A stretch of DNA of 60,627 nt, filler included, from Sphacelaria rigidula (Eukaryota), in the NCBI GenBank assembly GCA_964200075.2. It is 7 parts of 7 records of this genome, joined end to end, with 100 filler letters (N's around TTAATTAATTAA, not from the genome) between each part and the next. Parts side by side here need not be neighbours in the genome. Positions count along the whole stretch, not along the records: positions 43,379 to 51,953 come from CAXNAA020010733.1; 6 more parts are not named here. The stretch is one strand, 5' to 3'. The position numbers were made by a program, and so were the translations under genes. Within the stretch, counting starts at the first letter, position 1. Every line of letters begins with the position of its first letter. Shown piece after piece: positions 1 through 60,627 of the stretch. A model generated the notes under the pieces. That model saw only the letters and a program-made list of their open reading frames with translations, was not told the origin of the DNA and did not search any database.

Positions 1-13
1 ATACCTCCTGACT

Positions 14-150
14 AAGGGAGCGGGTGGGAGGGGGGTAGGGGGGGGATGGAATCGGGGGCATGTGTTTGCCATGGGTAGGGGTACTCATTTGTTGCTTGCC
101 TTAGTCGTTTGGCCATTGACCACGCATCGTTTTCGAGACGGTGCAGGGGG
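14..150 (-). mobile_element. 5'-truncated LINE 3' end with C-rich tail
   Basis: Minus strand encodes APSRKRCVVNGQTTKASNK* (stop 85-87), then GTAC and C-runs. The same motif occurs at 10955, 15498, 31239, 31959 and at the end of the RT-bearing LINE at ~60530. Confidence 0.8.
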
Positions 151-624
151 AAGGCATTCGGGCGATTCGATAGAAAATAACACCATAAAACGAGAACAAA
201 ACGAGAATGATGACAAAAAACAAGGACGGAAAAACGATAAAATAAAGTAGCGAGGGTATGTTGGGTAGGGTATTCCTTCCATTGGGGTATAATGGAAATT
301 CGTGCTTCACGTACGAGTACCCCAAACTCGGGTAAAGCATCGAGATGATACTCAATAATACCCAGATATTGGGTACAGTATCGCGATTGTACCACACTCT
401 ACCCTACACCTTGGTGGAGGCTGGAGATCGGATCATCCCAACACAAAACTCGGGAGAGTAAATACCCAGGTGTTTACCCTACGCCATTCACCCTTGAAAA
501 ACAGTAAATAGTAACAGTAGTACCAATTAAAAAAATAACGATGTCAACATTTAAATCTTGAAAACTATTGCAGTGAATATCCCAAATCTTCGCATGCTGC
601 AAGCGCATGAGAAAAATAACTCAC

Positions 625-773
625 CAAATGATCGCACAGCAACCAAACAAGCACAAGGAGGACCAGACCGGCCAACACGGCCAGGATAGTCGTCCATGTC
701 TTGAACGCAACAGTGCACTCGTGGCACGCATGTGCCATGGCGCTCGCGTATCCAGCGCTGCAAACCGCGCAAT
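625..773 (-). CDS. Internal exon of a Cys-rich membrane protein (brown-algal polymorphic outer membrane/adhesin-like family)
   Basis: cag|AT TGC...CAT TTG|gtgagt. Encodes (Y)CAVCSAGYASAMAHACHECTVAFKTWTTILAVLAGLVLLVLVWLLCDHL (CxxC plus TM helix). Phase-compatible with exon 3550-3744, giving GYEGPYCAVC. Confidence 0.85.
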
Positions 774-3238
774 CTGTTGTCAGGCGAAGCAAGAATGAAA
801 AAAAAAAAAAAAACGAGTAAGTACGTACACGTACACGTACACGTACACGTACACAGACAGACAGACGCGGAGAATGAACAAAAGCAGAAAAATATGAAAT
901 CAACCCGATTTTGAAATGAAGATACGCAATGGTGAGGGTTGTTAAGGCACACGGGTTGTCTGGTTCAGGGCTAGGGGTAGTGAAATGTACGCGAGTAGCG
1001 AATCACCGCTATTCATCGTGATTGTGATGAGATCGAGCAAGATCGAGCGAAGCGTCGCCCGCCTGAATCTGGAGGCTATCGTCATGGCATACCCCGAGGA
1101 ACAAGGAAACACGTTGCACAGGCTGTGTCAACTGAATCTCAATCTTGTGTGAACATGGGCAAACTGTCGATGTCCCGGGACAGAGATCACGTAACTGAAT
1201 TAGCGGGCGAAGCGCGCAACACAAGGCATATCTCATACGCAGATAGGGGTGACTCAAGGTGAACAAAAAAAAGCGCGACTGCAACCGACCGTTCAAAATC
1301 AAACCAGGGACCACAACATAAGACATGTCCTGGTTCACTGTAGTGCAGCACAAGCACATTATTACGCCCTCTCTCATGTGCTCTAGCTATCACGGTATTG
1401 TTTGGTGTCCGCTGGGATTGCCTGAGCTACAATGTTGTCGTCGTGTCCGGTTCTCTGTAGAAACTAGTGTTCAGTCGGCGCGCAGTGCTGTCTACACCCT
1501 GACTCTTGAACACTTCCTGGGGCGTTGACGCTTTCGTCTTCCGTGAAACAAGCAAGGCGCTGCCCACTGCCATGGCACTCTGTTTGGCTGGTGCTATGCG
1601 TTGGGGGCCCTGTACTGTCTGTAGTGTGTTGGAACATGTGAGTGGGTGTGATTGGCCGTGAGATTAGACCGCACGAACACAATGTTTCAGAATACTCCTC
1701 AAGTAGTTTCCATGTGGAATGGAGCAATCTGATTCGCACTTGCCAATTAAAACTGACCCACTGGCTTTTCAGTGTACCTTTCAGTGTACCTGAGCATCAA
1801 AGTCTTCGTACGCACACCACAATAATTAATGGCTCAAGAGACTTGCCAAAACAAGTATATGAACCGTCCCGAAGAGACGAGAACAAAAAACATACACCGT
1901 CGCCTGGAGCAGGACTTTACATCTTCGACAAAAATCTGGTCAAGACAGGCGGGGGCGGCCGCGTTCGAGCTCTCAAAGCAATATCTCGTCGACACAGACG
2001 ACTTGGGCCATGATCCGCATATCGTAATTATGGTCTGATCAAGAGGAAGGTGCCCATCTGCTCAAAAGCCTTGGCCATATATTTCTCATTGATTAAACCC
2101 CATGGCTAGTGATTCCTATATCGTACAGAGAGAGCGCCTACACTGAAGTCTGTATGAAACTCCAAACGATATATACAGCAGATAAAGACGATATTTGGTG
2201 TGGGCATTCCCTAGAGCATGGGCAAACGATCAATACCCTCAGCTTCACCGAATTCGTTTTTTATCTCGAGATATGGCGCACATAAGGTTCTACACTAAAA
2301 TCAATATATTACGAGAAGAGGCACTGAATTGAACTGAATCTGGATAACACGTCTCAGTTTTCGAGAGTTGCGCTTTGAAATTTCGTATGGAGATTCGCTA
2401 GTGCAAAATAAAAAATGTCGTTTTCGTTTTTCGTTTTTTTTTTCCGTTTCTTTTCGTTTTTTCAGGGTAGTTTTCAGGAAAAATGGACAATGCTGTCGGA
2501 CTTCATCGAAGTGTTTCAGCTCAATCGCAAGAATGAATATTTGAAACTCATCATGGAGAATCGCAAAGACATGCTGAAGAAATAAAGAAAATGAGCCTTT
2601 ATTTTTTTTCGGAAAGGTATGGGCGTTCTCTTGGAAATATGGTCTTCACTACACTACAACGTCCTATATAAGTGACCCGAACGACGGACGAAGAAAAGAA
2701 GAGAATCTGTCGGGATTCGAACTCACGACCTCCATTTGAGTCTCCTCATCACTTGAATTATGGGGGTGCAGCAGCGCCACGCAAAACGTTGCACGCACGG
2801 CCCAATTCGACGACTCTTGAGCTGAAAGTTCACCAAGACCTTCTGCATCCAAGTAAATTATACATCTCGGGGGCAGCTGCAGATTCTCGTTTTTTTTCTG
2901 GATTTCTGACATTATCTTGTTTTTGCGGAAATCTTAAATCCCCATAACTTCCTTTTTTTTCTTCTCTCCTTTACTGCTCTCGTCATTTTCTGCATGTCGA
3001 TCGTAGTAAGCTGCTGTCAAAATTTCAGCGTCCAACTCCTCATTTTACGCTGTGCGTCGCCTTAGCGAGAAAACTAACCACTGTTGGCTGGCCCACCTCG
3101 TGTTCATTCTCCGTAACAAATTTGTAAAAGCCCAAATCTCAAAATTGAGGTGGAGCGGGGTCTGCAAACCACAGATTCGCGTCTTGGCCGGCCCAGCTCG
3201 TATAATAGTTGCATTAAACGAAAATGTATAGCGTGAAG

Positions 3239-3431
3239 TATTGCAATTATCGTCACGACAATATGTGATCAGCAGTTGCAATAGAAAAAAAGTTTTACTG
3301 TGTAAAGTATAGGCCTACTGCACTCATACTATAAGGTGACAATAGTTGCAATGGACCTATACTTTATACAGTAAACCTTTTTTTCCTATTGCGACCATGA
3401 CCACATATTGTCCACGATGCTTTACAGAGTA
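3239..3431. mobile_element. Palindromic TA-flanked MITE (Stowaway/Tc1-mariner-like)
   Basis: Inverted arms 3275-3322 and 3346-3394 extend imperfectly outward. The element begins TATTGCA and ends GAGTA. Related copy at 11311-11490. Confidence 0.6.
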
Positions 3432-3549
3432 CAACCTTCTTTCCTTCTCTATTGCGTCTCTTGACCACCTATCGTTCAGAACGTGCAGGATTTATAATGC
3501 ACTTCTTCACCATCACATCATCCAAGCGATTGCGCACCACGGTACTCAC

Positions 3550-3744
3550 AAGGTCCTTCATAGCCGCTGTTGCAGTAGCCGTCAGAAGAGGCCACTTCCC
3601 CCCCCCCAATACAAGCATCGTCGTGCAGGCACTCTCGAATATTGGTCGTATTCATGTCTGCCCTCCAGTACCCCTCCACCAGCGGCAGCGTCGAAAGCAT
3701 GACGCCTCGCTCTGAGCACTCTAGCCCCTCCACGGCTGCGATGT
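3550..3744 (-). CDS. Internal exon of the same Cys-rich POMP/adhesin-like protein
   Basis: cag|AC ATC...GGA CCT T|gtgagt. Encodes IAAVEGLECSERGVMLSTLPLVEGYWRADMNTTNIRECLHDDACIGG...YCNSGYEGP, with the GYWR...C...AC.GG...C..GY.GP motif of this family. Confidence 0.85.
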
Positions 3745-4568
3745 CTGCGCATGACTGACATGTCTCCCCGTCATAGTAATTACCCTGTTTTTCGGGTGTC
3801 GCCCATTGCGAATTGCCGCGGTTTTCGGAGGGGGGGAGGGGGGATGTTCTCGCGTTACTTCGCGGAAATGACCTCGTACTCGCGGCAAGTATCGTTTTTT
3901 CTCCCGGAAGGCACGAAAAGTGAGGGATATTCCATACAAGAGCCTACGATACCCGCCTCCCCCCCCCCCCCTAAAAAAAACAGCTCAAAACTGTTACGAA
4001 GAAAGTGGTCATGCAGCGCCTGATGTTTGGTTTCAGGCTGCATGAAGCGCCTCATATGGGCGGCGTTGACAAAAACGAACCCAAGCGTGGAAATTCCTAG
4101 CTGCTCGTTGTGCTCGGCTTCTTTCATTTCGATTTTCGTGTAGATTCTGCCTCCCCAAACCAGCCACTTTTGGGGGAGGGGGTTATCACAGAACGAGTCA
4201 CGATGATACCCCAAACGACGAATTAATGGATAATATACATTCGTAATAAATTTCGGTGTATCCGTGTCTGATATACTCGACCGTTCTACAGCCTCCCAAT
4301 GAGAAATATGTATATACTTTCATCTATATAACACGATTTTGTGGAAAAATTCAACAGTTACTCATATACGAACGCCATCTAGTTTATGGTCATGCGGACT
4401 GACAAACACGCTGGTACTTTTCATTTCCGTATTCGTCATATTCCACAGAATATATTGAGAACATTTCCTGATGTGCGCATGAGCGGAATCTCCCGCGACG
4501 TATGAGAATGTTCGGCTCGTTTCAACCAATCGGTCGGAATCGGATCTTCATTTTTTCGCCAAAAATGC

Positions 4569-5487
4569 TAGGGTTGGGGACTGGACCAGTATCTATCGAC
4601 AGTATTCCTGTAATGCGTCAGAGGCTGCCAGTACAGCCAGTACATAACCATATTACGTACGTCCTATATTATGCCTCCTGAACCACATGGACACCCACCG
4701 AAACTGCGCCGCATGAGAGGCAGGAGAGGAGAGGGGTTGAGAACAGGGCACACACACTAGAGAGAGACCACAAAACCGATGGACCAATATGTCACTAGCA
4801 GCAGCAGCCCGCCCGCTTCAGACCCGAGCCCGGGGCCTCAGATCCCTGAACCCGCCGCGGCCTCCAGCGAATCTGGTGACGCAGAAGTAGTGGCGGTCGT
4901 GCCTCGCGGTGTTCACAAGGACAAACTGCGCGAGAAGTGCCTGGTTCGGGTTAATACGCAGCCTCGAAAGTCAAAGCCGGCTGCTGCGACTGCACCTAAC
5001 TGGGCGTACTTCGAAAGTTACGATATGGGGTGTTTGCGGGAGTACGCCGTGTGCACCCTGTGCATCGAGCAGGAACATGAGCGAGCGGAGATCAAATACT
5101 CGCAGTCTCCAAGTAACCTTCTGAGGCACCTCAACACCGAATTCCCCGGTCACCGAGATGCGTACAACGCCTGCACGGCGATTACGAATGAATGCTTGCA
5201 TTGGTTCAACACGATTGTTGAAATGTTTCTTTGGGTATACTGACAAGCGTTTGAAGAAGAAACGTTTTCACACCCGTGCAGGCATCATCGAATTGGCCCA
5301 AAATCACCCAAAAAATACCTTCTGGTGAAGACAAGTCGCGTGAAAATACGCGGGGCCCCCTCACCAGCCGGGGGGGTGGGGTCGCGGCTTCGCCGCGACA
5401 CCAGTGTACTGATGGGACCCATTAACCTGGCTGCTTCACGCAACCAGTTTACCTGGTACTGGCGCGTAGCGCCAGTCCCCAACCCTA
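4569..5487 (+). mobile_element. Non-autonomous hAT-type DNA transposon (internal deletion derivative)
   Basis: Perfect 16-bp TIRs TAGGGTTGGGGACTGG (4569-4584) and CCAGTCCCCAACCCTA (5472-5487), subterminal CCAGTA motifs, and an internal BED-finger ORF. No 8-bp TSD visible. Confidence 0.8.
4779..5243 (+). pseudogene. Truncated transposase N-terminus with BED zinc finger
   Basis: NWAYF...YAVCTLC...SPSNLLRHLNTEFPGH matches the BED pattern (WxxF, CxxC, SNLxxHL...H). No DDE or dimerisation domain before the right TIR. Confidence 0.75.
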
Positions 5488-7685
5488 TGAATTTGGGGTT
5501 ACAGGCACCCCAATGGCCACCCGTGCAAAACGTACGACGAAAACCCTAGCCGTGAGAATCACCACGGGAGAACAGCATGAAGTCAACTAGAAGCCACCTT
5601 AGAAGTCAACGCCACAGATTCACCGGTTGCACCATGCACTATTGATGCATCATCATTACATCGTGGGCACAAAGGGTGGCGTCTCCTACATGGTGACCAA
5701 GAATACACGTCACCCTCATAATAGCAAATAGTTTAAATTAAAGGTTACCACCCTGCAACACGGAAGTCCTTTCGTAAGATGGAGTGGTATTATGGGGAGT
5801 ACGTTCCTCACGTCCCCGGGGTTCCGCATGTGCGGTCCCCTGGACAACCTCCATGAGAATCATTCCCTGCCATCAACAGCTTGCTAGGTATTTGGTCCCC
5901 ACGTGGGACTCTCGCGGGAACTGCCACCCTGTATGTGCTCCACTACATCTCCGGAGCTAGACTTTACAAGCAGAGCACGAGCACTACCCTCACGGAAGCC
6001 AGTCTTATGCCGTGGCAGCAGAGTGTCGCTTTTTCCAGGCACAAAAAAAAATGGTGCTCGTACGATACGTTTTCCCAGACACAGGATACTGATGTTTTAA
6101 GAGGTTGACGTCCCGCGTCTCTCGCACTCCTTCCACAGAAATGCCTCGCTACTGGAATCTCATTCACACTCGATGTACCCCCTATGGTCGTCACATACGC
6201 GCGCGCGTGCCGTGCTGAGGGCACTAAAGCGGAGGATGGAGACAAGAGGAGAAATCCGGGCAAAACAAGGATCCTGTATGTATATGCCATCATCACCAAA
6301 GCGTCCTTCGGGTACTGCGTTATTCGTCCTGCGGAAACACGTACCTCTCGAACCAAATTGATCCGTTTAATTGATTGCTTCGGTCACTTGTCCCGTCTTC
6401 ACTCATCCGCCACAAATCCAACGGTGGCCACAAGAGAGACCAAGATACCCAAGGGGGACGAACGGAACACCCGCCGACCCAAGCGCTCAGTGTCACCTTT
6501 GGATAGAAACTTGTTTCCTTGTGCCTGTATATACGCTACCACTCATGAACATGAAAAAAATACACTTGCCCAGTGTCTGGCATCCCCCGCCCCCTCCCCT
6601 CTCCGCCTGGCATCTCACACAGCCTCAAACGTCTCCTATATGCACCAATGAGCACGCATCGAGGACAAAAAATCAAAAACATCAGCTAAATCTCGTAGGC
6701 GAAACATCACTGCAAATACCCAAAAAGGCGGTACGGCTCCGACCGTAGTCAGGCCACGCCCTGTCTTCTTCCAGCCTCATTACCACCGTTGCCCCATCCC
6801 CTGCAATAGCCATCGTGTCTTGAGCTACAGGCTATTTCATGTAAGACGTGAGGGTGACCACCTTCAAACGCCTCCTCTCCTCACTTCGTCACCGAACCGT
6901 GCCCCTACCCACCCCCGGTGGGCAACATGCGTATACCACAGGATGCAGGCTAACTCAGGCAAAAACATGAGTGCTGAAACCTTTCCCCTCCCCCTCCCCT
7001 TCCCCACCACGCACCTGTGGCCAATAGTGAAATGACTACGGCAAGTAACAAATGAATACGCCCTCCCCTCCGCCCCACCCACCACGCTGACGGCACAGTC
7101 ATGCATTCCCGACCACTGACTCAATACCTGCAATAAACAAAGCAAGGAGAGTACTCGTTTCGAGCGAGCTACGGGAATACGCATGTAAAATATTGGTATG
7201 ACCGCCTTGTTCCATTCTTCACACCCCTCCCCGATGACGCCTCACCCTCCACGGGCAATCTCTTGGGGCAGCCATCGCAGCAGTAGCAGCAGCACTTGTA
7301 CCTCCAAGGCATCACTCAAAAAAGAAATCGTTGGAGTGCGAAAACCGCAGTCCACAAAAATACCGGAACTTCACTATCCAGAAACTCGAACCCGCGTCAT
7401 GAAGAGAACGCGGCGAAAGAGCTCCACGACGCAAATGAAATAAGAAATCAACAACAAATAAACACGAAACAAAGGAGGACGAAACAAAATTGGACGCTTC
7501 CAAAAAAACGCGTGTAAAAAAACAAGAACAAAAAACAGCACAAGCTACAGCGCGCGCTCCAAACGAGCCAAATCCACATTGACGGCGACACACGACACAA
7601 TAATAAAACTCCGCCTCGTACACCAACAACTAGACGAAGCAACAAGATGACGAACGAACAAACGGAAAAACGAGAAACAAACGAA

Positions 7686-7985
7686 TCAACCCATAGCGCT
7701 GAGTCCACTAGAATCCAGCTCGTCGACAACATCGTACATCTGCCCTTCCCTAGGAAGGGGCAGCACAGCGCCCGTTTCACCGTCCTTCCGCTTGCCCCAC
7801 CCCGCTCCATCGTCACCATCGCCGCGTTTGCCCCACTCCCTGACGGTGGCCGTCGTGCCGTCGCCCCACTGAGCTGTCGACGAGGCAAACACCCTTTCCC
7901 GGTCCAGAATACCATCGAGTTCCGCTTCGGTGATGGCTAGATCTATGCCGTCTCCTGCTTCTTGCCCGTTCGTATCTCCTACTTT
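7686..7985 (-). CDS. DDM1: Last exon of a DDM1/HELLS(LSH)-like SNF2 chromatin remodeler
   Basis: cag|AAA...TGA. ITEAELDGILDRERVF and LPLPREGQMYDVVD...GLSAMG* resemble the DDM1 C-terminus (IS..DLDRLLDRS; P..G.G.EVV...MLS). Confidence 0.7.
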   Translation of the reverse strand, partial: KVGDTNGQEAGDGIDLAITEAELDGILDRERVFASSTAQWGDGTTATVREWGKRGDGDDGAGWGKRKDGETGAVLPLPREGQMYDVVDELDSSGLSAMG

Positions 7986-8157
7986 CTGAAAAACCACAAA
8001 ACACACATAAAATCAAGGACCATGAGAGGGCGGGAAGACGGCCGGCGTTGGTTGAACGACTCAGTGAGGGCTTCTAGCACTAGGAAAAGCAATAGGGGAG
8101 CGGGGGGGAAGAAAGTACACACATACAAAAATGAGGGGGAAGGCAGGCAACCCGTAC

Positions 8158-8298
8158 CGCACGCTTGGAGAGATCTTCAACGTCATCCTCCAGGAGCTTT
8201 CGGAGATGACCGACGGTCATTTCGCCGTTTACGCGTCGTCCTGCTTTGGCGAAGTCTCCTCCTTGCACCGTCACGCGCTCCAATTTCTTCTTGGAAAT
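8158..8298 (-). CDS. DDM1: Penultimate exon of the DDM1/HELLS-like remodeler
   Basis: tag|ATT...GCG|gtacgg, 141 nt, phase 0. ISKKKLERVTVQGGDF...LRKLLEDD resembles the post-helicase SK.KLE..VI..G.F motif. Confidence 0.7.
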
Positions 8299-8576
8299 CT
8301 AAAAATTGAAAAGGGAAGGAATGAGGTCGAACGGAGTGGATAAAAAAAGACACAAAGCCAAGCGAAACAAATATATCAAAATGGAGCAAGAGAAGACAGA
8401 TGGAAACAAAATATGCTAAAATATGCTAAAATACAATAGTATGATACATCATGAGAGGGAACATAGGACATGAAAAAAAAAGGAGGGGGGGGGGGGGGAA
8501 ACAAAACAGTGCGCCAACAAAAAAAAAAAAAGGAAAAAAAAAAAAAAAACATAAGAGAAAAAAAAAAAAAACACGC

Positions 8577-8676
8577 NNNNNNNNNNNNNNNNNNNNNNNN
8601 NNNNNNNNNNNNNNNNNNNNTTAATTAATTAANNNNNNNNNNNNNNNNNNNNNNNNNNNNNNNNNNNNNNNNNNNN
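8577..8676. other. Artificial scaffold linker
   Basis: 44N + TTAATTAATTAA (stops in all six frames) + 44N. Confidence 0.98.
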
Positions 8677-10954
8677 CAAGTAGGCCGAAGAAATCGTGAA
8701 TTTGGTGATTTTGAGTCGTGATGATTTGTCCTAACCGTGAGAATGTGTGCCTCCTGGTTTTCATCCTGACCCGTCAGTTTCGCTCTTGGCGTGGTGATTC
8801 ATGAATTCCAGCGGCCAGGTTTTGCAAGTACGATTCGGCAAAAATAAGAAAAAAACAAAACGGAGAAATCCTAGGCATAACGCCGGCTGCGCTTTTGTAA
8901 CACAGACCCGAGTTCTGAAGTTTGTGTTCATGTTCGCCCACTGGAGACTGGAGAGCATTTTGTTCACTGTCTGGTGCAAGTTTATGTCTACGGGCTACAG
9001 TACGGTATACGACCTGTTTGAATTTTTTGTTTGTTTGTAAATGTCTGTTTTTTGTTGCTGCTGGGTATACTCGCCGATGTCGCTCCCCTCCCTAGTTTTT
9101 CATGGGTTCGTGGAATGGCGGCACTGCTTTTGTAGTAGAATCGAAGTTTGCCAACGTGCGATGGGCGCGTAATTGTGGGATGCAAACGCATGTAGTTCAA
9201 TGTACACCGGGGATCCTACCAAAGTGCGGTCACAAGCTTTGATCACTAGTCCGATTCTCGGTATGCATCCAAAGTAATTTCTCTGTGTCATCAGCAGGCA
9301 CGAAGTTTCACATATCGCACAACTCATGGTTTAACTGAGTTCTGTGATCTGACCCATCCAGTGGTAGTATGTATCGCTGGGTGATACGATATAACTCAGC
9401 TAGTGGAAAATCGTACCGCTGAGCTATACAATATTGCTTTGCATGTGGAAATAGATACCGGTGAGTCATACAGTATATCTCAACAGCTGGGTTGTACAAG
9501 AATGAGTTATTCGAGATTGAGTTGTCCGACGTGTGCAAAGTTTCCCTCCAATGATCATCTGATTTCCATCGTTGAAAATCGCGAGTACGTGGCGAAGGAG
9601 ATGTTACGAAAGTCGGAGCAGTGCACGGGAATGCTGATTCAAATCCTTCGATACCAGAATGCCGAGCATACACTGGGGGATACCGTAGACAGTGCTTATC
9701 TCGAGGGAAAATGTATGTATGGTGCGCGGTGTCTCAGTATGGTGCGTCCATGCCGGGCTGGCGACCCAACACGCTGTGCTGGGACCCCCGATGCTTGTGT
9801 GTATGGTGCGATAAACGTGTCGGCTTCGTTGTGACGACCTACGTGGAGGTCGACATGTGGGTCGGAACAGCAGCAAGTCATGTCCCGGTACGGTTGCTTC
9901 CAACATCAACGTGTTTGTTTTTTTCTGGCCAGTTTTTTCGACCTGTTCTGAAGAATCAAGATCCTAGGGGAAGAAACCCCGGTCCGATGCGCAACTCGAA
10001 ATTTGCGTCACAGACCCCATTTTGTGATCCTTCATGAATGGCGGTAAAACGTCGATTGTACTTGGGGCAGAGCTTCCGCTGCGATCGTTCACAGACTTGC
10101 TCCATCACAGGAGTACAACGGAGTAATGGCTGGCGACCCTGTTGCCGCACAGCAGTCTATACGAGTATGTGTATGCCAGTGCATAACCATGTCTGATGAC
10201 TTTTGCGTACCGTTGCTCCCATGGCGAAAATGATTTTTTTTTTTGGGGGGGGGGGGGTATGTATCGACATGATCCACAGGAGGTGCGATCGATACCTGTA
10301 TGATGAGAGCAATTTTCGGCGTGGCATGTCACGACGGCCTCTTTGATCTTGTCCCACGGGAGAATCCCCTCCACGTTTCACGCGTGTAATCAAGGGAAAG
10401 TGGCTGCCAACTATGGACACATCTAGTGGATTGATTCCCTGTCTAACTTTCTTCTGGCTCTGCTGCTTTCGAAAAGCGACGGGGATGAACAGAGAAGTGG
10501 AGAGCTAGTTGGAAATTAAATCCTGCTTTTCAAACAACAAGACGTAGATACGTGGCGTTGTCGTGGTCGCGCGGAACGAACGGGTAAACGTGTATCGAGA
10601 CGTCGTGAACACGGACAGGATTGTTTGCCCCGCGTCTTGTGTAGACACGCAATCTGGCGCGCGCACCGCCGCACTCCGCTCGATGCTTCACATATTTCGA
10701 TATCGCGACGCGTACTGAACCCAGTGCGATGCATGAACGCGGGCGTTCGTGGTCACTAACGGGGTACGGTAGACGTCGGAGGAGAGTCCCCTGACGGCGT
10801 TTGCTGGGCCGAGCCGTGGGGCACGGTGGGCGCAATTAATCCCTCACTTGAAACTGTATCATCTCTGTATGGCGGTGCTGTTGTGTACATGTTACTGTAG
10901 CATAAGGGTCGCTTCTGTGCGCACGAAGTATCCTGGATACGTGAAACCTGTCGA

Positions 10955-11046
10955 GGGGGCGGGGGGAAGGGGGAGGGGCGTACTCATTTGTTGTTCGCCT
11001 TGGTCGTTTGACCATTGATCACGCGTCCCTTTCGAGACGGAGCACT
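10955..11046 (-). mobile_element. LINE 3' end fragment with C-rich tail
   Basis: G-run followed by cgtactcatttgttg...ccctttcgagacggagcac, matching the other copies. Confidence 0.8.
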
Positions 11047-11310
11047 GGCGACGGGGGGGGGAGGATCATGAAAGCACGTGTTCAGGTGTAGCCCCATCAT
11101 GATTAGACCCGATCGATGCCTGTGTGGGTGCAGGCGTCGTTATAAAGGTCAGGCGCGGGGAGGAAAAGGCTCATCAGACCGCGTGGGAATAATCGCGCGG
11201 GCTTGCTGCGCGTGACACCACTTTGAGTTTCATGTCAACGCCGCGGGCATCTGGCATCTACCATTAGATACCGAGTGAAGCGTCTGGGACAGCGCGGACA
11301 CAACTCGGAA

Positions 11311-11490
11311 TATTGCACACCCTAGACAATACATGGTCGATAGATGCAATATATCAAACTTATACTGTGTTGAGTATAGGCCTATTGCAAATATTGTCCA
11401 TCAACAACAGTTGCAATATACCCATACTTGATCCGCAACATTTTTGGTCCATTGAACATGTTGACCATATTTTGTGGAGGGTGTGGAGTA
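11311..11490. mobile_element. Palindromic TA-flanked MITE, same family as 3239-3431
   Basis: Imperfect terminal inverted arms. Shared core agtataggccta(t/c)tgca...agttgcaat..acc.atactt. TATTGCA...GAGTA ends. Confidence 0.6.
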
Positions 11491-11675
11491 TGTCCCACAA
11501 CCAACAGCTGCTCCAATCAGAGCCCCACATATTGTTTTTTCTTTTTCCTTGCACCCCTTATTGGATGCCCTCCCTCCCTTCTTCCTGCACCGTTCTCTGT
11601 CGCTCGTGGCTTTCGCTTCGCCTCCGTTGAAAATCGAAAAATAATGTGGTGACAACTACGACACAATCTCTGCAG

Positions 11676-12185
11676 GTGATCCGATGTCTGCTTATCGTAC
11701 CGTTCCCCGAGTCAAGTCTCAACGATGAGGCCGGTCGCCTCTTCATGGAATCGTACAGCGAGTACGAGCGCCGGGTGAAAGTCTGGGTCAGCGTACACGC
11801 CTCCAAATCTCTCACGGTAGACTCCACGGACTCGAGCGAGTGCAACAGCAACAGCAACACCGTCAGCAAAACAAGCAGTTCCGCTAACCTGAAGCGAGGG
11901 GGAAAAGACGGCGGGGGTGTCAAGGATGGTGCGAGCCCATCGTCGTCGTCGACAAGCGCGAAATCGTCTGGCGATGCCAAGTCTGGACTGGAAGGTGCCA
12001 CGGGATCAGGGAACGTGCAGGCGGAAGCGGGGAAGGAAAAGGGTGGTGGTGCATTAAGTAAAAACGGTGGTGTGGATGGCACTGCTGCTGCTGCTTCCAA
12101 GCGTCGGCAAGACCCGGCGGCGGCGCGGAAAACGGCCAAGGATCGCCAGAAGGAGGCGAAGAAACGCGGACTCAAGCGCTTGTAG
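11676..12185 (+). CDS. UBE2S: Last exon of ubiquitin-conjugating enzyme E2 S
   Basis: ctgcag|GTG. VIRCLLIVPFPESSLNDEAGRLFMESYSEY...HA is the UBC C-terminal half, and the tail KKRGLKRL* is diagnostic. Confidence 0.93.
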   Translation: MIRCLLIVPFPESSLNDEAGRLFMESYSEYERRVKVWVSVHASKSLTVDSTDSSECNSNSNTVSKTSSSANLKRGGKDGGGVKDGASPSSSSTSAKSSGDAKSGLEGATGSGNVQAEAGKEKGGGALSKNGGVDGTAAAASKRRQDPAAARKTAKDRQKEAKKRGLKRL

Positions 12186-14014
12186 TGAGTGCTGATGACA
12201 AGCCTTTGTGCGTTGGTTTTGTGGCGGGAGTGTGGGGGTGAGGGGGAATTGAAGATACTAAATATTTGAGTTATACATTTTGTGTTTTGCGGCCGTTTCG
12301 CCGGGCGGGGGATCGATCAGAGTTGACCAAGAGTATGTTTTTAGCTGGTTCACTTGACTGGTTTTGGCTTCTTTTTTGTCCGTTTACTCCTTTGCTACCC
12401 TCAAGTGGCCCGCATCTCAGGCTCTAAATTACTACTTTCTTGTATGAAAAATCGCTCTTCAGATTTTGTGCATGGCAGCATGCTCTCACTTCACTTACAC
12501 CTTGAGGGATTTGCGATGGAATTGAAGCAGTGTGGCCGCCCGCTCGCTATCACTCGGACGGGACTGTGTAGCTGTGGTATCTCATGAGAACGTTATTTTG
12601 CAGGGTGTAGTAGGCTGGTTGCGGTCGTGGGCTCGTGTTGAGTACGCACCCGGTAATGCGTGATGGATGCGAGCGATATGTAATGCAATCGAAAGAGGAA
12701 TATACGCTGTAATGTGTTCGGCGGGGTGGAGGGAGGGGGTGATGGGGGGTTTTCTTGCCACCTGGTGGGCCACGCACATCTGACGGTGCTTTCTGGTGTC
12801 CACTCGAAAAACTCGCTTTACGCGTATTGATTTCACGCTCGCGGTGATCAGTGCCGAAGTGACTCTGGGGGTTGGCTGGCTTGCGCACGATGGAAGGGGT
12901 ACAGTATTGCGGGCGTATTGCGTACGGTGTAGTTTCGCCGACGTTTTGAGGTTGCCAGCATCACTGTCGATTGGTCGACCCTAACATCACTGCGGTGTCG
13001 GTGTTTGGAGCGAAACAGGGCTGTGGTCTGCGCCGAGTTTTGCGGTGAGTTTTCTCTACTGTGGCTGATCCCGTGGTTGCTGCACTTTCCACGTACCCCC
13101 CCCCCCCCCCCCCCCCATCGTTAGCGGTGTTGTTCCGCGAGAGGTTGTTGCCCTTTGTTTGGGGCCTCCCCCCCCCCCTCTCCCGATGAGCTGGACAGAT
13201 ACTTGTGAGGGAGACGTGAGATGAGGTATGACGTGTGTTGTTCGGGGGAAAGGGGGAGAGGTGGTGATTTCCTGCAGGCAGTAATATCAGCTCTGGTAAG
13301 TTTGCATATTTTGTCGAGCTAATAACATCTAAATTGTGTGATGTAGGAAAACGTGCGGCCTAATCTCTCGCCCCACTCATGGGAGGATAAATGGTACACT
13401 CACACATGGAAGACAGTTGGGAAAATGGTTGGGTGTACGCTGTAGGTGGGTTCAATGTGAAACATGTGCCAATATTGATTAAGTGTCTTGGGTGTTTCGT
13501 TCGTAATGTGGATGTTGTGTGCCGTAATTTTACGGTTCATTTTTCCGTCTCTCGCTCTTCACATTGTTGACGTCTGTTTCGTGGTGTTTCTTTTTTCACG
13601 CGTGTAAGGATGCACATTACGCAGTATATCCGGGGGGGGAAGCGTGGTTTACCGATTTCGTCGGATACCTGGTGTGCGTCGTGGGGGGGGTTTGCTGCTG
13701 CTTTTTGTGTGGCTTCCTTGTCTTTCCTTCGGTCAGTTGTTGTCGCACACGCTTGTGCGTAGCAGTCGATCGGATCATCCTCCCGTGGTGTAGAGGGAAG
13801 TAAAAAAAAAAAAGACGTAGTTTTGACGCCGTCTCCTGTCCGATTGCTCCCCTGGCGTACGTACTGTTTTGGTACGTTCGCAGAAAGTGGGTTGTGGCTG
13901 AAACATTAGAGGAACCAACACACTTGCGTATTCATTCAAGACGAAGAGACGGAAAATTGAAGATGATTTTGAAACGCGGATATTGCGTTTTCTCATTTCT
14001 CCGTTTCCATCTCG

Positions 14015-14175
14015 GCCGGTCACCCAAGTGGCTCAGTTGGTATCCTCGAATCTTTTTGACGGTTCGGCCATGGGTTCGAATCTCGGTGAAGTCACCCGAT
14101 CTTTGATTTTTTCCCTTCCACAACGCCCCACAGTGGAGAGTGACTACGACGTGGGTATGCAAAAATCGACTTCAC
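14015..14175 (+). mobile_element. tRNA-derived SINE-like element
   Basis: A box TGGCTCAGTTGG and B box GGTTCGAATC. The body is shared with 42779-42927 (cagtgga...gactacg.cgtgggta...aaaat..gact). Confidence 0.65.
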
Positions 14176-14508
14176 GGTCGACGAGGGAAGAGGCACTGTT
14201 CCCCCCTCTCGCGATTAAAAAGAAGGCAAGCACCTCACAAGGAAGGTGGAGTACTAAGGAGGAAAAAAATCCTGTGTGACGTTGACGTGCCCGCATATAC
14301 CCGAACGGTGTAGACATGAGAATGGATGGGATAACAACGCAACACAGCACATTCTGCGTGAATAACCTTCGACTGCCGACCGGAAAAACTTCCATTGTCC
14401 TCCCCGCGTTTTTTCTCTTGTCTCGAACGAGTCACGTTTTGATCTTTGTTGTATCACTCGTCGGGTTCCGCTCGTGGTGCATGGTGCCATGTGCGCGTTC
14501 ACTTCCTA

Positions 14509-14509
<1 letters not shown>

Positions 14510-14549
<40 letters not shown>
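14510..14549. repeat. (TGC)n microsatellite
   Basis: About 13 perfect units. Confidence 0.95.
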
Positions 14550-14550
<1 letters not shown>

Positions 14551-15497
14551 AACTGGTAGATTCAGTCGGTTTGACTCTAGTCCCCTGCGGTCGCAACATG
14601 TCCGGGTGGGTTTCATCATGACACAGCCGACGGCGTGTACTTGCAGAAATTGCTGAGGTTCACAGGCCCGCAGAGGATCCATTGAATCGCACGGAGCTAT
14701 CCCAACCATTTGACGCTCAAAGGTAGCATTAGTGTTCCCCACTTGTTCGGTAAAAACCTTCCCGGATTTCTTTATTTGATTTGAGTGTACACACCGATAT
14801 TCGGACCATGAGTGGGACTGACAGCCCAACTGCTCCCAGCGTGCGCAGGACGTGTTTCAGTCTGCCAACGCCACAGCACGAAGCGCTCGTTACACGTGAA
14901 GGCTATTCCTAACTTCCCACAAACCGAACAGGTCATGAGCTACAATACCTGAAATAACTAATCGAAGCGGACGTTGAGATCCGTGATATCCACGAACACA
15001 TTCACGTGACAACGGGGTCCGAGTAGTCGAGAAATCAAAGCAGTACCCTTGCGCTGCTTACTCCGCGTGCTCGGCGTCCAGGACTGTAGGGAGCAAATAT
15101 GGATGAAAAAAAGGGTCAAGTCAGAGAGCTCATGATCTGGATCAGCGCACTGATGAGAAGTAGAAATTAGGTAGCACATGAGCTGCCTGCCGTGTGCAAC
15201 TTCATTAGTGGTCAGGGGACAGCCTCATTGCATCGCAAATATTACGCGAAATAGCGCTAGCACTCCTGCTGCACTTCAACATCATCGAACGTGCGCTATC
15301 GTTTCGATAAAGGTGCGCTAAGTTTTTTTTCACTCATTAGCTGTGTCTCCTGGTACCTCTTCAAAATAATCCAAGTCACGGTGTTCCTAGCGTCAAATTC
15401 GCCGTTTCTGTTTTATTTAGGTATTCCAAGTTCTGTTCGTCCTCAAATGCCCCCGCACCCCTCCCCTCCCTCTGACTCCCCTCGAGCAGGAGACGGT

Positions 15498-15641
15498 CAC
15501 AGACGCCGAAGCAGGAAGGGGATAAGATATGAAAATGTTGCTTGTGTAATATATCGAAGAAACGCAGTGCGCGCCCGAATGTTGGAGGTGTCTCAATTGG
15601 GAGTAAGCACGGTGCTCCGTCTCAAAAGGGATGCGTGGTCA
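15498..15641 (+). mobile_element. Degenerate LINE ORF2 3' fragment
   Basis: QTPKQEGDK...ARPNVGGVSIGSKHGAPSQKGCVV, homologous to 31239-31402. Confidence 0.75.
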
Positions 15642-17252
15642 GAGTAATAATGCCACGGCAGGGGTGCACATATTACTTCTGCAGTTAAAAATGTTGGGAG
15701 CCCTTTTATCCAATCCGAAATAAGACTTATGAATAAGTGAGAGTACGCCAGGGTTCCCATTCTGATGCGCTAGGGATATGCCGAATGAATGCGCTGACGG
15801 GGATGCCCTAACCCACATTCTTGTCCACCCGGAATCGTTAGGAAGGAGCCCCTGAACCAGGCAATGTTTTGCGCAAAAAATGCACAGCCCTACCCTATAG
15901 TAGCATTGCGCTCGTCAATGGTGAAGCAGCTACTCGAAAGGCAGTCAAAAATAGAGTACCCTCCCCCCCCCCCCACCCCAAGCTGTGAGAGCTCGGTATG
16001 TACGTCTTCTTCGCCCTCTCGGCCGCTTTCGGGTCCTATGGCGCAAGGGTTTGCCGTTTATTTCGCCTGCATCACAGATCTGCGCGTGCGTGTGGAACCC
16101 TCCGATTTCACTATTTTCTCCCATAATTCATTTCTTCTTCCCCGAATTGGGAAAACACTACGACAACACTCCATCCATTGACATTTTATTTTGCGCACAG
16201 CCTACACGTTGATTATGGAGCGGTTCTACGGCAGGGGTGCACATTTGTTTCTGGAGATCTGCACTTCGGGAACCTCTCGATGATCAGCGTGTAGGCCTTA
16301 CAGTTTACAGTGCAGGTACACGAAAAAATGGATTTACCACGAGGTGCATCCCCACCGGAGAATCACTCCTTGAACAAACTATCCTGAGAAACGGCCACGA
16401 GACTCATCGATGGGGACGAACTGAGGTCAAAATTGTGTATGATATTGAACCTAATACCCGTCGAAGATTGCCGTCAAGGCACGTTTGACGGGTACTGGGT
16501 GAAAACCCACGAGGTTCGACATCTATTCGTTTCCAGTGGAAAGTTCTGTTCCCTTTTTCTCAGGATCGCCTGTTTTTTTTATCAGCGTGACCGGCGTGTG
16601 CATTTCTTACTTCTGACGTAGGTCGGTGGAATGGATGTTGCCGGCTTCTCTTGTGCAGGAATGGCGGACACACTTCCCTCTTCCGGCAGGATGCGACCAA
16701 CGTCCTTCGCCACCAGCCACCCCTAGACACCATACCTTCTGGTCTGCCCCCGACCACTGTGCTGCCACGGCCACCTATTTTTATTGCTGGGAACATTTTG
16801 GTACCAAACCATTCCCCCTTTTTGTTGTTACTGTGAGCTGCAAAAGCATGGTTTCGAATCCTTGCCCCTTGTAGTTATGTATCCTTGATTGTTATGAGAA
16901 TTGTCAGGGGACTTGGGGAGGGAAAGGTAAAAACCCTCCCCCCAACGGCCATGTCACGGGTGCTTTCTCCCGTCGTCATATAAACAACGGCACCGGACGG
17001 GTACATCTCAGCCTCGCCAAAAGAGAAAATGGGAGGGAACGGGACCAACTCCTCGTCGCCAGCACAACGGCGCGACAGGGGGATTGTTTTCTTGGTGAGG
17101 GGTCCTTCATGCTGGCCATAGTTGTGTGACCATCGACCTCGCATCACAGGGTGTCGGGGGGGGGGGGGGGGGGGTGCTTCTTGTCCTGCCTCGCCCGCGC
17201 CGTGGGTACCACACACCCCTTCCCCCTTGGGGCCTGGCGGGCGGGGGGGGGG

Positions 17253-17352
17253 NNNNNNNNNNNNNNNNNNNNNNNNNNNNNNNNNNNNNNNNNNNNTTAA
17301 TTAATTAANNNNNNNNNNNNNNNNNNNNNNNNNNNNNNNNNNNNNNNNNNNN
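17253..17352. other. Artificial scaffold linker
   Basis: 44N-TTAATTAATTAA-44N. Confidence 0.98.
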
Positions 17353-19579
17353 GGAGCGGCGGTAGCCACGGGACAACCACCAACAGAAGATACTGTGCCA
17401 GAACAGAGCGAAGGCGGAGAAGAAGAGGAAGAGGAGGAAGAGGAAGACGACGAAGGAGTGGAAGACGGGGAGGACGACGACGGCGATGAGAAGGAGGACG
17501 ACGTTGACGACGATGACGACGAGGACGACAACGAGAGAAGGGAGAAGCAGGTGCAAGCAGTGGAGGAAGAAGTGGTCGGGGAAGAAGCTGTGGGAGAGGA
17601 AGCGATGGAGAAGGAAGAAGAGGAGGACGAGGGCGAGGAGGAGAACGAAGAGGAGGACGACACCGAAGGAATGAACGAAAATGATAGCCGAGATCAAGAT
17701 GAGGACGATTCGGATGGGCCTGATCCTGGAACGGCGGTAGCCACGGGACAACCACCAACAGAAGATACTGTGCCAGAACAGAGCGAAGGCGGAGAAGAAG
17801 AGGAAGAGGAGGAAGAGGAGGAAGAGGAAGACGGCGTGGAAGAGGAAGACGCGGGGGACGACGAAAACGAGAAGGACGAGGGCGATGACGAGGAGGAGGA
17901 GGAGGAGGCGAAGAAGGAGAAGCAGGTGCAAGCAGTGGAGGAGGAAGCGGTGAACAATGAAGCGATGGAAAAGGAGGAAAAGGAAGAGACAGAGGAGGAG
18001 GACGACGAGGAGGAGGAGGAAGAGGAAGACGGCGGTACGAAAGGAATTAGGGAGAATAATAGCAGAGATCAAGATGAGGACGATTCAGATGGGTCTGGCC
18101 CTGGAGAGGCGGTAGCCACGGGACAACAATCGACGCAGGCACCAAACAGCAGGGTCTCCCACCGGGAATCTTATGGTGGTGAGCAGGAGGAAGATAATGA
18201 AGACGAAGGAGAAGAAGAGGACGACAAAGATGAAGGGGATGAGGCGAGTGAATATGCCAACGCAGATCGAGATGGGGCAGACGAATCTAAATCCACCGAG
18301 GGTGATAACGCTAATGATAATTCTGATTCTGATGAGGTGCCATCGTTGACGTCAGCGGTGACGGTGGCGGTCCCCCGAGAGCACGAAGACTCGACGGAGG
18401 TGATGACCGCGACCGATGTGGCCACCGCCAAGGGGGGTTCCCTAGATAGTCTTGAAAATCGTGAAGATAATAAAATTGTCAAGGAGTATGACAGGTGCGG
18501 CATACGGGGTGGTGGAGAAGCAGAAGGGGCAGCAGATCAATCTGTAACAAGTTTGACGTCGGACGACATGTCCGCAGGTCTAAAAGACGTCGGCGATATA
18601 AGCGAAGCAGGTGAAAGAAGTCAGGGTGAGGACGAGAGAGTAGATATCGGTCTTGATGAGGGTGAGCAACGAGTCCAAGATGAAGAAGACAGCGGTGTGT
18701 GTGAAAGTGATGAGAGGGGCGGCGGTGGCGATGAGCACGACCTGGGTGAGGGAGGTAGGAGAGCGGAGAGAGGGACCGGACAGCTAGAAGACGAACAAGA
18801 GTGTGACGGCGAACAAGACGACAGTGCCGCACAGCCAGAGGATCTTGGTATGCAACAAGAAGGTGATGGCAGACAGCCCGGACTCGTTGATGAAGAACAA
18901 GATCGAGAAGACGACAAAGAAGAGGGACAAGAAGACGATGTCGAAGAAGGGAATCAAGAGGACATCGATGACGTTTCCGATGCTTCAGCTACCGGTGGTT
19001 CGATCGCCGATGAACACACGTATTCTTCAGGGTTGACCGGAATCGCCAACGATGTTGCGCCGGCGCCGACAGTGGAAGAGGAGGAGGGGGGGGAGGAAGA
19101 GGAGGAGGAGGAGGAAGAGGAGAACGATACAAAGGGGAAGAATGAACACAAAGACCACAGCTTGAATCGCGGGCAAAACGGCAGCGTCGCTGGCAATGAG
19201 CACAGCCGCCCAACGACTGCCATAAGGATCAAGGCTTCGCGTGGCGGGTTTTCCAGTACCAGCGCACCTGGGCCTTCGACACGGCAATTGTTGGCAGAAG
19301 AACCTACTGGGAGAAATATTTCCGTTTCGTCGACTAGCACGACTCCGCTGGGTGCGATTATAGATGCTGCCACCATGCACACGCAAGGAAAACATCTAGG
19401 AAATGTATCGTCGCCGTCATCAGAGGGGCATCAGGAAAGTGCTAAGGCCGGACGCGTAGGCTCCCAACGGATGACTCTAGCCGAAGGGACGAGTGGTGTA
19501 GACCAGTCTGATATCGATGCTGACGTTGAAATCAATGATGCCGTCGATACAGTCTCGGTGTCGGCACCTGAAGCTGAAG
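17353..19579 (+). CDS. Giant exon (5' end beyond the scaffold edge) of an acidic E/D-rich repeat protein of unknown function
   Basis: Frame open from the scaffold edge for >2.2 kb. Donor GAAG|gtaagg (phase 1) matches the acceptor at 20677. Confidence 0.75.
17359..18130 (+). repeat. 375-bp (125-aa) coding tandem repeat, >=2 units
   Basis: gcggtagccacgggacaac starts at 17359, 17734 and 18109, an exact 375-bp period. Confidence 0.9.
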
Positions 19580-20319
19580 GTAAGGACCAAATCAAATCGT
19601 AAGCGTGTTGCAAGAAGGAAAGGCTGTCCAATGATGATTGCATTGTCGATGATACTACTTCTGAAACTCGCCGGTATCTCTTGCCCCAGATTCTTTGGCG
19701 AAAGAAGTCAACTCTGTTTTGTATGATTCGTATGTTTAGAGCATCTTAGCAGGAGGGACAGTACGAATATGAAGAAAACTACACGCAAACTGCCGGATGA
19801 AATATGTGTCCCGCATCTTCACTCTGACGCACGGAAAATGGCACACCCGGAAGTATCTGCCAGTGTGATATTTACTAGCTGGTCAGCAGTAAAAAAATGT
19901 GTTGTCAAAATCTCCTTTGTTGTCCAAATCTAGCGTGAATGGCAACGTATACAGAAACAAGATAAAACGTCCATGGCTTTTTTTCACAAGATACAACCTC
20001 TACTATGTAAATAATCAGAGGAGTACTAAGAAGGAACAGTAGCATTACTCCAAGAAGGACTGAGTTGATTGTATGCGTGCATAGCACATACACGGCAAAC
20101 GTGGTTTTACTTGTGCAAAATATTTCTCTTGTAATCGGCACATTTGCACAAGACCGGGTCATCTTATGTAAACTGTGGAAGCTTGTGTACTCCTTGTGTT
20201 TTCCCACGTGAATCTCTAAATAAATCAATTGTGCTAGCCTGCTTTTCTTCACTGATTCGAAATTTCATTCGTGCCTTTTCACGTGTTCGCGTTCCTGAGG
20301 CAGTTCAAAGATGTTCATC

Positions 20320-20502
20320 CGGGATTTTCACTCTTGCCGTCCGGTTCAAAGATGGTCACTTGAGATTTTCACTCTCGTCGTCCGGCGCAGAGATGGTGAT
20401 GTGAGACTTGTGCCTGGTTCATAGATCGTCGTGTGATTTTCACTCTTGCTTTCTGGCTCGAAGATTATCATATGATACTTGTGCCCGGTTCATAGATTGT
20501 CA
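20320..20502. repeat. Degenerate ~35-40-bp intronic minisatellite
   Basis: Recurrent gattttcactct..g...tc(c/t)gg.tc.aagat and acttgtgcc.ggttcatagat units. Confidence 0.6.
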
Positions 20503-20676
20503 AGTGAGAGCTTACCCTGCACGTGAAAAACCTTGATACTTCCCAAAGGTAGCCCGAACACGTCTCTCACAAGGGATTTCCTATCCCTTCGGTAGAGTGA
20601 TTTCATTTCACACGATAAGTTTGATTTAGGAAACGTCTCACCCCGATCACCCCTGTTCGCGTACAATGAGTCGCAG

Positions 20677-23600
20677 GTCTTGTCGTGAGGAGCTGTTCCA
20701 GAGAGCCGATTGCCACTGTCAACGACGTTGATGTCATCTTGTCCGGAGAGAAGGCTGATGGACAGCTCGAGAAAATAAAGCTGCCCGATGGGAATACGGT
20801 TGATGAGAGTATTGCAAGTGACGCAATTGAAGCCAGCGAAACAAGCGAAGAAAACGAAAAAGACGGGAAACCAGGCATCGATTTTGGTGAGACTGGGAGA
20901 CGAGTCCAGGATGGTGCGAGTGAACATGTATCCGAGGATGATGGAGGACATGGGGATGGCGATGAGGACGATATTGAGGAACAGAGGGAAAATGAGGGCA
21001 GAGAGACCGGGAAAATTACATATGGCAGTGAGGAAGAAGATCGAGATGATGGCGCAGAACAACAAAGAGGAGACGGCACTGGAGGAGGGGGCGATGAGAG
21101 CATCGACGGAGCTCCCGATCTTCCGGCTACAAAGGGTTTCAGAGCCAGCAAACCAGCGAAGTCTTCAGGTTTACTTGTAAACATAGATGATGCTGCCGTC
21201 ACAGTGGCAGCCACAGCGGAGGCGGCGGCGGAGGAGAAGAATGGCGGGAATGGAGAAAGTGAGCATGAAGACCACGAATTGGATCAGAGAGAAGACGACA
21301 ACGTCGTCGGCAATGGTGGCAGCTTTCCGACGACCGCTGTACAGACTGTAGTTTCATCAAGTGGCTCTACCACCAGCGTGGCTGGCCCCGAAACACTGTT
21401 AATGTCAGCAGCAGAACCCGCCGAGACGGGCGTAGTCAATGTTGGAGACAACGGGGTCGAGAACACCGTCGACGTTGAGGAGTCCGACGAGGAAACACCG
21501 CTTGTTGGAGCACCCCACACGCCTCGATCCGACAGGTCTTTGTCTATCAGTGGTATATCAGAGCGCCCGACGCTGAAGGCTACGCGCGAGAGCGATGAGA
21601 ACGAGGAACAACAGCTCGCCGCGCCGCCGCTAAAACGTGCCGAGTCAGGTCGCGCTATCGCAGCAGACAATGTCGTGAATGACGAGCACGAGACTCCCGC
21701 CGATATTGAGAAGTCCAAGGAGGAAGTCGGGGCACCCGGTACGCCTCGACTCGACGACTCGCCGTCCACCAATGATACACCAGAGATCCGGGCGCTGAAG
21801 AAAACGGGCGACGGAGGCGATGGTGAGAAACGACAGCTCGCCGCGCCCACGCCAGAACCAGCCGAACCGAGCAGCACTCTCTCAATAGGCAATGTCGCAG
21901 ACAACGTGGGCGAGACACCTGGTGAGACTGGCAGCGCCATCGCAGCATGCAATATCACAGACAACGAGGGCCAGGCGCCTGCGGGCGTTGAAGAGTCCGA
22001 GGAGGAACCAGCTCATGTCAAGTCGCTCAATACGCGTCAGCTGAATGGCGTTTTCGCCGCCGATGGTACACCAGAGAGGTCATTCAAAGAGGACACCAGC
22101 GACAGGGGTGAAGGCCAGGAACGACAACTCGCTGGTCCGCCACTCGGACAAGCTGAGCCGAGCAGAGCTATTGTAACACTCAATGTTGCACATGATGCGG
22201 GCGATACAACTGTCGATATTGAGGAGTCCGGGAAGGTAACAGTGCCGGTCGAAGCGTCGAACACAGACCAGTTGGATAACGTTTGTTCTACCGATGATAC
22301 AACGGAGAGCACGGCATCGGAGGAAAAAAGCGAGGGGTCTGAGAACAAGGAAGGAAAGTTCACCGCGACGCCGCTAGAACAATCCAAGCCGTGCAGAGCT
22401 ATCGCAGTAGGCAATGCCGTAGACAACGCCGGCCAGATGCCCGCCGACATTGAGGATTCCAAGGAGGAACCACTTCCAGCCGAGTCGCTCAACACGCGTC
22501 AGCTGGACGAGGTTTTGGCCGCCGATGGTACACCAGAGAGATCAAGGGAGGAAAAGACGGGCGACAGGGATGAAGGCACGGAACGGCAGCTCGCCGATCC
22601 TCTGCTCGCACCAGCTGAGCCAGGCAGCGTCGTCGTAGCAGGTAGTGTCGTAGATATCATAAACGAGACAGCTGCCGGCGTTGATGAGTTCGAGAGAGAA
22701 ACAGCGCCGGTCGGGTCGCGTCACACTTGTCAGCTGGATGGCGTTTCATCCACCGATGCAGCAAGGGGGTCGTCGTCAGAGGAAACGGGCGAGAGGGATG
22801 AGAGTGAGGAACGACAACTCGTCGGTCCGCCGCTCGCACCAGCCGAGCCGTGCAGCGCCATCGCAGCAGTCAATGTCGCAGATGACAAGGGCGAGACACC
22901 TGTCAATGTTGAGGAGTCCGAGGAGGAAATAGCGCCGGTCGAGCCGTTCAACATTTGTCCGCTGGATAACGTTTCATCCGCCGATGATACACTCGAGAGC
23001 CCGGCGCGGAAGACAACGGGAGAGGGCGGCGAAGGTGAGGAACGACAGCTCGCCGAAACGCCGCTAAAAGCAGCCGAGCCGGGCAGTGCTATCACAGCAG
23101 TCAATGTCGAAGATGACGACTGCGAGAGGCCCGCCGATGTCAAGGAGCCCAAGGAGGAACCAGCATCTATTGAGGCGCCCGACACGCCTCGACTAGAAGA
23201 CACTTTGTCCACCAATGGTGCACCAAACAGTCCAGCGCTGAGGAAAACTAGCGGGAGTTGCAGGGGCGAGGAACCACAACTCGCCGCGCCGCCACCAGAA
23301 CCAGCCGGGTCGAGCAGTACGATCGCAGCAGAAAATGTCGCACTCAACTTTGGCCGGACCCCCGCCGACGTTGAGAACTCCGTGGAGAAACCAGCTCCCG
23401 TCGAATCGATCTATACGCGCTCGTCGGATGGCGTTTTTTCCGCCCATCATACACCAGAGAAGTCACCGGAGGAGGAAACGCGCGAGAGGGATGGAGGCAA
23501 GGAACAGCAGCTCACCGCGCCACCACTTGGACCAGCTGAGCCGGGCAGTGCAATCGCAGCAGGCAGTATTGCAGATGACGAATGGGAGACGCCTGTCGAT

Positions 23601-25083
23601 GTTGAGGAGTCGGAGGAGGAAACAGCGCCGGTTGCACAGTTCGACATTTGCCAGCTGGATAACGCCGCCGATGATACGCCTGAGAGCCCAGCGCTGACAA
23701 CGGGCGAGGACAGTGAGGAGGAGGTGCGACAGCTCGCCGCGCCGCCGCTAGAACCAGCCGAGCCGGGCAGCACTATCGCAGTAGACGGTACCGCAGATGA
23801 CGTGGGTCGGACGCGCACTGACGTGGAGGAGTCCGAGGAGGAGCCATCTCCTGCCGAGTCGCTCAATACGCGTCAGTTGGATGGCATCTTGCACGCCCGT
23901 AATATATCCGAGAAATCGTCGGAGGAGGAAACGGGTGAGAGGGACGAAGGCGCGGAACGGCAGCTCGCCGGTCCTCTGCTCGTACCAACTGGGCCAGGCA
24001 GCACCATCTCAGCAATCAATGTTGAAATCAGCGCGAAAGAGCCACCTACCGATGTTGAGGAGTCTAAGGAGGAAACAGCGCCGGTCGAGTCGCGTCATAC
24101 TTGTCAGCTGGATGGCGTTTCGTCCGCTGACAACACACCGGGAAGACTAGTGTCGGAGTACAAGGAGGAAAGAGCTCCCGGGGAGTCTCTCAACATGTCC
24201 CCATTGGATGGTACACCAGGGAGCTCAGCGCCGAATGAAACGGAGGAGAGGTTCGGGGTCGAGGTTCAAGGTCCTTCCGCGCCGCCGCTCGAACCAGATG
24301 AGCCAGGCAGCGCCATCGCCGCAGTTGATGTCACAGATGGCGTGGACGGGACGTCCGCCAAGGTTGAGGAGTACAAGGAGGAAGCAGCAACTGTCGAGGC
24401 ACCCGACACGCCTGAGCTCGACGACCCGTTTTCCATCGATAACAACTCAGACAATCCGATTCTGGGGAACACGAAGCAGGGGGGCGAGAGCGAAGGGCGG
24501 GAGCCCGGTACGTCATTGCTGCAACCAGTCGAGAGCAGCGGTATCGTCAAAGTCACAGACGACGTGGATGAGACGCTCGGCGAAGGAGAGGAAAGGAAGG
24601 TTGCGAGAATAACGCCATCCGAGATGCTTGACACGTCCCAGATGGATGACGTTCCGTGTACCAATAGTACACCTGAAAAACTGCCGCTGAAGGAACCGAT
24701 GGAGAAGGCTAAGGATGACCAAGGAGATCCTGCCGTGCAACTTCCCGAGTCTGCCAAGTCAGACAGCGCGACCGCTGCAGGCGATGACGCAGGCGATGTA
24801 AGCGAAACGCCCGTCGAGGTGGACGAGTTGAAAAAGGAAATGGCTCCTGTCGAAGTCGACATACCTCTACTCGATGACTCTTCGCCCACGGATGGTACAT
24901 CAGAGCGCCCGGCGCTGGAGTACACGGAGCAGGGCGATGGCGACAGGAGGGTGAGGACCGACAACGTCGTCCCCCCAGAGGATGATGTTGTGGACGAGAC
25001 GCTCGCTGAGGTGAAGGAGTCCAAGGACACGACAACAAGAACACCTGTGGAATCATCCCACACTCCCCAGCTTGATTGGCGAG
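20677..25083 (+). CDS. 4.4-kb internal exon of the same acidic repeat protein
   Basis: tcgcag|GT CTT...TGG CGA G|gtatgt. About 1469 codons open, phase-1 boundaries at both ends. Confidence 0.8.
21400..25050 (+). repeat. ~231-bp (~77-aa) diverged coding tandem repeat, ~13-15 units
   Basis: The motif ERQLAxPPLxPAEPGSAIAAxNVxD...TPxDVEESEEExAPVESxNTxQLDxVxSAD recurs, with QLA cores near 21612, 21834, 22125, 22587, 22815, 23046, 23277, 23508, 23730 and 23961. Confidence 0.9.
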
Positions 25084-25817
25084 GTATGTGTTGCCGTGAG
25101 CACAGCATTTGGTAGTCAGCTCCAAGAGCCAGGCATGAGTACGGTAGTCGCACGTCATTCAATAGTCCACTACAAGTACGTGTTCTTGTAGTTGCACTGT
25201 ACTTTACCAACCGCCAGCCCACAGTACCCTACAGACCAGTGTTACTTATGCATAATCTGTTGGCCGCGGTCTCCTATATCGACACACGGGGCCATACCCT
25301 TTATGTACCCGGGGACATTGAAAAATGTGTACTGCACCATCCCCGGAAGGTTAAGCACTTGTATTGCGCCGCGCGAAGGCACTCTAAAATGTAAATCACA
25401 TACAACATAGTCGGTGTTCGAGTATATGTTCATGTATAACACGAACGATGAACCAAGAATGCATGATCAGTGTTTGTCGACGGGAAGTCGTCGAAGTTGA
25501 TAAGCACGAAGTAGAAAGTATGGTGTAACGCGCTGTCACCGTGCTACTTGTAGTGCGGTAAAAGTTTGAATACACCTGCAAACGGGCGCATCCTGAATTT
25601 TCCGGAACTGCATAACCAGACCTGAAATATGTTTCTTTTCACGGCCTTGAATCCCTTCCACGTTTTTTCCATAGTCTGACTGCCGTACTCGAAGGAGGGT
25701 ACATACCCTCGTGAAAAAAATCATTAGTTCATCATGCAAGGGCACACAAGTGCTCCGTTTTCGTGCCCGCTGATGCTAACATTATTGTTGTTCTTGTTAT
25801 TGTTATTGTGATCAAAT

Positions 25818-25859
25818 TATCATCATCATCATCATTCATTATTATTATTATTATTATTA

Positions 25860-25928
<69 letters not shown>
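25818..25928. repeat. (ATC)n/(ATT)n microsatellite at scaffold end
   Basis: Direct reading; it runs into the gap. Confidence 0.95.
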
Positions 25929-26028
25929 NNNNNNNNNNNNNNNNNNNNNNNNNNNNNNNNNNNNNNNNNNNNTTAATTAATTAANNNNNNNNNNNNNNNN
26001 NNNNNNNNNNNNNNNNNNNNNNNNNNNN
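25929..26028. other. Artificial scaffold linker
   Basis: 44N-TTAATTAATTAA-44N. Confidence 0.98.
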
Positions 26029-26291
26029 CCAGGGAGTCTACGCGCCAACTCCAACCATGGCGCCCACACATTCGGCTCTTCTCCCGCTCATTTGCCGGTC
26101 ATGGTCGCCACAACGACCACGCCCCTTCCTCCCCGAAAATGGTTCTGGAGTCTCTCCGCGACGACACAATAACTGGACTAACAACTCACAACGCGTCAGT
26201 CTTTTGTGATGCAGGAGGTTGTGGAACACCGTACTGTTCCGATCTCGGGGCTGGTGTCACGGTCAAGCTCGGCTCTTATGTCACCAACCAA

Positions 26292-26570
26292 TATGGGATC
26301 TTACAAGTTGGGAATGGATCTTATATTGAGGATAAGAAACCCGTAGAATTAAAATCTTCGTATCCACACCAAATCTTCGAAATATGGTTTCATTTCTTCA
26401 CCTGCTGGTAGCTTTTGACAACAAGTACACGTTATACAAATGTGAATCTCGGTGACCGAAACGTTGGGGTCCTAGGTGAAGAACAAATTTTGGGGAATTT
26501 GGGGTGTCCGAACGGACGCCAAAATGGTTCCGAAATTGGTTCCGAAATTGGTTCATCACCTAGGGCCGTA
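26292..26570. mobile_element. Half copy of the CAC...GTG foldback MITE
   Basis: Shares agaattaaaatcttcgtatccacaccaaatcttc...ggggtcct.ggtgaagaa with 30533-30960 and 41009-41418. Confidence 0.8.
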
Positions 26571-27402
26571 ACAATCAACACATCATTAACGGGTGAATGT
26601 GTTTCTGTGCGTGGTCTCAGACAGGAGGTGAATAAATAAATGAACCAATTAATGAATGAATGAATAGTCCTCTCCATTTCCTCCTTGAAAAATACAGTTC
26701 GACGACTGGTGCCTTGTGACACTGAGAGTCGGAAAATGCTCAGCTCGTCCTACCCATGTTAAAAAAAAACTACGCGAATATACAACCACATGTCTCAATC
26801 TTTCCAAAATACTCTCGGAGCAATGGAGCAAATCAACGTATCAGTGAAATCGACCAGTCACATCACACACATACCCCTGACATTCAATTCTTGCTATGAA
26901 ACAAAAATGATATCTGCAGTGCCGATAAAAGTCTAAAGCCGTATATGCAACTACACCCAACACGTCCGTGACACAAATCGAGTCCTTTATACAGCTGCAT
27001 ACTCATCAAGTAGGTGGGAAAAACCACGGCATCTTTCGCTGGGCGAGTAATTCAGGGCAAAAGATTTCAGCTATGAAAATAATGCAATCCCAACCAACCA
27101 CTTTTTGGTCCCGGTCACATGTACAATACGTAGTATGTAGCACCACACGGTCAAGAGAGAGCGTGAGGGAGAGAAAAGTGGCAAACATGCAACTTCCTAA
27201 AAGGCCGGAATACAAAATCTGAAAGCTGATTGGCCAGTATTCCTTGGTTGACGCCTGACGTCAGCAGAATTCCTCCAGTTTCCTAATGCACTTTAATGAG
27301 ACAAAAACGAGCACAACTATAAGTGCTGATGGGCCAACAAACGACGCACCCACACACACAAATCGCAGACAGAGGGTGGGATATGTGAAACCCTGGACCG
27401 TA

Positions 27403-27808
27403 TCATCTCCGCCTGGCTCGGGCGTATGTCACGGCTAGAACCATCCCAACACTGACAGCAACCAACACTCCCGACACATAAGCACCCCGTCCCCATCTCG
27501 CCTCTCTACTACCCCTTATACAATTTTCATCATCTCCGACGAAAATGTCGACACGGTCAGCTGGCGTAGACCGCGCGGCCTCCCCCGTTCGTCTTCCACT
27601 TAGCCCGCTGCCCTGCTTTCTCCTACTTGCAGTACCGCGGCCTCCCCGCTTGCCGTTCTTGGACACAAGGTCTTCTATATCGGCCGGAGCTTTACCGCCG
27701 ACCTGTTCTCCTCCGCACGATGTGTCCTTCCCGCCAGAGGTGGCCCCTTTGCCTACGACCCTGACGGCCAGTTGGCCGCACGCACCGTCTATGTCTCGAC
27801 CGTGGTGT
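27403..27808 (-). CDS. rlmN: Last exon of an RlmN/Cfr-family radical-SAM RNA methyltransferase with C-terminal TM segment
   Basis: ctcag|A CAC CAC GGT gives (R)HHGRDIDGACGQL, the catalytic Cys motif. A linker follows, then GAYVSGVLVAVSVGMVLAVTYARARRR*. Confidence 0.88.
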
Positions 27809-29350
27809 CTGAGAATTCGGGGGAAAATATTATGACAAGTAGGGGTGTGTGGGAAGCAAGTGCGTCGGATGTGGCAAAGTTGCGAAGGTAGTTACGGTAC
27901 CGAAGGTGGCATGAGGAAAGGCTTGTCAAATTTGAAAAGGTGGCGTTCTGTCGCGTAAACCGGCTCAAAATCGGGTATTTACAGAAAATTTTAAAAGATG
28001 TTTCATCGGGAAATACCCTATAGCCCTTTTGGGACCGACCCTCCACTAACGCGGGTTGACCATGTGTTATTGAAACAATGAAAATGGTCAGGGAGCGGTC
28101 TGCCCAATTACGGCGAGGCGAAATTTATCGACTACACCCGAACGACCAGCGCGGAGACTGTTGCCGAGTGTGATGTCACTGCAAAGATCGTGAGGGGGGG
28201 CTATCCCTGGCCTAGAGAAGCCCTCCCAGGTTTCCAAAGCCAGGATGCCCCGAGCATGGCTTATCATATTACTTGCATTCAGAATAGCGTTCCCGGGATT
28301 TGCCAGGAGGTTTTTAGGTCGCCAGCCTATACTAAAACGTAGTAATTACACTAACACAGGGTGGAGTGGGAAAAACCGGGAAGAAGTGTACATGCCACAA
28401 TGTGGTCATCTCCACGAGGCATTAAACCGAGCTGGGCCGTGGAAAGACGAAAGGAACTATTGTCATGAATTATGCCTATCCCTCTGCCGATGCCTTGCAG
28501 TGTGCAGTTAATATGTATGCAGTGCGCGGGGATGAAGAAGCGGTATATAGGCAATTGATCTCGGTGGCTGAGAACTGCCCAGAACATGCAAGAGAGTATA
28601 CAGCGGCAGCTGTTGCTGCAGTCGGAGAGGCGTACTGCACTGTACTGTACCGTATATATGCGCGCCACAACGCTCATACCCTTCGAAGAGATTTTGCCGC
28701 TTGCAACAAAGAGGGAGATCGCAGTCCACCCTAAACACAAAGGGCTGTGTGGCAAGGTGATGGGGACAATAATACCATCCTAAGCCACAAGTGGCGGGCG
28801 GCCCGCCGGTCGCCGCATCCTGTCGGAAGCTATCTATGGCGACCCATACTGCTTGCTACATGAGATGTACATTACCTAATGCGCAGCCTGCACCTGAAAT
28901 TAAATTGGATGAAAAAAATCGGTCTTCCTCATTACCCTGCGGTTACATACGCTGATTTTCAGCAACATGAAGCCCCTGTTTCGTGCAGACGCCAGACACG
29001 TCCTTCCTAACCAGCCTCATTGGACGTTCTGGAGCTCCAGTCCCAAAAGGGTTAAGGACCATGCCGGAGTGTTCGATTATCCGGTACACATTCCGGTACA
29101 GTGTAGTATGCCACACTGAGAATCCCTCACCTCCGGGTATACCCTAAATAACATCACCTTCAAATTTTTATCCTGTTCTTGCTTCAGTGTCGAGTATGTA
29201 CAATAGTGCAAATGCTATCGTCTCCTGCACGAGCTTACTTCGAGTATGTTGTGAAACTGTTATGCACGTGAATGGGGCCCGATTTGGGCACTAGATATCG
29301 GGAAAATGGACCGACTAACTCCAGAGTCAGTTGAATGCACAAGTAATGAA

Positions 29351-29377
29351 AGGGTTAGGGTTAGGGTTAGGGTTAGG
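29351..29377 (+). repeat. Interstitial (TTAGGG)n telomere-like tract
   Basis: agggttagggttagggttagggttagg, about 4.5 units. Confidence 0.85.
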
Positions 29378-29385
29378 ATTAGCGT

Positions 29386-29870
29386 AAATGAGCCAATCAG
29401 TATCAATCACAAGTAAACGCGTCACTCGAAATGACGACGGCGCTCATACAAAATGTACTATTGCTGTAGTACATTCTACAACACACCTAAGACTGACTTT
29501 GCTGTACACCTGTACTCAAGGTGACAACAACAGGAGGATAGAAGCTGCTCCTCGTGTTGCGGATGTGCCCCTCTTGCTGCAGTATGTTGTTGTGCCTATC
29601 TTTCAACGCTACTTTCTCGGCAACGACGCAGAAGGTTGGAGTGAATTTGAAAAGAGTTCCGTGCGTGCGCCGAGGAGGACGCAGCACTTTGCAAACCGCT
29701 GCACCAAACACAGAACGTAATACAAAACGCGTTTCCTGCAACGTTCTGGAGCTTTTCGGATCCGCTGTGGCGATTCAGCAACTCCGCTTGTCAAACTCAT
29801 CACGTCTGGTGTGTGTGCGGGGGGTTGTGAACTTCCATAGGCCGGTTTGTTTCCTGTCTCGAGATAGTAG
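29386..29870 (+). repeat. Dispersed repeat, copy 1 (unclassified TE-derived)
   Basis: Colinear with 33487-34215 from aaatgagccaatcagtat through gaagctgct..tcgt and tccgctgtggcgat..agca to ggccggtttg. Confidence 0.75.
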
Positions 29871-30532
29871 CGATGAAAAATTCACAGCTGTCGGATACTA
29901 GACCTAGGTAACTTGGGATGGAGCGTGTGTTATGTTCGGCAGAGGTTCCGTGGAGGTTCGGCACAGGCCCGACCAGTCCATGACGTCTTCAATACGTCTT
30001 CAATATCCGTCCGCATTCTGTTTATTTTTTGTGGGCAGACTGCTGCCGAGATAGCTCCCCCCCAACGGGCCATAAAAGTGCACGGAGGCGATGATCATAA
30101 ATGCCGTTAGAGCTGTTTCATGCTGCACGACGCGACTCATTCGGGCGTTCCAGCTGATTTCGGACTACTACAAGCCTCTCACGTGAGCGAAATTGCTGCA
30201 AACGAGCCCAATAGTGGGGTCGCAGCCGGTTTGTCGAACGGTCTCTGAGGCAGTTTTTGTGGGGGGGCTATCTCGGCATTTGTCGGCAATGGATTTTTGG
30301 TCGGTAAGGCCTTCATTCACGGGCATAACTGTAGTACAGGAATTCATCAATCGACGGAGAAACTCTTCTGCTGGTTATTTTGTTTTTCGGCCACGCTTTA
30401 ACCCCTCCGCTTCCTCGAGAAAACATCGGCAACCAAAGGCCATGGGACGCCTTTTTCAGAGAGATCGGCTGTTGACGGACAAAAAGCGACCTGAACGCCA
30501 GGGATCAACCCGTCCGCATAATCGCGAAATAA

Positions 30533-30960
30533 CACGGGATTTTACAAATTGGGGATGGATTATTTATTGGCGATGAGAACCCGGAGAATTAAAATCTTCG
30601 TATCCACACCAAATCTTCTACACATTGTTCCATTTCTTCACTTGCTGGTAGCTATTGACAACTGCTACACGCAATGAAAATTTGGATTTCGATAACCGAA
30701 GTGTCGGGGTCCTGGGTGAAGAAACAATTTTGGGGGATTCAGGTGATCCGACCGGATTCCAAAAGTGTTTTCTCACCTAGGACCCCGACATTTCGGTTAT
30801 CCAAATCCAAATTTGTATGACGTGTAGTAGTTGTCAATAGCAACCAGCAAGTGAAAAAAATGGAACCATACTTCAAAATTTTGGTGTGGATACGAAGATT
30901 TGATTTTACAGGCTTTCATGCCCAATAAAAAAATTAGTCCCCAATTAGTGAAATCCTGCG
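30533..30960. mobile_element. Foldback MITE with CAC...GTG-type termini
   Basis: ~190-bp inverted arms starting cacgggattttacaaattggggatg; homologous to 41009-41418. Confidence 0.85.
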
Positions 30961-31238
30961 TTCAATTCTCTCGCCAACACCAAACAAGCATTGTGCACAC
31001 ACATGCAGTAGCATTACATACAAAGCACGTGGTCGAGCACTATTTTGTTCTGTGCAGAAAGCACCTCAAGTCAATAAAACTCAGCAGACTTGAAACTTGA
31101 CAACGAGATGGTGTTCGGCAGTGGCCAAGACAGGACCCCGACATTCAGATCCTGTCTGAAACCTTCAGCACGACCTGATATATGGTGGCCCGCATCCTGA
31201 TGTGATTACTCTACACTGCGCCCCCCCTCCCCCGGCGT

Positions 31239-31402
31239 GGGGATAAGATATGTAAAAGCTTATTGTGTAATGTATGGAAGAAACGTAATGAGCGCCGGAA
31301 AGTTGAAGATGGCTCTATAAGGAGTAGGAACGGTGCTTCGTCTCGAAAGGGATGCGTGGTCAATGGTGAAACGACTGGGGCAAGCAACAAATGAGTACGC
31401 CA
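31239..31402 (+). mobile_element. LINE 3' end fragment
   Basis: GDKICKSLLCNVWKKRNERRKVEDGSIRSRNGASSRKGCVVNGETTGASNK* then gtacgcc. Confidence 0.85.
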
Positions 31403-31643
31403 AACTGTGTCCATACCTCCGCTGCCCGTGCTAGCTTGAAAGGGTACTCCGGTCGACACAGGACACACACGACGAAGGGCAACACCGCGACAAGCTATAG
31501 GGTTGAGGCAGAAGGTGAGATTGGAGTTGAGGTTGGTATAGAACGGAGATTCACGAAGCACGCGTTCGTGATTCTGTACATCCAACCCTCGGTGATCGTG
31601 TCGCGATGCCTTATTGTACACTACACTATCCGGTGCGTCTCGC

Positions 31644-31789
31644 CTGCGAATGGTCACCAACAAGCCGTAATCGTCGTGCACGATCGTCTTGAAGCTCTGC
31701 AATGCCTCTTCCGTCGGCTCTTTGAACTCCTCAGAGCCGGGCGCATATGTTGGATTGTAGGGGATCAAATTTACAACCACATTGCGCCC
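31644..31789 (-). CDS. rlmN: Internal exon of the RlmN-like methyltransferase
   Basis: gcag|GGG...CGC AG|gcgaga (GC donor). Encodes GRNVVVNLIPYNP...YGLLVTIR, with the NLIPxN motif. Confidence 0.88.
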
Positions 31790-31958
31790 CTGCACAACAC
31801 CGCAACACGATTGGGACAACAGGCATAAATACGGGGGGGGGGGGCGCCCCCATCTGTTGCTCGCCCCAGGCTTCTCATCATCGCCCACGCANNNNNNNNN
31901 NCAAATCCAACCCCGCAGTCAAAAGAGCAGCACTTAAGGGACCACACAGACCGACCGC

Positions 31959-32040
31959 GTGGGGGGGGGCGTACTCATTTGTTGCTTGCCTCAGTCTTTT
32001 CATCATCGATCACGCATCCCTTTCGAGACGGAGGGAGCAT
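31959..32040 (-). mobile_element. LINE 3' end fragment with C-tail
   Basis: Minus strand gives PSRKGCVIDDEKTEASNK* then gtacgcccccccc. Confidence 0.8.
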
Positions 32041-32252
32041 ACGAGGCAGGGGCGGGAGTATCCTACTTTCAAACGTGCCCGGCTCAAAAACGGGGGTCGG
32101 ACTTAGCGCTCCACGCTTCACCGACTTTTGATCGACATACCTACATATTCGACCGGCCGCGTGGTTCAGCACCGTTGTCATTTCCATTGCCATTGCCGAC
32201 AACATTATCAAGGAACATAAGAGCGAAATATCTCGGCATAAATGTATCTCGC

Positions 32253-32460
32253 CTTCAAAAGCTCCCCGAGCTGTCTCCCGCATTCCTCGGTGTCGTTCAC
32301 GCCAGCCAGCATCACATATTCAATCAGTGCCCTTCGCCCTGCGCCCTTCCCCCCCGTGAAGACGCCTGCGATGTGGAACTCCCCTTCCTCATTCCCGACC
32401 GTCGACCCTTCTCCTGCTCCGTCTCCCCTTTGCTTGTCTTTGCTCTCTTGACTGCTGCTA
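32253..32460 (-). CDS. rlmN: Internal exon of the RlmN-like methyltransferase
   Basis: Encodes ...RRALIEYVMLAGVNDTEECGRQLGELLK (EYxMLxGVND motif). Donor AAG|gcgaga. Acceptor cacag|tagcagcag is a tandem NAG, so the exact 5' edge is uncertain. Confidence 0.85.
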
Positions 32461-33486
32461 CTGTGGTCAGGGGGGAAACGATAAATGGTGGGTGAGGCAA
32501 GAAGTACAGCAGCGCAGTACGTTTGATGAGCCAAAAATTATTAGCAGCTCTTCGCACTGAAGTGACGACACGACACCCCTCCCCCAAAAAGGACAAAAAA
32601 ACTGTCACTGATAAATGGTCACAGAGTGCATCGAGATGATGTTTAGTTTCAGAGGCGAAATCTTGATACTGTACATGTTTGAAGAATGCAGATACAGCTG
32701 GTTTCAGGAACCAAGTCTGAACACTTCACATGTAGATCTTACCTGAGTCCCCACTACCCTTTCCTGGGGGGGGGGGCTCCGTCTGCATCACTCACCACCA
32801 ATACCTAGGTGGGTCATGGACGTTTTATACAGGACCAGAATTGATCAACAACAGCTGTCCGCAGTACTCACACTTGAGTGGGCCACAAAAAAATGATAAA
32901 CAACCAGAAATGACCAACAGCTATTTGGAGGGTGATCCTGTCTAACCGTATGTACCGGGTTGTGTGCAGCTGCAAAACATATCACGACAGTAGCCCTACA
33001 CTGCAAGATAGTAAACTGCAACCACCGGGAACCACACATGTGAGACTGCACAGCATCTGTACGCTCAATACCACCCCCTGAGTAAACAGCCCCAGCTGAC
33101 ATATTGTGGGCTGGTTTCGACACCATGTCCCGCTGTAGTGCGAAGGTGCCGCTATCGTGTGGTGGGTCACTTGTCCGACATGTCCGCACTGAGTGGGGAC
33201 CCCGGGACCCCCACTACAACGGCATCGTGCAACTACCTGATTGCAGTACTGTATAGTGGATGGGACCCGTGGCAAGTGATGTCTTGACCATACTGTGTTG
33301 GGGACCCCTTTGTACTGCAATGGGGTCCGTGGTATACCACCCCTAAATCACACGCCGGGTAACGCCTTTTCGGACCCCAAACAGCATTACCCACCGGTGG
33401 TGATACTGTTATGGGTGGGAATGGGGGCCAATTTTGGGGACTATATTTCGAGAAATCGTGCATCGACACCTGTCTACAAAATAACT

Positions 33487-34215
33487 AAATGAGCCAATCA
33501 GTATTAATCAAAGTGCACACGTCACCTCGAAACCACGACCTGGTCCATATGAAATGTACCATGCATTTACATTTCTAAAACAAGCCTGCGACTAACGTCG
33601 CTGTACATCTGTACACAGGGTCACAACAACAGGAAGATCGAAGCTGCTGCTCGTCTTGTTGTTGTGCCCCCCTGTTGTTACAGTAGGTTGGTGTGCCAAT
33701 CGTTCAACGCGGGTATCTCAGCAGCCACGTAGGGGATTGGATTGTGATTCCTTGCGTGCGGTTGCCACACACCCAAACTAGGGAACCATGAAGGAGATTT
33801 CCTTCACCCGTTCCACAAACACTGCACCAAACCAAAATGTACTGAACAGGCTGCTTCGGGCTGTTTTTGGCTGTTTTCAGCAGGCCTCTTTACGTTACAC
33901 GTCACAAATTTCGATACAAGTCACAACTTAACGTTACACGTCACAAAACTCGTCACACGCGAAGCCCTGTGTAAAGTCAAGTCAAATCAAATTAAGCGTC
34001 GGGCCTGGCTAGTACTACGGTGGGGGACCACCGTAGTACTAGCCTGACTTACCTTGTGACGTGTAAGGAACTTTGTGACGTGTGGCGTAAATAGCCCTGG
34101 TTTTTGGTGCTCTCTGAGTCCGCTGTGGCGATCCGAGCAAACGAGTTTCATGATTCCCTTGCTTACGTGTGTGCGCGGTGGGCTGTAAAGTGCCACAGGC
34201 CGGTTTGCTTCTTGT
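33487..34215 (+). repeat. Dispersed repeat, copy 2
   Basis: Homologous to 29386-29870, with extra internal sequence. Confidence 0.7.
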
Positions 34216-34603
34216 GCCGAGAAAGAGGCGATGAAGGTGATGCAGTTGTGGTATACCCAAACCAAGTCAATAAAGGACGAAGCGTGCTTCCTATGCGGAA
34301 CAACTCGGGACAGCTAATGACGTGTGCGTTATTCCTCCGCGATTTTTTCTATTTTCGTCCCGCATGCATTTTTTGGTCGTTATGGACCTCATTCCCACCC
34401 CATAACTGTGTCGCATACCGTATCCATTAGTACATACAGTACAGGGTGACCGATCATGCCAGCATGGGTACACCGTCGGTGACAGACGAATGAAGATACA
34501 GTATAGACGAGAAGAGGGAAAGAATCCCAACCCTTTTGGGACTGGGGCTCCAGAACGACCAACGAGGCTGGTAAGGAATGACGTGTCCTGCATATGCATG
34601 AAA

Positions 34604-34703
34604 NNNNNNNNNNNNNNNNNNNNNNNNNNNNNNNNNNNNNNNNNNNNTTAATTAATTAANNNNNNNNNNNNNNNNNNNNNNNNNNNNNNNNNNNNNNNNN
34701 NNN
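34604..34703. other. Artificial scaffold linker
   Basis: 44N-TTAATTAATTAA-44N. Confidence 0.98.
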
Positions 34704-34776
34704 GGCCACCATCTATCCCCTAGTATAGCCATCGTTTTCTCCCTACTATCTAGTGCATCAAACGATTTCATGCCAC
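34704..34776 (-). mobile_element. LINE ORF2 C-terminal fragment
   Basis: GGMKSFDALDSREKTMAILGDRWW, recalled as the segment preceding PQTAKQEGDK in this brown-algal LINE family. Confidence 0.65.
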
Positions 34777-36351
34777 CTACCGGGAGGGGAGGGGCGTTCA
34801 GACTCGCGCCTTCGCCGCTCGCCGCCGATGTTTTCCCAGTTAATCGGCGGCCGATAAACTGGAAAAATGTCGATGTACTGGCCGCTGGAGCGGCCAGTTT
34901 AAACTTAACTGGCCAGAGCTTCCAGTTCACAGCCTTACCCCTTTTTGCCGTTCCGATCCTCACGCTTCCAACGACGGCTATCATATACTTCCGAGAAAAA
35001 TGCTACATAAGACTCATCCGGCCGGGATCAAATTCGCCTTTCCCCCGCCCTAATGGTGTCAGTTGAACCATTAGATCACCGGGGGGAGGGGGGGGGTTGG
35101 ATTCGATTATTGGCGGGAACTTGCAGGGAATAGACATGGCGGCTAGGCAAACTGAGTGAGTCGGCAGCTGATACGTTTCGAGCGGACATGTGCGTCTTCC
35201 TGAACTTCGACGTTCCCGGTGGACGTCACGGATGATTGTCCCAGACGGGTAACCATGATGGATATTCCGGGCGGGAATCCCAAAGGAATAATGGGATATT
35301 TCAGATGGAAATCGGCACGCAAGACGGATATCCATGTCCGAGATAAATATATCGGGAGGACCTCTGATGCCAGCAAAGACATAAGATTCCAGACCAGCGT
35401 CCCAGATGAAAATCCACACCCCAGATGAAGCTTGCACGACCGTGCGGGGCCCCCTGATTTACGTGATCGTGCTTGTTAGCCCGAGCGCGAGAATCTCTGC
35501 TCTTGGTACCAGTCATGAAAACGCGCGTGTGCCTTTTTGGGGTGAGGAAGTTGTGCTCGCACGCAACTGACCAGAGCCTTGACTGACCGTCTCCCCGTGT
35601 GCGTCGCACACGAATATACCCCATCCGCGCCCCCTATCACACATGATTTAAAAAGGTGTTTTCATTTGTTTTTTGTTCGAGAAAAATGTACTATAACTCA
35701 TGATATTGCATGCCGTAGCCGCAAGAGCGTCGGTCTTGCAACCCTACAAAAGCCGGGATGGACCATGCCGGGTTTTCACCGGGCCAGACTCGCAGTAATC
35801 TCGAAGGGCGAAGGGCCGTGATGTGTTCGGCGAGTTGCATGAAGGGTGAAATGCATCCTACCAGGATTGTTCGGGCAGAGGAGGGAGGTGGGCGACGGCG
35901 CTGACGGCGTATGATCATGCATGGATTTGCTGATAATATCGGGTGAAAGGATATTTTGGTACATGGAGTGAGAGGCATAAATCACTCTCCTATCCCAACA
36001 GGTCAACTTATATGAAATCTTCACTGTCGGATCCTCCACACGGTTGGGGAAAATCAACTTTAACGATAGGTTCCAACCATGGATATGTGTGACGCACATA
36101 TATGCCAGTAAGCGCTGCGTCAGGCTAGGTTAAAGTATCGCGTAACGCTACACAAATGGTACGTGAGTACACTCACATATCTCCTCCTCCACGGCAGGGA
36201 GACCTCGAGAAATAAATCAAGGCCAGTACTCGAATGCAATGAATATGTCGTGCCAGGCCCAATAGACAGCACCTCCGATCTCCTCCACCAAACTCAACCA
36301 GTCCCCCAGAGAACGTCACGTGATATCCACGATTCATCAGGAATTACTCAC

Positions 36352-36536
36352 TGGCCATTATAGACGCGAAAATACTTGAGCTCCTTGGCCAGGTCAGGTC
36401 TGTCAGCAGGATTCACCGAAGGAGCAAAGTCGGCATCGGGGTCCAATTCCGTCGGACCCAGAAGCGTCTCCTGGAGCAAAGCTCGTATTCTTCGCTCCAT
36501 GTCCTCAGAAGAAACGATGAGCTTCACTGGTCGGCC
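36352..36536 (-). CDS. Exon 3 of a PdeD/PdeE-like (metallo-beta-lactamase-fold) cyclic-nucleotide phosphodiesterase
   Basis: ttcag|GGC...GGC CA|gtgagt. Encodes GRPVKLIVSSEDMERRIRALLQETLLGP...PDLAKELKYFR. Confidence 0.8.
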
Positions 36537-37421
36537 CTGAACGAACGTGCACGGGGGGGGGCGGGGTGTATCTGGATGACATCTTGAGGCGCGAACCAAC
36601 ACCGTCTGAACCAAGAGGTGAAATACGGCAATGACTACTCACGGGCAAAGTACAAAGTACGTTTCTTCCACACGAAGTACGTAGAAATGCAAAAATATAC
36701 TGTGCTTTGGGAGAGTTTCGAGATCGTTTCGTTTTTCGTCAGCGTGTACCTCGCGAAGTTGATAGTTCAAAAACCCAATTTCTTCTCGCACACGACAAAG
36801 GTGAAATCAAAAGGCTGAGGTCATAGATACCCATGTTAGGAAGTGCCAAGTCCATGAGATTTACGTTGACAAAAGTCACGCGGGACAAAAAAGACGCGTT
36901 TCCGAAATTCTCTGATGCACGGGTGAACCAGAACGAAGTTTCGACATATGCCGAGCTACTCCGGAATCGGTTTGTCCCGACACATGTCTCCGGCACCCAA
37001 AGCATCGAATAACGGAGCGCTTCCAAATCAAGAATAAATCTCCGAACCGATCCAACGCCGGTTTAGTCCTTGTGCAAAGGTGATGAGGGTGCCTGTACTG
37101 AAGATATATCCCGCGGTGACGCCGCCCAGAAGTGCCGCTGGTACCGCACTAGTGCGCCTGCGCTTTCCTTGTTCTCGCTTCCACTACCGTAGATGACACA
37201 GAACGCTCAACGGTGGTAAACGTGTAGCCTTGATGTTCTCTAGAGACAAGACCCCATGTTTACGACAGGTTCTGCGTGACCACTCTACCTCAACGACAGG
37301 ATAACAACAGCGCAGCAACGGGTGGTGGCGAGGCCTGCCCCGCGGCTGCCACAGATACCGAAATATTGAAGCTTTGTTCACCGAAACTGTTACTGTACAT
37401 CCTGTCCACCACGGTGTTCAC

Positions 37422-37586
37422 CTTCAGGAAGAAGTTATAATATGCGGGAAACTCGAATTCTGCGACGTTGACACCGAGGCTGTTCCCCAGGGTCCGGCAA
37501 AAGCTGTCCTGTGGCACCAAGTAGTACTGCGGCACGGGAAGTCCCGACGACAGCGAGTCTTTGATAGTCTCCGGAGGAATACCGAT
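37422..37586 (-). CDS. Exon 2 of the PdeD/PdeE-like phosphodiesterase
   Basis: ccag|ATC...AAG|gtgaac, 165 nt. Encodes IGIPPETIKDS...VP.YY.VP...AEFEFPAYYNFF, a conserved N-terminal motif of this family. Confidence 0.85.
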
Positions 37587-39508
37587 CTGGCCGACGATGG
37601 GTTGACACAGAACAGGCACGTACAGTTTTGAAACCACGGAGATGAATGGGGGTAATTCGAGTGCTATTTTCCATCTGCCGAGCCCTCTGCATTGGGTATT
37701 GGTTCGTGCTTAAGACTAACTTGAGACGCGTTTCGTACGCGGCAGTGCTGTACTTCGTTGCTTCCAGCATTTTCTGCCGCTACCGAAAGCAAAGAGTTCA
37801 GGAAGCGAGCAGTAAACTAGTGGGCGCTAACTGGTTCAACGGGTAAACTGTTCGCTTCCTGAGCACGGGGTACCTCACACATGAGACCAGATAAGCACGC
37901 CAGCGGCAGTATACGCCCGCACACGCGGCTACTTCTATCCAAATATATTGAAACATCGACGTAAAACCCCGGAACACATACGTTGCCGCTCCCCATACAT
38001 ACGGAATGGCCACTTCCGCGCGCAGCAATGATGAAACCAGCTAACTAGCCGTAACTATCCTATTCCGGTAGCGTAAGCACAGTGCTCCCTATTGTCGTTC
38101 TCGATATTCCGACTCGCGTCATATTTCGTACTGCTTGAAGACAGGGTTACCATAAACATATTTTCTCCCAGAGCACCTACCCGAGTAGAATCTTTTGAGT
38201 AGTGCGCGTGCATGCGTGTAGCGTGTTAAGCTATTGGTAAAGTAGCAGCTTTTCACATTAGCTGTGCCTGCCGCGCCGCCACTTTGGTGTGTGGTTTCAC
38301 TTTTAGAAAATGTCGCATATGTTGATGCGTTTGCCGTTTGCTACCAGTTGCTATTATCGTAGGAGAAGTGTTACAGTTCACGATATTATGTTGTTCTCCG
38401 TAGAATTCGGTACTCGCGCACCACTGACAACTCGCCAGTACCGCCAACTCTGTGTAGGGGTATCCGTCGGTGATTCTCTATGGTTGGTTGTAAAGGCCCG
38501 CGAAGTCGCGTTCGGTGCAGCTACAGTCACTGGACCGTGCGGGATGGGCTGGACTTTAGCCACAGCGCAAAGGGTATGGGCGAGGTGTGATGCGTTTAGT
38601 TCGAAGAGGCAGACTTGCGGAATCGCTCCGCCGTTTTGGATCGTTTGAGGGGTGATTACAACTGAGCGAGGGTACGGACACGGAAATCGCTTCTCTAAAA
38701 CGTCTACCCCTTTGACGTTTTGTCATCTGCGAGAACAAGGAAGGTTTGATTGACGTGGTCTTCGGGACCCTAAGATTAGTCTGCGTTGCAAGCTCCCATA
38801 CGAACACGAATTCGAAATCTGCTTGGATGATAAAGGGTATTGACAAAATAGTTTGGTGCCATTTGCGATGTGTTACAAAGTGATGCAGCGTAGAGACGCT
38901 CGCACATGGCCACCTCTTTTACTGTCCGACATTTGTGAGTGCATTTTATCAGCTCTACAGCACGTACGATTCTCACCATTGGAAACAAAGGTGAGTGGAT
39001 AATGACCTAGTAGAATTGTCGCCCATTTGTTTTGGATTTGTAGATCGTATGGTGTGACCTTCAGCCCGACCGGGCCTTTCTCGAACGCCGACCGGGTCAT
39101 GCTCGAAAGCTGTACTCATAGGCTTCTAGCCGATACCTGTACCATCCGCTACTTTGAGATTGGTGATGGTATGATGAGTCAACTTCTGTCGCCCCGATAT
39201 TCATTTTCACGCATTTTGGAGTCGGTAACCCAACAGGTGGCATACGTCTGGAGGGGGAAACTCCCAACGAGATTATTCATTTGATGAAGATGTCGACTCC
39301 AGAGGCACTGCACCACAGGATAGAACCAAACCATACTGCAGGATAGAAGTGGTTCCCGCCACTGTATTATATGGGGTCACGTTACCCGAAGTCGGCGTGG
39401 AGTCTTCCAGCGCTTACCGTAAACACTCCAGATGATGGCACTAAAAAGACACACTGAGTACAAAATCTGTCGCCCAACAGCAAAAATGTTGGTTTCGAGT
39501 ACGTGTAC

Positions 39509-39763
39509 CTGAATAGGACCAATTTTGGTCGGCACGTAGATTCCCCCCCGCGGCAGACACACGAACGGAATCGCCTGGAGACTCGGAGATCGTGACTTCA
39601 TCTCCATGGCAACCGTGATGGACCGATTAATGCCAACAGCGCTTGGTAATGTACCTGTGCCACCGCCACTGTCAGGCGTTCCCCCCAAGTTTGTGATGCT
39701 AGCGTCATAGCTGCCCTGCTTCCCTCCAACCCCCCCCCGCGTGCCGCCTTTGATGGTTGTCAT
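39509..39763 (-). CDS. Exon 1 of the PdeD/PdeE-like phosphodiesterase
   Basis: ATG...ATT CAG|gtacac, 255 nt. Ends LPRGGIYVPTKIGPIQ and joins in frame to IGIPPETIKD. Confidence 0.82.
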
Positions 39764-41008
39764 GCCTTGCTCGCCAAATCGCGCAGTCTAGCTACACTCG
39801 TGTGGCTGTTCTCACTCTTATTACTGAGGAGCTGAGCGTCGCGACCGCAACGTGCCTCGACGGTTTGCTTGTACGTTTACATAGTAGACGGCGATAGGAC
39901 GCACATCCCTCTCGTGCCCTACAACAGCAGCGCTCCAGGACCAGGAACCCAATCTCTTCGTTCCCTTCCGCAACAGAGACAAGGTACTCTGGGCAGCCCG
40001 TTACCTCCGCATTCGCCGCCGACGCTCACTGAGCTTTCTCTGTGCGCCGGTCATCCCTTCCAAATACGGCAGATTACTAGATCGATGGCTACGGTGGCGT
40101 TCACGTTGCAGACGTGGTTGAAAAAACTGACGGTTTCATGTTCTTGTGATTTAGTATGTCGTCCTCCATGAGCTTCTTGGGACAGACGCTATCTTGCCAG
40201 TGCAGAGCAAAGGATACGAGCGATGGTGTTTACGTACTTGACGTGGTTCACCAACTGCGACGGTTTCGTGTTTTTGTGGGGAGATGTATCGGAACCAATA
40301 TCCTTGGAATGCTGCCTCGCCGATTCAGAGCGAAGTATGTGACATGCCGAATCGTTCGGTTCAGAGTATGGACTGTATGTGCTTGCTGGTTTTTACTTCA
40401 GTAGGTACGGCCGATATTGACCCCTTTAGCGCCGGACTTGTCCATTTGTTGGATCGTCATAATTTCCAGCGACTTCGAGGTGAAAACACTGCCGACGTCA
40501 CGAATGGACACCTCCGGCACTACGGGGGTTAAGAGCGGCCCGTAGTACAATGGTTCTTCATGTTCGGTCCTTAAATTGCGCCTGCTCTAGTGTCGTGTTT
40601 TCCAACACGCCATAAGTAGCGAGCGAAGATGGAGCCGGACAACTCGATGAGAAACTCGATAAAGTAGGCAATCATAACCACATTAATACCCGTATGCAGA
40701 TCACTACCACAGCAACGTTTTTGAAGAGTTCAGGCTCAATCCCACAGACTACAGTCCATGCAAAGGCGACGGTTACGTTTACGTTTTTCAAAGGATACAC
40801 GGAAACCGATCCATTGTACGCCCCCTAGTCATTTTCCATCAAGGCATCCGAAACGTGTCTCACGACTTGCTTGCGCAGGAAGAAGATACACTGTGCCAAG
40901 CATACGAATACAACTTACTAGCATCCAACTTCCGTGTCCAAGATTGTGCCAACATCCCCGCGAAAAATTCCGCAGCTTTCTGGCCGTCGCCCCGTGCTCT
41001 ACCTCAAA

Positions 41009-41418
41009 CACGGGATTTTACAAATTGGGGATGTATTGTTTAATGGGGATGAGAACCCGGAGAATTAAAATCTTCGTATCCACACCAAATCTTCGAAATA
41101 CTGTTCCATTTCTTCACTTGTTGGTAGCTATTGACGACTACTACACGCCATACGAATGTTGGATTTTGATAACAAAAGTAGCGGGGAATTGAGGTGATCC
41201 GATCGGACCCCCCAAAAATGTTTTTTGCCCCAGGACCCTAACATTTCGGTTATCGAAATCCGTATTTGTATGGCGTGTAGTAGTTGTCAATACGAGTAGC
41301 TACCAGCAAGTCAAGAAATGGAACCATATTTCGAAGATTTGGTGTGGATACGAAGATTCTAATTCCCCGGTTTATCATCCCTAATGAAAAATCCATCCCC
41401 AATTTGTAAAATCCCGTG
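41009..41418. mobile_element. Foldback MITE, best-preserved copy (410 bp)
   Basis: Perfect 25-bp TIR cacgggattttacaaattggggatg / catccccaatttgtaaaatcccgtg; the arms stay inverted for ~170 bp. Confidence 0.9.
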
Positions 41419-41720
41419 ATCTCAGCTTATAACGTCACAACAACAATGATGTATCATATCAGACCGAAAAGACACTCGTGTTACACTGTACAGTACACGC
41501 ACTATACATCTCGCACTGGAGTGCATTGCGTATCCCTTTGTCCACTTGTTTGATATTCACATCGTGTCAATGGGCCTCCTTGTCACGTGTAAAAGTTAAC
41601 ACAACACGATACAAAGTCTGTTCAGCGGACACGGCAAAAGGCATCTACTTCTACCGCGGGTCTGAAACATTGTCTGAAGCGGAATTAGTACGGATGAAGC
41701 CAATTGCCACAACTGCCCAA

Positions 41721-41750
41721 CTGAACCTGAACCTGAACCTGAACCTGAAC
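41721..41750. repeat. (CTGAAC)5 hexamer repeat
   Basis: Direct reading. Confidence 0.9.
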
Positions 41751-41955
41751 CACTGGAAATTAGAAAAAGGTTCGCGGCACCCTGCGCACCTAGTAGTTCC
41801 ACTATTGCTACGAGTAGCTGTCGATCATATGCAAACTGCGACTCACTGCAGTAGAAGTCAAATGAGATATCTTACGCGGTTTCGTCGAGAGTTATGCTGA
41901 AATGATGCGCCCCCCCTGACGCCACAGAAGCTTACTGTTTTTTTGAAGGGTGATC

Positions 41956-42624
41956 ATGTGGACGATACCACCCCTGACACCCAGCCCGCGGTCTGGCAGG
42001 GAAGATTCCAGGGCGGCAGGAGATCGCAGATGCGGCAGCAACAGCGGAAAGAGAAGCAGCAACAGAAACAGTGGAAATCTTACCAGTAGCCTCGTAAAAC
42101 AGGTGGCAGTTGATCCAGGGGTCGTACACCGACAGCCTCGTATGCCGCAGGCGCCAAATCACAACGCTTTTGCCTCTTTGTCCTCGTCATCGTGGACAAT
42201 ACCACCCCCCCGACCAACCCGATCAACTGGCAGCAGCAGCAGCAGCAGCAACAACTCCATAGAAGCAGCAGCAGCAGCAGCAAGAGGGGGATTTTTTAGC
42301 CCAGGCATCGTACGGGAAGAGCAGCGGCCAACCACCATTCGAAAACGTGGTGAAAATGGCCTACCATACCGGGTAGCTCGTCGTACATCAGCAGCCAGCA
42401 ACGGGGGCAAAACGGAGGTGGCAAGGAGTGCTGCTTCTACTGCTGCTTCCACCAGAAGGCCATTCGTAGGGCGTAGTGGTGGTGATGGCGGCGGCGGCGG
42501 CGGCGGTGTCGGTGATGGCGGTGGCGGCGGTCTCGCTGATCAAGTGTATGACCTGTCTGCGATGTTGGGACGGCTGCGCACGAGGTCGGACAGAGTACAG
42601 GAACTGCTGAGAGCTGCAGCGCAG
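41956..42624 (+). CDS. Probable coding exon of an unknown low-complexity protein, divergent from the PDE gene
   Basis: Acceptor tttttgaag| just upstream, 223 open codons with S/A/G runs and an amphipathic end LADQVYDLSAMLGRLR...LLRAAAQ, donor CAG|gtttgg. Confidence 0.6.
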
Positions 42625-42778
42625 GTTTGGCTTGGTACCAGTGTTGAAGATCGATATCGAAGATGAAATCAGATCGCGAATCAAACCCGCGATTCAATCG
42701 AAATCGCCGGCTGAAAAGCCGATGTTTGTCGATTCGAATCAATAAAGAGCCTCGGGAATATCCTTTCGCAATTTAGTC

Positions 42779-42927
42779 GCCGGTCGCCCCGGTGCTCAGT
42801 TGTTAGCCTCGACATATTTGACGGTTCGGTTGTGGGTTCCAATCTCGGACCGATCTGGGATTTTTCTTCACACCATGCCCAACAGTGGAGGCCGACTACG
42901 TCGTGGGTACATAAAATTTGACTCAAC
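42779..42927 (+). mobile_element. tRNA-derived SINE-like element, second copy
   Basis: gctcagttg...tttgacggttcgg...gggttccaatctcgg; colinear with 14015-14175. Confidence 0.65.
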
Positions 42928-42986
42928 TCTTACACCGCGGTGCGGGTACGAGCTGGGCCAGCCGAGACGCGATTCTGCTGTTTGCA

Positions 42987-43258
42987 GGCCCATTATACGG
43001 CCAATACTTGGAGCTGGACCCTGAATTTGGTATGGACAATGAGTAGGGCATCATGAAAAAAATTACTGGCGTACACGAGTTTTTTTTTTATGAGTTAGGG
43101 GCGTTTTACCGATATCTGAAAACTGATCATTGCCCTTAGCTCATGAAAAAAAACAAAAAAAAACCCTTGTGTACGCCAGTAATTTTTTTATTGTGCCCTG
43201 CTCATTGTCCATACCAAATGTCAGGGCCCAACTCCAAGTATTGGCCGTATAATCGGCC
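42987..43258. mobile_element. Foldback MITE with GGCC termini
   Basis: ~120-bp inverted arms: ggcccattatacggccaatacttggag... / ...ctccaagtattggccgtataatcggcc. Confidence 0.85.
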
Positions 43259-43278
43259 GTTTAGTGACAGGGACAGAA

Positions 43279-43378
43279 NNNNNNNNNNNNNNNNNNNNNN
43301 NNNNNNNNNNNNNNNNNNNNNNTTAATTAATTAANNNNNNNNNNNNNNNNNNNNNNNNNNNNNNNNNNNNNNNNNNNN
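43279..43378. other. Artificial scaffold linker
   Basis: 44N-TTAATTAATTAA-44N. Confidence 0.98.
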
Positions 43379-45895
43379 CTCATCTCGATTTACGTGGAGA
43401 TTTTGCCTCCCAAAACCATGCACTTTTGGGGGGGGCTATCGTAGAAAGTGTCAGTTCTTGTCTTGATATACCTGGTATGCTTGTAGTTATGGCTGTCCCT
43501 CGAGAGGCCGCAACGTGGAATGTTACATTTCTTAGTTCTTCAGTTCTTTGGGTGGCGGTATTTGGGGCCCTGAGTCTCGCCCGTAGTCGGACCCTGTGTT
43601 CATTTCTACTTTGTCGGGCGTCGAGTTGGAAAACCGAGTGCCACCCCCTGAGGTCCGACTGGCCACCTGCGGCACCGGATCTTTTGAGGTTACCCATATG
43701 CATTCTCTTCCTTCTTTATTATTAATTTCTGTTTTGCTTGTATCGCGTTTCGAGAGCTTTAATTTGGATCTAGTTTGTTTTCTCGTGTTTTCGCTAGCCT
43801 GTGACCACGGAAGGTGTCCGTATCAGATGCCCAGTACGAATGTACCGCGCAGATGTCGGAACGGTTTTTACCATCAAGACAACAAGACAACAACAATTGG
43901 CCTTCGTCCTACCTGACCCGGCTGGTGCGCCTACAAATACCGAATCATGTAGACCGTCGTCCAGAATAGATGGGATGACAACACATGCGACAGGCTAATC
44001 TTTTGCTGGTATACAGCTCAACCGCGCATCTTCTTCATATACAGGATTCCCTCCCCACGAAAGATACCGTGATTTACATAATGTTCAACTTTCGTCATGA
44101 TGTGCACACAACCCCAACTGAGTAATCCACCCGTTTTCCTGTTTGGGCCGGCCTGATCACGTTTTGTGGCACATCCGAACCCATAGAAAATTGTGGATAT
44201 TGAAGTTGTACTGTGCTTGTGTTGGGCTCCGCTCGTTGGTGTCAATGAAGACACAAGGTTCGACTGTTTTGTTGTTTGAGCACTGAACGATGTTCACTTT
44301 CTGCAGGTGGATCGAACCGCACTTGTAGGATGAGGTGATAGATCCGCTTGAGTGTGGCTCGCAGTTCTTTCGAACAAGTGAAACCACTTCCGAGTATCGC
44401 CATGAGATGTGTCTCCACCTCATCCATTTTGGACGTTTGTCGGCACCTCTCGGTAATGTATACGCCCATCACTCGGGATCACAACAAACGACCTGTTTAG
44501 TTTCAGTTCTAGCTCTCCCCCTTCGATTAGGGGCGATTTCGTCAACGCTCTTCGCGAGAGGAGTCCCTTTCCTGCATGTCTTTAGCTCGTCCACCGTCGG
44601 GTCGAATTCGAGTACTCACGACATCCTCCACTATTTTTGAGAGGGACATGAGAAAAAATTTCGCATCATGTGGCTCCACCGATATTATAACTCACGGCTC
44701 AACCGTCATGTAAGGATCCGAGGTAATCCAACGAGCTCCTTATTCAGCATGAGCACAAAATGGCACGAGGAGTGGCCAGACGGGCCCCGAGCAAAGACTG
44801 TCCATGACCCTGACTTCGTTGGGCACCATCAAGCCTATGGATATTGCGGGATCATCAGTTTAGGAAATGATGCAAATAGGATTACGCTGTTCAGCTGTGG
44901 GGGTCGTGTTGTCCAAGATAGTCTGAAATCATGTATTGAGAATAAAACAGGTTGAAGAAGCAGGCACTCTGAGCGCGCTACGAGGCATACGGTGCTGGTC
45001 AACTGCTCCTGCCAACATCAGACACCGTTTTGCTTTCAGGCGCAATAAAGGGACCAGCCTGTGAGATCAAAGTCATACATCGGCTGATGAACATGGGACC
45101 ACGCCCGAGCATACTTGATAATTTGCTTCAGAAGGCCCGTGAAAATGCTTGGACGACTACAGAGGCCGGACTAGTATGTTACACCTGCAGTGTTCATCTT
45201 CTCGTTTCAGCCTGTCAAGTGGCCATCATCCATCAACGGATAAAAGTAGCTCATCGTTGCCCAGGACCATGTTCCTACGACACGATGACTGTACATACTT
45301 GATGGTGTCAGGTATGAAACTGTACATGTGTGGTTGCCATCGCCGAAGAGCTGATGAGTTCGAAGTTATGTCGATTTTTTCTTTATTTTCGATTTTTTTC
45401 TTCTCCGTTGCCTCGCTGGTGGTGTCGTATCTGTCCCCCCCCCCCCCCCCCCCCCCCCCCCACCCAAACACACCCCCTCTCCCCACCACTCTTTTCATCT
45501 TCTTCCTCCTCTNNNNNNNNNNTCGAAGTTTTTTTTTTTTTTTTTTTTTTTTCGTTTTTTTTCTTCTCCCTTGCCCCGCTGGGGGGGTCGTTTCTCTCCC
45601 CCCCCCCCCCCCCGCCAGAAATTACAGAACAACCAGCTATTTCCCGTCACATCTTTTCACGCTTCCTGTCCTGTTGCAGTATTGTCCAAACACCAAGAGG
45701 ACGAATAGCACGAAACATATGTAGAAGACACCCGCACAGGCAGAAAACTGCAAGCGCGCGAAGGAACGATCCACAGCCCCCAACACTTGTGCCGACTTCC
45801 CAAAAATAGGACTTCGACGGCGTGTTGCATGGTCATCCTCCAGCATTTTGCTGTTTCGCAGGTGTGGGACGTCCTCTCCGGGGGACCAGCGCCTT

Positions 45896-45994
45896 CTAGT
45901 AGAAGAAGCCCAGGATCTTGCCACCGGTGTGCTTGCGGCGTGCCTCTTCGTGGTCCATGATACCGAATGTGGTGGTCAAAACAATGTGTCCGAA
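45896..45994 (-). CDS. RPS15A: 40S ribosomal protein S15a (uS8), coding exon 4
   Basis: ccgcag|TTC. Encodes [32 protein letters not shown]. Confidence 0.97.
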
Positions 45995-46603
45995 CTGCGG
46001 GGAGAAGAGAGGAAAGGGTAAAGGAGGGAAGACCGGAGTACCGGAGGTTTGACGAATACCGTCGATCACTGCAGTGATCATAACATCGAAAGAGAGAGAG
46101 CGAATGTACTCGAGGAGAGGGGAAAGCCCCGTGAGGTCGAAAAAGGGAAATAACCAATTTTACACGGGTTTCGAAAGGATGGGCCGAGTTTGCCGTTTCA
46201 ATGTCCTGTTCGGTGTTTGTAGGATCCCGTCGCTTTACAGGGTCCCTTACCGTTCGAGAACCCAAGAAGCCGGTTGACCCCGATGCCTTCTCCAGGAACA
46301 CGTGTTTATGCGTTCACGTCTTCCCTTCTGAGAACAGCGGCATGAATTAAATACCTACCCGGGAATTCCCTGCATACTTCACTCACCCTGTACTGGAATA
46401 TGCCTGCCCCTTTCCAGTCGAATGACCAGCCGATCAAGGACTCGAGACTCTCCTTTTTAGGGCAAAGGGCCCTTTTATATACAGTAAATTTTCGTTGTTT
46501 CACCATAAGCTCAAAAACTAGATACTTGGTTTACGAAAAAGTGAGGTCAGAGCAACTGTGAGCAAGCAGAAAGGGAAACGAGGAGAAATTGCCGAAATGT
46601 CAA

Positions 46604-46704
46604 CCGGGACATCAGTTCTTTTTCGTGAGGGTGCGTTCATGGGGTCATTTTGACCTTCAAACAAGAGGTGTCAGATCTCTGTTGAGCATCGTCATTTGTC
46701 CCGG
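46604..46704 (-). ncRNA. snoR1: Intronic box C/D snoRNA, snoR1/snR48-like (copy A, intron 3)
   Basis: 8-bp terminal stem ccgggaca/tgtcccgg, C box ATGACGA and D box CTGA in K-turn register. Guide TCTGACACCTCTTGT before D' TTGA is complementary to LSU rRNA CAAGAGGUGUCAGA. Confidence 0.85.
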
Positions 46705-47841
46705 CGTATCTACTCTCCACACTACCGTGGTGCAATGTCAGTCGTCGGCCTCATCAGTGTCGATCAAATGGGGAAAAAATGATACTATCGGCGTGAACTC
46801 CGGAGAGGCACTGCCATTGGGAAAATTTCACGAAAAACCAGACGGGCTTGTCCTCGAGGGAATTCTTCAGTCCCTTCCAAAAGTAATTTCCGTCTCACGT
46901 AAGAGAAATGCTACAGAAGCCCTGGCGCAGAACCAGCCCCAATCCGGTCGAGAAGAAAGGCCGTACAGCGCATGATGGTTTCATTTCGAATGAGGTGCCC
47001 CTTGTGGGCGACATCGGTGAAGACGATCCCAAGCATGGAAATTCCCAGCTGCCAAGTGTGCTCGGCTTTCGTTATTTCGATTCATGGGTTGATTTTGCCA
47101 CCTGAATCAGCCACATCCCTGGAGGGCCATCACCGCATCAGATGGAAATCCCTGAAGTGTGTGTTCACATGCGGAATGTTGCAACACGTTTCTGGTTTCC
47201 GAGATCCAATGTTTTCAGGAGTACGGGGAAAAACCCTTCGGTTACTCAAGTTTTCTCAGGGATGTGCTCAAGGCCGATCACAACAGCGAAGAAAAAAATC
47301 GCCGTCGCCGCGCCATAGTAACCCCTACTTATCGATGAATCCGCTACAAGTTTACTCAAGACATATTACATGTAATATTCGAATGCGGCGAAGGTGGGGA
47401 GTTCGAACGTCACTCTGTGCTGTTCCTCGGATTTTAGCACTTTTCCAGCAGCACGTGCACGATTCATTAGTCATCGAGATCATGGGAGTACCAAGAGCAA
47501 AGTTACAGAGGCAAGTGTAGTACAGGGTGTGTGAGTGCTATCGCCATGAAACAGTCGGAATCGAGAAGGGGAGGGGGGGCACTGGCTATATGACGGAAAG
47601 AGAAGCAAGCGCTCTTTGCCGCGTTGTGATTTTTCACGTCTTATAGCGAAGGCTCAGACGTTCTGTGACGACCCCTTTATTGGAGATTTATCCGACAGAG
47701 GGCATCGAATATTTTTTTTCAAGACAGTGATGGCCTTCTCGAGACACACGAAGGATCAAAGCGTATAAGAGCATGAATCCAAGGCGACCTCTGCAGCAGC
47801 TGATGAGCAAACGAGCGATAGGCACACGTCCCTCTACTCAC

Positions 47842-47943
47842 CCCACGCGCGGGCAGCAAGTTGTTCACCCATTTCTCCACATCCTGAAGAGGCATGTCGA
47901 ACCGCGGCGAGATAACTCCACACTTGTTGATGCGTCCGGTCAG
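47842..47943 (-). CDS. RPS15A: 40S ribosomal protein S15a, coding exon 3
   Basis: aatag|CTG...GGG|gtgagt. Encodes [34 protein letters not shown]. Not in the ORF track. Confidence 0.97.
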
Positions 47944-48369
47944 CTATTATCGTGTTGACGAAAACATCGGGAGGACAAAATGGTGTGGGGGAAGCAACGA
48001 GTAGGCTTGGCATGGCGAATAAAAGCTAAGGGCGAGGCGGGTGAGATGCGCATACGAGGCAAATTCAAGATCCGGGGAATACCAACCTGAAATAATTTTT
48101 CGAAAAGGACTCGCAATGTATCCGCGGTCGAGCATGAGCTTCTAGTTGCCATGTCTCTTGTCTGAAACCCAGTAAGCTTGGAGAAGAGAAGAGGGGGGAA
48201 TACGACACGACTAATTACAGAGCTTTGAACCCTTGCCTGTTTCACAATTTTCGTATCCCAACCTTTTTCGTGTTTCTTCCCCTCACACTTCGAACCCCTC
48301 CCCTTTCTCGGGATGAGTCCGTGGTCTCGAGGGATCAGCCCATCTTCCTCGCGGTACGTGCCTTTCATT

Positions 48370-48585
48370 TTGTTCTCGCGGACTGGGTCAGCAATCCCGC
48401 ACCGCGTCAACTCGCGTCACACAAACCCGGTCGACGAGTTTGTTTACTCGGTGCGGGATACTCACGCTTTCAACGGTTGAAATCATATAACTACGAAAGA
48501 AAAACCCAATGCATGCACCGGGAATCGAACCCCGTTCATTCAACCCTAATGAAAACAGGCGGATCATTACACCACCGGCGTGTAG
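48370..48585 (-). mobile_element. tRNA-like-headed SINE/pseudo-tRNA in RPS15A intron 2
   Basis: Minus strand has an A box GGTGGTGTAATG and a T-arm/B box GGGGTTCGATTCCCGGTGCATGCA (head ~48510-48583). The anticodon arm is not canonical and the 3' extent is approximate. Confidence 0.5.
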
Positions 48586-49456
48586 GTTGTGGGAACATGG
48601 AAGCAATTACCTCGTATTCGGCAACAGTTGGTGACTGCGCACCGCGGGAGAACAGAAAAAGTGCGCATGTACAAGACCACAACGTTGAATGTCCCCTGCT
48701 ATTCTTGGCTGGTTTTCAACCCACGCTCGAGCCAAATTCTCTCCGCAAACACTGAGGAGACAGCATGAGAAACAGCATGCATGATCGAATACGTGATGCA
48801 CAAGCTCAACACCTCCCGACACGTCCGTTACCACGATCGTGTGCGTCCCGACACGATCTCCGAACACGTTGAATGACATGAAAGTGCGTTCGTTCAGTTT
48901 TTGACGTTGTAGTCAACGTGCCCTGGACGATATATTGCCTCGTGAAAAAATGTACTGCGCACAGTATGGAATCTATCGTCTAATGAACCAAACGCCATAG
49001 TCGATACTGTACGCAGCACACTCGTTGACCGTGTCAATTTTCGTTGTACAGGGTGTGCTAGATTCATGGATGGTTGGTCAGTTTCCTAATACTGAATGAA
49101 ACCCAGGAGCATGTTTGATTGTGGCCACGCTCAGTTCAACATACATGGTAGCGGCGTGTACGTACCATCAAATTGGATTATATTCGGAAGCGGATGGTCA
49201 CAATCACACTGTTTCCCAAAAGCAGCAAACACTGGAGTACGTCCTTGCACGTTTGAGAAATCCTGGGGTTGATTGAACCTTCCCTCGTGCGATGAACTGC
49301 ACCCCTGCAGTGTGTATGTTTACATGGCACTCGCTGTCTTTGAGGCGTCCTCGGAAAAGGTTTGACAAAGAAAATGTGTCGCACGGAAACTCGCCATACC
49401 GTTAGCATTGGTCGTGATCTAGTCCTGCCGGGGTGTCGCACCATCATTTATCTCAC

Positions 49457-49515
49457 CTCAACAACGATTTTGCCCGCGCGGTGATCGTCGACAATCTCGA
49501 ATTCTCCGATGTAAC
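49457..49515 (-). CDS. RPS15A: 40S ribosomal protein S15a, coding exon 2
   Basis: gtag|GT TAC...GAG|gtgaga. Encodes (G)YIGEFEIVDDHRAGKIVVE. Confidence 0.97.
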
Positions 49516-50012
49516 CTACCGCGCGAAAAAAACGAGACAAATAGTTTACGAGGGTTGTCGTAGGCAAGACAATTTGAAAACCACCACAACGCAAGACGTG
49601 TGTATTAGAGGCCTCGAGTTTCATGGGGGCAGAGACGCTGTTCGACCATACACCCAACAGCCCGAACATCAACCGCACAACCTTGTGCATGGGAACGAAA
49701 CAGCAAACACTGATCATGAGTGTGTTTCCGTATCCAGCGCTACCCACGTCACCGAGTGCAAAAAACTTCCGCGCCGAGACGGTTACAACATTAAAATCAC
49801 CATCCGGACTTTCATGTGAAGATGTGGGATGATCGAGGTGTCTCATCCCTCTTGGACATCATCACCAGTGTTCTCCCTGTTTCACTACATCTGATACGTA
49901 CAGCATATAATCGACTCTAGAAAAAAGGCGGGAGGAGCGGATACTGCTACAACAGCCACTTCAATATCGACCAACACAACTCGTATCATCGGCCGCAACA
50001 GCAGTCTCTCCT

Positions 50013-50110
50013 GGGACATCGGTTCCTTAGTCGTAAGGGTGCGTTCATTGGGTCGTTTTGACCTTCAAACAAGAGGTGTCAGATCTCTGTTGAGCATCGT
50101 CACTTGTCCC
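50013..50110 (-). ncRNA. snoR1: Intronic box C/D snoRNA, snoR1/snR48-like (copy B, intron 1)
   Basis: Stem gggaca/tgtccc, C box GTGACGA, variant D box CCGA, and guides identical to copy A. Confidence 0.8.
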
Positions 50111-50767
50111 GGATTGCGCTTTCATCAGAAAATTGTAACCCTCAACTCCAACTGCTACGTATCACGCTCGCGTCAAAGGGTTAGGGTTGGGGTTTGCGTC
50201 AAACACATGGCAGACCCACCCTTCCCTTGCAGAGGTAACACACGACGCCGACATTGTACCCCGCGAACTGGGAAAAAGATTCAAGGACAAGACCAAGTAT
50301 TACCGCGTGGCAGCCGTCTGTCAGCGACCACGGTGGACAGTCGGTGAGTCCTGAACAGACATGCGGAGGATATCTTTCGCTATTTGTGACCGTTTGGCAC
50401 AGAAGAATGCTTTCAACACTTCCGACAGTGCCAGTAGGAACAGTACTATCCACGAACAACTAAAGCATTTTTCCGGCAACATGTTTTTTTTATCGTTGCC
50501 AAGGCGAGACTCCACGAGATTTTCCTACTTCGACACAACGTCATCAAATTTCCGGTGAGCATCATCACATGATGGAGATGTGCTGATTCTTCTTCTACTC
50601 CTGACAAACGTAGTGGATAATTTTCCTGTGCTTCGATTTCTACCACATCTGGATCCTGCCCATGGACACGAACTCGTACTCGACCGCCGGAAACATCAAC
50701 AGTCCGAACGAAACATCGCGAGATGGTATCCATGTTAATTCGGTTCAAAATAAAAACACCAATTAGT

Positions 50768-50869
50768 CTGGGACATCAGTTCCTTATTCGAAAAGGTGCG
50801 TTCATAGGGTCGTTTTGACCTTCAAACAAGAGGTGTCAGGTCTCTGTTGAGCATCGTCATTTGTCCCAG
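50768..50869 (-). ncRNA. snoR1: Intronic box C/D snoRNA, snoR1/snR48-like (copy C, intron 1)
   Basis: Stem ctgggaca/tgtcccag (compensatory change relative to copy A), C box ATGACGA, D box CTGA, guide CTGACACCTCTTGT-TTGA. Confidence 0.85.
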
Positions 50870-51045
50870 GAAACCAACAACTTCATATCGAACAGTCAAT
50901 GTGTGGACTTGTCCACGGGTTTTATATATGCTAGAGCTCATCCTACCCCGTCCGCCTCCGGCTGATCAGTAAAACCAGATGCACATACGATGCTGTCGCA
51001 CGGCAACACAAGACGCCATGAACAAGAAGAAACATCTGCCCTCAC

Positions 51046-51178
51046 CGTTCTTCTGCATAACCTGCAGGAACTTCACCACGACCTTCGAGCATGGCCGGAT
51101 GAGCACTTGTCGCTTCCCTCGCTTCTCAGCGTTAGCGATGGTCTTGAGGGTGTCGGCGAGTACGCTCATTCGCACCAT
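51046..51178 (-). CDS. RPS15A: 40S ribosomal protein S15a, coding exon 1
   Basis: [45 protein letters not shown]|gtgag. The four exons total 393 nt = 130 aa + stop. The ATG follows an acceptor directly (aatag|ATG); a likely 5'UTR intron is 51179-51325. Confidence 0.97.
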
Positions 51179-51953
51179 CTATTTCATCGGGCAAGCGAGC
51201 GTGGCCGCGAACAAGATGAGGCGAAAGGAAGACGGTGTGGGGTCTGAGAAGACAGGGTGGCCGAGACGGAGAGCTCATTTTCAAGATTACATTAGATGCG
51301 AGGCTCAGTTGGACATTCAACATACGGTGACAGCTGAGTGAGGAGCGAAGCAGAGGAGGCGAGTTATCTCCTGGAATGGTGTTGAAAATAAAAAAACAGC
51401 GGGATATTCCAGGGCAAGGGTACCTCTGGGCAACATTTGATCCGACTTTTTGTTTAGAACGATTGAATCGTCTGCTCGGCAAGTTTCATGTGTAGTGCGC
51501 TTTGGGGTTCACCTCCCGAGCCCCAGGGTGGGCAGCCCGTTTTACCCAGCGTCTCGTTCACCTGAAAATTCACGGGACCCAGGTGAGTCATCCTGGCGAT
51601 GACGGGGCTTGCCCTCGACTGTGAGATAGAGAATTGGAGTCCGAGTTTACGACCATCGCTTCGTGTGGTGATTGTCATGAACGATTGCGTCATGATACCA
51701 TCAAGGTCTCAAACGTCTCGTGGTCGGGACGTACGACCGAAATTGGGGGACGAGATGCCACTGAGTACAACAGTATCAAAAAGAGTTTGTTCTTACAGTC
51801 GGAACGTATACTGCAGCTTGCTCGGGATGTGCCAATAGTGACTCCCGCACGTCTTATTTACCGACCACAAAATCCTCAGATTCATCCTACGATAGAGGGG
51901 GGGTATTTGGTTGCACGAAAAAAGAGGCTCATAAGTGCGTCATATATCCTTCT

Positions 51954-52053
51954 NNNNNNNNNNNNNNNNNNNNNNNNNNNNNNNNNNNNNNNNNNNNTTA
52001 ATTAATTAANNNNNNNNNNNNNNNNNNNNNNNNNNNNNNNNNNNNNNNNNNNN
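51954..52053. other. Artificial scaffold linker
   Basis: 44N-TTAATTAATTAA-44N. Confidence 0.98.
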
Positions 52054-52222
52054 GATTGCCAGCCTGGTCCGGCGAAAACCCGGCGTGCTCCGTTCCGGCT
52101 TTGTAGTGATGCGAGGTCAATGGTCTTATGACTATAGCATGCATGATCATGAGTACACCCCCCCTCCCGTGGCGGCGGGTTGGAAAGGTGATCGATCCTG
52201 CGCCAAGCACGCCTACCCTTAC

Positions 52223-52298
52223 TGATGATGCAAGATTTCTCTCCCGTCGAAGCTCGAGGTGTACACGTTGCCGGTAATGGACGAGGAGACTGTTCTCG
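52223..52298 (-). CDS. Possible exon 3 of an unknown Pro-rich protein
   Basis: ctag|CG AGA...CAT CA|gtaagg. Phase-compatible with 52796-52877; encodes (A)RTVSSSITGNVYTSSFDGREILHH. Confidence 0.4.
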
Positions 52299-52795
52299 CT
52301 AGACACGCGACATGTTCTTTTCTACTTTCTGACAACTATATTTGTACCTCCGTGAGTACTGTAGTCAGCCCCACTCGTATGGATATGCCAATTCTCCTGC
52401 CGTAAACGAGATAATACATGATTCCTCATGTGTCCTTCACATTTCAAAACCATATAAACGCCTCCACGAACAACGCCTCCATACTGGACGCAGCGTTTCT
52501 CGGTGTTTCTCGGTAATAAAGATACTTAATCTATCGATGTCGCTCTTGCAAAGCGGACAATGAGCGGATCTGTGAATAGACCGAGTATCCGGGTCAAAAA
52601 CAGAGGAAAGCATGGCTACTGCAGTCTTCCAGTCGAGTTCGGTAGAGGCAGTGAAGTAAAGGATAGGTACGCACATCCGATCAGGACACAAGAGTACAGA
52701 CGGTACAGCAGTATAGGACTGCCTATTTATAAAGTTGTCAATTCTGCGGTATCGCGATCACTGCAATCCATTACAATAGTAAGTTAGGTTCGAAC

Positions 52796-52877
52796 CTGAT
52801 GTTGGCGGGCCCATCATCCCCGTACGTGAATTCGCGGGTGAAGAAGGGGGTATCCCCTGCCGTGGTGGCACTACTCC
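52796..52877 (-). CDS. Probable exon 2 of the unknown Pro-rich protein
   Basis: ttttgcag|GGA...TCA G|gttcga. Encodes GVVPPRQGIPPSSPANSRTGMMGPPTS. Confidence 0.5.
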
Positions 52878-53640
52878 CTGCAAAAAGATCAAAAGGCGAG
52901 TCGGACGCAAAGCAGCAGTTGGCTCAGTACAAGGGCAGTACCGTACTGGCACAGGTTTACAGGAGAAGACTATAATATTGTCTCCTTGCACGATGAGAGC
53001 TAGTCCTACAAGCCCTGCCTGTCAAGAGCACGGCTTTCCACAATAAAGACGGCAATCAGCCGACAACTTGGATATGTGGAATTCCATCTCACGGACGCTA
53101 GGCGGAAGTTTCTTAGCTAGATCGCTGGCTGCTTACATAATTTTCTTCATGATACTGCACCGTATACAGAAGTACATTTAGCCCTACACTCCAGTGTACT
53201 GGATACTCCGAAGCTCACTCCCCGTCACAAGCTCTCAGGAACCTTTACAAATACATCACGCATTTGTATGCCAATACCTTTTTTCTCTTCGACAACCCTG
53301 TACGATGACTACTTGAAGCAGGCTGTAGCGCCCTTTAACGCAGTCGCAATGGTGTGATTCTTCACCTGTCACACGGGAAATCTACGATACAGGGTAGTAC
53401 TGGACAACAGTCACAGCACAGCACCGTGAGACACTACACCATAGCACGATACAAATAACACCAACAGGAGTATAGTCAGTGCACGTCAAAAATCGCTACA
53501 GCTAAGGCAACTGTGGGCCACCTGGTCAGATCGACACCAGCGAAACCAGATGGATGCATTCGTTAAGCTCTGTGACAACGACAGAGAGAACAACTTACAT
53601 AACTGATCCGCCCAACTCTTATTCCGGAACCCAAGCGTAC

Positions 53641-53868
53641 CTGACCACTCCTTTGGGGTGCTGGCAACGGCGGGCTGGACCGGCCACCGTTGCCTGATGA
53701 AGGCGGGGCTGGCCATCCAGGTGTTGCGGTGGCTGCTGCACTGACACCCGAATATTTTGAGCCCCCATTGGTATTTGCAGGGTATTGATGACCATTAGTG
53801 GTGCTTCTAGGTGGAAGAAGACCTCTCCCTGAGTTTGGAGGAGAAGCTCTCCAGCTTTGGTCAGCCAT
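53641..53868 (-). CDS. First coding exon of the unknown Pro/Ser/Gly-rich protein
   Basis: ATG GCT GAC...GGT CAG|gtacgc, 228 nt. Encodes MADQSWRASPPNSGRGLLPP...PPLPAPQRSGQ. Confidence 0.55.
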
Positions 53869-54145
53869 GTTCGTGCGGTAGGCCTGCTGGGGGGAGGTGT
53901 GTGCGGGGGATACAGCAAAACAGGAAAATAGAAAATAGCTATGGAAGAGCACAGACAATACAGTACATAGTAGAGACAGTATAGTACAGTGCACAGCAGA
54001 ACAAATGTTGACAGCGCATCATTTTGGTCATGATATTTCTGTGCTCGCGTAGAAATGCCATTTTCCTCCTCGTAACCAGACGGGGTTGTTACGGTGACCG
54101 TGTACAACAGTAGTCCGTAGGCGAGTCCTGAGGAGAGACTGCAGC

Positions 54146-54248
54146 ATGAAGTTCTTGGACCGGGAGCATTTCACGCCACACTTCTTTTCCACTGAAAGAC
54201 AAGGCACTGTTACGGGAGCGGTGGCTACCTTGCTGGGCACTCTCCTCG
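54146..54248 (+). CDS. Amino-acid transporter (AAAP/SLC38-like, Aa_trans), exon 1
   Basis: MKFLDREHFTPHFFSTERQGTVTGAVATLLGTLL G|gtgagt, phase 1 into GGGVLSLP. Confidence 0.8.
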
Positions 54249-54854
54249 GTGAGTCAACGGCGAGTACACCGAAGAAGAGATGTTGAATGACGTTGTGTGC
54301 GTGGTGAAGTTAACCTGCCTCGGCCTACAGTTCGTCCGCTATGTACGATATAGCTCTTCCGGTGGTAGGCTGTTGTGACGTGCACGATCGCCTCATTTGT
54401 ACTTGGCTAATCTTTATCCCGTGAGCAGAGGAGATTGGCGTGATTAATCGAAAAACAAACTCACGAACTTTGAAGTACTGTGGATCAACGTTACATATGT
54501 TGAACATCGTGTGGGATCTGTAGCATACTGCTGCTGCAGTGCATGCTGTTCTTGTCCTATTCTGTACCTGCTACAACGGTGCATGCCTGGTATTAATAGG
54601 TGTAAATTTAGATTCGTTCTTCCTGGTACAAAAGTACGGTACAGCTGTACTCGCATACGAGAGTACAGACAGTATTTGCAGTTGTACTCCAGATGCCGTT
54701 GTACTGTACGCACTAGCTGTAACACAGCAGCGTCAGTTGGTGCGGTCGCCGAACTCTTCGTCTCCGGTGCTCGCTTAGACATGGAGTCTGTTCGTCAGTC
54801 AATCATACTTACCGAACCTATTTTCTTCCTGTGTTTTCTGTGGGTGCGTTCCAG

Positions 54855-55057
54855 GAGGAGGAGTTTTGTCGCTACCATTTGCTTTGAGGAGAAGTGGAAT
54901 AATTGTCGGGACGTCGTTGCTCATTCTAACAGCAATCGCTACCGACTTTAGCGTGTTTACCTTGGTGTCCTGCTCTCGCCGGTCGGGCGCATCGACATAT
55001 GAAGCCGTTGCCGACAGAGCATTTGGTAGACGCGCCAAGCTTCTGTGCATGAGTCTG
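54855..55057 (+). CDS. Amino-acid transporter, exon 2
   Basis: ttccag|GA...CTG|gtgagt. GGGVLSLPFALRRSG...STYEAVADRAFG carries the family signatures GxGxLxLPxA and YxxxxxxAFG. Confidence 0.92.
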
Positions 55058-56707
55058 GTGAGTTTCCACAGTGTTGCCCCCAAAAAAAAAACATTTTTCT
55101 CGGAAAGGAGTCTTGCGACTTCTCCCTCTAGTGCGCACTCCTACAGCGCATAATACCAGATATAGCGACGTGGAATTGTTGAGTGTGGTTCGCAGAACAC
55201 ATGAGCAAAGTTTCAGCGCCTCGCAACCGCTACAGCGCGCGTAGGGTCGTGCGTCATGAAATGCGCAGCTCTGCAGACTGTGTGCCGATCGGTACATTAC
55301 AAATGGTCATGATCCAGAGAGGGTCGCAGTACAGACCGGTGTCAGTTTTTTACCACATCGGCCGCCCAGCCGCGCTAAATGTCCAAGTTTGTGCATCTGT
55401 GCGTGCACATATGCGCCCTGTAGTGCGCAAAGTCTGAGCAGCTGCATGACCGAGTTGAGAGTGCATGGACGGCATTCCCCACAATCGGTTGGGGCCATGT
55501 TGTAGGATGTTCCCCCACCCAATCGCGCGGATGCTTTGGGCATATGCTATCTGTGTTGTTCCCAACGAGTGTGCAAAGTTTCATGATGGAACACGCAGTC
55601 ACAGGCGAGAAATCCACAAATCAAATTGCACTGAAAAATGGTGGTTTACCGTAGGAAAGTACTCAAGTAAACATGAGATGCGGTTACGCCCTGATTACGC
55701 CGCATATCATATGCAGTTACGTAGTATTACGGTACGGGTATACTGTCTGTTGTCTGTAGACCGTACATTGCATAAGCGTATTATACTGCACTTTATATAG
55801 TGGTCATGACGGAGTTTTCAAATTTCAAACCCACCAGCTGCGCTGCCAGACATGCATGCAAACGCTTGTGCCGTTCTCCAGTGCAACGAAAGCAAATAAG
55901 ATGCTTCTTTTTCAAGCGGATTGTACACTCCATATACTACGCCATGGGCGCGGTGGTGCGCTGGAACACCAAGCGTGGTCGCCACCTATCGTCGTACAAT
56001 GGGACCCGTAAGGCACCCGTATCGAGCAACACCATGCACACCACCGAACGCGGGATATGATCACGTTCTCGGCCTACACCTTGTGCCGACAATCCAGCCT
56101 TGAATATAGCGTTTCAGATATGCCGTGTGTTGTGCCGTAGGTCGTCCCTCTTGGGCACCTCGCTCGTGTGAACAACACCTACTTTGCGGATGATCCGGGC
56201 TGGTCGTTTATACAATGATTCTGATGTGCGAAAAATGGCGTACATTTGACTCTCTTTTTTTTTCTGGCGCAACTCTGTTCATCTCGGGCCATGCGCTCTG
56301 GACTGAGAATGTCGTATTGCGAATGCATACAAGGGCTGATGATGATGGGAGAATAGTTGATGATGTGTACCGTATGGAAGTGGTATAATAGTGATCGTGA
56401 CATGTGAAAATAACTGGCTGTGACGTGTGCGTTACCGACCAGCGCCATCATGGGAATATTTAGCTGCCTGAAAAAGTGGCAGAGTTCTGTCGCTGAGCTG
56501 GGCGGCGTCTTGTGTGCTATGTATTAAACGCGCTTGCACACCCCTGACTGTCGTTACCACCCTTGCTCCATGAGCATGGAACAGAAGCCACCAGCCCAAC
56601 CGAATGGCACGGCTAGTCCATTGCTCTTGAAACCACAGTCTCTCACGATGACCCTGCGACTGACGGCCCCATCCCCACATCCATCTCAAAATTCTCTTCA
56701 CGTTCAG

Positions 56708-56848
56708 GTAATATGCGTTACATACTTGCCGTTAGTGGGTTACACTATCCTCCTCAGAGATCTGTTGGCGCCCATAGCTGAGGTGATACTGGACCGAACG
56801 CTGGACGGAGTGGCGAGGAACCTCATGGTGTCTGCGCTTGTTGTCTTG
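56708..56848 (+). CDS. Amino-acid transporter, exon 3
   Basis: ttcag|GTA...TTG|gtgaga. Encodes VICVTYLPLVGYTILLRDLL...LMVSALVVL. Confidence 0.88.
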
Positions 56849-58014
56849 GTGAGAGAGAACTCCCTTGGTGAAAGTCGTTCATACTTAAGAGCGAGTAAAA
56901 CGATGCTTTTGCATGTCGGCTGGTGAACCCTTCAAACGCCCTGGGATCCTGTCCCCATGTTTTGTCGGCTAACTGTCCCGCGAATTCCCGGAGGATGGTT
57001 TCTGGAGGTGTGAATAGACTGTGTGAGGATTTGGGCGCTTCGCAGGCGTGTTGCAAAAACGCAAAATATTTGTAGCAGGGTTTGAACGGTCGAAGGAGGA
57101 GTGTTCCCGTTTATATCGTGTTCATGCATGGTCACATCCAACAATGTTTTCGTGAGATTTAGAGTCTAGCGTTGATTGAGAGCGGGTGTCATTATTCGCG
57201 CTAACTTCACCAATTTTTCAGTTTGTGTTGCTTTTTTTTTGCCCGCATCACTGTCGCTCACAGCTACAGATCGATATCCTACTCGGAGATATCAAAGGTT
57301 TTAGAGGCAAGTTACTGCAGAAAGTGTATCGGATCTCTTATAAGACCCGGAGGGGCATTTCGGAACTCAACCTATTTCAGTCATTAATCGACCGCTTCTC
57401 ACTCTCAATCGTATCCTGGACTGTCGATCCAACGAAGAAAAAATTGTGTGAAGCTGGCGCAAAAAGGGTACGGCATGGACCTGGTCCATGTCTACGCTTA
57501 CCTTCGTCCACGGCATGCGCTCTGGCTGGCGCAATCACTGCTGCTCTTTTGCTATACTGAGACGGCAACATGTTGCTGGCCGCGGCTTGCATGTGTCGTT
57601 GCCTCGTGTATACAGGCGCTGTCTCTCCATCGAAGACAACTATTTGGATCCCCTCCCTCCCTCCACCCGGAAAATAGAACGCCCGTCTATATGCTGGGCA
57701 TCCAACTAAGTGTCCGAATGTCCAAAGGGCTAACAGTAGTTCAAGCCGGTCGGCAGTGAAATGCCCGGAGCGAAACTTGACCAGTACCGGTTTGCCGATA
57801 TTCGTGGCAATTTGAACTCGCACCACTTGCTCATTAGCCTCTGGTTACTTTGACTGAATTTGGAGCTCTAGTTCATGCACTGCAGCTGTACAGCTTTCTC
57901 GACAACCACATGGGATTAGCCGTCGTGAACTGCTGCTGCCTTTGATGTCTATTTTGACGAATGCCCCCTTCCGCGCTCCGCTCCGTTCTTGTAACGCTGA
58001 TCTCTCGGGTGCAG

Positions 58015-58092
58015 ATTTCGCCTACATGCACGCTCAAATCCCTGAATGCTTTGCGGGCCTTATCGTTCTGCAGCGTCATGGCTGTTTTCTTG
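58015..58092 (+). CDS. Amino-acid transporter, exon 4
   Basis: tgcag|ATT...TTG|gtgagt. Encodes ISPTCTLKSLNALRALSFCSVMAVFL. Confidence 0.85.
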
Positions 58093-58489
58093 GTGAGTGC
58101 GTGGTACTACAGCCGATGCTGAAACGATTCTCGCCACAGCATCCAGAGCACAGAAACGACACGCGGGTGTCTCACGAGTAGTGCGCGCCATCTACCGCAC
58201 ACGACTCGGCCATGTCTCCGCAACAGTAACTTCGGTCTCGTTGTTGCGGTCCCCATGAAAAGCGTATGTATGAAAAGCATTTGGCCCTCGCCTCGGTGAC
58301 AGGCTAATACGAGTGCGATTCGCTGTAGTGTATCGGGGCTTGGTACTGCGGTGGGCGCTGTGCTCCTCAGGCGTCGAATTTCATGAGATGAGAGGCGGCA
58401 GTAGGAGCGCTAACAAGATGCGTAAACAACCGAATGATACACTGCTTAACCTGCAATCTTCTTCGTGACGCTGCGCCCAACCCTCCCAG

Positions 58490-58696
58490 CTCACAGTTTT
58501 CATCGGAATTCGTGCCGTTGGATGCGCCTGCACGGAAGGCGTGCAAGTGGAATCCATCAATCTTTGGCCGCAGGATGGCTGGGCTGGCGCGCTGCAGGCT
58601 ATTCCTATCTACATCTGTGCTTTCGCCTGCCACTTCAACGTATTGCCGGTGCACGGGGAACTGGCAAAACCCACGCGAGAGCGACTGCACAGAATG
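58490..58696 (+). CDS. Amino-acid transporter, exon 5 (gene continues beyond the window)
   Basis: cccag|CTC...ATG|gtgagc. Encodes LTVFIGIRAVG...AIPIYICAFACHFNVLPVHGEL, with the FxCHxNxxP motif. Confidence 0.92.
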
Positions 58697-59334
58697 GTGA
58701 GCGGGGGGAAAAGTATCACGGGATGCAATTCAGCTTTTTCGTTGTTTCATCACATGAACGATCGTCTCTAGTGTGTGGTTTGCAAATACCCTGCCTCGCA
58801 CCTGTTCCCTCCCCATCCTTTCTCCTGCTCTCGCTCTTGTTCTCTTCATTTATTCTTCTCGGCTCCTGTTATGGGTTGATATGACGGAACTGGTACTGAC
58901 TTTGACTGCAGTCGGTCAAGCCCCTTAATACGGTACGCGATGACATTCCGCCCACCTTGATTTGGTCGGTTCGTATGTTCTGCACGGCTTTTGTGTCACA
59001 GTAGCACATCACGCAAATAACCGTACATTCTTTTGCGCGGTACGCCTCTGCACTTTGAACAGGTTCACTGGACTATCGGGCTCGTGGGCGCGTTTTACGG
59101 GTCCGTGATGACGCTGGGATACACGTATGGCCTTTGCCGGGGAGAAGTAACCGATAACATCCTAAACGACTTCGGGTGAGAGCTAATTCTGACTCTAATG
59201 AGTCGAAGCAGCAAAATCGACTCACGGCGACCAGAGTGCTTTTCACGCGTCGCGTAGCACGTGATCGTTAGGTCCCAACAATTTTCGTCCCCCCCCCCCC
59301 CCCCCCCCCCTTCGCAATAGAAGCAGCAAAGCAA

Positions 59335-60568
59335 AGAGTCAATCAAGATGGGGGAATACATGGTATCAGGATTGATGTTCGCGGATGATTTCGTGGGGAT
59401 ATCAGAAACACCAGATTGATCGAAGCAGCAAATAGAGGAGTCTCTAGAATACACTAGGAAATGACGAGCGACAACGAACGTGAACAAATTCGCGGTACTC
59501 ATCTGTAACGAAGATGAGAACCCGGTAGAGTTCGAATGAAAGTGAGGATAAGAGGAACTGCCAATCGTGGACCAGTATACACACCTTGGCGTAGAGATCT
59601 CAGAAAACTGTTCTTGGGATGCACACATAAATGAAGTGATAGAAAAGGGGAAAGCACATATAAGTAGGATAGACGTGATCCTCGAAGACTCACACCTAGA
59701 TACGAGGATTAGGATATGCATCCTGATGAACGTGATTGTACCAAAGCTGTAATATGCAGGAGTATGGGAGGGGACCGCGATTGGTGAAGAAGTTGGAAAC
59801 AGTACAGATGGCAGCAGCTAAGAAAATACTTGGATGCTCGAAAACGACGAGTATTACAGCATTCAGAGCAGAGTGGGAACGTACTCACTTGAAACAAACA
59901 GAGATTGAGATGGCAATATAGCGTAAAGAACATGCAGACAAAGAGGTTGCCAGCCATAGTTGATAGGGCTGTATGTGCGAAAATGACGAAAGGGCAGGCT
60001 TGAATAACGTTGGTGTATGTGCGAAAATGACGAAAGGGCAGGCTTGAATAACGTGGGATTGAGGAGTCGAGAAAGTATGAAAAGAGATGAGAGGAAACCA
60101 AGACGAAATACTGTCCATAGGTGAAGACGCGTGGTACAAAACAAAAGTATGAGACATGATAGAATCAAGGGGAAAAGAAGCGCTCAGACACGAAGTAGAC
60201 GAGGAACAACACCTCAAGATATACGGGGTTGAGAGAGGAGGTGGGGGTGAAAACATACCTGCATGGCCCAGTGGACGCGGCGAAAAAAATAAAAATGCGA
60301 TTTCGGGTGGGGGACCTGGACCTGTCAGGAAGGAGAAAGAGATCTACCAGCGGTGAAGAGGAGGAGAAAGTAGATGCACAGAATTGCCCTTGTGACAAAG
60401 CAATAGAGAGCAGGAGTCATATAGTGGCAGAATGTGAACTATACAAGGAGGAACGGGACGTGCTAGAAGCGGAAATACGGAACTTGAAAGAGAAATGCGC
60501 GGTCGAGATGAAGCGACTGAGTCAATCAAGTAATGAGTACGCCCCCCCCCCCCCCCCCCCCCCCCCCC
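59335..60568 (+). mobile_element. 5'-truncated, degenerate LINE (non-LTR retrotransposon) in a transporter intron
   Basis: RT motifs LMFADDFVGIS and YTHLGV...WDAHI with several stops and frameshifts, an internal ~41-bp duplication (59970-60053), and an end aatgagtacg + poly(C). Confidence 0.92.
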
Positions 60569-60627
60569 GGGCCAAGGAAAATGCCCTCCCGCCCCCCCCC
60601 CCGGCCTGGCTTTCGGGGGGGGTGGAC

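Follow-up and report, generated by a model that had tools for sequence, protein, structure and literature searches.

Three SnoR1/snR48-like box C/D snoRNA copies in RPS15A introns of Sphacelaria rigidula, with a candidate second complementarity to the large-subunit rRNA

The window analyzed here is a stretch of 60,627 nucleotides from Sphacelaria rigidula (GCA_964200075.2), composed of 7 parts of the genome joined by filler. The locus of interest lies in the part that comes from CAXNAA020010733.1 and is occupied by the RPS15A/uS8 gene:

45896-51178, minus strand: RPS15A/uS8 gene, four exons
51046-51178, 49457-49515, 47842-47943 and 45896-45994, minus strand: RPS15A exons
49516-51045 (1530 nt), 47944-49456 (1513 nt) and 45995-47841 (1847 nt), minus strand: RPS15A introns, all GT..AG

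The translation of the four exons is a 130-aa protein. When exons 1, 3, and 4 were submitted to Pfam, Ribosomal_S8 was matched by exon 1 (25.7 bits) and exon 4 (28.9 bits; cutoff 24), and no match was returned for exon 3. The exon joints, which bridge gaps of 1847, 1513, and 1530 nt, are exact in contigs of the RNA-like runs X4, X10, and X12, and in the RNA-like contigs the exon depth exceeds 22,000 versus 3-7 over most of the introns, with higher values over repeat-rich bins. In X4, the one RNA-like run from the organism itself, the bins with the snoRNA copies described below are at the intron-level depth of 3.7-6.4, and in run X10 (organism B) the bin containing copy A has a depth of 4.8. 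These depths are no evidence either way, because a small RNA would not appear in contigs from what is probably a poly(A)-type library. RPS15A is a highly expressed host, with the copies sense in its introns.

The initial annotation had placed three snoRNA copies of ~100 nt sense to RPS15A, and this description holds: the copies are 101-102 nt long, on the minus strand, and located in introns 1 and 3. Their limits are taken from stem to stem with all three copies aligned:

46604-46704, minus strand: snoRNA copy A, 101 nt, RPS15A intron 3, intact
46697-46704 paired with 46604-46611, minus strand: terminal stem of copy A
46689-46695, minus strand: C box AUGACGA of copy A
46679-46687, minus strand: 9-mer GCUCAACAG in the C box-guide spacer of copy A
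46661-46675, minus strand: D' guide UCUGACACCUCUUGU of copy A
46657-46660, minus strand: D' box UUGA of copy A
46612-46615, minus strand: D box CUGA of copy A
50011-50112, minus strand: snoRNA copy B, 102 nt, RPS15A intron 1, D box CCGA
50087-50095, minus strand: 9-mer of copy B, same as that of copy A
50069-50083, minus strand: guide of copy B, same as that of copy A
50768-50869, minus strand: snoRNA copy C, 102 nt, RPS15A intron 1, intact
50844-50852, minus strand: 9-mer of copy C
50827-50839, minus strand: guide core of copy C

A common layout is found in copies A, B, and C. In the 5' half, an 8-bp terminal stem is followed by the C box (A/G)UGACGA and by a 14-nt spacer, UGCUCAACAGAGA(U/C), which separates the C box from the guide CUGACACCUCUUGU. 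The guide leads into the D' box UUGA and a hairpin of 4-5 bp, and the 3' half consists of a C'-like AUGAACG, a variable stretch of 18-19 nt, the D box, and the 3' strand of the stem. Box C/D snoRNAs are stable RNAs of ~70-120 nt that associate with fibrillarin, Nop56/58, and Snu13; their terminal stem joins a 5'-proximal C box (RUGAUGA) and a 3'-proximal D box (CUGA). In copies A and C the boxes are (A)UGACGA and CUGA and the 8-bp stem is perfect, while in copy B the D box is CCGA, a change not mentioned in the initial annotation, and one terminal stem pair is a C:A mismatch; on account of these two lesions it looks decayed, and it is probably decaying. The C box of the copies, UGACGA, has one deviation (C for U) from UGAUGA, a variant also seen in several metagenome orthologues among the matches listed. 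By their anatomy, the copies are box C/D snoRNAs, intronic and sense to RPS15A.

Counted over the three copies, 35 of the 36 cells of the terminal stem are paired, and at stem pair 20-119 copy A has C-G, copy C has U-A, and copy B has C:A. On this basis, the compensatory change between copies A and C that had been noted initially is real and copy B represents the unpaired intermediate, such that the copies provide a three-state series (C-G, C:A, U-A) of a compensatory stem change. The column counts also agree with the earlier description of an invariant block next to a drifting D-proximal region: the variable alignment columns amount to 1/14 in the spacer, 0/14 in the guide, 0/4 in D', 1/14 in the hairpin, and 1/9 in the C' region, as compared to 6/19 in the D-proximal stretch and 18/18 and 10/14 in the flanks. 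The near-invariance spans the whole region from the C box to C', not just the 9-mer. Pairwise, the copies differ at 8-10 of ~102 columns. Copy C has C instead of U at the base 5' of the guide and therefore loses one guide pair. In relative X8, no difference from copy A is found over 46604-46677.

A box C/D guide has an antisense element of at least 10 nt that ends beside D or D' and selects its target at position 5. In copy A, the D' guide forms 12 Watson-Crick pairs with LSU AGAGGUGUCAGA, with a duplex energy of -22.7 kcal/mol, both in the Rfam consensus and in three LSU fragments from foreign eukaryotes, all of which contain the target sequence and its pairing partner. The fragments are eukaryotic contaminants in prokaryote assemblies; the target-like motif was found downstream at 4 of 93 loci, three of which were confirmed as LSU_rRNA_eukarya (L172, L184, and L167), L159 being left out. 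In these LSU sequences, which are foreign and not the 28S of the species itself, position 5 from UUGA faces a G, namely the first G in cuaGAG, where helix 88 has its 3' end. This predicted target fits the equivalent of yeast G2791 and Arabidopsis G2792 by the 5-nt rule and the published assignments; for the two candidate Gs, we take the yeast numbers to follow from the 5-nt rule and the customary numbering. The D' guide of yeast snR48 is described as directing Gm2791 (and Gm2793) in helix 88 of domain V (PMC5389607), and Arabidopsis 25S G2792, which corresponds to yeast G2791 of snR48, is assigned to plant SnoR1 in PMC8053127, possibly together with G2794. The guide of snoR1/snR48 type proposed in the initial annotation, with a Gm2791-equivalent as its target, is thus borne out by the 12 pairs and by the 15-nt identity described below.

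No target site common to the three copies was found for the D-proximal stretch in the partial fragments, which cover sequence from the 3' half of the LSU. As this stretch drifts between the copies and has no consistent target, it would most likely be a non-guiding spacer upstream of box D. A duplex search with the whole block preferred a look-alike site, AAGAGGUGUAG, ~340 nt upstream in L172, which was discarded since it is not conserved in the Rfam consensus.

The Rfam search, in which one best match per clan is reported, gave no gathering-level match in the window. Below threshold, copy A matches snoZ101 (24.8 bits, gathering cutoff 44) and snoR1 (16.7 bits, cutoff 49) and copy B matches snoR1 (18.9 bits), the scores for snoR1 (RF00345, clan CL00066) being 18.9, 16.7, and 13.7 bits across the copies. 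The family assignment given initially is therefore not reached at the gathering level, but it stands at the level of the guide plus D', UCUGACACCUCUUGU followed by (A)UGA, which is identical to the snoR1 consensus (UCUGACACCUCUUGU then WUGA) over 15 nt and also to more than 100 metagenome orthologue matches. The copies differ from SnoR1 in the score (13.7-18.9 bits vs 49), in the unrelated spacer, hairpin, and D-proximal stretch, and in the C box UGACGA. They also lack the plant-type second conserved stretch AUGCAAC.C.CUGA, which is found in many metagenome loci among the matches listed. Human SNORD60 (U60), which guides 28S Gm4340, is presumably the vertebrate counterpart. Compared to the UUGA of the copies, the D' of snR48 is described as an unusual 6-nt AUGUUA without a CUGA-like box (PMC5389607).

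The metagenomes were scanned with an 18-nt pattern of guide plus D', which retrieved at least 120 loci (at least 133 matches). Most of the matches listed have a C box, a spacer of 7-25 nt, the guide, WUGA, a hairpin, a C'-like UGA(A/G)C motif, and a D box, such that the D'-hairpin-C' layout of the copies is like that of the metagenome orthologues. Among the matches listed, 91 of 108 distinct flank pairs have the C'-like motif, which takes the form UGAACG, as in the copies, in 40 of the 108. By tblastn, no RPS15A exons were found near the metagenome snoRNAs at the at least 120 loci, a result that is uninformative with flanks of at most 400 nt. In viral contigs, the 18-nt pattern matched one locus and a pattern of 9-mer plus guide matched two; these matches are attributed to chance because none has C/D features.

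The locus most likely contains three paralogous, intron-encoded box C/D snoRNA genes that are the counterpart of SnoR1/snR48, two of them intact and one probably decaying. We infer that the copies are expressed and processed, in which case the snoRNAs would be released from the spliced RPS15A introns, and the 12-bp D' guide duplex with the LSU would position fibrillarin for methylation of the G at position 5 from D'. The broken D box and stem of copy B would also be expected if the copies were unexpressed pseudogene relics of a retroposed snoRNA. We consider this improbable, however, because the compensatory stem change keeps copy C intact, the functional parts are invariant as compared to the saturated flanks, and all three copies are sense and within introns of a highly expressed host.

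We now turn to the 9-mer GCUCAACAG in the spacer. The Rfam eukaryotic LSU consensus contains a perfect complement to it, CUGUUGAGC (CUgUUGAGC), and the helix with this 5' strand is here taken to be H74. In the consensus structure, CUgUUGAGC pairs with AAGUU..CAcAGG, a strand that begins 2 nt past the guide duplex; the complementarity to the H74 5' strand noted initially, with the partner strand just 3' of the target, is thus confirmed in the Rfam LSU consensus. In L172, L184, and L167, the partner of the 9-mer starts 379-382 nt upstream of the target G, and it is near the guide site in secondary structure only, by forming a helix with the strand beside the guide duplex.

It is conceivable, although doubtful, that the copies act as bipartite guides, with the 9-mer on the H74 5' strand and the guide on the H88 3' end and linker, such that segments ~380 nt apart would be joined. 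This would add to methylation by strengthening a rather short 12-bp duplex and by keeping H74 open until removal of the snoRNP. In its favor, the nine pairs are perfect, and their energy, -14.7 to -15.9 kcal/mol, is on par with the -14.1 kcal/mol of H74 itself (bimolecular estimate). A match of this kind is reached by only 0.2% of shuffled spacers for the 26-nt H74 segment and 0.5% for the 522-nt domain V fragment, and the 10-nt core of the spacer has a shuffle P of 0.0005. The spacer varies at 1/14 columns while the D-proximal stretch varies at 6/19 and the flanks are unalignable. Moreover, L030/L075, the closest metagenome relative over both halves among the matches listed, has a spacer, GCUCAAACAG, in which all 9 pairs are retained around a single bulged A (-10.9 kcal/mol, P 0.026) despite its different hairpin and 3' half; a spacer similarity as high as this is obtained in 2% of shuffled sets. 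Extra pairing is also documented in this family, snR48 being one of the 13 yeast snoRNAs for which a conserved additional rRNA complementarity of 4-11 bp, sometimes between guide and C box, is reported (PMC3116282).

On balance, we nevertheless consider it slightly more likely than not that the 9-mer is a chance match in a neutral spacer or a lineage-specific by-product, in which case it would be identical among the copies because the 5' two-thirds of the gene were copied or underwent gene conversion. Among the matches listed, all from distant orthologues, the 9-mer pairing is lacking in 71 of 72 distinct spacers; none of the 72 distinct non-window spacers has any 7-mer of the 9-mer, and one has a 6-mer. 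The same 72 spacers are no more complementary to the H74 strand than chance would predict (4 at P<0.05, ~3.6 expected), and the best-match lengths against the 522-nt fragment equal the shuffled expectation. Across these distant orthologues, the family as a whole thus shows neither conservation of the 9-mer nor an enrichment of such complementarity. Furthermore, the hairpin, which is wholly different in other lineages, is as invariant among the copies (1/14) as the spacer, and gene conversion or recent copying could therefore explain both. A look-elsewhere effect has to be considered as well, since by scaling to the ~5.5 kb of rRNA a 9-mer match somewhere is expected for roughly 5-11% of such spacers. 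The published accessory elements are described as pairing directly beside the target and not ~380 nt away (PMC3116282). That the 9-mer compensates for a short guide was rejected as an argument, because many orthologues extend the guide as little as the copies do (0-1 pairs): among the matches listed, 20 of 72 spacers add at most 1 pair. What a chance match does not readily account for is the P of 0.002-0.005 inside the very domain that holds the target, the position of the site as helix partner of the strand adjoining the guide duplex, and the pairing retained in the L030-type relative; in addition, gene conversion would need to have ended at the edge of the D-proximal stretch in each of the three copies.

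We have also considered the proposal of the initial annotation that the CUGA inside the guide serves as a second D' box, which would make the 9-mer a methylation guide for the C of CUGUUGAGC. The CUGA is 14 nt from the C box, a usable guide spacing. However, it carries no information, because it is dictated by the target GGUGUCAG and is part of the pattern that retrieved every orthologue, i.e., all of the at least 133 matches. With this D', the 9-bp duplex would have its terminal pair at position 5, and positions 1-4 (AGAU) would face rRNA GACC, where G:U and G-C are the only pairs possible and positions 2 and 4 are mismatched; there is also no second C' partner. This role of the CUGA is therefore rejected as highly improbable.

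Returning to the bipartite reading, extra snoRNA-rRNA pairing is as a concept already published, snR48 included, and the accessory elements of van Nues et al. (2011) are characterized as non-guide stretches of 4-11 nt that are not beside D/D' and can stimulate methylation (PMC3116282). The copies are similar in having an extra rRNA-complementary element of 9 bp that is not adjacent to D/D' and lies between the C box and the guide, where accessory elements occasionally occur (PMC3116282). They differ in that the element is kept, with a bulge, in 1 of 72 distinct spacers of distant orthologues among the matches listed, and in that its partner lies ~380 nt upstream, while snR48 is described as having its extra pairing right next to the target (PMC3116282). 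The second pairing is a candidate lineage-restricted accessory pairing, and that it is actually used is in our view possible but less likely than not.

The hypothesized "clamp and chaperone" role goes further. A chaperone or placeholder snoRNA (snR190, U8-like) is one whose loss causes an antisense-dependent defect in rRNA processing or assembly. For yeast snR190, PMC8536666 describes two antisense elements to distant 25S regions, one of them at the root of domain V (H73), and a proposed shielding of sequences until their partners are available, with a chaperone role shown genetically. According to the same source, snR190 is non-methylating and its elements are longer (box B 15 nt), as compared to the 9-mer of the copies with its potential pairing. 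In the organism of the window and an L030-type relative, a two-site guide that combines Gm at the H88 end with sequestration of the H74 5' strand, i.e., a methylation guide and placeholder in one, is in our view unlikely. In such a guide, an arm 3 nt away in the snoRNA would hold the 5' strand of H74, a helix with its 3' strand starting 2 nt past the guide duplex, and the closing of this helix, which lies at the peptidyl-transferase center base, would be delayed until a helicase removes the snoRNP. It would then be an accessory guide acting by proximity in secondary structure, not by sequence adjacency.

If the 9-mer is used, the idea of extra base-pairing would extend to the partner strand of a nearby helix, and the copies would be a simple case of a modification snoRNA timing helix folding at the peptidyl-transferase center. 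As for annotation, the copies add an intron-encoded SnoR1/snR48 orthologue in a poorly annotated algal lineage and can be routinely annotated as snoRNAs; the brown-algal snoRNAs in the literature searched are computational predictions in Ectocarpus, as far as covered by PMC4513859. A SNORD12-like match beside copy A (20.6 bits vs 43) is not credible, and three substitutions fall inside it in relative X8.

The present analysis shows that the three RNAs constitute an ordinary snoRNA family member that is triplicated in the introns of RPS15A. The limits of the copies, taken from stem to stem, and the exons of the host gene, which translate to a 130-aa protein, are the following:

46604-46704, minus strand, snoRNA copy A
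50011-50112, minus strand, snoRNA copy B
50768-50869, minus strand, snoRNA copy C
51046-51178, minus strand, host exon 1
49457-49515, minus strand, host exon 2
47842-47943, minus strand, host exon 3
45896-45994, minus strand, host exon 4

All three host introns have GT..AG borders. Of exons 1, 3, and 4, which were compared with Pfam, exons 1 and 4 score above the cut-off of Ribosomal_S8, and exon 3 gave no match. Contigs of three sequencing runs contain exon joints that are exact at the borders and leave out 1847, 1513, and 1530 nt. In X4, a run of the same organism, the depth exceeds 22,000 over the exons, compared to 3-7 over most of the intron sequence, with higher values only in repeat-rich bins. 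Together with the exact joints, this implies that spliced transcripts are present in X4. Intron 3 contains copy A and intron 1 contains copies B and C, all sense to the host, such that the intronic location proposed in the initial annotation is confirmed by the splice joints, the translation, and Pfam.

Sequence reading and alignment show the three minus-strand elements to be near-identical. Each starts at the 5' end with an 8-nt stem strand and (A/G)UGACGA, and the C box is followed by a 14-nt spacer, UGCUCAACAGAGA(U/C), then by CUGACACCUCUUGU and UUGA. A short hairpin (GGUC...GACC) and AUGAACG come 3' of UUGA, and the 3' part is composed of 18-19 variable nucleotides, CUGA (CCGA in copy B), and the complementary stem strand. 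In the three-row alignment, 35 of the 36 stem and hairpin cells are paired. The sole varying pair is C-G in copy A, U-A in copy C, and C:A in copy B, which bears out the compensatory stem change suggested earlier between A and C and is the reason for considering these two copies intact. Copy B, with its C:A mismatch and broken D box, appears to be decaying. Between any two copies, 8-10 of ~102 columns differ, mainly in the D-proximal stretch, and the variation is distributed as follows.

Variable columns in the alignment of copies A, B, and C
Spacer: 1 of 14
Guide: 0 of 14
D': 0 of 4
Hairpin: 1 of 14
C' region: 1 of 9
D-proximal stretch: 6 of 19
Flanks: 18 of 18 and 10 of 14

No match to the snoRNAs was obtained with Rfam at the gathering level, and a permissive scan gave 24.8 bits for snoZ101 (cut-off 44) and 13.7-18.9 bits for snoR1, below its cut-off of 49 in all three copies. 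The snoR1 consensus, UCUGACACCUCUUGU followed by (A)UGA, is nevertheless identical to the window sequence over 15 nt of guide and D', at the same position relative to the C box, and the assignment to a snoR1/snR48-type guide thus stands. Scanning of metagenome contigs with an 18-nt guide and D' pattern resulted in at least 120 loci and at least 133 matches. Among the matches listed, most other loci have the same layout as in the window. Of 108 distinct flank pairs, 91 have a C'-like UGA(A/G)C after D' and 40 have UGAACG. The C box is not recognizable in 14 of the 89 distinct upstream contexts among the matches listed, part of which are chance matches or a repeat family. As judged from guide, D', hairpin, and C', it is with SnoR1, snR48, and SNORD60, the last of which we assume to be equivalent, that the window RNAs belong functionally.

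The pairing with the rRNA was evaluated using three foreign eukaryotic LSU fragments, found as contaminants in prokaryote assemblies (Rfam scores of 593-1016 bits), and both the sequence and the structure line of the Rfam LSU_rRNA_eukarya consensus. The LSU sites of the two pairings are AGAGGUGUCAGA for the guide and CUGUUGAGC for the 9-mer, the spacer element discussed below. The consensus at the target reads ...gaagcuagAGGUGUCAGAAAAGUUACCAcAGGGAUA, and with these foreign sequences the duplex of the guide and agAGGUGUCAGA comprises 12 Watson-Crick pairs (-22.7 kcal/mol), beyond which a U:U mismatch and two pairs adjoining D' are found. Position 5 from UUGA is located opposite the first G of cuaGAG, where helix 88 has its 3' end; by the 5-nt rule and the yeast numbering, we take this G to be 2791. 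Eukaryotes vary in the target stretch, which is GGUGCCAG in L184 and GGUGACAG in L167. In the literature, the target hairpin is named helix 88 and the guiding of G2791 and G2793, two nucleotides apart, is assigned to yeast snR48 (PMC5389607), while Arabidopsis SnoR1 is assigned to G2792, the equivalent of G2791 (PMC8053127).

In the LSU consensus, CUgUUGAGC is perfectly complementary to the 9-mer, GCUCAACAG, and CCUg-UGAGCUU is paired with AAGUU--CAcAGG, a helix that we presume to be H74 in the E. coli numbering. On its 3' side, H74 starts 2 nt past the guide duplex, and in the three fragments its 5' strand precedes the target by 379-382 nt. The consensus structure and the fragments therefore agree with the earlier description of a 9-mer facing the H74 5' strand, whose partner strand is near the target. 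The energy of the 9-bp duplex is -14.7 to -15.9 kcal/mol, about equal to that of H74 itself (-14.1 kcal/mol as a bimolecular estimate). Shuffled spacers attain the duplex energy in 0.2% of trials against a 26-nt H74 segment and in 0.5% anywhere in a 522-nt fragment, and the 10-nt core gives a P of 0.0005 relative to shuffles. Scaled to the whole rRNA of ~5.5 kb, ~5-11% of such spacers would be expected to have a 9-mer match somewhere, and the match is thus notable for its location rather than for its length alone.

The CUGA inside the guide, suggested initially as an alternative D' box for the 9-mer, was rejected, since its letters are forced by the target sequence and the nucleotide that it would select lies in the last pair of the duplex, next to mismatches. 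Its presence in the relatives is uninformative, as it belonged to the pattern by which every orthologue was retrieved.

Besides the window's two, the metagenome orthologues provide 72 distinct C-box-to-guide spacers among the matches listed, and no 7-mer of the 9-mer occurs in any of these 72, while a 6-mer occurs in one, that of the locus pair L030/L075. For the same matches, the best complementary stretches between the spacers and the 522-nt fragment are as long overall as expected from shuffling, and matches of at least 9 nt number 3 of 74, two being the window's own, versus 0.84 expected. Toward the H74 segment, 4 of the 72 spacers listed have P<0.05 (~3.6 expected) and 2 reach -10 kcal/mol. 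The absence of the 7-mers and the chance-level complementarity therefore indicate that the H74 pairing is not a trait of the family. Among the matches listed, L030/L075 resembles the window most closely over both halves, in a set that is otherwise very distant. In its spacer, GUGCUCAAACAG, the nine pairs are all retained if one A is bulged (-10.9 kcal/mol, P 0.026), and spacer similarity of this degree is found in 2% of shuffled sets. The hairpin and 3' half of L030/L075 bear no relation to those of the window. The second similar spacer, of locus L015, has only ACAGAGAU in common, the GCUCA half being lost.

Whether the 9-mer is used as an accessory or placeholder pairing has to be judged from evidence on both sides, and we lean somewhat against it. 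The match to the H74 5' strand is improbable by chance and structurally apt, the spacer is as constrained as the guide among three old-looking paralogues, and the pairing is retained, with a bulge, in the distant relative L030/L075. The other 71 of the 72 distinct spacers among the matches listed, all from distant orthologues, do not conserve it, however, and there is no enrichment at the family level among these matches. Moreover, the hairpin is as invariant as the spacer, which suggests copying or conversion of the entire 5' part. Extra pairing of 4-11 bp has been described to aid methylation and to be conserved in 13 yeast snoRNAs, snR48 among them, the element being sometimes located between the guide and the C box; however, the accessory elements as described there adjoin the target, whereas the partner of the window 9-mer is ~380 nt away (PMC3116282). 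A placeholder mechanism has a precedent in snR190, which is reported to show that a C/D snoRNA can shield distant strands of the 25S rRNA at the domain V root (PMC8536666). Judged from sequence, the window snoRNAs are candidates for a lineage-restricted accessory pairing.

Other lineages have conserved spacer motifs of their own (L005, L020, L035, L046, L088, L115; L008, L037, L050). A (U/A)ACUG motif is antisense to the conserved UCAGUA loop, which lies ~60 nt upstream of the target (match of 9 nt in L035), and a plant-type UGCUUU is antisense to GAAAGCA, ~40 nt upstream (match of 7 nt in L037 and L050). Both may be lineage-specific extra-pairing elements of the family; the spacer complementarity lengths overall equal those of shuffles. 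One further lineage (L010, L033, L042, L043, L051, L082, L111, L117) has the spacer ACCGGUAAUUUU, which, by eye and with one bulged rRNA G, would prolong the guide duplex into GUUACC, the H74 3' strand, opposite to the strand matched by the window 9-mer. Arabidopsis G2410 and U2411 are presumably the GU of CUGUUGAGC, by their numbering (382 nt before G2792), and the letters fit. If so, the H74 5' strand would be a regular snoRNP substrate in plants. Gm2410 and Um2411 of the 25S rRNA are assigned to the D' guide of SnoR29 (PMC8053127).

The spacer contains ACAGAGA (46676-46682 and its equivalents in copies B and C), the same letters in the same sense as the U6 snRNA ACAGAGA box, and we attach no function to it; L015 has ACAGAGAU in common. 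A canonical CUGAUGA at 50120-50132 (minus strand), 14 nt upstream of the copy B stem, gives together with the guide-internal CUGA weak SNORD49/sR2-like matches; it is not present beside copies A and C and is probably due to chance.

In X8, a DNA run of a close relative with ~2.4% intron divergence, copy A is free of substitutions and the 19 differences of the contig all lie outside 46552-46677, which says little because only 2-3 differences would be expected at this divergence. Immediately upstream of copy A, a region at 46700-46804 (minus strand) that includes a UUUUUUCCCCAU stretch gives a weak SNORD12-like match (20.6 bits, cut-off 43); it is probably not a gene, as three X8 substitutions fall inside it (46710, 46735, and 46802). 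In X10, an RNA-like run of organism B with RPS15A exons ~13-15% different, the bin 46574-46754 holding copy A has a depth of 4.8 and the adjacent intron bins zero, and this coverage may represent the orthologous snoRNA.

Intron 2 contains very high-copy repeats at 48203-48564 (summed contig depth of 436,379 in X8 and 21,748 in X4) and 48927-49107 (48,870 and 4,349), with numerous loose ends and internal joints in the contigs. A tRNA-like T-arm motif is located at ~48510-48590 (minus strand), around which ARAGORN called no tRNA, and the repeat may be a SINE-like element. The long inverted repeat at 48946-49025, within the repeated region, gives weak microRNA-precursor-like Rfam matches (mir-471, 24.1 bits vs 80; mir-242, 19.7 vs 54) and probably belongs to a transposable element. 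An N run at ~45400-45560, an assembly gap between long homopurine/homopyrimidine low-complexity flanks, appears as XXXX within poly-P and poly-K/F reading frames.
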